A DNA stretch of 64,000 bases from Cetorhinus maximus (Eukaryota). How positions within the stretch are numbered: position 1 is the first letter of the stretch; every line of letters starts with the position of its first letter. The notes under the pieces were generated by a model. That model made no database searches, had not been told where the DNA came from, and saw nothing but the letters and a program-made list of their open reading frames with translations. The stretch covers positions 13,454,001 to 13,518,000 of the forward strand of contig NC_135898.1 of the NCBI RefSeq assembly GCF_964194155.1. The letters run 5' to 3'. This document shows, one piece after another, positions 1 to 64,000 of the stretch. The position numbers and the translations under genes were made by a program.

Positions 1-440
1 TTAAAAGAGAAGCTTGCATTTATTTGATGCCTTTGACGACGACAGGTCGTCCCAAAGCACTTTACAGCTAATGTAGGTTTTTTTTTTGTGTTCTCACATA
101 AAACATGAAGTGCAGCGACCAATTTTCGCAGCAATGTGATGGTGACCAGAGAACCAGTTTTTGTGATTTGATTACTTTACAAATATTGGCCAGGACACTG
201 GCAATTACTCCTTTTTGTCCAAAATTGTGCTATGGGATCTTTTACATCACCAGAGAGGGCCTATGTTTAACATCTAATCTGAAACGTGGCATTTCTGACT
301 GTGTAGCACTCCCTCAGCACTCCACTGGAGAGTGGGCCTTGTTTTTTTTTTGTTGTGTGCTCAAGTCTTGGAGTTGATTTCAACCCACATTATTTAAGTT
401 TCAGAGGCAAGAATGCTACCAACAGAGCCATAGCTGACAT
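1..440 (-). mobile_element. SINE with L2-type tail (Deu-domain/SacSINE1-like; family name tentative)
   Basis: ttgcatttat...cgtcccaaagcactttacagc...aaatattggccaggacac...ctccctcagcact recurs at about 4720-4985, 7500-8460 (split), 56540-56770 and 59530-59880 (opposite strand). Confidence 0.65.
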
Positions 441-633
441 TCAATTCATGTTGCCCCACAAACCTCTATTTTCAGAAGTGGAGGGGAGTAAATAATTCTG
501 AGATTCATAATCACCCCAGATGCTTAATTTGGAAAGTTAATACTAATGTAAAAACTTAGACAGTTCATTGTTTTAATTGCTTCCATGGTATTTTGAATTC
601 ACTTTCATATTTTCTTTGTTGTCTAATGTGTGA

Positions 634-1742
<1,109 letters not shown>

Positions 1743-4154
1743 GTATCAGGACACATCACTATTTTCTCATCTTAAATCTCACTTCACTTGACTCTTGGAA
1801 CTTGTCCCTTCTGTTCAGTGAAATTCTTCATCTCGAACAGCTGCCTCCAACCCCTGGTCATCCTTGCAGTTCTGCTCGTACTTGGGGCCAGAAACTACGG
1901 TTATCCCAAAGATACAAGTCTGTTGGTTGCTGTGCTCACTTGCTCCTTCCTGATGGATGACAAGAGACCTTCTTGCAGGGGTTGGAGTTCTCAACTGTGT
2001 TATCATACTTCATCCAGAGGCAGTATCTTTTTAACTTGGATAGGCTGAATTTTAACATTTGTAAAAGTTAAACATTTTATATACCTTTTTTTAACCTTTT
2101 CTCTTTTACAGTGCTTTAAATAAACTAGAATCATGCGGTGCTTTTGTTATTCCATTATTTACTACACTTGACAAGTACTTTATAAATTCCTCAACTTTTA
2201 CAAGTCTGTATTATTTAACATTCTTTTAAAGAATTGTATGTAAATATTTTCTGCCCATGATTCTCTATGGCAAGTTGCATGCCAGTCAAAAGGATACTGT
2301 CTCTGACACTTTCTCTTTTTCACTGAGCTCCAGCTCACTGTGACACCTGTGTTCACTCACTCGCTACTGCATTTCTCTCCTTCCTGATTTAACTCCAGAG
2401 AATACCTTGCATTGATTCAGTCAGATAAGTGCCATCACTGAGTTGATGGGAACCTATTAGCAGTTTGTGGGGATTAGGGTTTACAACTATTCACAATATG
2501 GACTTGTCGAATTTTTCAGTGAGCATCAAGCTGTTGAGCTGAGCAGTTGGCAATAATTACTACTTAAAATTTGACTACTGGCATTGCTGCAAGTGTCTAT
2601 TACCCTTCCCTACTCCCATTTTGGATGAGAGGAAGAAAGCACTTTATCAGATTTAAGGTAATGTTGTGGTTAGAATAATACAACAAAGCAACATGAATTC
2701 ATGGAGCAGCTTTAATGTTGCGAATCATCATAAGCTGCTTCTGAGGAGTGTTATCAGGCAAAACTTTACACCAAGCCATTTCGGGATATATTATAACAGG
2801 TAAGCGACAGCTTGGTCAAAGAGGTAGATTTTAAAAGAAAAGGGAGGGCAAATGTTGAGGGAGGGAATTCTAGACTTTCCCTTGAGAGCCCATTGTAAAC
2901 CTGTTACATAAATGAAAACATCAGTTAGTGTAAAGGAATATCAACACTATACAAGGTGATATCACTTCAGTAGTTTATTAAATGCAATGTGTTGATACAC
3001 AACAGGGCCTTTGGAAGCAAATCAGCATCAAGGACTCTGCCGTATTTTACTGACTGGAGTGAATGGTGTATCAACTGAAGTTGGAGCTTCTTATGTGTTT
3101 TACTGGTTCAGAGTGTACAAGGTGAAAATTTTATCATGAAGCTACGACAGACCGATACTAGCTGGTCATGTCATTGTAATTGTTTTACACTGTGGTTGAG
3201 TCTCATCTCAGTAAAATTGGACATGTGAAGTTGGCCCTGTGAATTCCTCTTTGGATCTGGAAAGCAGTCTGTGTTATCGGCAGTGTATCCATTCAAGTGC
3301 AATACCCTCACTCCCTTAATACAAATGAACTGTAGATTTTGGTAGACACTCTGCCCTGTCACTGCAAAATTGGACTGGTTGCATGGACAGGTCAGTGATG
3401 TGCCTCACTGGTTGATGTACCAGATCAGACCTGTTTGTCAGTCAAAAATGAGTGTGCCCATGACAAATACATTTTTTGTACAGTCATCCACAGCCTGTCA
3501 CAGTAGAAATGATCTGTTGACCTCACGGTTCCTTCCAAAAATATTTTGTCATTGCTTCCCGACAAATTCTTGCTGCCTAACCAGTGACTGATAACTGGAA
3601 GTAGATGACAGATATTGAAATGGAAAAGGGCAGGCTTTATGCAGCTAAGCTCCATTATGTTACTCCCTAACAGTCCCTACAGGTACATTAAATGAAGGAA
3701 ATTGGGAGGGTGAACATTAAGGTATAACAGTGAGGAAAATTGGATTTAAAAAAATGAAGCCAATATACATACATACAGAATGCTTCAGTTCCGTGTGGAA
3801 CAAAACTCTGAACAATCACTGACAGGATAAATACAATTGGACATACGAACTGAAGGTTGTTGAGTAAATTTCTATCACGGCATCAATTTTCCAGATAGTA
3901 ACAACACCCTCTATCCCTGACTCGAGGAGAAAGTTTATCTACCATTTCCCACAACTTTGTAAAGAGAAAAGTACTCAGTCTTCTCATTGAAGAATTGCTT
4001 TGATTGACAGCAGTCAGAAAAAAAAGTAGTCACAGTGCCAAATCCTTTGCATGCTGTCTACTAAATCAATGCATCAGAGACAAAAGAAAATTCAAGATGA
4101 ATTGTGCTGTGGAAAGTTTGTCTGAAGTCTGTGTCTGTACAGCTGATCACTTTT

Positions 4155-4160
4155 AATAAA
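4155..4160 (+). terminator. Probable TMEM127 polyadenylation signal (3' UTR about 2.4 kb)
   Basis: AATAAA in TTTTAATAAATG, followed by TG/T-rich sequence (gtgttgattatt). Assignment to TMEM127 is inferred. Confidence 0.55.
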
Positions 4161-5413
4161 TGTTTTACCAGCCAAAAATGAGCGACATTTGTCAGTACCA
4201 ATCCGTGTTGATTATTGACATCTTTAGAAATAATCCATTTGAAGTAGCAATTAGGTGGGTTTCTTTAATCATTCCATTTGCAAGCTAGTGGTCATGGGCC
4301 CTTCTGCAGGTCCAGTTTGGACGCTGCCTGTGGCAGTGGTTCCTCCACTTGTTTCTCTTCTGTAGCATTGTCTGTCTGGAGCGAGTGTCTGCTGGGACCC
4401 GGGAGACATTTGCAACCACTGGCCACTGAGGAGTGGACTGGAAGACATACTGGATACAGGTGACAACATTATAGGATTTGAGAAGGTTCCTTCATTTTTT
4501 ATGATGAGTTTCTACTCTGCCATTTATGGGCATCTAAAGAAAAGGCCCATTTAAAACCTGAACAGTTTGAATTAAACTGCTGCTAGTTTTCTAGTGAAAT
4601 GATATTTTATACCATTAACTGGAAATGTCATTTTATGAACTTGTAACTGAACTAAGTACAAATGGTGGTGAAGGATCCTGTGAAAATGCCACCTCCATGA
4701 GAAGCACACATGAAGGAACAAACACATTTATATAAGACCCTTCACAGCCTGAGGAAGTTCCCAAGCACTTTACCAGTAACATACTTTTTAAACTTTGATC
4801 ATTATTGTCATACATGGGAATGCAGCAGCCAATTTGCACACAGGAAAAGAAAATAATTGGATCATGATTGTAGTAGCATGGGTTGAAGTCTAACTATTGA
4901 CCAGGACAATGGGGAGAACTCTATTGTTCTTGGGGAAGTGCCATCTTTCATGCACTCAAAAGGTCATTGAGCAGATGAGACCTTGATCAATGACCTTTTG
5001 AGTTTTAATTTTACACCAAAATTATTCTTTTTAAATCCTGAACTCCATTAGATAAGGTACAGCACTCAATGTGAATATACTTATAATCCATCAGCCTGGA
5101 CTCATGATCCAGAGATATAAGTTAATTAAATAAATCTGAAATTAAAAGCTATTATCAGTAAAGGTGCTTGTCAAGCTACTGTATCATCATAAAAGCCCAA
5201 CTGATTCACTAATGTATTTAAGGGAAGGGATTCTATTGTCATCACTCAGTCTGGCCTGTATGTGATTGCAGACCCACAGCATTGTGGTTGACTCTTTGGC
5301 TTCAGAGGGAAGTTTTCAGTTATCAAGCAAGCAATTCAAAGAGCAATTAAGTATGGACAATGAATACTTGCCTTGACCGCAATGCCTACATGCTGTGTAT
5401 GAGTAAAAAAAAC

Positions 5414-5419
5414 TTTATT
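5414..5419 (-). terminator. Probable NCAPH polyadenylation signal
   Basis: TTTATT on + (AATAAA on -), about 330 nt downstream of the NCAPH stop codon. Confidence 0.5.
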
Positions 5420-5749
5420 CAATTTGTTTGGCAAATACACCACCTACAGTCTTCAAATGACAGTGGGATAGATAATAGGTACAAATACTTAATGTAATTA
5501 TCCAAAAGTCCTCTCTACAATATTAGCAAGGGTATTCATTATTTAAAATAAATCTCAAGCATAATTTCAAGGCTGATAAGTTGTCGACAGGTTTTCGAAA
5601 TACATTTACACACAGAAATTATGCCTGAGAAGGGCATCTATGAGGTGAGGCAACAGCCACAATGTAAGGCTTACTGTCAAAGAAAATATTTACAACTATG
5701 TACAGTCCATTCAACCAATCTTCTACAGCTATGTACATTAAAGATGTCT

Positions 5750-8700
5750 TCAGATTCCTTGTTTGATAACAACATCAGACAAATCTTCCTTTCCTTCAAT
5801 TTCAAGATTCTGTAAGATAATAAAACGCTTTTAAACATGCAACTTAAACATCTCAACTACTCCAGCCCTCATGATCCTAATTGTGATCAGCCTCAAAGGT
5901 TAAGGGCTAAACTATGCTGCTCAACTTTTAGTTGTATGATGTTCATTCACTTATTAAACATTTGGTGAAATGATACATACCTTTTCATTGGCTAAATGCA
6001 GCAAACAGGCAAATGCCATGGGAACAGACAAGTTCTTTGCCATTGTGCTGGGCAATCTGTGGACATAATAAAGTAGTAGTAATTAGACACAACCATCATG
6101 AAGACTACATTGGTACAATTAAGTGTACAGAAACAGGAACGGTAGCATAGTGGTAATATTACAGATAATCCAGAAGCCCAGACTAATGCTCTGGAGACAT
6201 GATTTCAAATCGCACCATAGGAGTTAGAGAAATTTAACTTCAATTAATAAATCTGGAATGAAAAGCTGGTCTCAGCAATTATGGTCGTTTAATATCAGAT
6301 TGTCTTACAAATCCATCTGATTCACAGATGTCCTTCAGGAAGGAAATCTTCTATCCTTACCTGGTCTCGCCTACATGTGACTCCAGACCCACAGCACTGT
6401 GGTTGATTCTTAACTTCCCTCTGAAATAGCCTAGCAAACCACTCAAGTATATCAAAATTCTGTAGGAAAATCCCGGGGAAAAAATAACCTAACAGGCCAC
6501 CTGGCACAACCATAGGCACTGCCTACAACAAAGCCCAGTTGACTCTGCAAAGTCCTCCTCACGAACATCTGGGGACTTGTGATGTCTATCACCAAGAAGA
6601 TCCAAGGGCAGCAGGCACATGGGTACACCACCACCTACAAGCTTCTTCCAAGTCACACACCGTGCCGATTTGGAAATATGTGGTTGTTCCTTCACTGTCA
6701 CTGGGTCAAAAACTGGAATTCCCTTTCCAACAGCACTGTGGGTCCCTACACTACATGACTTCAGGGGTTCAAGGCAGTGGCAGCTCACCACCACCTACCT
6801 TGATAGGTTTCTGGATTCTGAAGGCATCAAGGGGTTATGGGGAGAGAGCACAGAAGTATGGCGCTTACATAGAGGATCAGCCATGATCATATTGAATGGC
6901 AGAGCAGACTCAAAAGGCCAAATTACCTACTCCTGCTCCTATTTTCCATGTTTCTATGTTTAAGGGTAATGAGGGAGGGACGATAAATGCAGGTCTTGCT
7001 CCCAATGTCCACATCCCATAAATAAATGAAAAAATATGAAGCTGGCTGGTCTCTATACCTTTCAGACTCCCAGTTCTGCTCTGTTGGGCATTATGTCACT
7101 AAACTTACCAACTGGATCATTTATTATCAATACTTGAAGGAAAATAAATTGCTGAGATTTGGGCAAAAAGAGTAGGGGAGTGGGACTAAAAGAATTGCTC
7201 TTTCAAAGAGCCAGTTTAGACTTGAGGGCGAGTGGGCTCCTTCTATGCTGTACCATTCTATGATTCTAATCATTTGAAGAACTATTTCTAAAATAAATTA
7301 TAATTCTTTATTCAAATACAAAATGATGGCCAATTGAACAGACAGACAGCACATTTATCAGTAGGGCTATCCACACAAGTTTAAAAAAAAACAAACCTTT
7401 CAAACAGATTCTTGGTGATAGATGTGAAGCTTTGCTGTCCTTTCACTGTCATTACATCGATTTCCAACTCGTCAGTCACTCCATTCTGTTTAATTGAAAA
7501 GAAAACTACTTGCTTTTATATTGGACCTTTCTCAACTTGAGGACATCCCACAACACTTAACAGCCACTGAAGTACTTTTGTAACATAGGGAAAATTTTTC
7601 AGAAGGTGGGGCTGAAAAAGCCAGCAGGAAATGCACCTACTGATCTTGGCAGCCATTAACTGACTGGAGGCAGGACTTCTACCCCTCACTCTGGATGAAG
7701 TCCTGCCTCAGAGAGCCAGCAGGCAATCTGATTGACCAGAACCCTCTGTAGTTCCAGTCGCATCACCAGGAGCAGTGGCCAGTGCTACTACTACAGCTAA
7801 TCACCAGATTCTAAGTGCCAGGAGTCCCAGGACCAGATAACTGTGGGGATCTCGGGGAAGAGCGGGGGCAATGAGTACCTGAGGAAGGTGGCTAGGAGCC
7901 AAACCAAATCAGGAAAGGGGACCCGTAATGTAGACACACACCCACTTCTCCCTGTTGAATCCTGAGCAGGCTAACCTGCTGGCCTTCGGCCCCATCCCTG
8001 ACCTCCTCCCGCCAACTTCAAAATTACAGCTGGGCGGGAAGCGTTGCTTAAGTGGCCTTTAATAGGCCACTTTAGGGCCTCAATTACGGTAAGGGCAGGC
8101 AGGCCAACCTTAGCCTTGTTCACCCTACCCTTCCCTCCCGCCCACAGGAAATGTGGCAGCTAATTTACACATATCAAACTCCCACAAACTATATTAAGAC
8201 AATGACCAGATAACCTGTTTTAGTGATGGTGTTCCAGGGGTAAATAGTGGTCAGGAGACATGGGAGAACTCCTTGGCTGTTTTCAAAATGGTACCATGGT
8301 ATTCTTTATATCTGCTAGAGAGCAGACAGGACCTCAGTATAACCTTTCATCCAAAACACAACACCTCATAAAACTCCATCAATGCTGCACCAGGTTGTCG
8401 ACCTCGATTATGTATTCAAGTCTCTGAAGAGGGCCTTGAACTCACAACCTATGAGCACTGAAGATGGGAGTATATTTTAAACAGGTTTCCAATACTAAGT
8501 TTGCTTGGTGAGCTGGTTGCAGCTTCTCCGGGTCACTGCAATAGCAGCAACACAGCTTCTTATAGGAGTACCCAGACTATAATAAATTGGGAAGTTTTTC
8601 AACATTTACTAATCCTATTCAGCACTTTCTTCACCTTTCCATCTGGGATGCGTGCATTTTCAGTAAGGAGATCCCACATGTTCTGCTTCAATCTTTTCAC

Positions 8701-11700
8701 ATCCATCTTTTTTGCTATCTTTGAATAATTCAACAGGATTTTGTTGACCTATAAATAATCAGAATTTAGGATTAGAATTGTAAACTTTCAAACTCATTGC
8801 CATCCATCACATTTCTTATTCTATTTAACTAACACGGAAGCCCAGATTAAGTATGTACAACAGTAATCCTTTGCACAGGCAACATTGAAGTAAGAGACCT
8901 GAGTGATCAAATTTGTTTTTTTTCCCTGCATAGTCCTCTATTCTTCACCATCTGTTACAAGTGAGTCAGGCTGGCACATGGTGACACATCCGTACAAGAA
9001 AAGCATTTGCCAGTACCACATATTCCAGTGCAAGGGCTGTCGAAACATCAAGAACAAGTATTCCTGCTCTGCTCATGAACAGAAGAGCTCATCCCCTACC
9101 CTGCCTGAAATACAGCGAAGTAGCTTTGTAATCTTGATTATAGCTTGCAATCCACTTACTTTCTGAGGCTCTGCCACTAAGTTTTCTCCTCCATAGGTTG
9201 TGATATTTAACTCCTTGCCATTTAGCTCCAAGCCATTCTCATCTTGCTCCAATGCACCATCGAAGGAGTCATTTGCAGCAACAAACCCATCGTTTTCATC
9301 ATCACTATCAGACTGTAGAAAAAATAAAAAGGAAACCATGCTAAGAAAGGAATTAATTTTTAAAAATCTTAAAAAAGAATGTGAGAAATAAATACAGACC
9401 TGAGCTCTGGGGCAGAAGTTTGATGTATCATTGGGGTTGTTATAATCATATTCTCCGATTCTTTCATCTTGGTCTGGACAAATATTTTCTTTCAAAATCC
9501 GCTTTAGCTGTAAACAATTTTAGTGGAATATTTCAGTGATCAAAGTAAGGGAAGCCAACAATGAAAACCGGAACCCTCAGTCCAACTTTGAAAATGATGC
9601 CTGCATCAAACACTCCTGGGCCAAATATCACAAATAAATGGAGAATACAGAGCCCTTTACCAGAAATATTTTACACATTAGTACTTTAGAGAGGTTTACT
9701 GTCCATCATTTAACCCCATTTCTAATGTATTCAGCAAATTCAGTCTATAGGGAAAGGATAAGTTAGCGGCACCTTCCTCATACTTCAGGTAACACAACTC
9801 TGACCAACCACCTGCCAAACTGGTGTACCAAGAGCTGTTCTACAGTGGTGAGAGGGCGGTGGGATTACTCTCTGTTGAAGCCATGCTTTATCTACCTGCA
9901 AGCACTTGATGGAAAAGTATAGGGAGCTTTACATGGGGCTGAATGCTATCTGAGACAGACATTCTCATTTAAGTCATTTTCCTCCATTTTGATTTTTGTT
10001 TGGTCACAATTCTCATCATCAGGATAGGCAACTAGCTTCTTTCTGCCACCCATGGGCAAAGATCAATCATTTTCTCAGTTTCCACTTTTATAAGGAAGCA
10101 GTTGGCATCTCCAGAGTGAAATAGCTAATAATGGAAACTCATCACATGGAGAATTATGAAACTGAGCCCACCTCATAAAACTCTTGTGTTTTTGGACTCC
10201 TTTTAGGTGCCTTAACTTATGAATACTCAACACTGATATAATGAAATGTGACAAAATGTTTTGACGTTGTTCATGTTTCATTATTTTAATTTATTGGAAA
10301 AAGTACTTCATTTACCGTGACAGAAGGTTTAAGGAACAAACGGGTAATGTTGTCTGGATCATAATGGAAATCGGTAGGCAGTGTAGTCAGCTTTCTACTG
10401 CGTCGGTCTAATGCAGCTTTTGAGATTATTGTGGCAGCCTAGAGGAAATATCACAACAGTAACGGTTCATACATCGAACCTCTTGTCCTTCCAAAACATC
10501 AAAAAAGTCACACCCGATATAAAGACACTCCCAGGGATCCTCACCTCTTCTGAGAGACAAACCTCAGCCCATACATGTTTATACAATGTGGTGATCTAGT
10601 GGGATGGAAGCACACACGTAGACAGTCTATCTTGGATGTACCACTGCCAATCCCTCTCATGTCCCTTCACTGTGCCTGGCCCATTTGTTCCACTGCACAA
10701 TCCCTTTAGGTTGTGCGCAAGTCCAGGCAACGATCTTAAAGGGACTGCTGCTTATGCACGGCCTGTTAGCTTGTGCGCTGCACATTCCAAATTGTTGTCT
10801 GGGAACTTCGAGGGAATATTAACCATCACTACATCTCACATACAGAGTACAAACCCACTGCTTGTGTCACAAGACAGTATCTCTGTCACTTCTTGCTTTA
10901 ATTCCTCGAACTTGCTTCAATCATTTCTCCATTCCCCTTTTCAACTCCACCCGCCAATTTATAGTCATAAAGCCATCACAGCACAGCAAGAGGCCATTCA
11001 GGCCAATATGTCCATGCCAGCCCTCTATTGAGCAATCCAATCAGCCCATTCCCCCGCTCTATCTTCATAGCCCTGCTTGTTTGTTATTCTTCCCTACTTA
11101 GTCACAACTTTGGAATTTCTCAACTCCACCCTTCCCCTTAAACCCTTTGAAAATCAAGTTTAACTACTGTATTCGTGAATTATCTGGTCATCTTTCCATT
11201 TCAACCGTAGATGTTCCTTGTACTATGGGTCTTCGGCCTTTATCTAAGTCTGTTAATTTAAATAATAAAATATAACCCCTGTGATAGATGCTCTAATGTT
11301 GTTATACCAACCCTGGTTTCTCTGAACTGAGTCTCAAAATTGATATTCTCATCGAAGTTAATTTCAAATATTTTCTTGGCTTGTTTTTTCCTATTTTTAT
11401 CAGTGATGGCCTCTGTTGAAGAGAAAAAAAAATCAATTATCGAAGGTGCATTGAATCGCTAACATTCATTCAACAAGGCACAGATCCTATTTTTGTACCA
11501 TTTCTGTCCCACTCACTGTCTTCAGTTACATCTCCTACAGTTATTTGCTTCAACATATTCATATGGAATTCAGAGTATTTGTCTGACATATAATTATCAA
11601 GCTTTATTAAAATCAGTGGACTTATAGCGCACTATCCAATTAAATTTTCCTTGTGAAAATTCAGGTCCCTCACCCATACAAACATACGAATTAGGAAGAG

Positions 11701-14700
11701 TACGCCATTTGGCCCCTCAAGTCTGCTCTGCTATTTGATAAGATTATGGCTAGCCTCACTGTGATACAATTGGAAAAAAATATAAACAACTTTTGGAGAA
11801 CCAATTTCTAAGAATGATTTTATCACAGTGAAACAAACATGCTGACACTTCAGCACCTGTGGCCCAGGACTCACAGTCATCTACCTCTGCTGTTACACTC
11901 ACCTTTCTGTCGAGGTTTGAAACGCCAGTGATTAGGGCCTGCCCACATCTTCATTATTCTGGGGCTGAAGTAGGAATATTCCCCTGGCTGGTTTGAAAGT
12001 TGGACACAAAGGCTGTTGAAATCCACATCTGAGAGAGGAATCATTTCTTTACTATGAAAGAGATGAAAGATGTTAATCAAATACTTTCCAGTTTAGAAAT
12101 ATTCAGGTGAACAGATTTTTAATCTCAAGTGGTACTGTTCCAACTCAGGTCTCTAAATAATACTGATTGGCAAGTTCAGTAATTCCCTTACTTTTACTTA
12201 AAATGCTGACTTAGTTTAAATGAAATAGGTTTTGATGTGCACTCCTGGAGCACCAGTAATTGCTGTGACCAGTCAGTATTTTGGAGCTTGTGAAACACCC
12301 CTCTTACCAGCCTTGACCATTTGCCATCATCGATGATTCCTGCTGGTTATCAAAATCCTGGCCCATCAGGTCTCCAGCATCATCACAAAGATCACCGTCA
12401 AAGTCGTCCACCACAGTGGCATTGCCTCCCAGCTGACTATCTGCAAATTCTGGTTCTGCATTCATATCGAATAAGTGGTTGCTTTTCTTGAATTTCTCCA
12501 TCATCGAAGAAACAGCCTGAGGAGGAGAAATTGGATGATTGTGGCTGTGTGCTTAATCACAAGAATATCGACAGGGCTCAAAATAGTGGATTATAAATCA
12601 ACCTGAATGAGTTGGGGTTAGAATTATATTGGAAGGATTACCAACACATTTTAAACACACAAAAAGCAAAAAGTCACATTAAAATTAAAATTTAAAGTCT
12701 CTCAAAACAACACTAAATAGATGAGCACAGTCCATTCAGTGAAATACCTTACACAAAGCAGAAATAAATTCTCCCTCCCAAACACTCATCAGTCTTGTGC
12801 TTATCTATATCGAGAATAACAGTAAGCCATAAACTACATTCAGTATTAAACATGAATAACCAGCGAGGCAATACACACACACATACACACACATTCAGTT
12901 CAGCCATTTTATTTTTTTAGAAAACACTTATGATACCAGAACTGTTTATTCTACAAATACACATGTAGAAGTATGAGGAGGCTTATCCTAGGAAGATATC
13001 ATAAATGAGACAGACTGTTTGCTTTACCTGATTGTGGGCCTCACTGTCCCAATTTGTAAACTGAAAATCTTCAAATGAAGGACAGATTGTCTTGTCTTTC
13101 AGAGACTGCTGAAGGTCTGTCAGAAGTTAAATGGAAACAAAACTTAAATAGGAGGCAGTTTACAGGCTAGCACATGGAATAAAATGCTGTTCCAAGGAAA
13201 AGTCTGGACACAATGGTGAAGCCAGCACCTAAAGTCAATTTGAAGGTTGGCAAGCATCACAACTTGGTCCTGATCTGATTATACAAAACGACATAGTCCT
13301 AAATTTGTTCTAATTGGAATTGTTTACGTACCACCTGCTCAATTCATGACTTTTAATGTCTCCTGTAAAATTAGAAAAAAATCACCTGAACCAATGCTGT
13401 GGGTGATTCAATGGGTGATTGGAGCTACAGGGAAAAAAACAAAATCAGCCAAGGTTCTCAGTACAAATTATTCCAACTGCAAACAACACCATTTATGGTA
13501 ATGAGGAGCAAGGCAATTGTTAATTTTCATACCCTCTTTGAATTAATAACCTGTTGACATTTCTTCTCCGGGCTCACTTACGGAGGATGGCCAATTGGAA
13601 TGATTAGCAGAACGCTACTTTCAAATATGGGCTCAAAGACTATTTGCTGGAAAAACTCATCAGCAGAGAGAGATATATATAATCACTGCCAGATAAGACA
13701 GCCACACCAGGGTATTGGAGCTTGCCAGCTGGTTCAATGTGCCAGCTTCTAGGGTTGCCTAATCTGGCAACAAGTTATGAACTGACACATTGCTGGACAG
13801 GAGCCATCCCCTCTCCCCAGATACTGTCCATCACATTGAGATCTGGCAGTTAAATGCACACTGAAGGAACAACTCTGGGCCAACTCAGTGTTTTAGCAGT
13901 CACCCAAACTGTCTCCTGCCAGTCACATTGACATTTACGATCCAGTGATTTAAAAACCTTTACTGGAAAGATTCAGGAAGAACACAAACAAAAGAGGCTA
14001 TATTACTTGTAACCAGTGCGTGATTACTGCCCAAGTGACTGGAAGCATGAAACCGCAAACAGTGGATTAGCATAGATTATCCTTCACTACAGGAGGAGAA
14101 GCTGATAAGGTAGCAACCACCAGTGATACGAGACTTGTAGAAGTACTTCTGCAGTAACAGAAATGTTGCCATTTAACAGCTTAAAAAAAAACTTGCCTTC
14201 AAAGTCAGATATCTCCACATGGCCAATGGGTGGCAATTCCGGTGCGGGACCAGTTTCAATGAGTTTGGCGTCTGAATCAAACAGCAGCTGAGCAGAGTGT
14301 CCATACGTCTGCAGATTAACCATGAAAACCCCAACTGTGCTGCATTCATCAAACATCGAGGCAGCCTTCTGGAACATTGGGTCAATCTACAAAATACAAG
14401 GTATCTTTAAACTTTACTGGAATTATGTTCTGAACCAGTATTCTTTGTTTTGCTTCTTAAAACAAAGATGTGTCAATATTCCATTCCTCATTTATATTTT
14501 AGTAAAATATTAGAAAATGTAAGTTGCTATCATTCTTCATTTCATCAGGTCATTAAGAATGGTGTTAAAATTGTTTACTTAGAATGAGATCTACATTCCA
14601 TAGACTTTAACTACATAACTAAATGGGTCAAACACAATGAAGATTCTAAAATTTATGAAAGGAAATGAGAACCTTCCTCAGTTTCCTGATGCAAAATGTC

Positions 14701-17700
14701 ACAGCAAGTTAATGTAAAAATAGGGAAGTAATGTTCCTGTGCCCGATTGATATTCAGATGATTTCTGCTAGAAGTTTCAATGTGTAGTGTCAAGAAGGAC
14801 CGCCGGATTCAGCACAGCCATGATTCCATCTATGGTTGAGCAGCCTATCGACCCTTATTATCTAGAGTAATTACTTGATCAATCACAGAAAGATTTTTGA
14901 AATCCATTGAATCATATGGCCACTTTCAAAGGAAAAATAATCTCACCTCGCACTTCATGTCATTCGCTCCGTACGTGATGTTGCTCAAGTTCTGCTCAAT
15001 GGTTTTGTACGAGTGCTTTCTCCTGTTTTGTTTCTGAGCGCCTTTTGTGTTCTGACCTTCAGAAGACTCAGGATTTACCTCTTTACACAGAAAACAGTCA
15101 TTGTATGTTAAAACACACAGGTGGATAGTAAAATTTATAAAAAGCAAACAAAAGCTTTTCCCAAATCATAATTAATATCACAATTCTAAATTTATATTTT
15201 TATGCAAGGGGACAGGAGGAAAGAAATCTAATATTCCACATTATGATAGGACTTTTCTCTCACCTTGATGCAACTAGGTGTTGAGCAATAATAAAACTAA
15301 GCTTTCATTTTAAATGAGGAGAAAAAAAGATGTATATTTGCAGTTGCTCACCAGCACCTTGCTCTTCAGTGTTCTTTCCCAGGCCCCCCAGGATCCTGAA
15401 CACGTCTAAATGAACTGCATCCACTCTCACAGCATAGATCTTAGTACTAGCATCCAACGTGCCAGCTGCCATCTGAAATCAGTTATAAAGTCCCAGCTTA
15501 ACAAATTGGTGCGATAATGCAAGTTAGTTCTGTGAGCTATTTGCAAAATAGATTAAATTGCTATTTTCTGTTCAGTCTAATCTTCTGTGCCATTGGGGAG
15601 ATGCAGCATAGACTGGGTGACGGCTTTCAGAACACCTCTGTTTGGTCCACAAGCATGGCTGCCGAGCTTCATAGAAACATAGGAACAGGAACATTCAACC
15701 CCTTGCGCCTGGTCTGACATTCAACTAGATCATGGCTGATCTTCTGCCTCAACACCATTTCCCCACACGAACCCCGTATGCCTTGATATCTTTAATATCT
15801 AGAAATCTATTTCTTGAATATAGCCAAAAACAGCCTCCACAGCCCTCTGGGGTAGAGAATTCCAAAGATTCACCACCTTCTGAGTGAATAAATTCCTCCT
15901 CATCTCAGTCCTCAATGGCCTACCTCTTATTACCTCTTCAGATCACATGTCATTTTAATTCTCCATTCTTCTCCCACTCTGACCTTTCTGTCCATGCCAT
16001 GCCAGCGTTCCAATGATGATCAATGCAAGCTCAACGAACTTAGTCTTTCATCTAGGCCCTCTACAGCCCTCAAGACTCAACATTAAGTTCAACAGCTTTA
16101 GATCAGAACCCCTGCCTCCATCTTTTTCTATGTTTTTAGTTTATTCATTCATGGGAGGTTGGTGTCACTGACAAGGCCAGCATTTATTGCCCATCTCTAA
16201 TTGCCCATGAGAAGGTGGTGGTGAGCTGCCTTCTTGAACCACTGCAGTCCACATGGTGTCAGTACACCCACAGTGCTGTTAGGGAGGGAGTTCCAAGATT
16301 TTGACCCAGCAACTGTGAAGGAGCGGCGATATATTTCCAAGTCAGGATGGTGAGTGGCTTGGAGGGGAGCTTGCAGGTGATAGTGTTACCATCTGCCTTT
16401 GTCCTTCCAGATAGTAGTGGGTGTGGGTTTGGAAAGTGCTGTCTAGGGATGCTTGGTTTGTTCCTGCAGTGCATCTTGTAGATGGTACACACTGCTGCCA
16501 CTTTGCATTGGTGGTGGAAGGAGTGAATGTTTGTGGATGGAGTGCCAATCAAGTGGGCTGCTTTGTCCTGGATGATGTCAAGTTTCTTGAATGCTGTTGG
16601 AGCTGCACTCATCTAGGCAAGTGGAGAGTATTCCATCACACTCCTGACTTGTGCCTTGTAGATGATGGACAGGCTTTGGGGAGTCAGGAGCTGAGTTACT
16701 CGCCACAGGATTCCTAGCCTCTGACATGCTCTTGTGGCCACAGTATTTATATGTATAGACCAGTTCTGGTCGATGGTAAACCCCAGGGAATTCAGTGATG
16801 GCAATATCATTGAATGTCAAGGGGCAATGGTTAGATTCTGTCCTGTTGGAGATGGTCATTGCCTGGCACTTGTGTGGCGCGAATGTTACTTGCCACTTGT
16901 CAGCCCAGGCCTAGATACATTTGGGCATGGACTGCTTCATCAACAAACATACCCGCTTCTGACCTTATGATGGAAGGAAGATCACTGATAAAGCAGCTGC
17001 ATATGGTTGGGCCTAGGAAACGACCCTGATGATTTTTTTATATGGCTCATTCCTTTCTTTATCCCTTGATGTTGCATTTAAATGGCTGTTATATAGCCAT
17101 TGACACCTCACCTCGACAACTATCTTTACTGTACCCATTACCATTGTCTTTGGCTTTTGCACCATTAAATCTTGATTAGTTAATGTCTCCTGCCCACCAC
17201 CCTATCACAGACCTTCCCTTTTATTCTTCCTGCCCCCTCTCCGGTCCTACTGACTTAAAAACTCTGATACTTCTATCCTCCATCTGTTCTGATAAAAGTT
17301 CATAGACCTCAAGTGCTAATTCTGTTTCTCTCCACAGATGCTGCCTGACCTGCTGAGTACTTCATCTAGCTCTTTCTTAACTGGAGCTCTTGTACTTTTG
17401 TGCTTCAAAAGTGGACTAGACTTGCAATGAACTTGATAGAGCTTAAGCAAATAACTTGCTCATTGTGTCTCAACTGAAACTGTGAAGCCAAGGTGCAGTG
17501 TAGACTGAATCTGGCAGATAAAAATTCCTGCTTTAGGTCACAGGAAGCCCAAGTAGAGAGGTCACCAGAACAGAGAAGGCAGGGAAAATTAAAAATATAT
17601 TATAACTCATACAAAACTTGCATGCTGTTGAATCGTAAGCCTTCTCCTTTCATTAGATTAAAACAGCAGATTCAAAAATCTGCTCTCTGAGGCATTTGCA

Positions 17701-20700
17701 ATAGCTAACATCACAGCACACAACTCAAGCGCTTACCCTTCAAATCGGTAACAGAAGCCGATTGATGAGATGCATTCCAAACTAGAGAACTAGAGTTAAT
17801 AGAGATCATTCACAGTCACAGTGAAGATGAAGTTGCAGAGGTCTAAAAGGATGTTCTGGCCTCGAGCAGTCACAGGAGAGATGTTATTAGAACAACTGAA
17901 TAAGATCTGATGTATTGTATGCCTTTCTAACCTTGAAATTGGTGAGTTCAGATTCCTTCTCTTTGAGGAGGTCAGCCATGTAATCAATCAAGTGAAGACC
18001 AAATGCATTCTTTGTGGTGATTTTCTACGAGAGTCACAGAATAAATAATGCAATTAGACTGTATTGCTGCAAATTCAAGTCTGTTGCAGACTCCTTTTCA
18101 TGTTCAATGTTGTCAGTCACTTCCTTAAGTGGCCTGGGTGCCTAATTTTTAAATAAAACTTGACTCCCACTGCCTTATACCTGTGCAGTGGCAGGACCCA
18201 GGAATGTAACAATCAAACTCCATTGAGATCTGAACTGGATCTCCATGCCACGGGCACTTCTTCAACCTCTCCAAACGGTAGCTTGAGTTAACTTTCATTG
18301 GAGCCAGCTGCTGCTTGACTGACACAATAACTTTAATAGCATTTTTCCAAACCCCGAGCAAGTTCTTCAACACCAAGGTACTAGCTATCTTTCTGAATGA
18401 CCAGTTTTGTCAGCATATTGGCCATAGTTTTGTAAAGAAGCATCACCTCATCTCAGAAATCAATTACAGTTCATTTGTCTCAAAATCCACAATTTACCAC
18501 TGAGTTATCTTGAAAAGCTTTAGGAAAGCTTTTATTAAAGAAAACATATTTTAACATTGCACATGTAAAAGTCCTTCATGTGGAACAATAGACAAAAAAA
18601 TCCAAAACTGTAACAAGAATTTTGTCACATCAGTGTTTGACAGGATGAATTACGGTGATTGCTGCTGTGTATGCAAAACAACCACGATGCTACACCAGCA
18701 TTACTCTGCAAAAAAGGCTAGAAATAAACAGCAGGACTCCGGGTATAAAACTGAAACCTTAATCTGCCATCTTTCAGACACTGACAGACCTGCTGGGTAT
18801 TCCCAACATTTTCAGTTTCACAGAATCACAGTGCAGAAGAGGCCCTTCGAGTCAGCACCAACACGTGAGAAACACCTGACCTACCTACCTAATCCCATTT
18901 ATCAGCCTTGTTTATTTCATGTTTTTAAGATAAATGACTAGTTAAGCTGAAAGACGAATGTTGGGCAGGACAGATGGAGAGCGCTCTGGTTTTTGCATCG
19001 CTTTTATCACCTGAATGGGTAAATGTGGTCTTGAGCCTCACTTCTGAGAAAGCAGCAACACTTGATTAGAATTCCAATCAAGTGGCAGCCTAGATTATGC
19101 ACAAAGGATGATCCTTTCAAAGTGATTCAACAAGTTCTCGGTTATTCTAGGTACAAGACCCAAGCGTGTAAGAAGCCCATTTTCTTTTCTAAATCGGAAT
19201 CATTTTAACATTGCAAAGGAAAAAACAATTCAATTCTGAAATGAGAACAAAGGTCAGCGCTACTTACATTTTCAGAGCATAGTTTGATGCAGGTAGAATA
19301 ATGTTCAGATATCTGATTATTTGATAGCTTGGCTTCAAAGGATTGTGGGGTCCCCCTGTAACAATGAGTGACAGTCAGAATGAGTTAGTTCAATGTACAG
19401 GAGCTGCTCATCCACAGCTCATCTTTCAGCCAAACCTAGGCAGAAGAATCATGATGTTTTTTATTCATTCACGGGATGTGGGCTTCGCTGGCTGGGCCAG
19501 CATTTATTGCCCATCCCAAGTTGCCCGTGAGAAGGTGGTGGTGATCTGCCTTCTTGAACCACTGCTGTCCATGTGGTGAAGGTAGAGCCACAGTGCTGTT
19601 AGAGGGGGGAGTTCCAGGCTTTTGACCCAGCAACAGTGAAGGAACGGCGATATATTTCCAAGCCAGGATGGTGAGTGACTTGAAGGGGAACTTTCAGGTG
19701 ATGGTGTTCCCATCAATCTGCTGCGCTTGTCGTTCCAGATGGTAGCGGTTGTGGGTTTGGAAGGTGCTGTCTAAGGAGACTTGGTGAATTCCTGCAGTGC
19801 ATCTTGTAGATGGTACACACTGCTGCTCCTGTGCGTCAGTGGTGGAAGAAGTGAATGTTTGTGGATATGGTGCCAATCAAGCGGGCTACTTTGTTCTGGA
19901 CAGTGTTAAGCTTCTTGACTCTTGTGGGAGCTGCACTCATCCAGGCAAGTAGAGAGTATTCCATCACACTCCTGACTTGTACCTTGTAGACTGTGGACAA
20001 GCTTTGGGGAGTCAGGAGGGGAGTTACTCACTGCAGGATTCCTAGCCTCTGAACTGCTCTGGTATCCACAGTATTTATATGGCTAGTCCAGTACTGTTTC
20101 TGATCAATGGTAACCCTCAGGATGTTGATATTGGCAGATTCAGCAATGTCATGGGGAGATGGTTGGAGTCTCTTGTTGGAGATGGTCATTGCCTGGCACT
20201 TGTGTGGCGCGAATGTTACTTGCCACTTGTCAGCCCAAGCCTGGATATTGTCCAGGTCTTGCTGCATTTGGACATGGACTGCTTCAGCATCTTAGGAGTC
20301 AAAAATGGTGCTGAATATTGTGCAATCATCAGCGAACATCCCCACTTCTAACCTTATGATGGAAGGAAGGTCATTGACGAAGCAGCTGAAGATGGTTGGG
20401 CCGAGGACACTACCCTGAGAGAACTCCTGAAGTGATGACCTGGAGCTGAGATGACTGATCTCCAACAACCACAACCAACTTCCTTTGTGCTAGGTGTGAC
20501 TCCAACCAGTGGAGAGTTTCCCCCTGATTCCCATTGACTCCAATTTTGCTAGGGATCCTTGACGTCAAATGCAGCTTTGATGTCAAGGGCAGTCACTCTC
20601 ACCTCACCTCAAGAGTTCAGCTCTTTTGTCCACATTTGAACCAAGGCTGTAATGAGGTCAGGAGCTGAGTGGCTCTGGCGGAACCCCAACTGGGCATCAG

Positions 20701-21919
20701 TGAGCAGGTTATTGCTGAGCAAGTGCCGCTTGATAGCACTGTTGATGACCCCTTCCATTAATTACTTTACTGATGATGGGACAGTAATTGCCTGGGTTGG
20801 ATTTGTCCTGCTTTTTGTGTACAAGACATACCTAGGCAATTTTCCACATAGCTGGGTAGATGCCAATGTTGTAGCTGTACTGGAACAGCTTGGCTAGGGG
20901 CGCGGCAAGTTCTGGAGCACAAGTCTTCAGTACTATTGCCGGAATATTGTCTGGACCCATAGCCTTTGCACTATCCAGTGCCTTCAGCGGTTTCTTGATA
21001 TCACGTGGAGTGAAATGAATTGGCTGAAGACTGGCATCAGTGATGCTGGGTACCTCTGGAGGCGGCCGAGATGAATGATCCACTCGGCACTTCTGGCCGA
21101 AGCTTGTAACAAATGCTTCAGCCTTATCTTTTGCACTTACGTGCTGGCCCCCCCACCCCGAGCTATTTGTGGAGCCTCCTCATCCAGTGAGTTGACTGGA
21201 TGTGGCAGGACTGCAGAGCTTAGGTCTGATCCTTTGGTTGTGGAATCACTTAGCTCTGTCTATCGCTTGCTTCTTTCACTGTTTGGCACACAAGTAGTCC
21301 TGTGTTGTAGTTTCACCAGGTTGACACCTCATTTTTAGGTATGCCCGGTGCTGCTCCTGCCATGCCCTCCTGCACTCTTCATTGAACCAGGGTTGATCCC
21401 CCGGTAGAGTGGAGGATATGCCGGGCCATGAGGTTACAGACTGTTTTCGAGTACAATACTTCAGCAATGTCAGTTACCTATACTGTATAAACATGCTATC
21501 GTAATTGGGAAGGACCCCAGAAGATTCTAGGGCTTAAGTAGGAGGAAAAAATAAATCAAAGGCAGTCAGTTATAGAGGAATGAGGCCTACATGGCAGAAA
21601 GCAAAGGATTTCCACACCTGACTATCCAAGGGTCCTTCCTGAAAAGTGAACTTACATGCATGTTCAGTAAAGACAAAAATAAATGGAGCAATAAACCCTA
21701 CCTTTGCACTGGGGATACCAGTGGGCTCTCTGTCCCACTTAGCTGCAAGTCAGTCACCTTTGAGCGCCTCCTCTCCCTCCTTTCACGTTCATCATCATTT
21801 GGTGCAACATCCATTTTTACAGAGGTCTTTAGGCTCTGAATTGCCTGTCGTCTTGTAGCCGGAGAAACAAAAACATGGTCAGCAGTGCCCACTCGGGACA
21901 CTGATGTCGAAGTATCCAT
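5750..21919 (-). CDS. NCAPH: Condensin complex subunit 2 (CAP-H, barren kleisin), complete CDS: 17 coding exons, 2115 nt, 704 aa
   Basis: Exons on -: 21919-21702, 19355-19268, 18024-17932, 15472-15352, 15080-14947, 14386-14197, 13116-13028, 12516-12308, 12051-11903, 11412-11312, 10438-10316, 9507-9400, 9312-9160, 8748-8635, 7485-7397, 6056-5981, 5809-5750. All phases join in frame. Kleisin motifs: [103 protein letters not shown]. All introns are GT-AG except one GC-AG. Confidence 0.96.
7588..8143. mobile_element. GC-rich MITE-like insertion splitting a SINE
   Basis: The SINE sequence stops at taacatagg (about 7587) and resumes at aggaaatgtggcagc (about 8144). Internal hairpin AAGTGGCCT-TTAAT-AGGCCACTT near 8050-8072. 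Confidence 0.5.
15935..17365 (+). mobile_element. Old Penelope-like 3' fragment (GIY-YIG C-terminus plus pLTR), split by a LINE at about 16135-17030
   Basis: 15940-16110 resembles the ...CHFN...QRKL...LG.LQP.GLN..FN.FR coding tail. 17280-17360 is a decayed pLTR (gttctgataa...tctctccacagatgctgcctgacctgctgag). Confidence 0.65.
16135..17030 (-). mobile_element. CR1-group LINE 3' fragment, same family as 19457-21461
   Basis: [15 protein letters not shown] and [14 protein letters not shown]; collinear with 19457-20410. Further fragments at about 1230-1350, 6580-7030 and 27325-27605. Confidence 0.85.
19457..21461 (-). mobile_element. CR1-group LINE remnant (ORF2 RT and 3' tail), degraded
   Basis: Fragments [49 protein letters not shown]...[31 protein letters not shown]. 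3' tail ...cccacatcccgtgaatgaataaaaaa. Confidence 0.88.
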
Positions 21920-22403
21920 TTTGTCCTGTAAGAAACAAATACGAGATAAGAACATCAAGGCAAAGTAGTGTCAAAAACTAATGTAAAAATACAACATGCA
22001 TGAAATACTCTCCACTGTCCCCTACACCTGCTTCCCTGCTCAAGCAGGAAAGATCTGGCATTTTACTCCAAAATCTCAGAGTATTTTCATACATGTATTA
22101 GTTGACAAAGGAAATTTATCATTAGTTCTATATGTATTGTACATTTGAATATGATTTTCACAAACAGACCATGCCTGGTTATGGTCTGATTGTTGTTATG
22201 TTTGGTCTCCCTCCTTCAGCTTTTCAATTTTTCTTCTCATCTTCTCATTTCTCACTTCTATATTTTGGGCTGAGCGTCAACTCGCAGACGTTTCCTCCTA
22301 CCTCTCCCTGGACCATGACCCCACCACAGAACATCAAGCCATTGTTTCCAGGACTGTCACTGACCTCATCTCCTCTGGAGATCTTCCTCCCACAGCTTCC
22401 AAC

Positions 22404-24011
22404 TTGATAGTCGCCCAACCTCGGACGGCCCGCTTCTACCTCCTACCCAAAATCCACAAACAGAACTGTCCTGGCAGACCGATCATGTCAGCCTGTTCCT
22501 GCCCCACGGAACTCATTTCTCGTTATCTTGACTCCCTTCTCTCTCCCCTTGTCCAGTCCCTTCCCACCTACATCCGTGATTCCTCTGACACCTTACGTCA
22601 CATCAACAATTTCCAGTTCCCTGGCCCCAACCGCTTCCTCTTCACCATGGATGTCCAATCCCTCTACACCTCCATCCCCCACCAGGATGGTCTGAGGGCC
22701 CTTAGCTTCTTCCTTGAACAGAGGCCCCAACAATCCCCATCCACCATTACTCTCCTCCGTCTGGCTGAACTTGTTCTCACACTGAACAATTTCTCCTTTA
22801 ACTCCTCTCACTTCCTCCAAATAAAAGGTGTGGCTATGGGTACCCGCATGGGCCCCAGCTATGCCTGTCTCTTTATGGGGTATGTGGAACATTCCTTGTT
22901 CCAGTCCTACTCCGGCCCCCTCCCACAACTCTTTCTCCGGTACATCGATGATTACTTCGGTGCTGCTTCATGCCCTCGTCGGGACCTGGAAAAATTTATT
23001 AATTTTGCTTCCAATCTCCACCCCTCCATCATCTTCACATGGTCCATCTCTGACACTTCTCTTCCCTTCCTTGACCTCTCTGTCTCAATTTCTGATGATA
23101 GACTGTCCACCAATATCCATTACAAGCCTACCGACTCCCACAGCTACCTTGACTACAGCTCCTCACACCCCGCTTCCTGTAAAGACTCCATCCCATTCTC
23201 TCAGTTCCTTCGCCTCCGTCGCATCTGTTCTGATGACGCTACCTTCAAAAACAGCTCCTCTGACATGTCCTCCTTCTTCCTTAACCGAGGTTTTCCATCC
23301 ACGGTCGTTGACAGGGCCCTCAACCGTGTCCGGCCCATATCCCGCGCATCCTCCCTCACGCCTTCTCCTCCTTCCCAGAAACATGATAGGGTCCCCCTTG
23401 TCCTCACTTATCACCCCACCAGCCTCCGCATTCAAAGGATCATCCTCCGCCATTTCCGTCAACTCCAGCATGATGCCACCACCAAACACATCTTCCCTTC
23501 ACCCCCCTTGACGGCATTCCGTAGGGATCGTTCCCTCCGGGACACCCTGGTCCACTCCTCCATCACCCCCTACTCCTCAACCCCCACTTATGGCACCTCC
23601 CCATGCCCACGCAGAAGATGCAACACCTGCCCCTTCACTTCCTCTCTCCTCACCGTCCAAGGGCCCAAACACTCCTTTCAAGTGAAGCAGCATTTCACTT
23701 GCATTTCCCCTAACTTAGTCTACTGCATTCGTTGCTCCCAATGCGGTCTCCTCTACATTGGAGAGACCAAACGCAAACTGAGCGACCGTTTTGCGGAACA
23801 CCTGCGGTCTGTCCGCAAGAAAGACCCAAACCTCCCTGTCGCTTACCATTTTAACACTCCACCCTGTTCTCTTGCCAACATGTCTGTCCTTGGCTTGCTG
23901 CATTGTTCCAGTGAAGCCCAACGCAAACTGGAGGAACAGCACCTCATCTTCCGACTAGGCACTTTACAGCCCTCTGGGCTGAATATTGAATTCAACAACT
24001 TTAGATCTTAA
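22404..24011 (+). CDS. Penelope-like RT/GIY-YIG ORF (N-terminally truncated, no internal stops)
   Basis: 535-aa ORF in the track. The frame stays open upstream to the insertion junction (AERQLADVSSYLSLDHDPT...). Confidence 0.85.
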   Translation: MIVAQPRTARFYLLPKIHKQNCPGRPIMSACSCPTELISRYLDSLLSPLVQSLPTYIRDSSDTLRHINNFQFPGPNRFLFTMDVQSLYTSIPHQDGLRALSFFLEQRPQQSPSTITLLRLAELVLTLNNFSFNSSHFLQIKGVAMGTRMGPSYACLFMGYVEHSLFQSYSGPLPQLFLRYIDDYFGAASCPRRDLEKFINFASNLHPSIIFTWSISDTSLPFLDLSVSISDDRLSTNIHYKPTDSHSYLDYSSSHPASCKDSIPFSQFLRLRRICSDDATFKNSSSDMSSFFLNRGFPSTVVDRALNRVRPISRASSLTPSPPSQKHDRVPLVLTYHPTSLRIQRIILRHFRQLQHDATTKHIFPSPPLTAFRRDRSLRDTLVHSSITPYSSTPTYGTSPCPRRRCNTCPFTSSLLTVQGPKHSFQVKQHFTCISPNLVYCIRCSQCGLLYIGETKRKLSDRFAEHLRSVRKKDPNLPVAYHFNTPPCSLANMSVLGLLHCSSEAQRKLEEQHLIFRLGTLQPSGLNIEFNNFRS

Positions 24012-24365
24012 ACTCCCCCTCCCCCCATCCCCACCCCGTTTCTTTTCCCCCCCACCCGCTTTTTTTTTCAATAATTTATATAGATTCTTCTTTCCCCACC
24101 TATTTCCATTATTTTTAAATCTAAAACTAAAACCTTTAGTCTTTCCACCCCACCCCCACTAGAGCTGTACTTTGAATATCCTGTATTCCATTCTTAATTA
24201 GCACTTTTCTCAGACAAAGACCACCACCTTCAACACCTCTTTGACCCTTTTGTCTCTGACATCTTTTGATTATCTGCTCACACCACACCCTCAATGTGTC
24301 TCTTCCCCCCCGCCCCCCACCCACCTTAAACCAATTTATATTTCTCCCTTGTTGAAACTATGCTG

Positions 24366-24406
24366 CAGTTCTGCCGAAGGGCCATGGAGGCTCGAAACGT
24401 TAACTG
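24366..24406 (+). ncRNA. Hammerhead-like motif with variant core (CUGCCGA) in the pLTR of the intact Penelope copy
   Basis: CAGUU-CUGCCGA-A-GGGCC(AUGGA)GGCUC-GAAA-CGUU-AACUG. Stems I and II are intact; the core has A6>C. Confidence 0.6.
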
Positions 24407-25005
24407 ATTTCTTCTCCGCCGATGCTGTCAGACTTGCTGAGTTTTTCCAGGTAATTCTGTTTTTGTTTTGTTTTGGATTTCCAGCATCCGCAGTAGCTTT
24501 TAGCTTTTTATTTTTATCTATATTTTGGGTGTTCGGATGCTCCAAAATCAAGTTTCACTCTCTCCCATCATATGAATGCTTATTTAGCACATTGATGCCA
24601 AAACACAAAAGTTTTTGACATACTTCCCATGGTAATACTTTTGATTTATCTACATTGCTTCTACACTTACAGATATCTCTGTAAGTAGCAGTGTGTCATG
24701 CAGCTCAGACACCAACCAGTAATGCAATAAGACATGGGAACCGAAACGACTGAGATCCCTGTCAATTTAACTCAATTCTGCGTGGCTATTTCTCATTCAC
24801 CTTTCGTGGGCCTGGAGTTTTGGGAACGGATTGTTGCAGCAGTGATCGAGAAATCACAGATTGAAACAGGAAGGCATCTGCAGTCGACACAAGGCACCTT
24901 AATTGTGGTTCAAAAGGTGGGACAGAAGGTTTTGGCTGCAGGTTGGGTGCCTGGTCCACTCCAGCCTTGATTGACTGCTGACACGCGCCGCCCGGTATTT
25001 GATAA

Positions 25006-25372
25006 CAGGGTTGCCAACTGTGATTAAATGTATTCTTGGAGGTTTCATCACATGAACTTGCCCCCAAGCTCCAGCCATCAGTCGGCCAACACATCCATCC
25101 TTGTTCCACATTGCCTTCCTACGCCAATTGGAAGGTTAAAAAGACTCATAATCCAGTTGGATGATGTTTGACTGTCAGCCAAACAGCCTGGGTTTTCCCA
25201 TTTCAATATTTTTATCTCTGGTAAAGAGAAATGTTCGAAGAGAAAATTCAAAAATCTGTTTTTGTATCTCTCTGATTTTTTTTTCTCCCGGGTTGCACAC
25301 ACGAAAGTGACCTGGAGATTGATCTTCGATTCCTGAGGATCGCAGGTCAATCCTGGAGGGTTGACAACCCTA
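25006..25372. mobile_element. Non-autonomous DNA transposon (hAT-like MITE)
   Basis: Imperfect 13-bp TIRs CAGGGTTGCCAAC / GTTGACAACCCTA; TSD not recognisable. A similar end (TAGGGTTGCC) occurs near 13749. Confidence 0.55.
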
Positions 25373-25439
25373 CGACATACAAGGTCCTTTCAAACATTAA
25401 AAGGCAGTGTGTGTGAGTGACAGACAGAGACAGGCCTAG

Positions 25440-25900
25440 TTTTCTCCACCCGCCCGACTCCGACATGCGAACAAAAAAAAAGCCTCAGATCGCATGGGCC
25501 CCGCACTGACCTGGCACCTGAGGCGCTCTTGGGTAGATGGCCGGTGTCTCCGACGCCGTTTTACCCCACCCGGCGGGGCTCGATCCCGAATTTTCCTCGG
25601 TTTTTCACTTTGCGGATATCCGTTACCTGAATCAAAATTCAAAATTTCGCGCGGCTCGACTATGCGCACGCGCGACTCTCCGTGGGGGGGAGGGGGCGGT
25701 TACTCGGGTGTGTTTACGCACGCGCAGCTCCCCGGAGGAGCGGACGTTGTCTGCGCGCGCACGCGCGGCTCCCTGGCAGACTCCTTGTGTCTGCGCATGC
25801 GTGGTCTCCGAAGGCCGCGGCGGTGGTTGCGCATGCGGAACTCTGAAAGCGTCTGCAGCCAGTGAGCGGAGTTCACCCGATGGATGAGAGGAAAGCATTT
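25440..25900 (-). promoter_or_regulatory. CpG-island promoter and non-coding first exon of NCAPH
   Basis: Densest CpG stretch in the window. Minus-strand donors TCAG|GTAACG (exon end 25627) and CCAG|GTCAGT (25511). E2F-type TTTCGCGC at 25645-25652, CHR TTTGAA on - at 25638-25643, NRF1-like TGCGCATGCG at 25792-25801 and 25828-25837. Confidence 0.8.
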
Positions 25901-26744
25901 TACTGGGGTAAACTGGTGGTGAATTACGAAAGACTTTTCCCCCCGTACGCCATCGTTCTTTTACAATGTTTGTCTGGTTAACATTAGAAACCCATTACCG
26001 AAAGGTGGATAAGGAGGGCCATTGTGTTCATCCATATCAACCCCCTCAGACCTTACATGCTCTCCTTTCGTTACAACATCCAATTAAATAAACTGGGCCA
26101 TCTGGGAATCCATTCCACTCTGTGTGAGAAGATTTTCCTGCCACTGGGCCTAAATTTCCTGACACCAATTTTAAAATGTGTCCCATAGTTCTACCCCACA
26201 CAATTTAATCTATAGTAGTATTCAGGTTTAGTTTTTACCCATTCCAGTTTTTAACCACTTCTCAGATGCCTCCATTCAAAGCTGCGTCAAGAAGACAGTG
26301 GCTGTGATGACTTCCAGAAGGCATTTAGTTGGTTCCACTCAACAGATAATGAGCAAATTCTTTGCGTGCATGGAATTGGAGGTAGCCTTTTAACTTTGCT
26401 TGGAAATCAGTTGGGAGGTAGGGGAATGGAGATAAAGGATCTGACTAGTGGGATGTGACAATTGGTGTTTCACAGGGATCTGTTCTGGAGTCTCAATTTT
26501 TCAACATATTTATTCATGAATTGGGTGAAGAGTTGTATATCAAAATTTGCAGATGATATTTCAGGATGGAAAGTAAGTAGTGCAGTTGGGAGCAAGAAGT
26601 TGCAGAGGAATATAGACAGATTATGCAACTGGCTGAAACAATGGCATGGAATTTAATGCAGACAGGTCTCCAGTTTGGATGAGACAGACAAATCAAAATA
26701 TTTTCCAAGTCATGAGAGACTAGGTTCTGTTAAGATGTTTAAAA

Positions 26745-27102
26745 TGTTACTTGGTTCCAGAGTGTGGTGTGCATGAATATGGGTAGCCAATGGGTTTACA
26801 TGGACTACTTACTGTGAACATTATAGTGTAAAATAGCTTTGTAATTTGTGTTATCCTTACAAATCTGTATATATCTGTAAAGGTATAGTTGTGGGTGAAG
26901 GAGTATTGTAATATAGTTCATCTTTTTTTGTTTAATAAATGTTTTACGCTTTTGTTAAAAGTTCATTAGCTGACTCCGGTGACTCTGTTCAGCAGCCCCT
27001 CTCCACGTACCTAAACAAACAAATAAAAGTTAGGATCTATCAAGCTGGGTTCCACCTTGGGGTCAGGCTTGTCTAGGGGTAATCTCAGCTGGGATCGTAA
27101 CA
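26745..27102 (+). mobile_element. Probable LTR fragment or solo LTR
   Basis: Termini TGTTAC...GTAACA, internal AATAAA near 26935. No clear TSD. Confidence 0.45.
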
Positions 27103-27620
27103 GAATGTCTCCCTTATGTCTCCACAGTACTGGAAGTGCAGTTTGAGAACAGCACTGCATAGCTTCATCAAGCTTCTTCTGACTTGTATTCTTCTGTTGA
27201 GAGATATACAGATCAACATTCGATTGTCTGAACCAAGTGGGTGAGAAATACACAAACGTGGGGATTTTTACCTCACCAGATACATTGGCAGCATTGGGAA
27301 TAGTATGTGGGTTTTTTTAATGATTTATTCTTTCATGGGATGTGGGTGTCACTGGCGAGGCCATCATTTATTGCCCATCCCTAATTACCCTTAAGAATAT
27401 TGTGGTGAGCCACCTCCTTGAACCGTTGCAGTCCATGTGGTGCTGGTACACCCCCAGTGCTGTAAGGAATGGAATTCCAGGAGTTTAGCCCAGTTACAGT
27501 GAAGGAATAGCAATGTGGTTCCAAGTCAGGATGGTGTGTGGTTTGGGTGAGGACTTGTAGGTGGTGGTGTTCTCATGCATCTACTGCCCTTGTCCTTCCT
27601 GGTGGCGTAGTATAATGGAG

Positions 27621-28521
27621 TGTTACAACCAGGTGAGAAGGGGTGACCTTGCTCCCCTTATTTCAATCTCCTTGGTTGGTCACAACAAAGATTTAAGTTT
27701 CTTTTTCACGAGGATTCCAAATCAGAATGTAATTAACTGTTTAAGTTGTGAGCAATAAGGAGTCAATCAAACAAGGTTTTCTTGTGTCAAAGAAAGAGCA
27801 AATTTGTTAACTACTAAACCCAAGAAAAATAATGAAAAATGCAACATCAAACATTTGGCCCTCATGCTGTCATTAGGGCCTGCACTCACAGGTATCAGAA
27901 ATAAAAGAAGTTAGAGTCCAATTAAAAAAAAGGTAATAGAATATACTGTTAAGTGTCCCTTGATTATCCTTGAGGCGCAGATTTTAAACATTGCGGCCGA
28001 TTTAGGTTAGCTGGTTTCTTGGATACAGTCAGAATTAGAAGATGTTGCAGTTATTACGAGATCTTGATTCGCTCGTAGGTTTCTGGTAGAGTTGACTTCT
28101 CAAACTTGGCGACACGTTTATTCCTGAAGATATGGAGGAAGAGAGCGAGCAGCCGTCAGCTTGTTTCCTTTGCTGAAGGCTTTCTGGAAACTGCCTGTGT
28201 CACTTGCAATCCTTCTCTACTGGCTTGCAGCCTTGTCTCAAAATACTTCACCCATTATGTATTTCCAAAAGCTTTTAAGTGGGTGTGTCGTGGCAGCCAT
28301 TGATTCAATATCCAATAGTTGGCATTTTTAATGTGTCTTCCTTTGACAGTTATGAGTTTCAATGGGTGAGGGCAATTTATTGACTTGTTGCCTCGACTTT
28401 GAAATGTGACCTTGCATTTTTAAGCAGTTTGCTCTGTTTCAGTTCAAATTGCAAAAGCTCCAGCTCAGTTGGAAGTTGAAAAATCATATTTTCAAAAATT
28501 AAGCGGCATAGCCCCCTAACA
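27621..28521. mobile_element. Solo LTR
   Basis: Termini TGTTA...TAACA, flanked by the 4-bp direct repeat GGAG (27617-27620 and 28522-28525). Confidence 0.75.
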
Positions 28522-28621
28522 GGAGTCTGTTAGACAAAGTCCCACAAAGGATTAACTGTAATAGTCTGTGAGGTTATAGAAGGAGGTGACATAGAGTCAT
28601 GTCATCTGAGAAACTCGGAGA

Positions 28622-29495
28622 TGTTATGGCACAGCGGATGGTAAATGCTGACCAGTTCAAATCCCAGAGTGAAACTTGAAACAACTGCCACAACTATTTT
28701 ACAATTTGTATTTATTTTTAGATGCATGCCTTGAATTCAGTACATAAGACCACCAAGTCATATAGAGTTCTTACAAAACTAAATTAAATATTTAGTAATA
28801 AAAAAACTATTTTAAGCACATACATAGGTTTACAAATTACTACTATGATAACTCCTAGCTCCTCTGGTTAATCTAACTCCCAGTTACACCCCTTTTAAGG
28901 CCACAGTAAAACACATAGATTTTAGAAAACCTTGGCAAAGTAACACAATACTCTGAACAGTCAAATTCAAAGTGCGTTTTCTTCACTTCAGTTCGTGCAG
29001 ACAGAAACTTGAGGCTTAGAGTCTGGAGCTTTTTATACTTGTTAGATCTTAGAATTCCTTTTCTTACACACAACATCATCTCCCTTTTACAGGTTTCTCC
29101 CTTTTTAATGTAAATCCCATTGTCCCAGTATGTCTTTCAACTCTACTTTTCTAATAATAAAAATCTTTCATGGTACCAATTTTATCAGTAAGCCTTGGGA
29201 AAAATAAACAGACTGTTTGGCTTCTTCTGGCTAAGTGTAACATTGCACCACCTCTTTTGAAATTCAAATTACTCTGGTTTATCTAAAAATGCAAATGTTC
29301 CCTTTACACCTCACATTCTAAAACTTCAGCCATGTTTACCTATTTAACATTTCAAACCTACCTTCTCTTTTGATACATCAAAGCCGTGCTGTCCCCCGCC
29401 CCAACACATATACGCACACAAATGCGCGCGCACACACTATTCATACCTTACAATAATTCCAGTAACATTATGAAAATTATTATATTTTCCTGACA
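28622..29495. mobile_element. Second solo LTR (different family)
   Basis: Termini TGTTA...TGACA with flanks GAGA/AAGA (3 of 4 match). Sits within the Gypsy 5' LTR region just upstream of the PBS. Confidence 0.6.
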
Positions 29496-30900
29496 AAGAA
29501 AGCAGCATGGAAAGAAGCTAGCGTCAGGGAGTGTTGTCAGAGAGTGTTCTTCAGGAGTTATTGAAACTGCTCCAACCCAACAGCACAAAAATATATGGTG
29601 GCAAGCGGTAAAAAGATGGTGATTGAAAAATCTCTACCTCTAGTGGAGAGTTTTGAGAATGTTACAGGCCCAGCTCAGGCTGAAGCGTAGCAAAGTGGTA
29701 CATGAGGTTCGCTCGATTTCACACTGCATCGGGTCTTGCAGCAAAGCCAGACTGTGACCAGGTCAGTACACTTTTGCATGTAATGGGTGACTGTGTGGGT
29801 GACATTTTAGTTACCCTGGGGATCACTGAGGGTAAAGCCACATATCCTGAAGTTATTGATGCAATGGAGACATATTTCAATCTCAGCAAGACCACAATTG
29901 TGGAATGCTTAAAGTTTAATAAATGTAACCAGAGACACAGGGAAAGCATCAACACGTTTATTAATGAATTGTACCGATTAGCAGGAGACTGAGAGTGTGG
30001 TAATCTGAAAGAGGAGCTAGTTTGCGACAGAATTATTGTTGGAGTCATGGATGATGCATTCTCAGATCATTTGCAGTCCTGAGATGACTTGATGCAGGCG
30101 AAAGCAATTTAATTAAATAGACAAGCTGAGGTCAGGAGGCAAAAATGATTGGTAGAGGAGAGAAAGAGAGAGAAAAAGCCCAAATTCCAAAGTAACAAAT
30201 ACAGTTGAATTTGTCAGACATAAAAAAGGGAAAACAGAGAGGAGAGACGTACAGCATGAAAAGCAATTAATGTTGGAAGCCCAGACTAGTTGTTGCTGGT
30301 GGGGAAGAGAAAGCCACGGGCACAGGAATTGTCCCACCGAAGACATGCAATACCATTGGTGCAAAAAGATGGGGCATTTTCAGGCAGTATGTTGCAGTAG
30401 AAAAAACGAGCAGAATGCTCAAAATGAAAAAGGTTTAAAAGGAAACAGAGTCCATGAAGTTGAAGATTCACAAGATATTGAGATACCCCTCTTCGGAGAG
30501 ATTAAAGAATTAAGTGGGAACTATTGGAGTGCAGAGATCCTGGTAGAAGGTCAGAGAACACACTTCAAATTAGATACTGGAATAGCTGTCTCAGTTCTTT
30601 CAGATGCTGAACCATGGTTAAACAAGAGTTAAACAAAAAGCTCCACGGACCAAGAGAAAGGTTCCAGGAGAATTAACAGCTGCTTTTAAGCACAGAAAGT
30701 AATTTAAAGCCTAGAAAATAATTGCTGAAGTACAGTATGTAATTCAAGATCAGGGTTACTCACTTTTAAGTAGAAAGTAGAAGTAGAAAGAATTAAATCT
30801 AGAATAGAAGAAATAAAGAATGATGAAGTCAATCCGGAGATTTCAGAACAGAATTTTCCAAGTTATTTACAGAATTGGGAGAGCTAAAAACAGTTTTTAT

Positions 30901-31194
30901 GGGGAGGCGGTGGCATAGTGGTATTGTCACTGGACTCGTATTCCAGAGACCCTGGGGACCCGGGTTTGAATCCTACCACGCCGGATGGTGAAATTTGAAT
31001 TCAGTAAAAAATTTGGAATTAAAAATCTAATGATGACCATTGCCAATCGTTGCAAAAACCCCAATTCACTAATGCCCCTTAGGGAAGGAAATCTGCTGTT
31101 CTTATCTGGCCTGGCCTACATGTGACTCCAGACCCACAGCAATGGCTCATAAAAATGCTCTCTCAATGATGGGCATCCAATGAATAAAAAAAAA
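30901..31194 (+). mobile_element. tRNA-derived SINE inserted in the Gypsy pol region
   Basis: A box TGGCATAGTGG (30911-30921), B box GGGTTTGAATCC (30962-30973), A-rich tail. Related copies at about 5060-5412, 6140-6450 and 55045-55430 (-). Confidence 0.8.
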
Positions 31195-32533
31195 CGCGTA
31201 TCGTATATCACACTAAGCCCAGAAGCAAAACCAATATTCTTATAGACTCCCAGGAAAGTGTCCACATCCTTTCCTTCCATAGGTGAAGAAATCAACTCAA
31301 TGGTAAGACAAGGAGCCATTTCACCCATAAAAGATGCAATAAGTTGATGCTCAGGGATGATACAGGTTTCAAAGCAAAACAATTCCATAAGAATATGTGT
31401 CGATCTCACAACTCAATAAAGCTGTGAAAGGAGAAGTCCATCCAATAGTACCAGTAGATGAGAGTTTATCAAAATTAGGGAAGAGCTCAATATTCTCTAA
31501 TTAGATGCTAACACCAGATTCTGGCAAATACCACTCGAAGAGGAGTCCAATCCTCAACTTTCATAAACGCATTTGGAAAATTCTGTTTCAGTAGGTTACT
31601 CACTGGAATAACATGAGCATCAGAGATCTTTCAAAGAACAATGGCAAATATTTTAGGGGGCTTACCTGCCAAAATGCTGTCTCAATTACTCAATTAGCTC
31701 AGTTGGCAAGAACCAAAGAAGGGCATGCAGACGAAATGACAATTATGGCTACCACAAAGAAGACCTGCAACCCTCCACCCACCAAGCCCTCCAGTAAGCA
31801 GAATAGGACAAGGACACAGGGAGGGACAAGAGGAAGAAAAAGGATGAATCAACAGGCTGCCAAACACCAGCACTGTTCTCCAAGCCTTGCACTCAACAGC
31901 AGACTAAATTGATGGAGGAGGAACCAGTAGAGGACAACTGGGGAAGTGGCAGCTGTTGAAGAAGACCAAAAAGAAGGGGCCAAGAAGGGACCAAGGCACT
32001 TCCCAGACCAATGGCAAGGGATGACTCCCATCCAACATGGATGACATGGACTGTTGCTGTTTTGATGAGGAAGAACTCCACCTATAGAAGAGTCGGTGAA
32101 GCGTTGAGCTGGAGAAGAAGATCCTGAGCTCCAAAATATTTGTAACAGTGCAGAGGCTCAACCTCAAAGTCAAGAGGCCAGCATACCCAGCTCCAGAAAG
32201 CCACTTTTGAAGGAGAATGGATTGGAAAGACTTCTCCAACAGAGGACAGCCCAAACCTTGTTCTTTGCATGAATCCCCCCTCACCGACAGCACTCGGGCG
32301 GAACAGTTCTAGCAGGGCGGACCAGGATGGTTTTCTCAGCCCAACACAAGTGATACAATTTGTGAACACTATGGTTATGCAGAAGCATACTCAAAGACTG
32401 GAACTGTCAAAGACAATGAGTATGGTAAGCGACAAACAGCTTCAAATTGGGTAAAAGTATTGTTTGCATTAACATGGGTGGCCTTAAATTCACCACACAA
32501 TGTGTTTCAACTTTGTGTTACCCTGCCAAGGTT

Positions 32534-32841
32534 ACTTGCTCGTCCTGCTTTCTACTCTTAATGCCATCATTTTCACATTCCTCAGCTAATATCACCACTG
32601 TCAACACCCCTTTGTCCTTTTGTCTATGACATCTTTGGCAATCTCTTCTTTACCTCCACCTTTCACTGGCCCTCTATCCAGCTCTCCCTGTCCCACCCCC
32701 CTCAACCAGCTTATATTTCACCTCATTTCTATATTTCTTAGTTCTGATGAAGAGTCACACGGACTCGAAACGTTAACTGTATTCCTCTCCGCAGATGCTA
32801 TCAGACCTGCTGATCTTTTCCAGCTATTTTTGTTTTTGTTT
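32534..32841 (+). mobile_element. Penelope-like pLTR-only insertion inside the Tx1/L1 remnant
   Basis: Closely matches the reverse complement of 59900-60170. Imperfect TSD CAAGGTT/CAAAGTT at 32527-32533 and 32842-32848. Confidence 0.8.
32740..32778 (+). ncRNA. Minimal type I hammerhead ribozyme motif (canonical core) in Penelope pLTR
   Basis: AGUU-CUGAUGA-A-GAGUC(ACACG)GACUC-GAAA-CGUU-AACU. Stem I AGUU/AACU, stem II 5 bp, loop-less palindromic stem III (AACGUU). Confidence 0.75.
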
Positions 32842-35800
32842 CAAAGTTGACCTACTGTTTGTGCAGAAGTACAGAATATGGCATCCTAGCTCCTACCGGC
32901 AACGGTCGCGATGGTAATCCATGTGCCATTCATCTGGCTGGGACGAATCGATTCTACTTCCCTGCTGCGGGGAGGTACTTCACCGTTTCCAAAGTTATGG
33001 AGGTGGTGGGTGGGCACCTCCTTGTAGCAAACGTAACGTGCAAAAACGCTCTGCTCTGGTTCGTTAACATGTACGCCCCAGCTCAAAACAGCAAGTGCCT
33101 GACCATCCTTCCACAGCTCCCACAGCTGCTGGCGCAGTCCTCGCTGGTCATTCTAGCCAGTGCATTATGGATATGGCTGGCTGATCTGGTAGAGTTGTCA
33201 GCAAACTGGATGCAATGTCCACACTCCTGATGGAAATGATAAAAGATGCCAAGCTGCATACTGTTTCCAGCAACCTGAAGATGGCGCAAATATGCGTGGC
33301 AGAGGCCACATGGTTCTACACGTTCCAGGATAGACTTCCTGTTTGTGTCCCCAGCACTCATGGTCAGATCCACTGACATCAAGCTGCTGCTCTTCTGACC
33401 GCTGCCTCCGACTGTCACCTTCAGGAAAACCAGGTGTTTGGTAGGGGCACATGGAAGCTGAATGTGAGTTTGCTGACCCCAGGGAAGTAAGGAACTCAAA
33501 AAGGATTACAAAGGTTGGAGAACTGTGAAACCCTTTTTTGAGTTTCCAGTGCACCAGTGGGAGTATGCTTCTGGCCGGCAGCATAGTCATTATGTATAAG
33601 GAAAGGCATCATCACCCTCATCTACAAACAGAAGGGGAGAGGAGGAGATCAGAAATTGGTGACCCATTTCACCAATTTAGAGTAGAGTACAAAATTCTGT
33701 CCAAGGTCATTGCCAGTCAGTCCAAGTCTGCTCTGAAGTTGGTGATCTATCCTGACCAGATTTGTGCTGTACCCAGGAGGAAGATCTCTGAGTGCCTTAC
33801 ACTACTCAGGGATATGATTGCCTATGTGCTGGACTTGGAGGGGGGTGCGTGGTTTGAATACCTGCCTAATTAGTTTGGAACAGGAGAAGGCCTTTGACAA
33901 AATATTGCATACCTACATGATGGATGTGGTCTCCAAAATGTGGTTTGGGGAGGGAATCCATAAGTGGATACAACTGCTCTACATAAACATAAGTAGCGCA
34001 GTTTCAATCAATGGCTGGGAATTTTAAAGCTTTCCAATCAAATTTGGAGTCAGACAGGCCTGTCCTCCCTCCCTTATCTTGTTCTAAGTTGTATTGAACC
34101 TTTCACCAAGTCCAGGAAGGATGGAGGTAAAGAGGGAGACCATCCTCGGCAGTGGGGGCGCTCCGGTCAAAGCCTCTCTTTAGATAGACGACGTCACCGT
34201 TTTCTGCTCAGATCCACTACTAGTGTACCGATTGATGTGCATCTGTGGCCAGTTTGAACAGGCCTCAGGAGCAAAAGTAAACCGTGGCAAGAGTGAGGTT
34301 ATATTCTTTTGGAACTGGACTGACCGATCATTTTCTCCCCTTTACCATCAGGTCAGACTATCTGAAGGTACTTGGGATATGGTTCAGAGGGGCTTGAGGC
34401 ATATGTTAAAAACTGGAAGGAGCATGCATACAGCTATGGTCAAACTAAAACTGGGCAAGAACCTGATCATTAGTTGCAAGATGCTCTCAGTTACGCTGTA
34501 TGTGGCTGGCTCATTCCCCACTCCCGCGCTATGTTCCACTTTATCTGGAGGTCAAAAATGGATCATGTCTGCAGTGACACGATCAACAAACCTCTAAAGG
34601 GGAGTGGGGGCTGGGGGAGAAACGTACCAAATATCACCTCGTCCTGATGGCCACCTTCATGCGCAGCTGCATCAAGCTGTGTGTAGGCACTTGGTACATA
34701 AACACCAAGTGTCACCGCTTGCTGAGGTTTTACCTGTACCTGATTTTGTGAAGGATGGGGCTAGTCTCCTTGTGCACATGATGCAGGACTCTGTTCTATG
34801 GGTTGTTGCCAGGAACACACACCAAGGTAACCATCAACTGCAGTTTGAGGACCAGTGAAAGATGTTCTTTGAAATTTGCTGGTCTTCCAGTGCAAAGAGT
34901 CGCCCATTACCAAGTGTTGCAGACAGGCATCTTCCAAAGTCCAGGAATACATGCTAAGGGACTCACTAAAGCTTGATGCAGCCACCACAGAGACACAGTG
35001 GGGAACACCATATAAGGCCTTTCAGCCATTGTACACTGAGGAGCTGGAAACTGTGTATAACACTTTGGACTGCATGCCTTAAATTGAATGAATATTGTAA
35101 ATATCAAGAGTATTGAAATTGTATTGAGGCACCTCATAGTGGAACATGCTGTATGGAGAAAAGTTAAATTCTAATGCACTTCCTGCAATATTCAATTTGA
35201 AATGTTTTGTGAAGTACTTTTATAAATATTATGAATAAAGTATATTCTTGGGGGAAAAAGAGGAACCAGTAGAAGCAGAATACAAGAAGAAGCCGGTACA
35301 CCTCAAACTGTGCCTCAGCTGCATTAGGAAGTAAAGATTTTGTGCAGCCTGTCAACTGCCTGCTCATCAAATATAACCTTTGCTGAATAAATCTTCTATT
35401 TTCATTGTGACTAGCTTTGTTGTCTGTCAACTTCTGTCTGGTCCAAGAACATATATCCAAAACTGCCACCATGCCTACCTCACAGAGACTCCATTACCAC
35501 ATCCAGAGTGGTAAAAAGATAAATACAACACAGTGATTCAGTGGGCAATTGTACTGAGCCAGATTGACCAGGTAGGTTCTGGATTGCATTCTCCCATCAA
35601 TAGTGAGTTACAGTAAACCTCTTCAAGTTAAAGTTAAAAATCAGGCAGCTGTTTCTGTTCCTGATCTCCATCCAATGGTTGTGAGGATCTGGTTCAGCTG
35701 CTCGAGCTGCACTGAGCCATTGTCCAGGCTTTCATGAAGAACATCAACAACTAACGGGAACTATCTCCAGGTATGAGTCACCATTTTCTGAAGAGGAGGG

Positions 35801-38169
35801 GTAAAGGGAAGTTAACTAGAGGAATATTTTATTGAAACAAGAGAAGCTTGCATATTAATTCTATATCGGTAGGAACTTCATAACCATCCCTTCTAAACAT
35901 CCACTAAGTGCAGAAGTTAGACATGCATAAAGTCACCATCACACAGCACTAAGGATAGCTGTAAATTTCTTTGATTTGCTTTTTACTTGTAAATCTGCAT
36001 TTAACAGGTTGCTATACTCAATTTGGCCAGGGGTTAGGAAAGAAGCAATCAGGAAGCACATTCCCACAGGACACTTGCCCATCTCCTTATGAACAGCTTG
36101 ATGTTGACATGAGCAAAGGCCTAAAATCAAGTCACTTTTCAGATTCAAGAAGGGAGAAAAAGGCAATTTTTCAGTTGTCCACATTCTGGAATGATCCTTG
36201 TATCTGTATAGTGCTTTATATGTAGAAAGTTGTCAAAGTGCTGAAAATAACTATTTTTGATGTGCAGCAGCTACTCTTTTTCACCAACCATTCTGCATTG
36301 ACAATATCCGACAAGTTAATCTATGATTTTTTTTTAATGACTTTTCCTGAAGGAGGAATGTTGGTCAGGACCCTGGAGAAGTCCTTACTCGACTTCGAGT
36401 AACATAATGGCAACTTAAACGTCCATCTGAATTACCAGAACAGGCAACTTGGTTAACATTGCATCCAACTGGTGCTTCAGTACCACAGTACAAAGTCAGT
36501 CTTAATACACTCCCATCAAAAAAACTGCTCTTCATCATGTGATGAATATTCAGTCAGTGCCGCTCTGACATTTCTACAAGTATTCTTACAAATACTTTAT
36601 CTTTTCTGTTTCTTGTGCGGCAAGTTTGAATTGATGTCGTCTTAACTATGGCTATTCCAAGTGAGCTGAAAACTAGAGATGAAAATATTCGTAACTTCAC
36701 AATAGAAAGTCTCATTACTTTTTCCTATTAGTGAATTACATAGTTATTACTGAGTATTGTTCATACTGGAAGTTGATCAGTTTCTACTTTGGTCATCTTT
36801 TATCAGCAATAGGTGCTACCAGCTTAGGTACAGCACAAGTTCATTGGAAAATGAAGCTTCATCTACGCTGGTCCAATAAGATCAAGCCCAAACTCAGAAA
36901 AGCACCTCTGCACTTGAAATGTAAATTTGACCATTTCATATAAGTAATAGCCTGTAAGGGTGAGATTGCTTGATTCAGTGCTGAATACGGACTGTTGTGT
37001 GTTATGAAGCTACTACTGGGAAGAGCACTGTGGACTGTAGAGACACTTTCATATATCAGTTTCAGTTCAGAGTTCCTGGAGGGAAAGGGTGCTAAAGCAG
37101 TGAATCACCACATTCTCATTTTGTTTAATTTGAAATTATATTAAAAGCTACATAAAATTCCATGCACCCTTAGATTTATTATGGAATGTCATCTGTCCTT
37201 AAAATAAATCCTTGGAGCTACAAGTTTATCATCCTGCCCCTGTTGCTGAAGTGTGGCAAGTGCTGCAGTGCACAAAATGACCATGTGGCCATCATTTGCA
37301 GCAAGGAAGGACATGAAGAAAGCAGATTAAATAAGCTGCTTTAAAAAATTGGTTGCTTATGCAAACACAAAGCGATATAATAACCGGTTTGAAAGATATT
37401 TATTTTTGTATACACATAGGCTGAAACAAACACAGCCAAATATGACATCTCATGGAATGTGTTGCCACCTAAAATGGCATGAGCTGATTAGCTGCTAGCA
37501 GTGTTTCCTAATTTGTGTGACACTGCCAAAGTGTCACAGGATGGTCAGTAATTCCATATGTCAAATTTACATATACGCACACAGATGGAGTTCTTCAGGC
37601 ATCAGTCACAGTATTTAAGATAACTTATATTTTATAACAATGGAAATTTTATAAAATGGTTAGTTATTTTGTGTCTTATTACATCCTCAGGGCGATACAA
37701 CCAAAGAATTACTTCGCTTGACCCTGTTATTTGGATAAATATGACACAATGTGTCCCACAAATGGTAAATGAGATGATAAACTTTGTTTTTGAATTGGAC
37801 GGGTCATACCAAACAATTCACAACATATTCTCTGCTGCGAAGATATAACTGTATCCTATTAAGATCATGTCTAATTGCTGCAATGAAACTCTGGCTGAGT
37901 TCATTCAGCTTACTGTTCAGAATCCTCCATATTTTTGTCTTTTGGAGAGGAATTTGATATAATCCTTAAAATGTGTACTCAGCCCACCATTCTTATTATG
38001 TTATTAGTGAATGTCCTGCAAATCCGTCAACTAAATCAGAGAATATGTTATTTTATACGGAGAGGGATAAAATACCATGTAAAACATAACGCATTATTCA
38101 TAACATAACATTTGTCCCTTTTTTGTCACACATTTGATAAAACTCTTGATACATTAGCAGGATCTCCAC

Positions 38170-41100
38170 ACACACTCAGGAGGCTCAAGTGGACTGGCAA
38201 AGGAGTTTAGCAGAAAAGACAGTTGATGAACAACGGCAGACGTTTTAGAAAATAGTTCATGACTCACAACAAAGATATATCCCAGTGAGGAAGAAGGATT
38301 CTCGGAAGGGGATAAACCAACCATGGTTAAACAAGAAAGTTAGGGATAGTATCAAATTGAAAGAAAAAACATACAATGTGGCAAAGATTAGTGGTAAGCC
38401 AGAGGATTGGGAAAGTTTTAAAAACCAACAAAAGATGACCAAAAAATAATAAAGAGCGAGAAGGCCTGTACAAAGCAGACAGGTTGCACCTGAACCAGAA
38501 TGGGACCAACATCCTTGCTGGGAGATTTGCTAGTGCTGTTGGGGAGGGTTTAAAATAACTTGGCAGGGGGATGGGATCCTGAGAGAAAGTTCAGCAGGGG
38601 GAGATGCACAGCCAAAATTAGAAGAGAGAGCAAGTGAGCCTGGAAGGCATAGAAATTATAGGCCAGTTAAGGCACAAGGGAGTTTGGCAAGGTTGGATGG
38701 TATTTATTTTAATGCAAGGAGTCTGACGAATAAGGCAGATTGAGGGCACAAATTAACACATGGAAGTATGATGTCATTGCTGTGACCGAGACATGGTTGA
38801 GAGAGGGGCAGAATTGACAGCTCAATATTCCAGGATATAGCATCTTCAGGCAAGACAGGGAAAGAGGAGGGCGTATCGCAATATTGATCAAGGAATCAAT
38901 TACAGTAGTAAGGAGGTTTGACATCTTATAAGGCTCCTCAAATGAAGCCATATGGGTAGAACTTAAAAACAAAAAAGGAGCAATCGCATTGCTGGGAGCC
39001 CCCAAGTCAGAGAGAAATAGAAGAGCAGATAGGCAAATTTCAGAAAAGTGTAAGAATAATAGGGTAGTAATAGTGGGGGATTTCAACTTCCCCAACATTA
39101 ACTGGGTAAGTCATAGTGTGATAGGTTTACAGGGAGCAGAATTCTTAAAATGCATCCAGGAGAGCTTTTTAAGCCAGTACGTAGAAGGCCCTACAAGAGA
39201 GGGGATGGTTCTGGACTTAATTTTAGGGAATGAAGCCGGACAAGTGGCAGAGGTATCAGTGGGGGAGCATTTTGCAGATAGTGATCATAACTCTGTTAGA
39301 TTCAAGGTTGTTATGGAAAAGGACAAGGATGGGCCAGAAATCAGAGTTCTAAATTGGGGGAAGGCCAATTTTAATAAGATCAGATATGATTTGGCCAGAG
39401 TAGACTGGGAGCAGCTATTTTTTAGGTAAATCTGCTTCAGAGCAGTAGGACTCATTCAAGGGGGAAATAGGGAGAGTACAGGGCCAACATATTCCAGTAA
39501 AGATAAAGGGTGGGACCAACAACTCCAGGTAACCCTGGATGGCGAGGGATATACAGGATTGGATAAAGAGAAAAAGGGAGGCTTATGGCAGATACCGAGG
39601 GCTCAAAACAGCGGAAGCCCTAGAGGAGTATAGAATGTGTAGGGGGGGAACTTAAAAAGGAAATTGGAGAGCAAAAAGGGGGCATGAAAAAACATTAGAC
39701 GATAAAATAAGGAAAATTCCAAAATTATTTTACAAGTACATTAAGAGTAAGAGGATAACGAGGACAAGAGTAGGGCCCATTAAGGACCATAGTGGTAATT
39801 TGCGTGAGGAGTCGGAAGACGTAGGTAGAGTTCTAAATGAATACTTTGTGTTGGTGTTCACAAGTGAGAGGGACGACGTAGGTATGGAAATCGGGCAGAA
39901 GGACTGTGACATAATTAAAGAAATTAGCATAGAAAGGGAGGAGGTTCTAAGTGGTCTGGCTTAAAAGTAGATAAATCTCCAGGCCCGGATTAAATGTATC
40001 CAGGTTGTTGAGTGAGGCAAGGGAGGAGATAGCAGGAGAGCTGGCAATAATTTTCAATACCTCTCTGGCCGCAGGAGAGGTGCCAGAGGACTGGAGGACA
40101 GCTAATGTGGTACCGTTATTCAAGAAGGGAGGAAGGGAGAAACCAGGGAACTACAGGCCAGTCAGTCTAACCTGTGGTGGGGAAACTATTGGAAGTAATT
40201 CTGAGGGACAGAATTAATCTACAATTGGAGAGGCCAGGATTAATCAAGTCAGCATGGTTTTATTAAGGGGAGGTCACGTCTGACCAATTTGATTGAATTT
40301 TTCGAGGAGGTGACCAGGTGTGTCGATGAGGGCAATGCATCTGACATAGTCTACTTCGACTTCAGCAAGGCTTTTGACAAGGTCTCGCATGGGAGACTGA
40401 TAACAAAGGTAAGAACCCATGGGATCCAAGGCAATTTGACAAATTGGATCCAGAATTGGCTGAGTGGCAGGGAGCAGAGGGTGATGGTCGAGGGGCGTTT
40501 TTGTGACTAGATGCCTGTGTCCAGTGGGGTTCCACAGGGATCAGTGTAGGGTCCCTTGCTGTTTGTAGTATATATCGATTCAGACTTGAATGTAAGAGGG
40601 TTGATCAGTAAGTTCGCGGATGACATGAAAATTGGTGGGGTGGTAAATAGCGAGGATAGCCTTAGATTACAGGAGGATATAGACGGGCTGGTCAGATGGG
40701 CTGATCAGTGGCAAATGGAATTTAATCCAGATTAGTGTGAGGTGATGCACTTGGGCAGGACAAACAAGGCATGGGAATACACGATGAATGGTAGGACTCT
40801 GGGAATTACCGAGGATCAGAGGGACCTTGGTGTGCATGTCCACCAGTCCCTTAAGGTAGCAGGACAGGTAGATAAAATGGTTAAGGCGGCATATTTATTA
40901 GTCGAGGCATAGAAAATAAGAGGGAGGTTATGCTGGAACTGTATAAAACGCTGGTTAGGCCACAGCTAGAGTATGCATGCAGTTCTAGAATCCACATTAT
41001 AGGAAGGATATGATTGCACTAGAGAGAGTGCAATTTACCAGGATGTTGCCCAGGTGGGAGAGTTTTAGTTATGAGAGATTGGATAGACTGGAGTTATGTT

Positions 41101-43380
41101 CCTTGGAGCAGAGGAGATTGAGGGGATACATGATTTAGGTATATAAAATTATGAAGGGCACAGATAGGGTAGACAGGAAGGAACTTTACCTCTTGGTGGA
41201 GGGATCAATAACCAAGGGGCATAGATTTAAGGTAAGAGGCAGAAGGTTTAGTGGGGATGTGAGGAAGAATTTTTTCACCCATAGGGTGGTGAGACTCTGG
41301 AACTCTCTGCCTGAAAGGGTGGTAGAGGCAGAAACCTTCATAACATTTAAGAAGTATTTTGATGTGCATTTGCGATGCCATGGCATACAAGGCTATGGCC
41401 TAGTGCTGGAAAATGGGATGAGAATAGTTAGGTTCTTGTTTGACTGGCACAGACTCGATAGGCCGAAGGGACTTTTTCTGTGCTGTAGACCTCTGTGACT
41501 CTAAGATAAACTTTGAGGGTAAACTAGCAAGTCATATAAAAACAGATAGTAAGAGCTTCTTTAAATATATAAAAAGGAAGCGAGAGGCGAAAGTGAACAT
41601 AGGCCCCTTAGAGAACAAGGCTGGGGAAATAATAATGGGGAACCAGGAGATGGCAGAGGAGTTGAATAAACACTTTGCATCAGTCTTCATGGTGGAAGAC
41701 ACTAACAGCATACCAACAATACTAAATAATCACGGGGCAAAAGGTGTTGTGGGGGTGGGGGGAGCGCAGGTGGAAATAAATACAGTAACTATCACTAGAG
41801 AAAAAAGTACTCAGGAAACTAATGGGACGAAAGGCCAATAAGCTACCCGGACCTGATGGGCTGCATCCTTGGATATTAAAGGAAGTAGCTACACAGATAG
41901 TGAATGCACTGGTAGTAATCTTCCAAGAATCCTTAATTCTGAAGAAGTTCCAGAGGATTGGAAAACTGCCAATGTAACACCATTATTCAAAAAGGGAGAC
42001 AAAAAAACAGGTAACCATAGGCCAGTTAGCTTAACATCCGTCATTGGGAAAATTTTAGAGTCTATTATAAAGGATGTAATAGCAGAGCATTTAGAAATGC
42101 ATAATATAATCAAGCAGAGTCAGCATGGCTTCGTGAAGGGGAAATCATGCTTGACAAATTTATTAGAATTATTTGAGGAGGTAACAAGCAGGATAGATAA
42201 AGGGAACTGTAGATGTAATATATTTGGATTTCCAAAAGGTGTTCAATAAGGTACTGCACATAAGGCTATGGAATAAGATAAGAGCCCATGGTGTTGGCGG
42301 TAGTATATTAGCATGGTTAGAGGATTGGCTAACTAATAGAAGACAAAGAGTTTGGATAAGGGGGGCACTTTCAGGGTGGCAACCTGTAACTAGTGCAGTG
42401 CCATAGGGTTCAGTGCTGGGGCCACATTTTTTTACAATCTAATTAATTGCTTAGATGAGGGAAGTCAATGTACTATTGCCACTTTTGCAGATGACACAAA
42501 AATAGGTGGGAAGGCAAGTGGTGAGGATGACAGAGTCTACAGAGGGATATAGACAGGTTAAGTGAGTGGGCAAAAACTTAGCAGATGGAATATAATGTGG
42601 GAAAATGTGAGGTTATGCATTTTGGCAGAAAGAATAGAGGAGCAGAATATTATTTACATGAAGAAAGACTGCAGAAAGCTACAGCGCAGAGGGATTTGTG
42701 TGTCCTTGTGCATGAATCCCAAAAAGATAACATATAAGTTCAGCAGGTAATAGAATGTTGGCCTTTATTTCAAAGGAAATGGAGCATAAAAATAGGGAAG
42801 TCTTGTTAAAACTATACAAGGCACTAGTTAGACAACACCTAGAATACTGTGAACAGTTTTGGTCCCCTGATCTAAGGAAAGATACACTGGCATTGGAGGC
42901 AATGCAGGTTGATCCCGGAGATGGAGGGATTTTCTTATGAGGAGAGGTTGAGTAGGTTGGGCCTGTACTCATTGGAGTTTAGAAGAATGAGAGACGACCT
43001 TGTTGAAACATATATGATTCTTAGGGAGCTTGACAGGGTAGCTGCTGAGAAGTTGTTTTCCCTTGTGGGAGATTCTAGGACCAGAGGGCATAATCTCAAA
43101 GTAAGGGATCACCCATTTAAGACACAGGTGAGGAGGAATTTCTTCTCTCAGAGGGTAGCAAATCTGTGAAATTCTTTACCACAGAGAGCTGTAGAGGCTG
43201 GGTTGTTAAGTATATTCAAGACTGAGATAGACATCTTTGATCAGCAAGGGAATCAAGGGTTATGGAGAAAAGGCAGGAAAGTGGAGTTGAGGATTATCAG
43301 ATCAGCCATGATCTCATTGAATGGCAGAGCAGACTCGATGGGCCGAATGGCCTACTTCTGCTCCTACGTCTCATGGTCTT
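38170..43380 (+). mobile_element. Nested CR1 LINEs: an outer copy (38170-38463 and 41503-43380) interrupted by an inner copy (38464-41502)
   Basis: Inner copy: ORF1 tail (LHLNQNGTNILAGRF), APE motifs (YFNARSL, VTETW, GDFNFP, DSDHNS), RT motifs (PEDWRTANVVPLFKKG, DFSKAFDKV, KFADD), ending ctctgtgactct. The outer frame rejoins across AAG/AAG (gagcgagaag|ataaactttgagggt). Many stops and frameshifts. Confidence 0.88.
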
Positions 43381-43936
43381 TGGACATTTCAAACCAGCGT
43401 CCGGAACATTTGAATGTCAGTGGACAATCATCTGGGGATCTTAACTATACAACAAAGCTATGACAACGCTATGCACCAGAATAGGAATGTACATGTTACC
43501 CAGCCTGAAGTACAGGCTGAGGCTACTCCTTCCATTTTGAGGTGGGTCAGTGAGTAGGTTGAGAAAACAAATTCACAAAGTTTAGCCAATTACCTTTTCA
43601 GAGAGAATTAGATATTGAGGTAAAGATTGGAGTACATAGCTCTGATATTATGCTAGCTTTGGCAGGAACACAGTGGAACTAATGGCCTCCTCTGCTCAAA
43701 CCTGTATGATTATATAAATTATTTATGTTACATATCAAACACGATCAATTGCACAATTCTATATGCCAACCATAACTGCAGTGAGGTTTCCTTAAAAGGT
43801 GCTGAGGAGGACCGGTTATTATTTCATATTCATCGCTCCTGTCTTCTGCTTATGTACCTTGAACGTAGTTTGGAATACATCAATTCCCACAATGTGCTAA
43901 GACTGAATTTGTGAACTCTGTTTGAAAATATATATG

Positions 43937-43942
43937 TTTATT
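43937..43942 (-). terminator. Candidate ITPRIPL1 polyadenylation signal
   Basis: TTTATT on + (AATAAA on -), about 1.6 kb downstream of the stop. A second hexamer lies near 44097. Confidence 0.4.
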
Positions 43943-45508
43943 CGTTGTAAAACAAGAGTGTACAATAGAATAGAAAACACCCTATTATACACATTAGACT
44001 CAAACACTACATGTTTTAAAAATGACCATGGATGAATGCCCAAGGCCTCTAACACAAAGTATCAAGTTGAAAAGAGTAACAAAGATGGTAATGAATTTAT
44101 TTCCAAAATTATTAAATTGTAAAAAGGATAGAAATGTGAAAAGAAATCCAGTTTTTTAGATTTTAGAAAATTCCGAGTTAGTCTGACAGATTGGGATGAA
44201 TTTTCATTTCAATGCGGTGAGGAAACAAGGAATAGGGTGTTGTAGTTAGAACAAAAGCACATTCAGAAGGAGTGTTGACTGATTATGTAAACAAAATGGG
44301 GAGAAGAAAGATGACAGCAGGCTGGAGGTGAGAGGGATCAGCGGTGAACACTATAACTTTTTAAAATTTGTTCAGGAATGAGAGGTTGGGAAATAAAGAA
44401 TATAGGAAATATGCCTGAAATATGGAGAATTGTTCTATCCCTGGATGGTCTTAGGCTTCAAGTTTAGGCCTGCCCACCTCCATTCCTACAAATGAATAGC
44501 AGTGCATCTCCAAGAGCTCAACTCACCAGCATCTAACAGGATGCACATCCATTGGATCCTCAAGAAGGGATAAACATCCAGTTGAAGAGCACATTTTAAA
44601 ATCCTCACTGTGTTCTTGCCCACATGTCACTTTTGTTACAGATTGCACCCTATCCCTGTGATTTAGAAATACCAGCAGAAATGTGGAAATCCAGTGAGAA
44701 AAAACAGTCAAGCTCTGTAAATATCAGCAGCTTCCTTAAGACTTCTCCATTGGGAATATAAAGATCAGTTTCTAGTTCAAATCTTTGCAGTGATGTTTCA
44801 TTACTTGTGTATAAGTTATGAGAATGACAACCCAGCATCCCAAAGGACTTGATCTATTTAGTGTGGGAGGATCAGCCTTTTTCTTAAAAACAGTACATTC
44901 CTGATGAACTCTTAGTCACTGCATCAGTATCTCTGCATGGCAGTGAGTAAGTCTGGATTGTTATTTTTGCTCAGCTTGGTTTGGTTTAAATTTTGGCAAT
45001 ATCCACCTTTGCACCAAAGCACTGCAACAAAATACACTGGGACTGACTTGATTTACCCTTGGCAAATTATTTAGGAATGACTGGACTGCTCACTGCCTGC
45101 TCATCCCATTTGGAACAATGAGGTCAGTTCAGGTGTCCACCATCACATTTTGAACAGGGAGGGTGACTCAAAAGCGGACATCTGAGCAATTGTGGAAATC
45201 CTCAGTGTACAGCGACTTTTAACATCTTTGCAACTTCAAGATGTTCAAATAGGTATTCTGAATGCATTGTGAGGGCAGAAGGTGAAAGTGAAGACTCAAT
45301 CTATCTACCACCAAGAAACACACACCCATGTTTCCCTGAGGAAAATGTGTGACAATAAAATAGCATCAAAAATATGTCCATGTATTAAAGAAGAGAAACG
45401 AGTGGCATGTAAAAACACATCTAGAATGAACTATTAGTGAAACTGTAAATATTACATATCTGTTAAATAATTCTGCTCCCAACCTAGGAGCAAAGGCTCT
45501 GTTTTCAG

Positions 45509-47125
45509 TCAGCTGACTGTATTATCTTTAATGCATTCCATCATTAAAGGACCCATGTCTCTTAATATTTTCTGATATTCCATAAGTGCCTGACCGTAAG
45601 AGTCACGCTGTGTTACAAAGGACCGGAAGAGGTTTATGGGCTCTGCATACAGAAGCATTTCTGGAATTCCCATTTGCTTTGGAAAAGTCTGATTTCCAAT
45701 CATAAATCGGTAGAGCCGTTTCTCATCCAAGCATTTTCCAAGATACTTCAAAATGTCTCTGAGCCTATGTTCCAGGTGACACTCATGCCAGTTTGAATAT
45801 GGCTGACTTAACAACAGATGCATAAGGACAGTCTTAAAAAAGTAGGACCCAAGAATGTTCCGCTGGTCTGGAGAGCTATGGAGCTTTTCAGTTAGAAAGG
45901 TCAATATTTGAAGGCACTTGAGGTGACAGCTGTTTTTGGGAACGCTTTTTGCCATGATTTTCAGAAATCTGTACTCGCAGACAGCACAGGATATGTGCCA
46001 GTAGGTGGTGGACGGCACTGTATTCTTGGTGTAATCAGGAAAGCTGGATACGAGATAGACGTCTGAATCCTTCAGCCTCACAGCAGGGAAGGCTTTAATG
46101 TAGATGTTTCGTCCCGACTGATACTGGACTTTTAAACCACAGCAACCAGTAATATTGTGGAAGGAAAGATCAAAATCATACTTATGACAAACTTTGTTCC
46201 AGGATTTTGCTAGTGCAACCCGGAACCATTTCAGTACTTTCTTGTAGTCCAAATACCACTCAGAACACACGATGGAAGCCAGGCAATTGGCACGCACATC
46301 AGCTTCAAACCTTTTACTGTGAATAAGACAAAGAACATCTCCTTCAAGTTCAGTACTTTTACATAGGCAGCCCAAGTCAGCACTGCCTGGTGTTACCATA
46401 ACAATCCGGCCGTAACTTTGCTTATCAGGTGGGAGGTCACAACAGCAGATCTCTGGTTTAAAGGAATATCCATCTTGCAGAAAAATTGGAACCAAAATAT
46501 CATACACCGAGGGCGTCTTACAGCCCCATTTCTCAAACTGACTACCAATGCCTACACAGTCTTCAAGGATCAGCTCAGAATCCCATTGGCAAATATTCCT
46601 ACAGGCTTCCAAGAGGTTGTCCACAAAACTTTCTACAAATTCACACGTCTGCATTGGCTCTTGGCTTACATTCTGAATACATGTATTATAAAATTGATCC
46701 AATACAGATTTGTCAGGAATATTCAAAATGTTGCTATAAATTCTTTGAGGAAATTCATTTTCCTTCTCCCCTTCCTCCTCTTCCTCACTGTGATAGTCTT
46801 GTGGTGTATGTGGCCACGTGTCCTGTCTCCACAGTTCCAAGAACAGAATTGTGACCATCAGGAGAATATTCCAGGTGTTCCAATCTATCTGTGTTGGGTT
46901 TTCTGCTTTTACAAATGTATTGACTTTCATTTCCTGTTCAGGATTATTCTTCTCATCCACTTCTTTCTGGAGCCGCTCCATCTCCAGCTTATACTTGTCC
47001 TCCTGCTCCTTCATCCTTGACTGGACCTCTTCACTCTCAACTTCATCACTCAGGAGGCGGGGGTGGTACAAACTTCCCGTGATCACCAGGAGGCACACGC
47101 TGAAAAGCCCTAATAGTGCTGGCAT
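45509..47125 (-). CDS. ITPRIPL1: Inositol 1,4,5-trisphosphate receptor-interacting protein-like 1 (538 aa; signal anchor, coiled coil, TM segment, Mab21/cGAS-like domain)
   Basis: Single intact ORF. Motifs recalled from ITPRIPL1: SEEEEE, TCEFVESFVDNLLEACR, LEDCVGIGSQFEKWG, YDILVP, GDVLCLIH, HKYDF, CHLKCLQI, SYFFKTVLMHLLL, AEPINLF. Splice acceptor tttatag|G directly before the ATG (47126). Adjacent to NCAPH as at human 2q11.2. Confidence 0.88.
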   Translation of the reverse strand: MPALLGLFSVCLLVITGSLYHPRLLSDEVESEEVQSRMKEQEDKYKLEMERLQKEVDEKNNPEQEMKVNTFVKAENPTQIDWNTWNILLMVTILFLELWRQDTWPHTPQDYHSEEEEEGEKENEFPQRIYSNILNIPDKSVLDQFYNTCIQNVSQEPMQTCEFVESFVDNLLEACRNICQWDSELILEDCVGIGSQFEKWGCKTPSVYDILVPIFLQDGYSFKPEICCCDLPPDKQSYGRIVMVTPGSADLGCLCKSTELEGDVLCLIHSKRFEADVRANCLASIVCSEWYLDYKKVLKWFRVALAKSWNKVCHKYDFDLSFHNITGCCGLKVQYQSGRNIYIKAFPAVRLKDSDVYLVSSFPDYTKNTVPSTTYWHISCAVCEYRFLKIMAKSVPKNSCHLKCLQILTFLTEKLHSSPDQRNILGSYFFKTVLMHLLLSQPYSNWHECHLEHRLRDILKYLGKCLDEKRLYRFMIGNQTFPKQMGIPEMLLYAEPINLFRSFVTQRDSYGQALMEYQKILRDMGPLMMECIKDNTVS

Positions 47126-48589
47126 CCTATAAACAATAAGCAGAGAACAGATGTTCAGAAGATGTGTAATTCACAGGGGGAACAGCATTAGTACATCTAT
47201 CCGAGTCTGAGCCCCCACTGAGAGACATTGCAAGTCTTTCAATAATTCATCCTCCTTCACTGTTTTGTCATACACACGGCTTCCTTTCCTGTCCTATACA
47301 GCCTCAAGCTGTCTCATAGGATTAGATGAGTGGGCAGCAATTATTGAACCCTGGGCATTGATGACGTCACTTGCACCACAAGTTGAGGGCCTCGCCCACC
47401 AGCCATGCATAGTTGGAAATTGTGGAACACAAATTTAAAAACGAATTGCTGAAAAATCATAGCTGGCACAAACAATTTCCTGATCTGCACTGGAATGGCA
47501 AACGTAGGAAAATCAGTCCTAAAAGGTCAGGGACTGCAAAAGTATAACTATACCACAACACCAAGTGTGCAAATACTCTCTCTTCTAGGAAACACAGGAA
47601 GAATCCCATTTGTACAGGTTTGGTTTATATTATAATATTTTGGCCAGTTGTGCTCTGGACTGCAGGCTTTTAATTTATTATCGAGGAATCTAATAGTTGA
47701 AGTGCAGGGCACCTCTATTGTAAAGAGTAGAAAAGGTCACAAGTCGCGATGAGGTAATGCCAAGCTTACACTTAGAACACTTGTAATTTACATGAGGAAG
47801 GAAACACAGTAAGGAGCTCCTTAATTAAACAATTTAATTAAACTTAAACAATTAACAATTGTTAATCCTTGAGAACAAATGAGTTAGAGTAGAAACACTA
47901 CATGAATCTTGATTTTAAAACCATGAGGATGTTGGGTGGAGGAAGCTAGTACAAGGCAGGAACAAGACAGGAAAGGGAAGAGACCTGACCAGAGAACTAT
48001 AAATAAAATATAAACAAGATAGATTGCAGTGGAGATGGGGAGGGAGGTAGGGAGGTGGGGGGGGGGGGCTGGTACAGGAGCCAGACAAGAAGGATCACAA
48101 GTCAGATATCAGACATATGAACTATGGTCCATCCAGCCTGTCCCAAACAATTGCAATTACTTGTCATAATATATACGCTCCCCACCCAAAAGCCATATAA
48201 ACTCTTGCAAAATGTAGAATAAAAACAAAAACTAAGGCTAATTATGGAGAATGTGCAAAATTCCTCCATTCATTTCTGACAACTCCCTGCCTATAGACAA
48301 TCACAACTAATCTAGAAGAGCACTCTTACCCTGATTAATTTTACACAGGGCCTACCTTTTGTATGAGATGAACTCCGCCCTAGCCAGAAAGAGAATTAGC
48401 TCTCGCTGTTCTCTGGGAGAAGAATTGCCTAAACGTCGATCAGAGTTCTGGCTTTATGTAACTTCATATTATAACTCCTTGTCCTCCCTAACTTATTTAG
48501 TTGAAATAAGCTGTCTACACAAACACAATGTATTCTCTTCATCATATTATAAACCTCGGTAAAAATCACCCCTTAATACAGAGAATTGT

Positions 48590-50040
48590 GTTGATACATT
48601 TTGGTAGGGAGCGTCAGGGAGGCATATGTATAATTTTAAAAGGGATGCAGGAACAGTGAGACTTGGGGGTACCTGTACACAAATCTCTTAAAATGGCAGA
48701 ACAAGTTGAAAAGCAAGGTATAAAAGCGTGTGGGATCCTTGATTTCATTGACTTTATACTGGTTAGGCCTCAGCTGGAAGATTTTGCTCAGTTCTGGACA
48801 CCAAACTTTAGGAAGGGTGTCAAGGGCTTGGAGAGGGTGCAGAAGAGATTTTCCAGAATAGCACCAGGCATTGGAGACTTGTGTGAAGAAACAAGAGAAG
48901 CTGGAATTGTTCTCCTGGTAGCAGAGAAGGTGAAGAAGTGATTCGATAAAGATGTTCAAAATCATAATTGGCTTTGATAGAGTAAATAACTTTTCAATAG
49001 CAAAAGGGTCGGTAACCAGCAGACACAGATTCAAGGCGATTGGCAAAAGAACCAGAGGCAACCCGAGGAAACTTTTTTTTGCACCAGTTATGGTGATCAT
49101 GAATGTACTGCCTGGGAAAAGGTGAGAGCAGATTCAATAGCAACTTTCAAAGGTGATAAATACTTGAAGGGGAAAACAGTTACATAACTATGGGGAAAAA
49201 GCAGGAGAGTGGGATTAATTGGACAGCTCTACTCAAGAGCTGCACAAGCATGATCGGCCAGATGGACCCCCTCTATGCCATACGATAGTCAAATCTTCTA
49301 TAAAACACATGCTACCATCTCACTGTCACATCAGTGTTGGTCATGAACCTTTAGAGATCTATGCACTAGAACGGCCGCTCGACTTCTTCACCAGCTTCTG
49401 TACTTTTCCTTGAAGGGTATATATGCATGTTCATCGTTCACCCAGCCCACATGCAAAACTGTACCTTTCAAAGGTAAACATTATTTACCAATCACTCGCT
49501 CAGTTAGCTAGCACTTCCAGATCTACTTAGTAGGACTAACTCTTGTTCATATTTTACTATCAAATTTACAGATCGTCTCCTCAACACCTACATCTGGATC
49601 ATGAATAATGGTGAATTGCTGTCCCAACACAATTCCATGGAACAGCACCAAAGCCTGGACTCCAAGCAGATACAAATTCATGTACAACCAATTTCTTCCT
49701 ATGGCTTTCAGCCAGTTCTCAATCCAGTGCAGTAAATTGACACTCATCCCCAAGGCTTTCATCTTGTAAATGTCCTGTGTGTCAAAATGTTTTTGGAAAT
49801 CTGGGTAATTAATATCTACTAGGCTTGCCTCATCTATTTCTTGGTGATTTGTCAAATATACAACTGACTTTATAAAATAGGACCTTCCATTTTTGAAGCT
49901 GTGTCATGTGTCCCTAATGCTTCCCTCTCTATCCAAATAATCATATGTTGATTCTCTCCAGCATCTTCCCTATTGCTGACATAAAACTAGTGGGCCAATA
50001 GTTAGCTGGAACCAGCTTATTGTTTTAAATCTTGGGACTA
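48590..50040. mobile_element. Two degraded CR1 fragments in opposite orientations in the ITPRIPL1 intron
   Basis: + strand LVRPQLEDFAQFWTP..LERVQKRF (48663-48941); - strand DFQKHFD...LLHWIENWL (49547-49855). Confidence 0.7.
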
Positions 50041-51699
50041 AATGAATCTCCTTCCAGTCGAAGGAAACAGTCCCAGACTCCGACCTATTGAACATCCCGG
50101 AAGAGGCTTCCAATCTTCCCAAGAAACCTCAGGTGGATATCATCTGGACGTGCTGCCCTATATATGTTCAGGGTTTCTAATTCTATCTAAAATAATATGT
50201 TCATCTATGTTAATATTACATTTTATTATTGAATGCTGTCAGTCAAGCTTTATCTTAAAGAGTGAAGACCAATGCAAATTCCTCATTTTGTATGTCCGCC
50301 ATGCCCAACGAATCCTTACGAACCTGTCCTGAAATATCCTTCAATGGCCCCAAATAGTTTTCTGACTCTTGATGTAACTGACAAAAGCTTTTCCATTATT
50401 TTCACAATTGACTACCATCCTCTTTCCCATGAGCTGATCTAATAAAGGACTTAGTTTTCTCTAACTGTCCCCTAATCTGTTTTGTTTGGTTTTCGGTGAC
50501 TTTGATCCATATAAACTTTTATTTTACATTGTATTTGTCTGTGACCTGACCAGTCAGCCACCATGACTTGTTTTTAAAACTATACTTCCTTCTTTTGACT
50601 TTAGGCACATATTTGTCTTCCACATTTCCAAAAGTTTGCTTTGAAAAACTTAACCATTTATATTCTATACCAGTTTCACCACCACTTAGATTTTCATGCC
50701 TTTTCGAGGAAAGTAAGAGAGATATTACCAGAAGTTAGGTATTCCCAAACATGGGAGCAGCATTCAAAAGCACTTTTATACTTTAATGACAGCATCTCTG
50801 ATCAGCAGTATCTTTGTACTCAGTTGGACGTGAAGCCCATTACAAGACTTGTAATCATTCTACTGTCACAAAAAAGATGGTGTAAAATGTAGAATAAGCT
50901 CTTCCAAAGTCAGTACTGTATTCTAAAAAGAACGGACATGAATATTTTGTTAAGAAATTCTGGAGAAACAGCCAGAGTAAGGGAGGCCTACTTAATCTAG
51001 TCTTGAAAATAGATATAAAAATTACAAAGAAGCACGGCATGAGGAGCAAGTAGCTCACTCCTCAAAAAGTTGAGGAAAAGTCAACTCCTGGAGAGACTGA
51101 AATGACATGAATGGGAAATTCTGCCAACATCATAACCTTTTATGTTCCTTGATTATATTCTCAGCAAAACTAAAGAAAAAATTGCATTGTCCTACGGGGT
51201 AAGGAGAAAACACGACTATTGTCCAATAGAAATTCTTAACTAGTCACAAGTGTGGGCTACAGCAACATCATTTTAGCCACATGCATTGCAATTTTGAGAA
51301 AAAAAATCCTTACTTATAATCATGGATACAGCTACAGGCACATCTACACCCCATTCAGTAACCCTGAAAGAAGCATTCACAAGCAAAAACTACTTGTGCT
51401 CTGCTTTGTCTCTGACCATTTTACTAATACAAATAGATTAAAGTAGAAATGCTATGCAAATAAGTATGGCGATTGCATGCCCTGGGACCGTGTCCATTAT
51501 TCGTTTTTTAAAATAAAGTGTACTAATCAGAAATGATGAGTTACATCTGGATTCCCAGTTGAATGGACAACACTGGAATGAATACACCCTGGAATGAATA
51601 CACAATGAAAAGTGCTGCTTCGTCTCCAGGTCATGAACTCCTAGACTATAAGGAAATTGGGGACGTATAAATCGCAATTCAGGAGTTATGCTGAGGGTG

Positions 51700-52368
51700 A
51701 AGGGGTGAACCCCCCCCCCCCAAGCTCAGGTTCCCTTTGGTGCAGTGTTGGGTTGCGGGAGGGGAGGTCTAGCAGTTGTTCAATGGGTGTTGTGTCTGTG
51801 AGTGCGAGGACAGGATGCTTCTGAGGAAGAAAGTAAAAGTAAAGCAAAGCTTCCCTCTCTGGAAGGAGGAGCTGGGCTAACTCTGGGGAAGGGGAACATC
51901 CCGAGTTTGGTCCGACGCAGTTGCATGGGGCTCTGTATTGAAGCTGAGGAAGCCAGCAATCCTGGTGGAAGCCACCCCCTCAGCCCTTACCTGGTCACTT
52001 GTGGCCCCTTTAGCCCTCTTCACATGGTGCTGGGGCCTCGCTGCACGGGCGGCGCTGCTTGGTTTAGGCTGCCATGTCTAGAAAGCGCCTCCTCTCCCTG
52101 TGCTCATACCGCTGAGGCAGGACAATACCTTCCCCTGTGACGCCACTCGCCAGGCCAGGTTGGCTCCCCAAGCAGCTCAGGGATGCCGGCTTAACCTCCC
52201 CCAGCACCAACAGTGAGGGCCAGGCAGCGCCGCCAAAGAGCGCAGCCCGGGGACTCCCTCCTTACACCGGTAGTCCGCAGTGGAATGTGAGTGGCCGCCG
52301 TCCTTCCGGGTTTCACATTTACCTCCCACCCCCCCCCGGAAATCCCCAGCCCAGTCAGTAACATCATC
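51700..52368. promoter_or_regulatory. GC/CpG-rich probable bidirectional promoter shared by ITPRIPL1 (non-coding exon 1, -) and the GGH-like gene (+)
   Basis: GC-rich island directly upstream of the GGH ATG. Strong minus-strand donor CCAG|GTAAGG (exon end 51991) could splice to the ITPRIPL1 acceptor at 47126. Confidence 0.65.
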
Positions 52369-55300
52369 ATGGCTCAGGCTGTGCTGCTGTCGGTGCTGCT
52401 ATTGTTCGGCTGCAGCTCTTTCCCCAGGCTCCACACTCTGAAAATTAACCAGAGACCCATTATCGGTGAGTCTTGCCCTGTCAGCTTCCCTCTACTTATA
52501 TATATATTTTTTTTCCGGCGGCGAACTTCCTCTTCTCTCCCTTGTGATACAGATCTCTTTTCACCCCCAATTCTCAACCCAAGTGCCCTGAAAGAGGCAG
52601 TCAGCCGCATTGGTTGCATTCTCTCTCCTGAACATCTCGGCAACCGGAGCAAACTCATTTGCCCTGGACCATCTTAGCTGAATTTAACGTGTCACCAAGA
52701 CAGCAAAAATCAGCTCTTTATCTGCCCCCTTCACTCAGGAGGAAGTATCGCTGAAAACATTAATGGTCCGATTAAACTAAAAGATGTTCTCAGCAAAACG
52801 GCCCTTATTCCCTTCTTCGTGTCTGTGATACAGTTAATCTGCTGTGCCCATCGGCGCAGAAGCCCTGAAATTTTGGCTGGCTACTTAATGGGATAGAAAA
52901 ATGAGAGTGATAGGGCAATGCAACAGATCGCCTTCCCAAACCGTCAAAGACACGGGCCGTAGGACAACGAAGCATCCAGCCTTCACAGCTCTAATTACTG
53001 ATCTCAAACAGCTGATGTGCTTTAGTCTGCCTCAGCACCCCTGGTTTCTTCATCCTCCTCCACTTCCTGTTTTTAATTGGTACTGTATTCCCTGATAGCA
53101 CTGTGCATAAGGAATCTGAGCCAGAGTATTTCTGACAATGGTTTATCTTCCCACCCTTGTATTCTCAGCTCTGGAATTCCCTGAAGGTCCATCCTTGGCC
53201 CCCTTCTCTTCCTCATCTACGTACTGTGCTTTGGTGATTCATCTGCAGACATAGGGTCAGCTTTCATACATGCAGAGTTGATACCTCTTCACCCATGTTG
53301 CTGTATTGTCAGACTGCGGTGAAGCCGTCGACTTTAACTTCAATTTGTTGTTGGATTTGTCAAAGACAAGTCGTGTTCCACACATTAAATACTAGAGATG
53401 TAGGCTTTTTAACAAGTGTTCAGTGAGTTGCTTAACAGGGAGCTTGTTAGGCTGGAGCCATGTTTTTCTAGATTTTTAAAATGTATGATTTTAACATGGG
53501 CATGAGCAACATAACATTAAAACTTGAAGATAAGAAACGTAAGGGATGGGAAACAGTGAGGAGAAATCCAAGACCTAAGGAGGCATTGGAATGGAAAGTG
53601 CTGCCACCTTTTAATGACGTGCACACTGCTGCTCTACTCCATTTCAAACCTTGCATTTCCTTTCCCTATTAGTTCATTAGTTAACAATTTTGAACACTGG
53701 TGTAGATCTGCTACCTATCTGCCCATCCTACCAGCCTTTCTATATCCTCCTGGAGTACTGTGCAGTTTTTCTCTCCACATTTAAGGAAGGATATACTTGC
53801 ATTGGAGACGGTACACCAACGGGTCACCTGGCTGAGAGATTTGTCCTATGATGAAAGGCTGAGTAAATTGGGCCGATATTCTCTGGAGTTTAGAAGACTG
53901 AGAGGTGATCTTATTGAAACAGACAAGATTCTGAAGGGGCTTGACAGGGTAGTTTGTTTCTGCTGGCTGGGGAATCTAAAACATGGGTGGCACAGGCTCG
54001 GGATAAGGGATCGATCATTTAGGACTGAGATGAGAAAGTTCTTCACTCAAGGAGGACTGAATCTTTGTAATTCTCGACTTCAGAGGATTGTGCATTCTTC
54101 ATTGTTGAATATATTTAGGCATGAGATAGAGTTTTGATCACTCAGGTAATCAAAGAATAATGGGGAGCAGGCAGGAAAGTGGAGGTAAGGCAGAAGATCA
54201 GCTGTGAACGTATTGAACGGCAGAGCAGGCTCGAGGACCCATATGGTCTACTCCAGCTCCTTATTCCTTCTGATCTTATGCTCTCCGAATAATAATTTTT
54301 TTCAGTGTGGGGAATTTCTATTACTTGAATCTTTTTTGGGTAGGATGCTGCCTATACAACTGTAACATGAAGTATTTGCATCTTTGAGGTAAAGAGGGAA
54401 AGTCTGAAAAGTAAAATGAACAACCCTGCATCCCAGTGCACTGCTACGTTTATTCTCCCTTAAATGTGATCTATGTTTTGTCCCCCACAGGGATATTGGC
54501 CCAGGAAACACTTGATGCAGATCTTCTTCGGTATGGGAAGACTTACATTGCTGCACCTTATGTCAAGTATCTGGAGTCGGCTGGCTGCAGAGTGGTACCA
54601 GTCAGGTATTCCTTCAATTCATTCATAGCTCTAGCGACAGCTATAATAAGCAAACGGGATAGAATTGGTTGAGCCACAGACCAGTGACGCTCTGGTTGAC
54701 TCAGACTCACCCACAGGAACATATCAGTTTTCTTTGGCACACTATGGTCAATGTAATTTTCAATATGTGAGTGTGGTAGAACTGAAGATGACATTATTTT
54801 GCTTACATATACATCTTTTCTTAATTAATAGTAAGGCTACCACAGTGCCCTTAAATCAACTCGGTGGAAATCAGTCAGCATTCCTTGCGTTACACCAATG
54901 ACTACACTTTAACAAGCATTTCATTAGTTGTGGAGCATTTTAGAGAGCCTTGAGATTGTGAATGGCAAGATATAAGTGCAATTAATTAGCTTGCTTTCAT
55001 TCTTTTCTCAAAAACCACGAGGACAAGGTACTGAAGGCTGCCTAACATTTTTCTGAATTCATTCACAGGATGTGGGTATTGCAAATGAGGCTAGTATTTG
55101 TTGCCCATCCCGAATTGCCTGAGAAGATGCTTGAGAGCCACCTTTTTGAATACAACCGAATGGCTTGTTAGGCTGTTTCAGAAGTAGTTAACAGTCAACC
55201 ACGTTGTTGTTAGCCCTGGAGTCACATATACACTTTCCCTAAAGGACCATACGGGTTTTTAAGACAATCCTGTAGTTTCATGATCACTATTCCCGACACT

Positions 55301-58300
55301 GATTCTAGATTTATAAAGTTAATTGAATTTAAATTCCTCAGTTGCCATGGTGGAATTAGAACATGTGTCTCCAGGTCATTTGTTTGGCCTCTGGATTACT
55401 AATCCAGTAACTAGCGCTGTTCTACCATAACTCCATGTGTACCTGTGAAACTATATGCCAGCAAGAGCTCATGGCTTCAGAAAGGAGATAAAGTTGTTGG
55501 AGGAAAAAGAAAAACAATCTAGTAACTGTAAAATTTTGGAGATTTTTACTACAGGAAGCCAAAGACATAGGCTGCTGTCGTTGTAATAAAGGAAAAGATG
55601 TGAAGTACATCAGATGTCTTTGCTGTGCCAGCTTTAAAAACTTCAATCTGAAATATATTTTCTTTTCTTTTGGACACAGGTTGAATCTAACAAATGACGA
55701 ATATGAAAAGATTTTCCATTCAATCAATGGGTAAGTAAATAACAATTTAACCTCCTTGTAAGTGGTGAGGCTGTCAGACTCTAGCTGCCGGATTTCAAGT
55801 GCAGAGAGAACCTGCCGCTATGTGAATGAGTTAATACCTAAACCACCATCAAAGCCTACTGTGCCTTTACCTTTCTGGAATCTTAGTCCACATTTTGATA
55901 TTAACAATTATTCCTGCTGTGTTGGTACAAGAATGTAGTCCGTTAAAACCCTGAGCCTATTTTCTGTGTTGTTCCCTCCGTTGAATGGATACACATCATT
56001 GTGGTAAGATCATTGAATACACAGAACAGAAATTCTTTGCTGATCACCCTCAGCATTAGAGTGCTTCATGTGGCATCAGTGGCCAAAGTTAGAGAAAGAA
56101 AAACCAGCTCATGTTCCTACTCTTGATTGCTTACGGAACTTTGTTAGTCACAGAATGACGGCAGGATCCAGCTCCTACAAACAGAGATACCCTACTAATA
56201 GTCACTGTTAAGACTTAGAATTAACAGAATATGCAGCACAGAAATAGGCCAATTGACCCAACTGGTGCTGGTGCTTCTTCACGCAAATCTCTTTCCATTC
56301 CAAACACCTCACTTTAGCTATTCAGGGTATCTCTCTCTTCCCTTTTCTCTCATGCACTCAGCTAGTTCCTTTTTGAAAGGGTCAAAGATATAAGGCAGTG
56401 AACCACTGCATGTGGTAGCAAGTCCACATTCTAACGACTCTCTCTGTAAATATATTTCTCCTTATTTCCCCATTGGATTTACTAGCAACTGTTTTGTTTT
56501 TATGGCCCTTGGCTTTGGATTCTTCCAACATTGATTGTGGGATAAATATTGGGCAGGACCCTTGGAGACACCTGCTTTTCTTCAAAGTAGAGCCATGGGA
56601 TCTTTTATGCGGAGAGTTTGATTTAATGTCTCATCAATGCATTACTCCCTCAGCACTGCACTGGAGTGTCGGCCTGGAATATGTGCTCACGTCTCTGAAG
56701 TGGATCTTGAACCCACAAGCTTCTGTCGCCAGAGACAAGAAGAGTTCCATCAGACAAGCCACAGCTGGCACTTCATTATATGAATAATTTTGTGAATACC
56801 TACAATTAATGTTATGAATCCTATTATTTTGAGGAGTGAGAACCCCTACCCTCTAACATATCGAAGAAATTGTAACCCCTGTAAAGGGGCTATTGGGAGG
56901 AAGGAAAAAGGAAAATGCTGCACAACATGTTCCACCACTCATCTCCCTTTCCTTTTCCCAGCATTATATTCCCTGGTGGATCATCTGATTTGAAGACATC
57001 AGCTTTTGCCAAGGCTGCAAAGAAATTTTATGAGCTTGCATTGAAGGTAGGTCTGAACAACATGTCCTTGTACTGAATTTACCCTTCACCAAATAAAACA
57101 AGACTTGTCTGCCACCCCAACCCTTCTGCATGTTAAATTATATCATGTTTCTCCCCTCTTCCCCCATACTCTTCCCCTGGATGTTGCTAATAAAGTCTAG
57201 CATGAGAAGCTTGTCACAGGAATTGATTTGGTTTGGTGTGGCAAGATGCAACAAGTTGCTTTATGTTAATCTGGCAATTTTCTCTCCTGGAACAGAGGTT
57301 ATTTATTGCAGCCCGATGCTGTCATCAGAACAACAACAACTTATACTTATAAAGTGTCATTAACATAATAAAAACATCTCAAGTGCTTCACAGGGGCATT
57401 ATAAAACAAAAAATGTCAGCAAGCCACATAAAGAAATATTAGGGCAGAGGTAGATTTTAAGGAGTTTCTTAAAGGAAGAAAGGGAGGTAGAAAGCTGAGA
57501 GGTTCAGGGAGCCAATTCAGAGCTTGGGGCCGAAGCAGCGTGGCCACCAGTGGTGGAGCAGTTAAAACTTAGATGCTCAAGAGGCCAGAATTGGAACAGT
57601 TCAGATATCTGCAGGGTGGGGGGGGGGGGGAGGGGTGCGGGGTGCTGTGGTGCTTGTCACATTCTGGTTAGGGACTGTTAACATTTAAAAATAAATCCGA
57701 ACACCTTGTTTTAACCAAAACTACGCCACAAGATTTCACTTTTTTTGTAACAAAAACAAGCTTTATTGTATATAAAAGAAGTAAACAAAACAAGCACTAT
57801 TAATTCAATAGTATGGATTTCACTACTTATGTATGCATTCAGGTTTACGCCTTACTTCCTCTGGAGAATTTTCTTAGAAGACACATCAATCTTAAAGTTA
57901 TTTACTTCTGTAGGGAACCTCCCCCACTCTCTCTCTCTCTCTCTCTCTCTCCCCCCCCACCCCCCCACCATAAGACTTCTGGAGAATTCTCCTCAGCTCC
58001 AGCTATTCGCAGAGGTAAAACTTTAATTTATCATTTCTTGACTGCGGATGCCTCAGGCCCCTGACTTGGTTACTTTTCAGTATTTCCAAGCTAATTCAGC
58101 TGATTATTTCGCAATAAGCCACTGTGAGGCCCACTGCAGATTCTTCCACTAGCTTCAAACTAGGCACTCTTCCAGCTTCTGTTTCGTCAAAAGATTCAAA
58201 CTGAGGTTAAGCCTTAACTGCATTCCACACAGATAATGGTGACATTATTTCTTTTCTCTGTTTACATTGCAGGTTTATCTAACTGTCATTTACTTGGGCT

Positions 58301-61300
58301 AACTTCTGTCAGTGAGCTACAAACTGCATCAGGTCCAAATTGCAACTAACTCTCTCAGCAACCACCCAGATAAACTGAAACCAAAGAAACTCCCTAAGCC
58401 TGCTTCAGGCTGTCCTCAAACCAACCTTTAAGTTAATTATCCTCATTTACAACTTATGCTTTGATCTGTTGAAGGAAATGGGTTTTACAACCTTTCAGGG
58501 TTTACTGAATGCTTTTAAATTAATTTAACTGCTAACTCCCAAAATTAAAACATCTCTCTTCTTGCAAGCATTGTAGACATCACGTCTCCAGCTGTTTAGC
58601 TAAGTAAGCCCATCTGCTGTTTTATAACTCTATCTCTTCTGTTCTGACTCTATTAAACAAACATGGGTCACCTTTTGAGCTGCTATTTCTTGAGATTTTT
58701 CTAGCAATCTCTAAAGCCGGAATTGTAATTACCTTGCCTACATCTTAAGGCAACATGGCCCCAACCTTTTAAATGGAATAGGTTCCAAGCTTGCTTTAAC
58801 TGCACTTAACCCATTTTTCATAGTTAATTTTTATTTTTAGGAATTAAAGTTTATATTCCAAAATGCATATGATCTGGAGCAGGCTGGAGGAGATTACAAA
58901 GATAGGGAGGGGCGAGGCAGTTGGAATTTGGTAAAAAGGGATGAAAATTTTTAAATGGCTTTGTTTATCTGGGAGCCAGTGTAACGAAGCGAGCACACAC
59001 GGACGATGGATGAACAGGACTTGGTGCAAGTTAGGACATGAGCAGCAGATGACCTCCAGTTTACAGAAGTTGAACATGGGAGGCCACAAGCAGCGTGTTT
59101 GAATAGTCAGGTTTGGAGATAACAAAGGCGTGGATGATCATGTTTATTATCCTTTGTTTCATGCTGTTTCTATGTTATTACTACAGGCATTTGATGCTGG
59201 TGATTATTTTCCAATATGGGGAACCTGTCTGGGACTTCAGTTACTGTCTGTGCTTACTGCTGGGAAGAACCTGCTCACAAATACTGACTCAGAAAACATT
59301 GCTCTCCCACTTAATCTGACTAATGGTAGGAGTACTTTGTGACAGAGTATTATGATTTGGGGATTACCATGTAAAGAGGATTTGGCAGCAATGTGTTGCA
59401 TTACAAATTTAAGCAGGTTTATATCAGATGTACAACACTGGTGCAGCACAGTTTTATGTCTTGTGTACATGCGAAGCAAGTTGTATGGTTAGAATAAGTC
59501 TGCATCAGCTTGGGTCAGTTGGCAAGACTCATCATAGGTCGGAAGATTATCATTTGAGTGTATTATCTCAGTCGACTTGTGTTTATAATGTAGCGGAAGT
59601 GTTGTATTGTGAGAGGTGCCATCTTTCAGATGAGAGGTGAATGAGTCCTTCCCACCAGGATGTTAAATACACTATCCGTAGAACAAAAACATTCCCTCTT
59701 CAACTTGTGTCACCTGACAAAGGATGTGAACTAGCCATTTATCTCATTCCTGTTGGTGGGTTATTGCTGGCACTAAGTGGCAGCATTTAGCTGCATAACA
59801 ATGGTCAATGGATTCTGAAAATGATTTCACGATGCGATGTGCTTTGAGATATTTCTATGTGATAAGGTATCACATAAATACAAACACTGTTGTAGTAATA
59901 AAAACAAAAATACCTGGAAAAACTCAGCAGGTTTGACAGTATCTGCAGAGAGATACAGTTGACATTTCGAGTCCGTATGACCCTTCATCAGAACTAAGAC
60001 ATATAGAAATGAGATGAAATATAAGCTAGTAGAAGGGGGTGGGACAGGAGAGCTCGATAGGGGGCCAATGATAGGTGGAGGCCAAGAAGAGACTGCCAAA
60101 GATGTCATAGACAAAGGACAAAGGGGTGTTGATGGTGGTGATATTATCTAAAAGATGTGCTAATGGGGACATTAAGGGAAGCAAGCTAGTGGAAGATGGC
60201 CCGAGTGCAGGTGGGGTGGGGGGAAGGGATCGAAATGGGCTAAAAGGTGGAGATGAAACAATAGATCAAAATAAATTTAAAAATAGGAGGGAAGAGAAAA
60301 AAATAGTTGTAAAAAAATAATAATTATAAATTATTGGAAAAAGGGGAATCAGAAAGGGAGCGGGGACGGAGGAGAGAGTTCATGATCTGAAATTGTTGAA
60401 CTCAATATTAAGTCCGGAAGGCTGTAGAGTGCCTGGTTGGAAGATGAGGTGCTGTTCTTCCAGTTTGCGTTGAGCTTCACTGGAACATTGCAGCAGGCCA
60501 AGGATGGGCATGTGGGCATGAGAGCAGGGTGGTGTGTTGAAATGGCAAGCGACACAGAAATCTGGGTCATGCTTGCGGACAGACTGAAGGTGTTCTGCAA
60601 AGCAGTCACCTGGTCTGCGTTTGGTCTCTCCAGTGTAGAGGAGACCCCATTTGAAGCAGCGAATGCAGTAGACTAAATTGAGGGAAGTACAAGTGAAATG
60701 CTGCTCCACTTGAAAGGAGTGTTTGGGCCCTTGGATGGTGAGGAAGGGGGAAGTAAAGGGGCAGGTGTTGCACCTTCTGCGATTGCATGGGAAGGTGCCA
60801 TGGGAGGGGGTTGAGGTGTAGGGGGTGATGGAGGAGTGGACCAGGGTGTCCCGGAGGGAACGATCCATGCAGAAAGCCGCCAGGAGGGGTGAAGGGAAGA
60901 TGCATTTGGTAGTGGCATCATGCTGGAGTTGGCAGAAATGGCGGAGGATGATCCTTTGAATGCGGAGGCTGGTGGGGTGATAAGTGAAGACAAGGGGGAC
61001 CCTATCATGGTTCTGTGAGGGAGAGGAAGGTATGAGGGCGGATGCGCGGGAGATGGGCCGGACACGGTTGAGGGCCCTGTCAACCACCGTGGGTGGAAAA
61101 CCTCGGTTAAGGAAGAAGGAAGATATGTCAGAGGAACTGCTTTGGAAAGTGGTGTCATCAGAACAGATGCGATGGAGGCGAAGGAACTGAGAGAATGGGA
61201 TGGAGTCCTTACAGGAAGCGGGGTGTGAGGAGCTGTAGTCGAGGCAGCTGTGGGAGTCAGTAGGAGTCAGTGATGAATATTGGTGGACAGTCTATCACCA

Positions 61301-63043
61301 GAAATTGAGACTGAGAGGTCAAGGAAGGGAAGGGAAGTGTCATTATGGACCACATGATGGAGGGGTGGAAATTGGAAACAAAATTAATAAATTTTTCCAG
61401 ATCCAGACGGGAGCATGAAGTGGCACCGAAGCAGTCATACCGGAGAAAGAGTTGTGGGAGGGGGCCTGAGTAGGACTGGAACAAGGAATGTTCCACATAC
61501 CCCATAAAGAGACAGGCATAACTGGGGCCCATGCGGGTATCCATAGCCACACCTTTTATTTGGAGGAAGTGAGATGAGTTTAAGGAGAAATTGTTCAGTG
61601 AGAGAACAAGTTCAGCCAGACGGAGGAGAGTGGTGGTGGATGGGGATTGTTCAGGCCTCTGTTCGAGGAAGAAGCGGAGAGCCCTCAGACCATCCCGGTG
61701 GGGGATGGAGGTGTAGAGGGATTGGATGTCCATGGTGAAGAGGAGGCAGTTGGGGCCAGGGAACTGGAAATTGTTTATATGATGTAGGGAGTGAGAGGAA
61801 TCACAGATGTAGGTGGGAAGAGACGGGACAAGGGGAGAGAGAATGGAGTCAAGATAGCAAGAAATGAGTTCCGTGGGGCAGGAACAGGCTGACATGATCG
61901 GTCTACCGGGACAGTCCTGTTTGTGGAATTTGGGTAGGAGGTAGAAGCGGGCCATCCGAGGTTGGGAGACTATGAGGTTGGAAGCTGTGGAGGGAAGATC
62001 TCCAGAGGAGATGAGGTCAGTGACAGTCCTGGAGACAATGGCTTGATGTTCAGTGGTGAGGTCATGGTCCAGGGGGAGGTAGGAGGAAGTGTCTGTGAAT
62101 TGACGCTCAGCCTCTGCGAGGTAGAGGTCAGTGCGCCAAACAACAACAGCACCACCCTTGTCAGCGGGTTTGATGACAAAGTCAGAGTTGGACCTGAGAG
62201 AACGGAGTGCGGCAAGTTCAGAAAGAGACAGGTTAGAGTGGGTGAGAGGAGCAGAGAAATTGAGACGACTGATGTCACACCGACAGTTCTCAATGAAAAG
62301 ATCAATGAAAAGACCACGTCAACTGTATCCCTCTTCACAGATGCTTTCAGACCTGCTGAGTTTTTCCAGGTATTTTTGTTTTTGTTCTAGATTTCTAGCA
62401 TCCGCAGTATTTTGCTTTTATCTTACTGTTGTAGTATTGTTCAGTAAAATAGAGTGAGAGAAATGTTGGTTCACTCTGCACTAAGTTGCTTATGTGAGTC
62501 ATGCCAATGAGATTCAAGAAGTCCCCTCTGCAGGGATGATGTAAATGCCAAGTACTTTCTGCTGGTGTGCACTGCAGGGAAAATTGATGCCAGACTGGGT
62601 CTAAGCTACAGTTCAAGGCAGCAATGCTGGACTTTCTCTTCTGTTTTCCTAAGAAGCCATCAGTGTAAGTCTTTGCTTGAATATCATGGGGTCTTTCCCA
62701 AGGACAACTCGTGGCTGAGATCAGCAAATTTGTCTCTTTGGACAATCTGGACTTCTGTTTAAAGGGCCAATGGGTTAGTGCTATCAATTTTAAAAGTTGC
62801 AAATGTGGGCCTATTTGTCTATTATTATTCAAACCAAGCAAATATTTTCTTTTCACCAAAACATTCTCTCTCATGAGAGATTGATTTCTGATCAATTGAA
62901 TTTAATTTTAACTCCATTTCTCTCTCTCCCCCGCAGCTGCTGCATCTAGTAAAATGTTTCAGAAATTTCCTCCAGATGTGTACCATGCTTTATCCAGTGA
63001 ACCACTCACTGGGAACTTCCATGACTTTTCTATTTCTGTGAAG
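52369..63043 (+). CDS. GGH: Gamma-glutamyl hydrolase (peptidase C26) family gene, exons 1-6; continues beyond the window
   Basis: Exons 52369-52465, 54491-54605, 55680-55730, 56962-57046, 59187-59325, 62937-63043, all GT-AG and in phase. Signal peptide MAQAVLLSVLLLFGCSS, then RPIIGILAQE, YIAAPYVKYLESAGCRVVPV, SINGIIFPGG, DYFPIWGTCLG (catalytic Cys) and PLTGNFH. Whether this is the orthologue or a paralogue of human GGH is unresolved. Confidence 0.9.
53750..54285 (+). mobile_element. CR1 3' fragment in GGH intron 1
   Basis: QFFSPHLRKDILALE...LSYDERLSKLG.YSLEFRRLRGDLIE followed by a CR1-type 3' UTR. Other CR1 scraps at about 26300-26730, 15670-15930, 56210-56520 and 63590-64000. Confidence 0.78.
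57335..59140 (-). mobile_element. L2-like LINE 3' fragment interrupted by an approximately 1.2-kb LTR-like insertion (about 57655-58870)
   Basis: aacaacaac tail at 57330; minus-strand LASLHWLP motif (58844-59125). The intervening unrelated AT-rich block begins TGTCAC. Boundaries approximate. Confidence 0.5.
57927..57967. repeat. (CT)n microsatellite plus C-run
   Basis: Read directly. Other simple repeats: (CA)n about 12872-12893, poly-G about 48057-48068 and 57618-57630, poly-C about 51710-51721. Confidence 0.85.
59898..62424 (-). mobile_element. Penelope-like retroelement, frameshifted copy with inverted pLTR piece (62316-62424, +); in GGH intron 5
   Basis: ORF pieces 61257-61955 (RT) and 60380-61087 (GIY-YIG) closely match the 22404 ORF. 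12-bp TSD ACTGTTGTAGTA at 59886-59897 and 62425-62436. Both ends are pLTR 3' tails facing outward. Confidence 0.92.
59957..59995 (-). ncRNA. Minimal type I hammerhead ribozyme motif in Penelope pLTR
   Basis: Reverse complement reads AGUU-CUGAUGA-A-GGGUC(AUACG)GACUC-GAAA-UGUC-AACU, with a GUC cleavage triplet. Confidence 0.72.
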
Positions 63044-64000
63044 GTAGTATTTTTCATGTTGTTCAGTGTGTCATTGTGTGCATTGCAATCAGCAGAGAGG
63101 ATGTGAAGTTGCCTGAGAATGAGGTTCAATAAAGGTTGACTAGATTAATTCCAGGGATGAGAGGGTTGGCTATGAGGAGAGATTGAGCATAAAGAGCTGA
63201 TAGTCTCCTGCGTTTAGAAGAGTGAGAGTGGATTTTTGATAGGGTGGATAACAATTTTCTTTGGGAAATTATTCATTTGACAAAGGGTGTCATTGAGAGA
63301 AGGTTGAGGATTGACGTTGCTAGCATAGAGGAAATGTTAGAAAGAAGAGAGATTCCAAAATAAATTGGATGGAAGCAAGTCACCAATTGTCAGACTTTTT
63401 TTTACAAAGAGAGGTGCTTGCTCCAAGATATTGGATCTACTGGAAGAGGGACGCCTTGTGTTATAATGCAAATATGGAAGACCAATATTTTCTTTGATTG
63501 CTTGTAATTACTCATCTATGGTAAAGAAGAAAATAAGTTTTGTTTAAAGAAAGGGGTATATGGGATCTATTAATGGTTGGTTGTATTATATAGTGTGCGA
63601 CCATACAGCTATAGAGTCATTATGGCACAGGAGGAGGTCATTTAGTCCATAGAGTCCATGCCAGCTTTCTATAGAGCAATCAAATCAGTCACATTCTCCT
63701 ATTCTATCCCATAGTTTATTTCCAGCAAGTGGCCATCCCGTTTTGTTTTGAAATTATTGATCATCGCCACATCCACAACCCTTGAAGTCAGAGAGCTCCA
63801 GGTCATTACCACTAGGTGCGCAAAAGAGTTCCTCCTCACATCCCCTCTACCTGCCTTGCCCAAACCCTGAAATCTGTGCCCCCTAGTTATTGTGCCGTCA
63901 GCTAATGGGTACAGCTTATCTCTATCTAGCTATCTAAGCTTTCATAAACTTATATGTCTGTCAAATGTCCCCTCACTCTCCTTTACTCCAGAGACAATAA

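What the first reader, a model, noticed from the sequence alone, without database searches (positions are those of the whole stretch)
24366..24406. Youngest Penelope copy carries a non-canonical hammerhead core (CUGCCGA)
Seen: stem I (CAGUU/AACUG), stem II (GGGCC/GGCUC) and GAAACGUU are intact, but the core reads CUGCCGA rather than CUGANGA, in a copy with no inactivating ORF mutation. The sister subfamily has CUGAUGA. Established: A6 is part of the conserved hammerhead core. Inference: either a subfamily-wide variant ribozyme (possibly working as a dimer or with help from the element protein), or a fold kept for RT recognition after loss of cleavage. This is my best candidate in the window for an undescribed mechanism.
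Basis: partly seen in the sequence, partly recalled or inferred. Interest (0 to 1): 0.7.

Follow-up and report, generated by a model that had tools for sequence, protein, structure and literature searches.

The report
Mutant-core ribozyme leaves cut-site fossils
A very active jumping-gene lineage in this genome carries a small hammerhead RNA motif whose normally fixed core A is replaced by C in 778 of 779 copies of this subfamily, and four genomic insertions in which ribosomal RNA pieces are joined exactly at the predicted cut site suggest that the motif likely still gets cut, slowly, in living cells.

Summary
Observation confirmed; it is not a private mutation. 778 of 779 copies of the subfamily have C6, none A6. 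Genome-wide only 5,399 of 43,294 motif matches keep A6. A tree of ORF ends suggests A6, then U6, then C6, youngest last, and intact 917-aa ORFs carry C6 cores. Since A6 was lost, 0 of 12 other core positions changed against 6 of 7 free ones, and stem II changes keep pairing. Most inserted copies come from uncut RNA, as in A6 copies. But four independent insertions have an 18S or 28S rRNA piece fused exactly at the predicted cut: 3 events among 105 at-site junctions, 0 among 579 elsewhere, plus one found from the rRNA side; one off-site fusion was seen by chance. Best reading: a slowed, likely protein-assisted dimeric hammerhead. A6C is known from phage Bcep176; I found no paper on a PLE lineage fixing it (Lunse 2017 not held). 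The scan noted this variant and the rRNA lead before, on other pieces of this genome. Cleavage itself is untested.

The parts
22268..24011 (+). 3' two thirds of the PLE ORF (RT, Cys linker, GIY-YIG endonuclease), 5'-truncated, open to the stop
24012..24365 (+). 3' UTR / upstream part of the pseudo-LTR
   Evidence: alignment of subfamilies; tandem unit 3,291 nt
24366..24406 (+). minimal type I hammerhead motif with C6 core
24371..24377 (+). core CUGCCGA; C6 at 24374, N7 at 24375
24379..24393 (+). stem II (5 bp) and 5-nt loop II; stem changes between subfamilies keep pairing
24401..24402 (+). predicted scissile bond (U17 | 1.1); rRNA fusions in other copies map to this bond
24407..24519 (+). pLTR tail; in tandem copies it leads into the ORF start 153 nt after the cut
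32569..32841 (+). older truncated relative with A6 core (CUGAUGA at 32744)
59897..62430 (-). older relative (84%) with A6 core, a CpG change at 15.2, broken ORF and an inverted 5' piece at 62316-62430

Best explanation
The motif is the pseudo-LTR minimal hammerhead of a young Neptune-type Penelope-like element whose lineage has C in place of A6, and it is likely a slowed but still-cutting ribozyme that would work as a dimer, probably with help from the element's protein. Shown here: C6 is the subfamily state; intact ORFs carry it; the other 12 core positions stayed fixed while free positions changed; most inserted copies read through the site uncut; four insertions have rRNA joined at the exact scissile bond. 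Inferred: the order A6 > U6 > C6; that those junctions record real 5' ends made by the ribozyme (then joined to rRNA fragments by an RtcB-type ligase or by end-to-end template jumping); that slow cutting is tolerated or favoured because reverse transcription starts in the tail downstream of the motif and must cross it uncut. Taken from papers on other hammerheads: A6C lowers the rate in Mg2+ and favours Mn2+; the anole PLE hammerhead cuts only with the element protein.
For: Subfamily state: 779 matches with positions 6-7 open, 778 C6, 1 U6, 0 A6. Core-free anchors: 10,038 matches, first 100 listed 98 C6, 2 U6; 8,108 older matches, first 100 no A6. Intact 917-aa ORFs with C6 motifs (L034; L315 and L319 with direct repeats on both sides). 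Constraint: 0 of 12 core positions versus 6 of 7 free positions (N7, H17, four of five loop bases) changed at subfamily level since the U6 stage, Fisher p 2.6e-4 (counted by eye; test); five stem II changes all keep pairing, including U-A > U.G > C-G; CpG decay hits G8, G12, C15.2, G16.2 in single copies (9 of 10 core departures) but was fixed in no subfamily seen. Cut-site fossils: 28S piece of 273 nt with a 16-bp target duplication (L196); three 18S events with one shared rRNA end (C7, C21, C24), all sense-sense at position 1.1, with 0-1 nt microhomology, each rRNA end a pyrimidine. Three carry C6-type tails (one of the window's own subfamily type), one a U6-type tail. 3 events in 105 at-site junctions versus 0 in 579 off-site, p 0.0035; from the rRNA side 6 of 8 matches join a PLE, all at 1.1.
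Against: No cleavage assay and no raw RNA reads (contigs only). 47 of 78 copies spanning the ORF start run through the upstream site and only 1 ends within 3 nt of it, so cut RNA is a small share of templates; plain 5' junctions show no clear excess at the site once inversion microhomology is allowed for. One 28S fusion lies 27 nt upstream of the site (L523), so off-site fusions occur. Only four events, two distinct rRNA ends; the cut-off 5' half, and so the core of the very molecule, is not seen. Against the ORF yardstick (12 of 137 fourfold sites) zero core changes has probability about 0.35; against the UTR (74 of 336) about 0.07. The dimeric fold is not the predicted minimum (-19.5 versus -25.6 kcal/mol). 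In a saturation study single changes in the CUGA turn gave low activity with no rescue (PMC9901934, passages).
Confidence: 0.6

Rival explanations
1. The C6 core is itself inactive; C6 RNAs are cut only in mixed dimers, where a transcript of an older A6 copy supplies the catalytic strand (stem I and the palindromic stem III are compatible across subfamilies).
For: At least 5,399 intact A6 motifs remain in the genome; the 3' half of the motif is nearly the same in A6 and C6 copies; this would give rare cuts at the exact bond, as seen.
Against: It would free C3, U4, G5, G8, A9, G12, A13, A14 of the C6 strand from constraint, yet none changed at subfamily level.
Confidence: 0.13
2. Cleavage is lost; the three-way fold is kept because the element protein or a host factor binds it, and the rRNA junctions come from a host nuclease or RT pause at this structure.
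For: Anole PLE core mutants insert normally in vitro and no RNA-seq ends were seen at the site (PMC11167929, parts 1-2); most templates here are uncut in both C6 and A6 copies; a folded core would constrain the same bases.
Against: Four of five rRNA fusions seen sit on the exact scissile bond with 0-1 nt microhomology; H17 changed only between U and C at subfamily level, both cleavable; the anole protein-binding site maps downstream of the motif (PMC11167929).
Confidence: 0.14
3. The motif is a dispensable vestige in slow decay: A6 was simply the first core base to go, and too little time has passed for the rest.
For: Naiad PLEs spread without canonical hammerheads (PMC8557442, passages); ORF fourfold divergence since the U6 stage is only 0.088.
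Against: Inside the 41-nt motif 10 positions differ between the U6 stage and the window's subfamily and none is among the 12 core bases; stem II changes are compensatory; rRNA fusions mark the site in the youngest subfamilies.
Confidence: 0.13

Closest known systems
Minimal type I hammerheads (min-HHR) in pLTRs of metazoan Penelope-like elements (Cervera and de la Pena 2014, PMC4209133; parts 1-2 of 4 read)
   Same: Place in the pLTR, no helix III, palindromic 15.2-16.2, unpaired base between 9 and 10.1, G10.1-C11.1, 4-5 bp stem I.
   Different: Core has C (earlier U) at position 6; the only core variant in the parts read is U3-A8. Their descriptor fixed the catalytic boxes, so such copies would be missed.
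Bcep176 phage hammerhead, natural A6C variant (PMC3088659 passages; PMC7151607 parts 1-2 of 4)
   Same: C at position 6; reported kobs 0.004 per min at 1 mM Mg2+ versus 0.31 with Mn2+.
   Different: A single full hammerhead in a phage; here a helix-III-less motif fixed in a retrotransposon lineage with at least 16,323 C6 copies.
Poseidon PAc hammerhead of Anolis (PMC11167929; parts 1-2 of 4)
   Same: PLE minimal hammerhead; uncut RNA is the main insertion template.
   Different: No A6 change is mentioned in the parts read; protein-assisted cleavage was shown there, is untested here; different PLE clade.
U6/LINE-1 chimeras made by RtcB ligation (PMC6789731; abstract and outline only)
   Same: A cyclic-phosphate-ended cellular RNA joined to the 5'-OH end of a retroelement RNA and then retrotransposed.
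   Different: There the L1 junction varies; here it is fixed at a ribozyme site, and RtcB is only inferred.

Membership tests
Metazoan PLE min-HHR | Located in the pLTR, sense to the ORF | tested here: met
Metazoan PLE min-HHR | Type I topology, stem I 4-5 bp, stem II with G10.1-C11.1 and an unpaired base after A9 | tested here: met
Metazoan PLE min-HHR | No helix III; palindromic 15.1-16.1 for dimer formation | tested here: met
   dimer can be drawn but is not the energy minimum
Metazoan PLE min-HHR | Canonical core CUGANGA | tested here: not met
   C6 in 778 of 779 copies; hence filed as a variant, not as a canonical member
Metazoan PLE min-HHR | Self-cleavage after H17 as a dimer | not testable with these tools
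   indirect only: rRNA fusions at the bond
Neptune-clade EN+ PLE | Single ORF with RT and C-terminal GIY-YIG | tested here: met
   (RVT_1 E 2e-7 above cutoff in L034; GIY-YIG E 3e-4, just under cutoff); 917 aa
Neptune-clade EN+ PLE | CX2-5CxxC linker between RT and EN (PMC8557442) | tested here: met
   C-x4-C-x2-C seen in the translation
Neptune-clade EN+ PLE | Tandem units and inverted 5'-truncated copies | tested here: met
Neptune-clade EN+ PLE | RT phylogeny within Neptune | not tested
   no reference PLE proteins were aligned
C6 core-variant hammerheads (Bcep176 type) | C at core position 6 | tested here: met
C6 core-variant hammerheads (Bcep176 type) | Slow in Mg2+, rescued by Mn2+ | not testable with these tools
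   needs kinetics

The most novel reading that the evidence does not exclude
A vertebrate retrotransposon lineage tuned its hammerhead down in two steps (A6 to U6 to C6) and relies on its own protein to make the crippled core cut, and rRNA-PLE chimeras joined at the scissile bond are a genomic fossil record of in vivo PLE ribozyme cleavage, usable to date and compare ribozyme activity across subfamilies and species.
Probability: 0.4. Interest if true: 0.78.

Novelty: new variant of a known kind. Interest (0 to 1): 0.6.

Why it matters
What hammerheads do in endonuclease-bearing PLEs is stated as unclear (PMC8557442), and in vivo cut ends were not found in the one element studied biochemically (PMC11167929). 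This lineage offers a natural allelic series (A6, U6, C6) with intact young ORFs, and the rRNA fusions are indirect evidence that the site is cut in cells. It also shows that descriptors fixing CUGANGA miss most motifs of this family here (37,895 of 43,294 matches lack A6).

Tried and rejected
Private mutation of a dead copy: rejected. Chance motif: folding z-score is not significant but homology settles it. A second, canonical hammerhead elsewhere in full-length units: none seen in the 10 loci scanned. Pile-up of 5' ends at the cut in copies spanning the ORF start: none in C6 copies (1 of 78 within 3 nt; 78 rows of 232 matches, some tandem duplicates) nor in a mostly-A6 control (1 of 83; 90 of 187 matches, 7 rows dropped as not ORF starts), so this test does not separate A6 from C6. 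Excess of plain junctions at the cut: 129 purine-flanked matches versus 113 and 202 at neighbouring positions; 42 of 51 examined rows were breakpoints, mostly inversions with microhomology; not counted as support. RNA runs: only assembled contigs, no ends or splice joints usable. Rfam did not score the 28S fragment itself; identity came from the rDNA arrays. Lunse et al. 2017 on PLE hammerhead variants was not held, and supplements of PMC4209133 were not read; either could already list U6/C6 cores. A positive control for rRNA fusions in A6 subfamilies was not obtained, so whether A6 copies leave more such fossils is open.

Full report
What is there. It lies 355 nt behind the stop of a frame with RT and GIY-YIG matches and a C-x4-C-x2-C linker, which by the description in PMC8557442 (passages) points to the Neptune clade; I did not build an RT tree. 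The window lies in a 4.0-Gb assembly; 'shark-like' is my recollection of similar repeats, not a tool result. The copy starts at about 22268, so it lacks about 337 of 917 codons and cannot be a source element. The motif has stems I and II, no helix III, a palindromic 15.1-16.1 stretch and an unpaired A after A9: the layout of the minimal PLE hammerheads of PMC4209133 (parts 1-2 of 4 read). Folding energy is not beyond shuffles and Rfam reports no hammerhead; homology with A6 motifs in older copies in the same window is what establishes it.

C6 is the subfamily state, and loss of A6 is old. With positions 6 and 7 left open there are 779 exact matches; one is not C at position 6, and it is U. A wider pattern gives 43,294 matches: 5,399 A6, 16,323 C6, the remaining 21,572 U or G (2 G among the first 100 listed). 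These patterns need two intact CpGs and so undercount old copies. Patterns anchored outside the motif give 10,038 matches for the young lineage (first 100: 98 C6, 2 U6) and 8,108 for the stage before (first 100: no A6). A tree of the last 0.25-0.9 kb of ORF from 43 copies is a ladder: A6 copies have tips of 0.03-0.06, early U6 0.02-0.06, later U6 0.006-0.023, C6 0-0.021, and the youngest clade (98/89) is all C6. The root is only a midpoint, the bootstrap had not settled, the A6 versus early-U6 split is weak (80/84), and one A6 copy (L150) sits at the base of the later clade, so the order A > U > C is an inference. Intact 917-aa ORFs occur with C6 motifs: L034 (window's subfamily; downstream motif plus inverted 5' piece), L315 and L319 (CUGCUGA sister subfamily, direct repeats on both sides).

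The rest of the motif looks constrained. Between the early U6 stage and the later subfamilies I count, by eye, no fixed change at the 12 other core positions and changes at 6 of 7 free positions (N7, H17, four of five loop bases); Fisher p 2.6e-4. Five stem II changes all keep pairing, among them U-A > U.G > C-G with the intermediate present; the outer pair of stem I was broken once and later restored. Single copies do lose core bases (10 of the first 100, 9 by CpG transitions), but no subfamily seen fixed such a change. The weight is moderate: the ORF fourfold divergence over this span is 12 of 137 and the UTR 74 of 336, which make zero core changes about 0.35 and 0.07 likely under neutrality, and only the first 100 rows of each search were visible.

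Most templates are uncut. Every copy that holds both ORF end and tail was reverse-transcribed across an uncut motif. For the upstream motif, 47 of 78 young copies spanning the ORF start run past the predicted cut and 1 ends within 3 nt of it. A mostly-A6 control behaves alike: 54 of 83, and 1 (7 rows dropped). This matches PMC11167929 (parts 1-2), where core mutants did not affect insertion in vitro and no RNA ends were found at the site, although the anole motif did cut when the protein was added. Plain 5' junctions at the site are not clearly enriched once inversion microhomology is allowed for.

But some RNAs appear to have been cut at the exact bond. L196 is a 273-nt piece matching the rDNA arrays at 97% (28S by Rfam on the array locus), joined directly to position 1.1 of a C6-type tail, the whole flanked by a 16-bp duplication. 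Two further events have an 18S piece at 1.1 (C21, an inverted pair with the tail type of the window's own subfamily; C24, present three times by segmental duplication). Searching from the rRNA side, for that 18S end followed by non-rRNA sequence, gave 8 matches: 6 join a PLE, all at 1.1, and make three events, one of them new (C7, tail type found with U6 in 5 of 6 copies held, G6 in 1); 2 join no PLE. Among loci not chosen by rRNA, 3 events fall in 105 junctions within 3 nt of the site and none in 579 junctions elsewhere, p 0.0035 (the reference held all of 18S but only the 5' part of 28S). Microhomology is 0-1 nt and both rRNA ends are pyrimidines. One counter-example turned up by chance: a 28S piece joined 27 nt upstream of the site in a U6 copy (L523). 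Joining needs a PLE RNA whose 5' end is 1.1, whether by RtcB-type ligation to a 5'-OH (precedent: U6/L1, PMC6789731, abstract) or by end-to-end template jumping; a hammerhead cut gives exactly that end. The 5' half of the cut molecule is gone, so its core is inferred from the tail type, and a mixed dimer with an A6 transcript cannot be excluded.

How it most likely works. A tandem transcript carries two motifs; the palindromic stretch lets them pair as a dimer (not the energy minimum, so help is likely needed). C6 slows the chemistry: in Bcep176 kobs is 0.004 per min at 1 mM Mg2+ and 0.31 with Mn2+ (PMC7151607, parts 1-2), with one or two hydrogen bonds lost (PMC3088659, passages); a saturation study found low activity for changes in the CUGA turn (PMC9901934, passages). 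A small share of RNAs is cut; most survive and serve as templates, which must be intact across the downstream motif. Whether slower cutting was favoured or only tolerated is not shown.

Novelty. A6C as such is known, as are PLE minimal hammerheads, dimer action and protein assistance. Searches showed no paper on a PLE lineage fixing U6 or C6, or on rRNA fusions at a PLE hammerhead site; Lunse et al. 2017 was not held and supplements were not read, so this is not firm. Also seen as passages only: PMC6765202, PMC6155905, bioRxiv 2026.07.22.740005. The scan's own earlier notes reported the variant on other pieces of this genome and a U6 form in other genomes; these are unchecked AI notes and not independent support. 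Verdict: new variant of a known kind, interest 0.6.

Noticed in passing
L212, L213, L219, L225, L226, L233 (G000 C1-C2): Short, mostly fold-back pLTR insertions carry clustered A-to-G changes in both arms, as expected if A-to-I-edited element RNA was reverse-transcribed.
   Followed up: no
window 24400-24425 compared with 32770-32800: A6 and early U6 subfamilies have a branch-point-like word, pyrimidine tract and AG just after the cut site; later U6 and all C6 subfamilies lost that AG. A splice acceptor may have been lost or moved; contigs showed no usable joints.
   Followed up: partly
L033 (C1:45.24 Mb), L324 (C8:109.93 Mb): Tandem arrays of 267-nt and 244-nt units, each with a C6 motif, tail and the first codons of the ORF: retrozyme-like products of this element.
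   Followed up: no
L528, L530, L532: Three independent insertions share the same 18S rRNA 3' end, suggesting a preferred break point in 18S rRNA of germ cells.
   Followed up: partly
L523 (C1:197.99 Mb): A 28S piece fused to a U6-type motif inside its core lies about 900 bp from a 31-nt 18S-like stretch that joins no PLE.
   Followed up: partly
L549, L550 (C241): A non-element sequence ending in a start-codon-like context is joined at position 1.1 of a youngest-type tail, in two copies on one contig; possibly an mRNA piece.
   Followed up: no
window 45509-47170 minus: Single-exon 553-aa host frame with a Mab-21 C-terminal domain; resembles ITPRIP-like genes (name recalled).
   Followed up: no
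L044, L128, L336, L401: A small group of copies has G at core position 6, so all four bases occur at this position in the family.
   Followed up: no
L150, L148, L149: Rare A6 cores on U6/C6-type stems: back-mutations, recombinants or a short-lived branch.
   Followed up: partly
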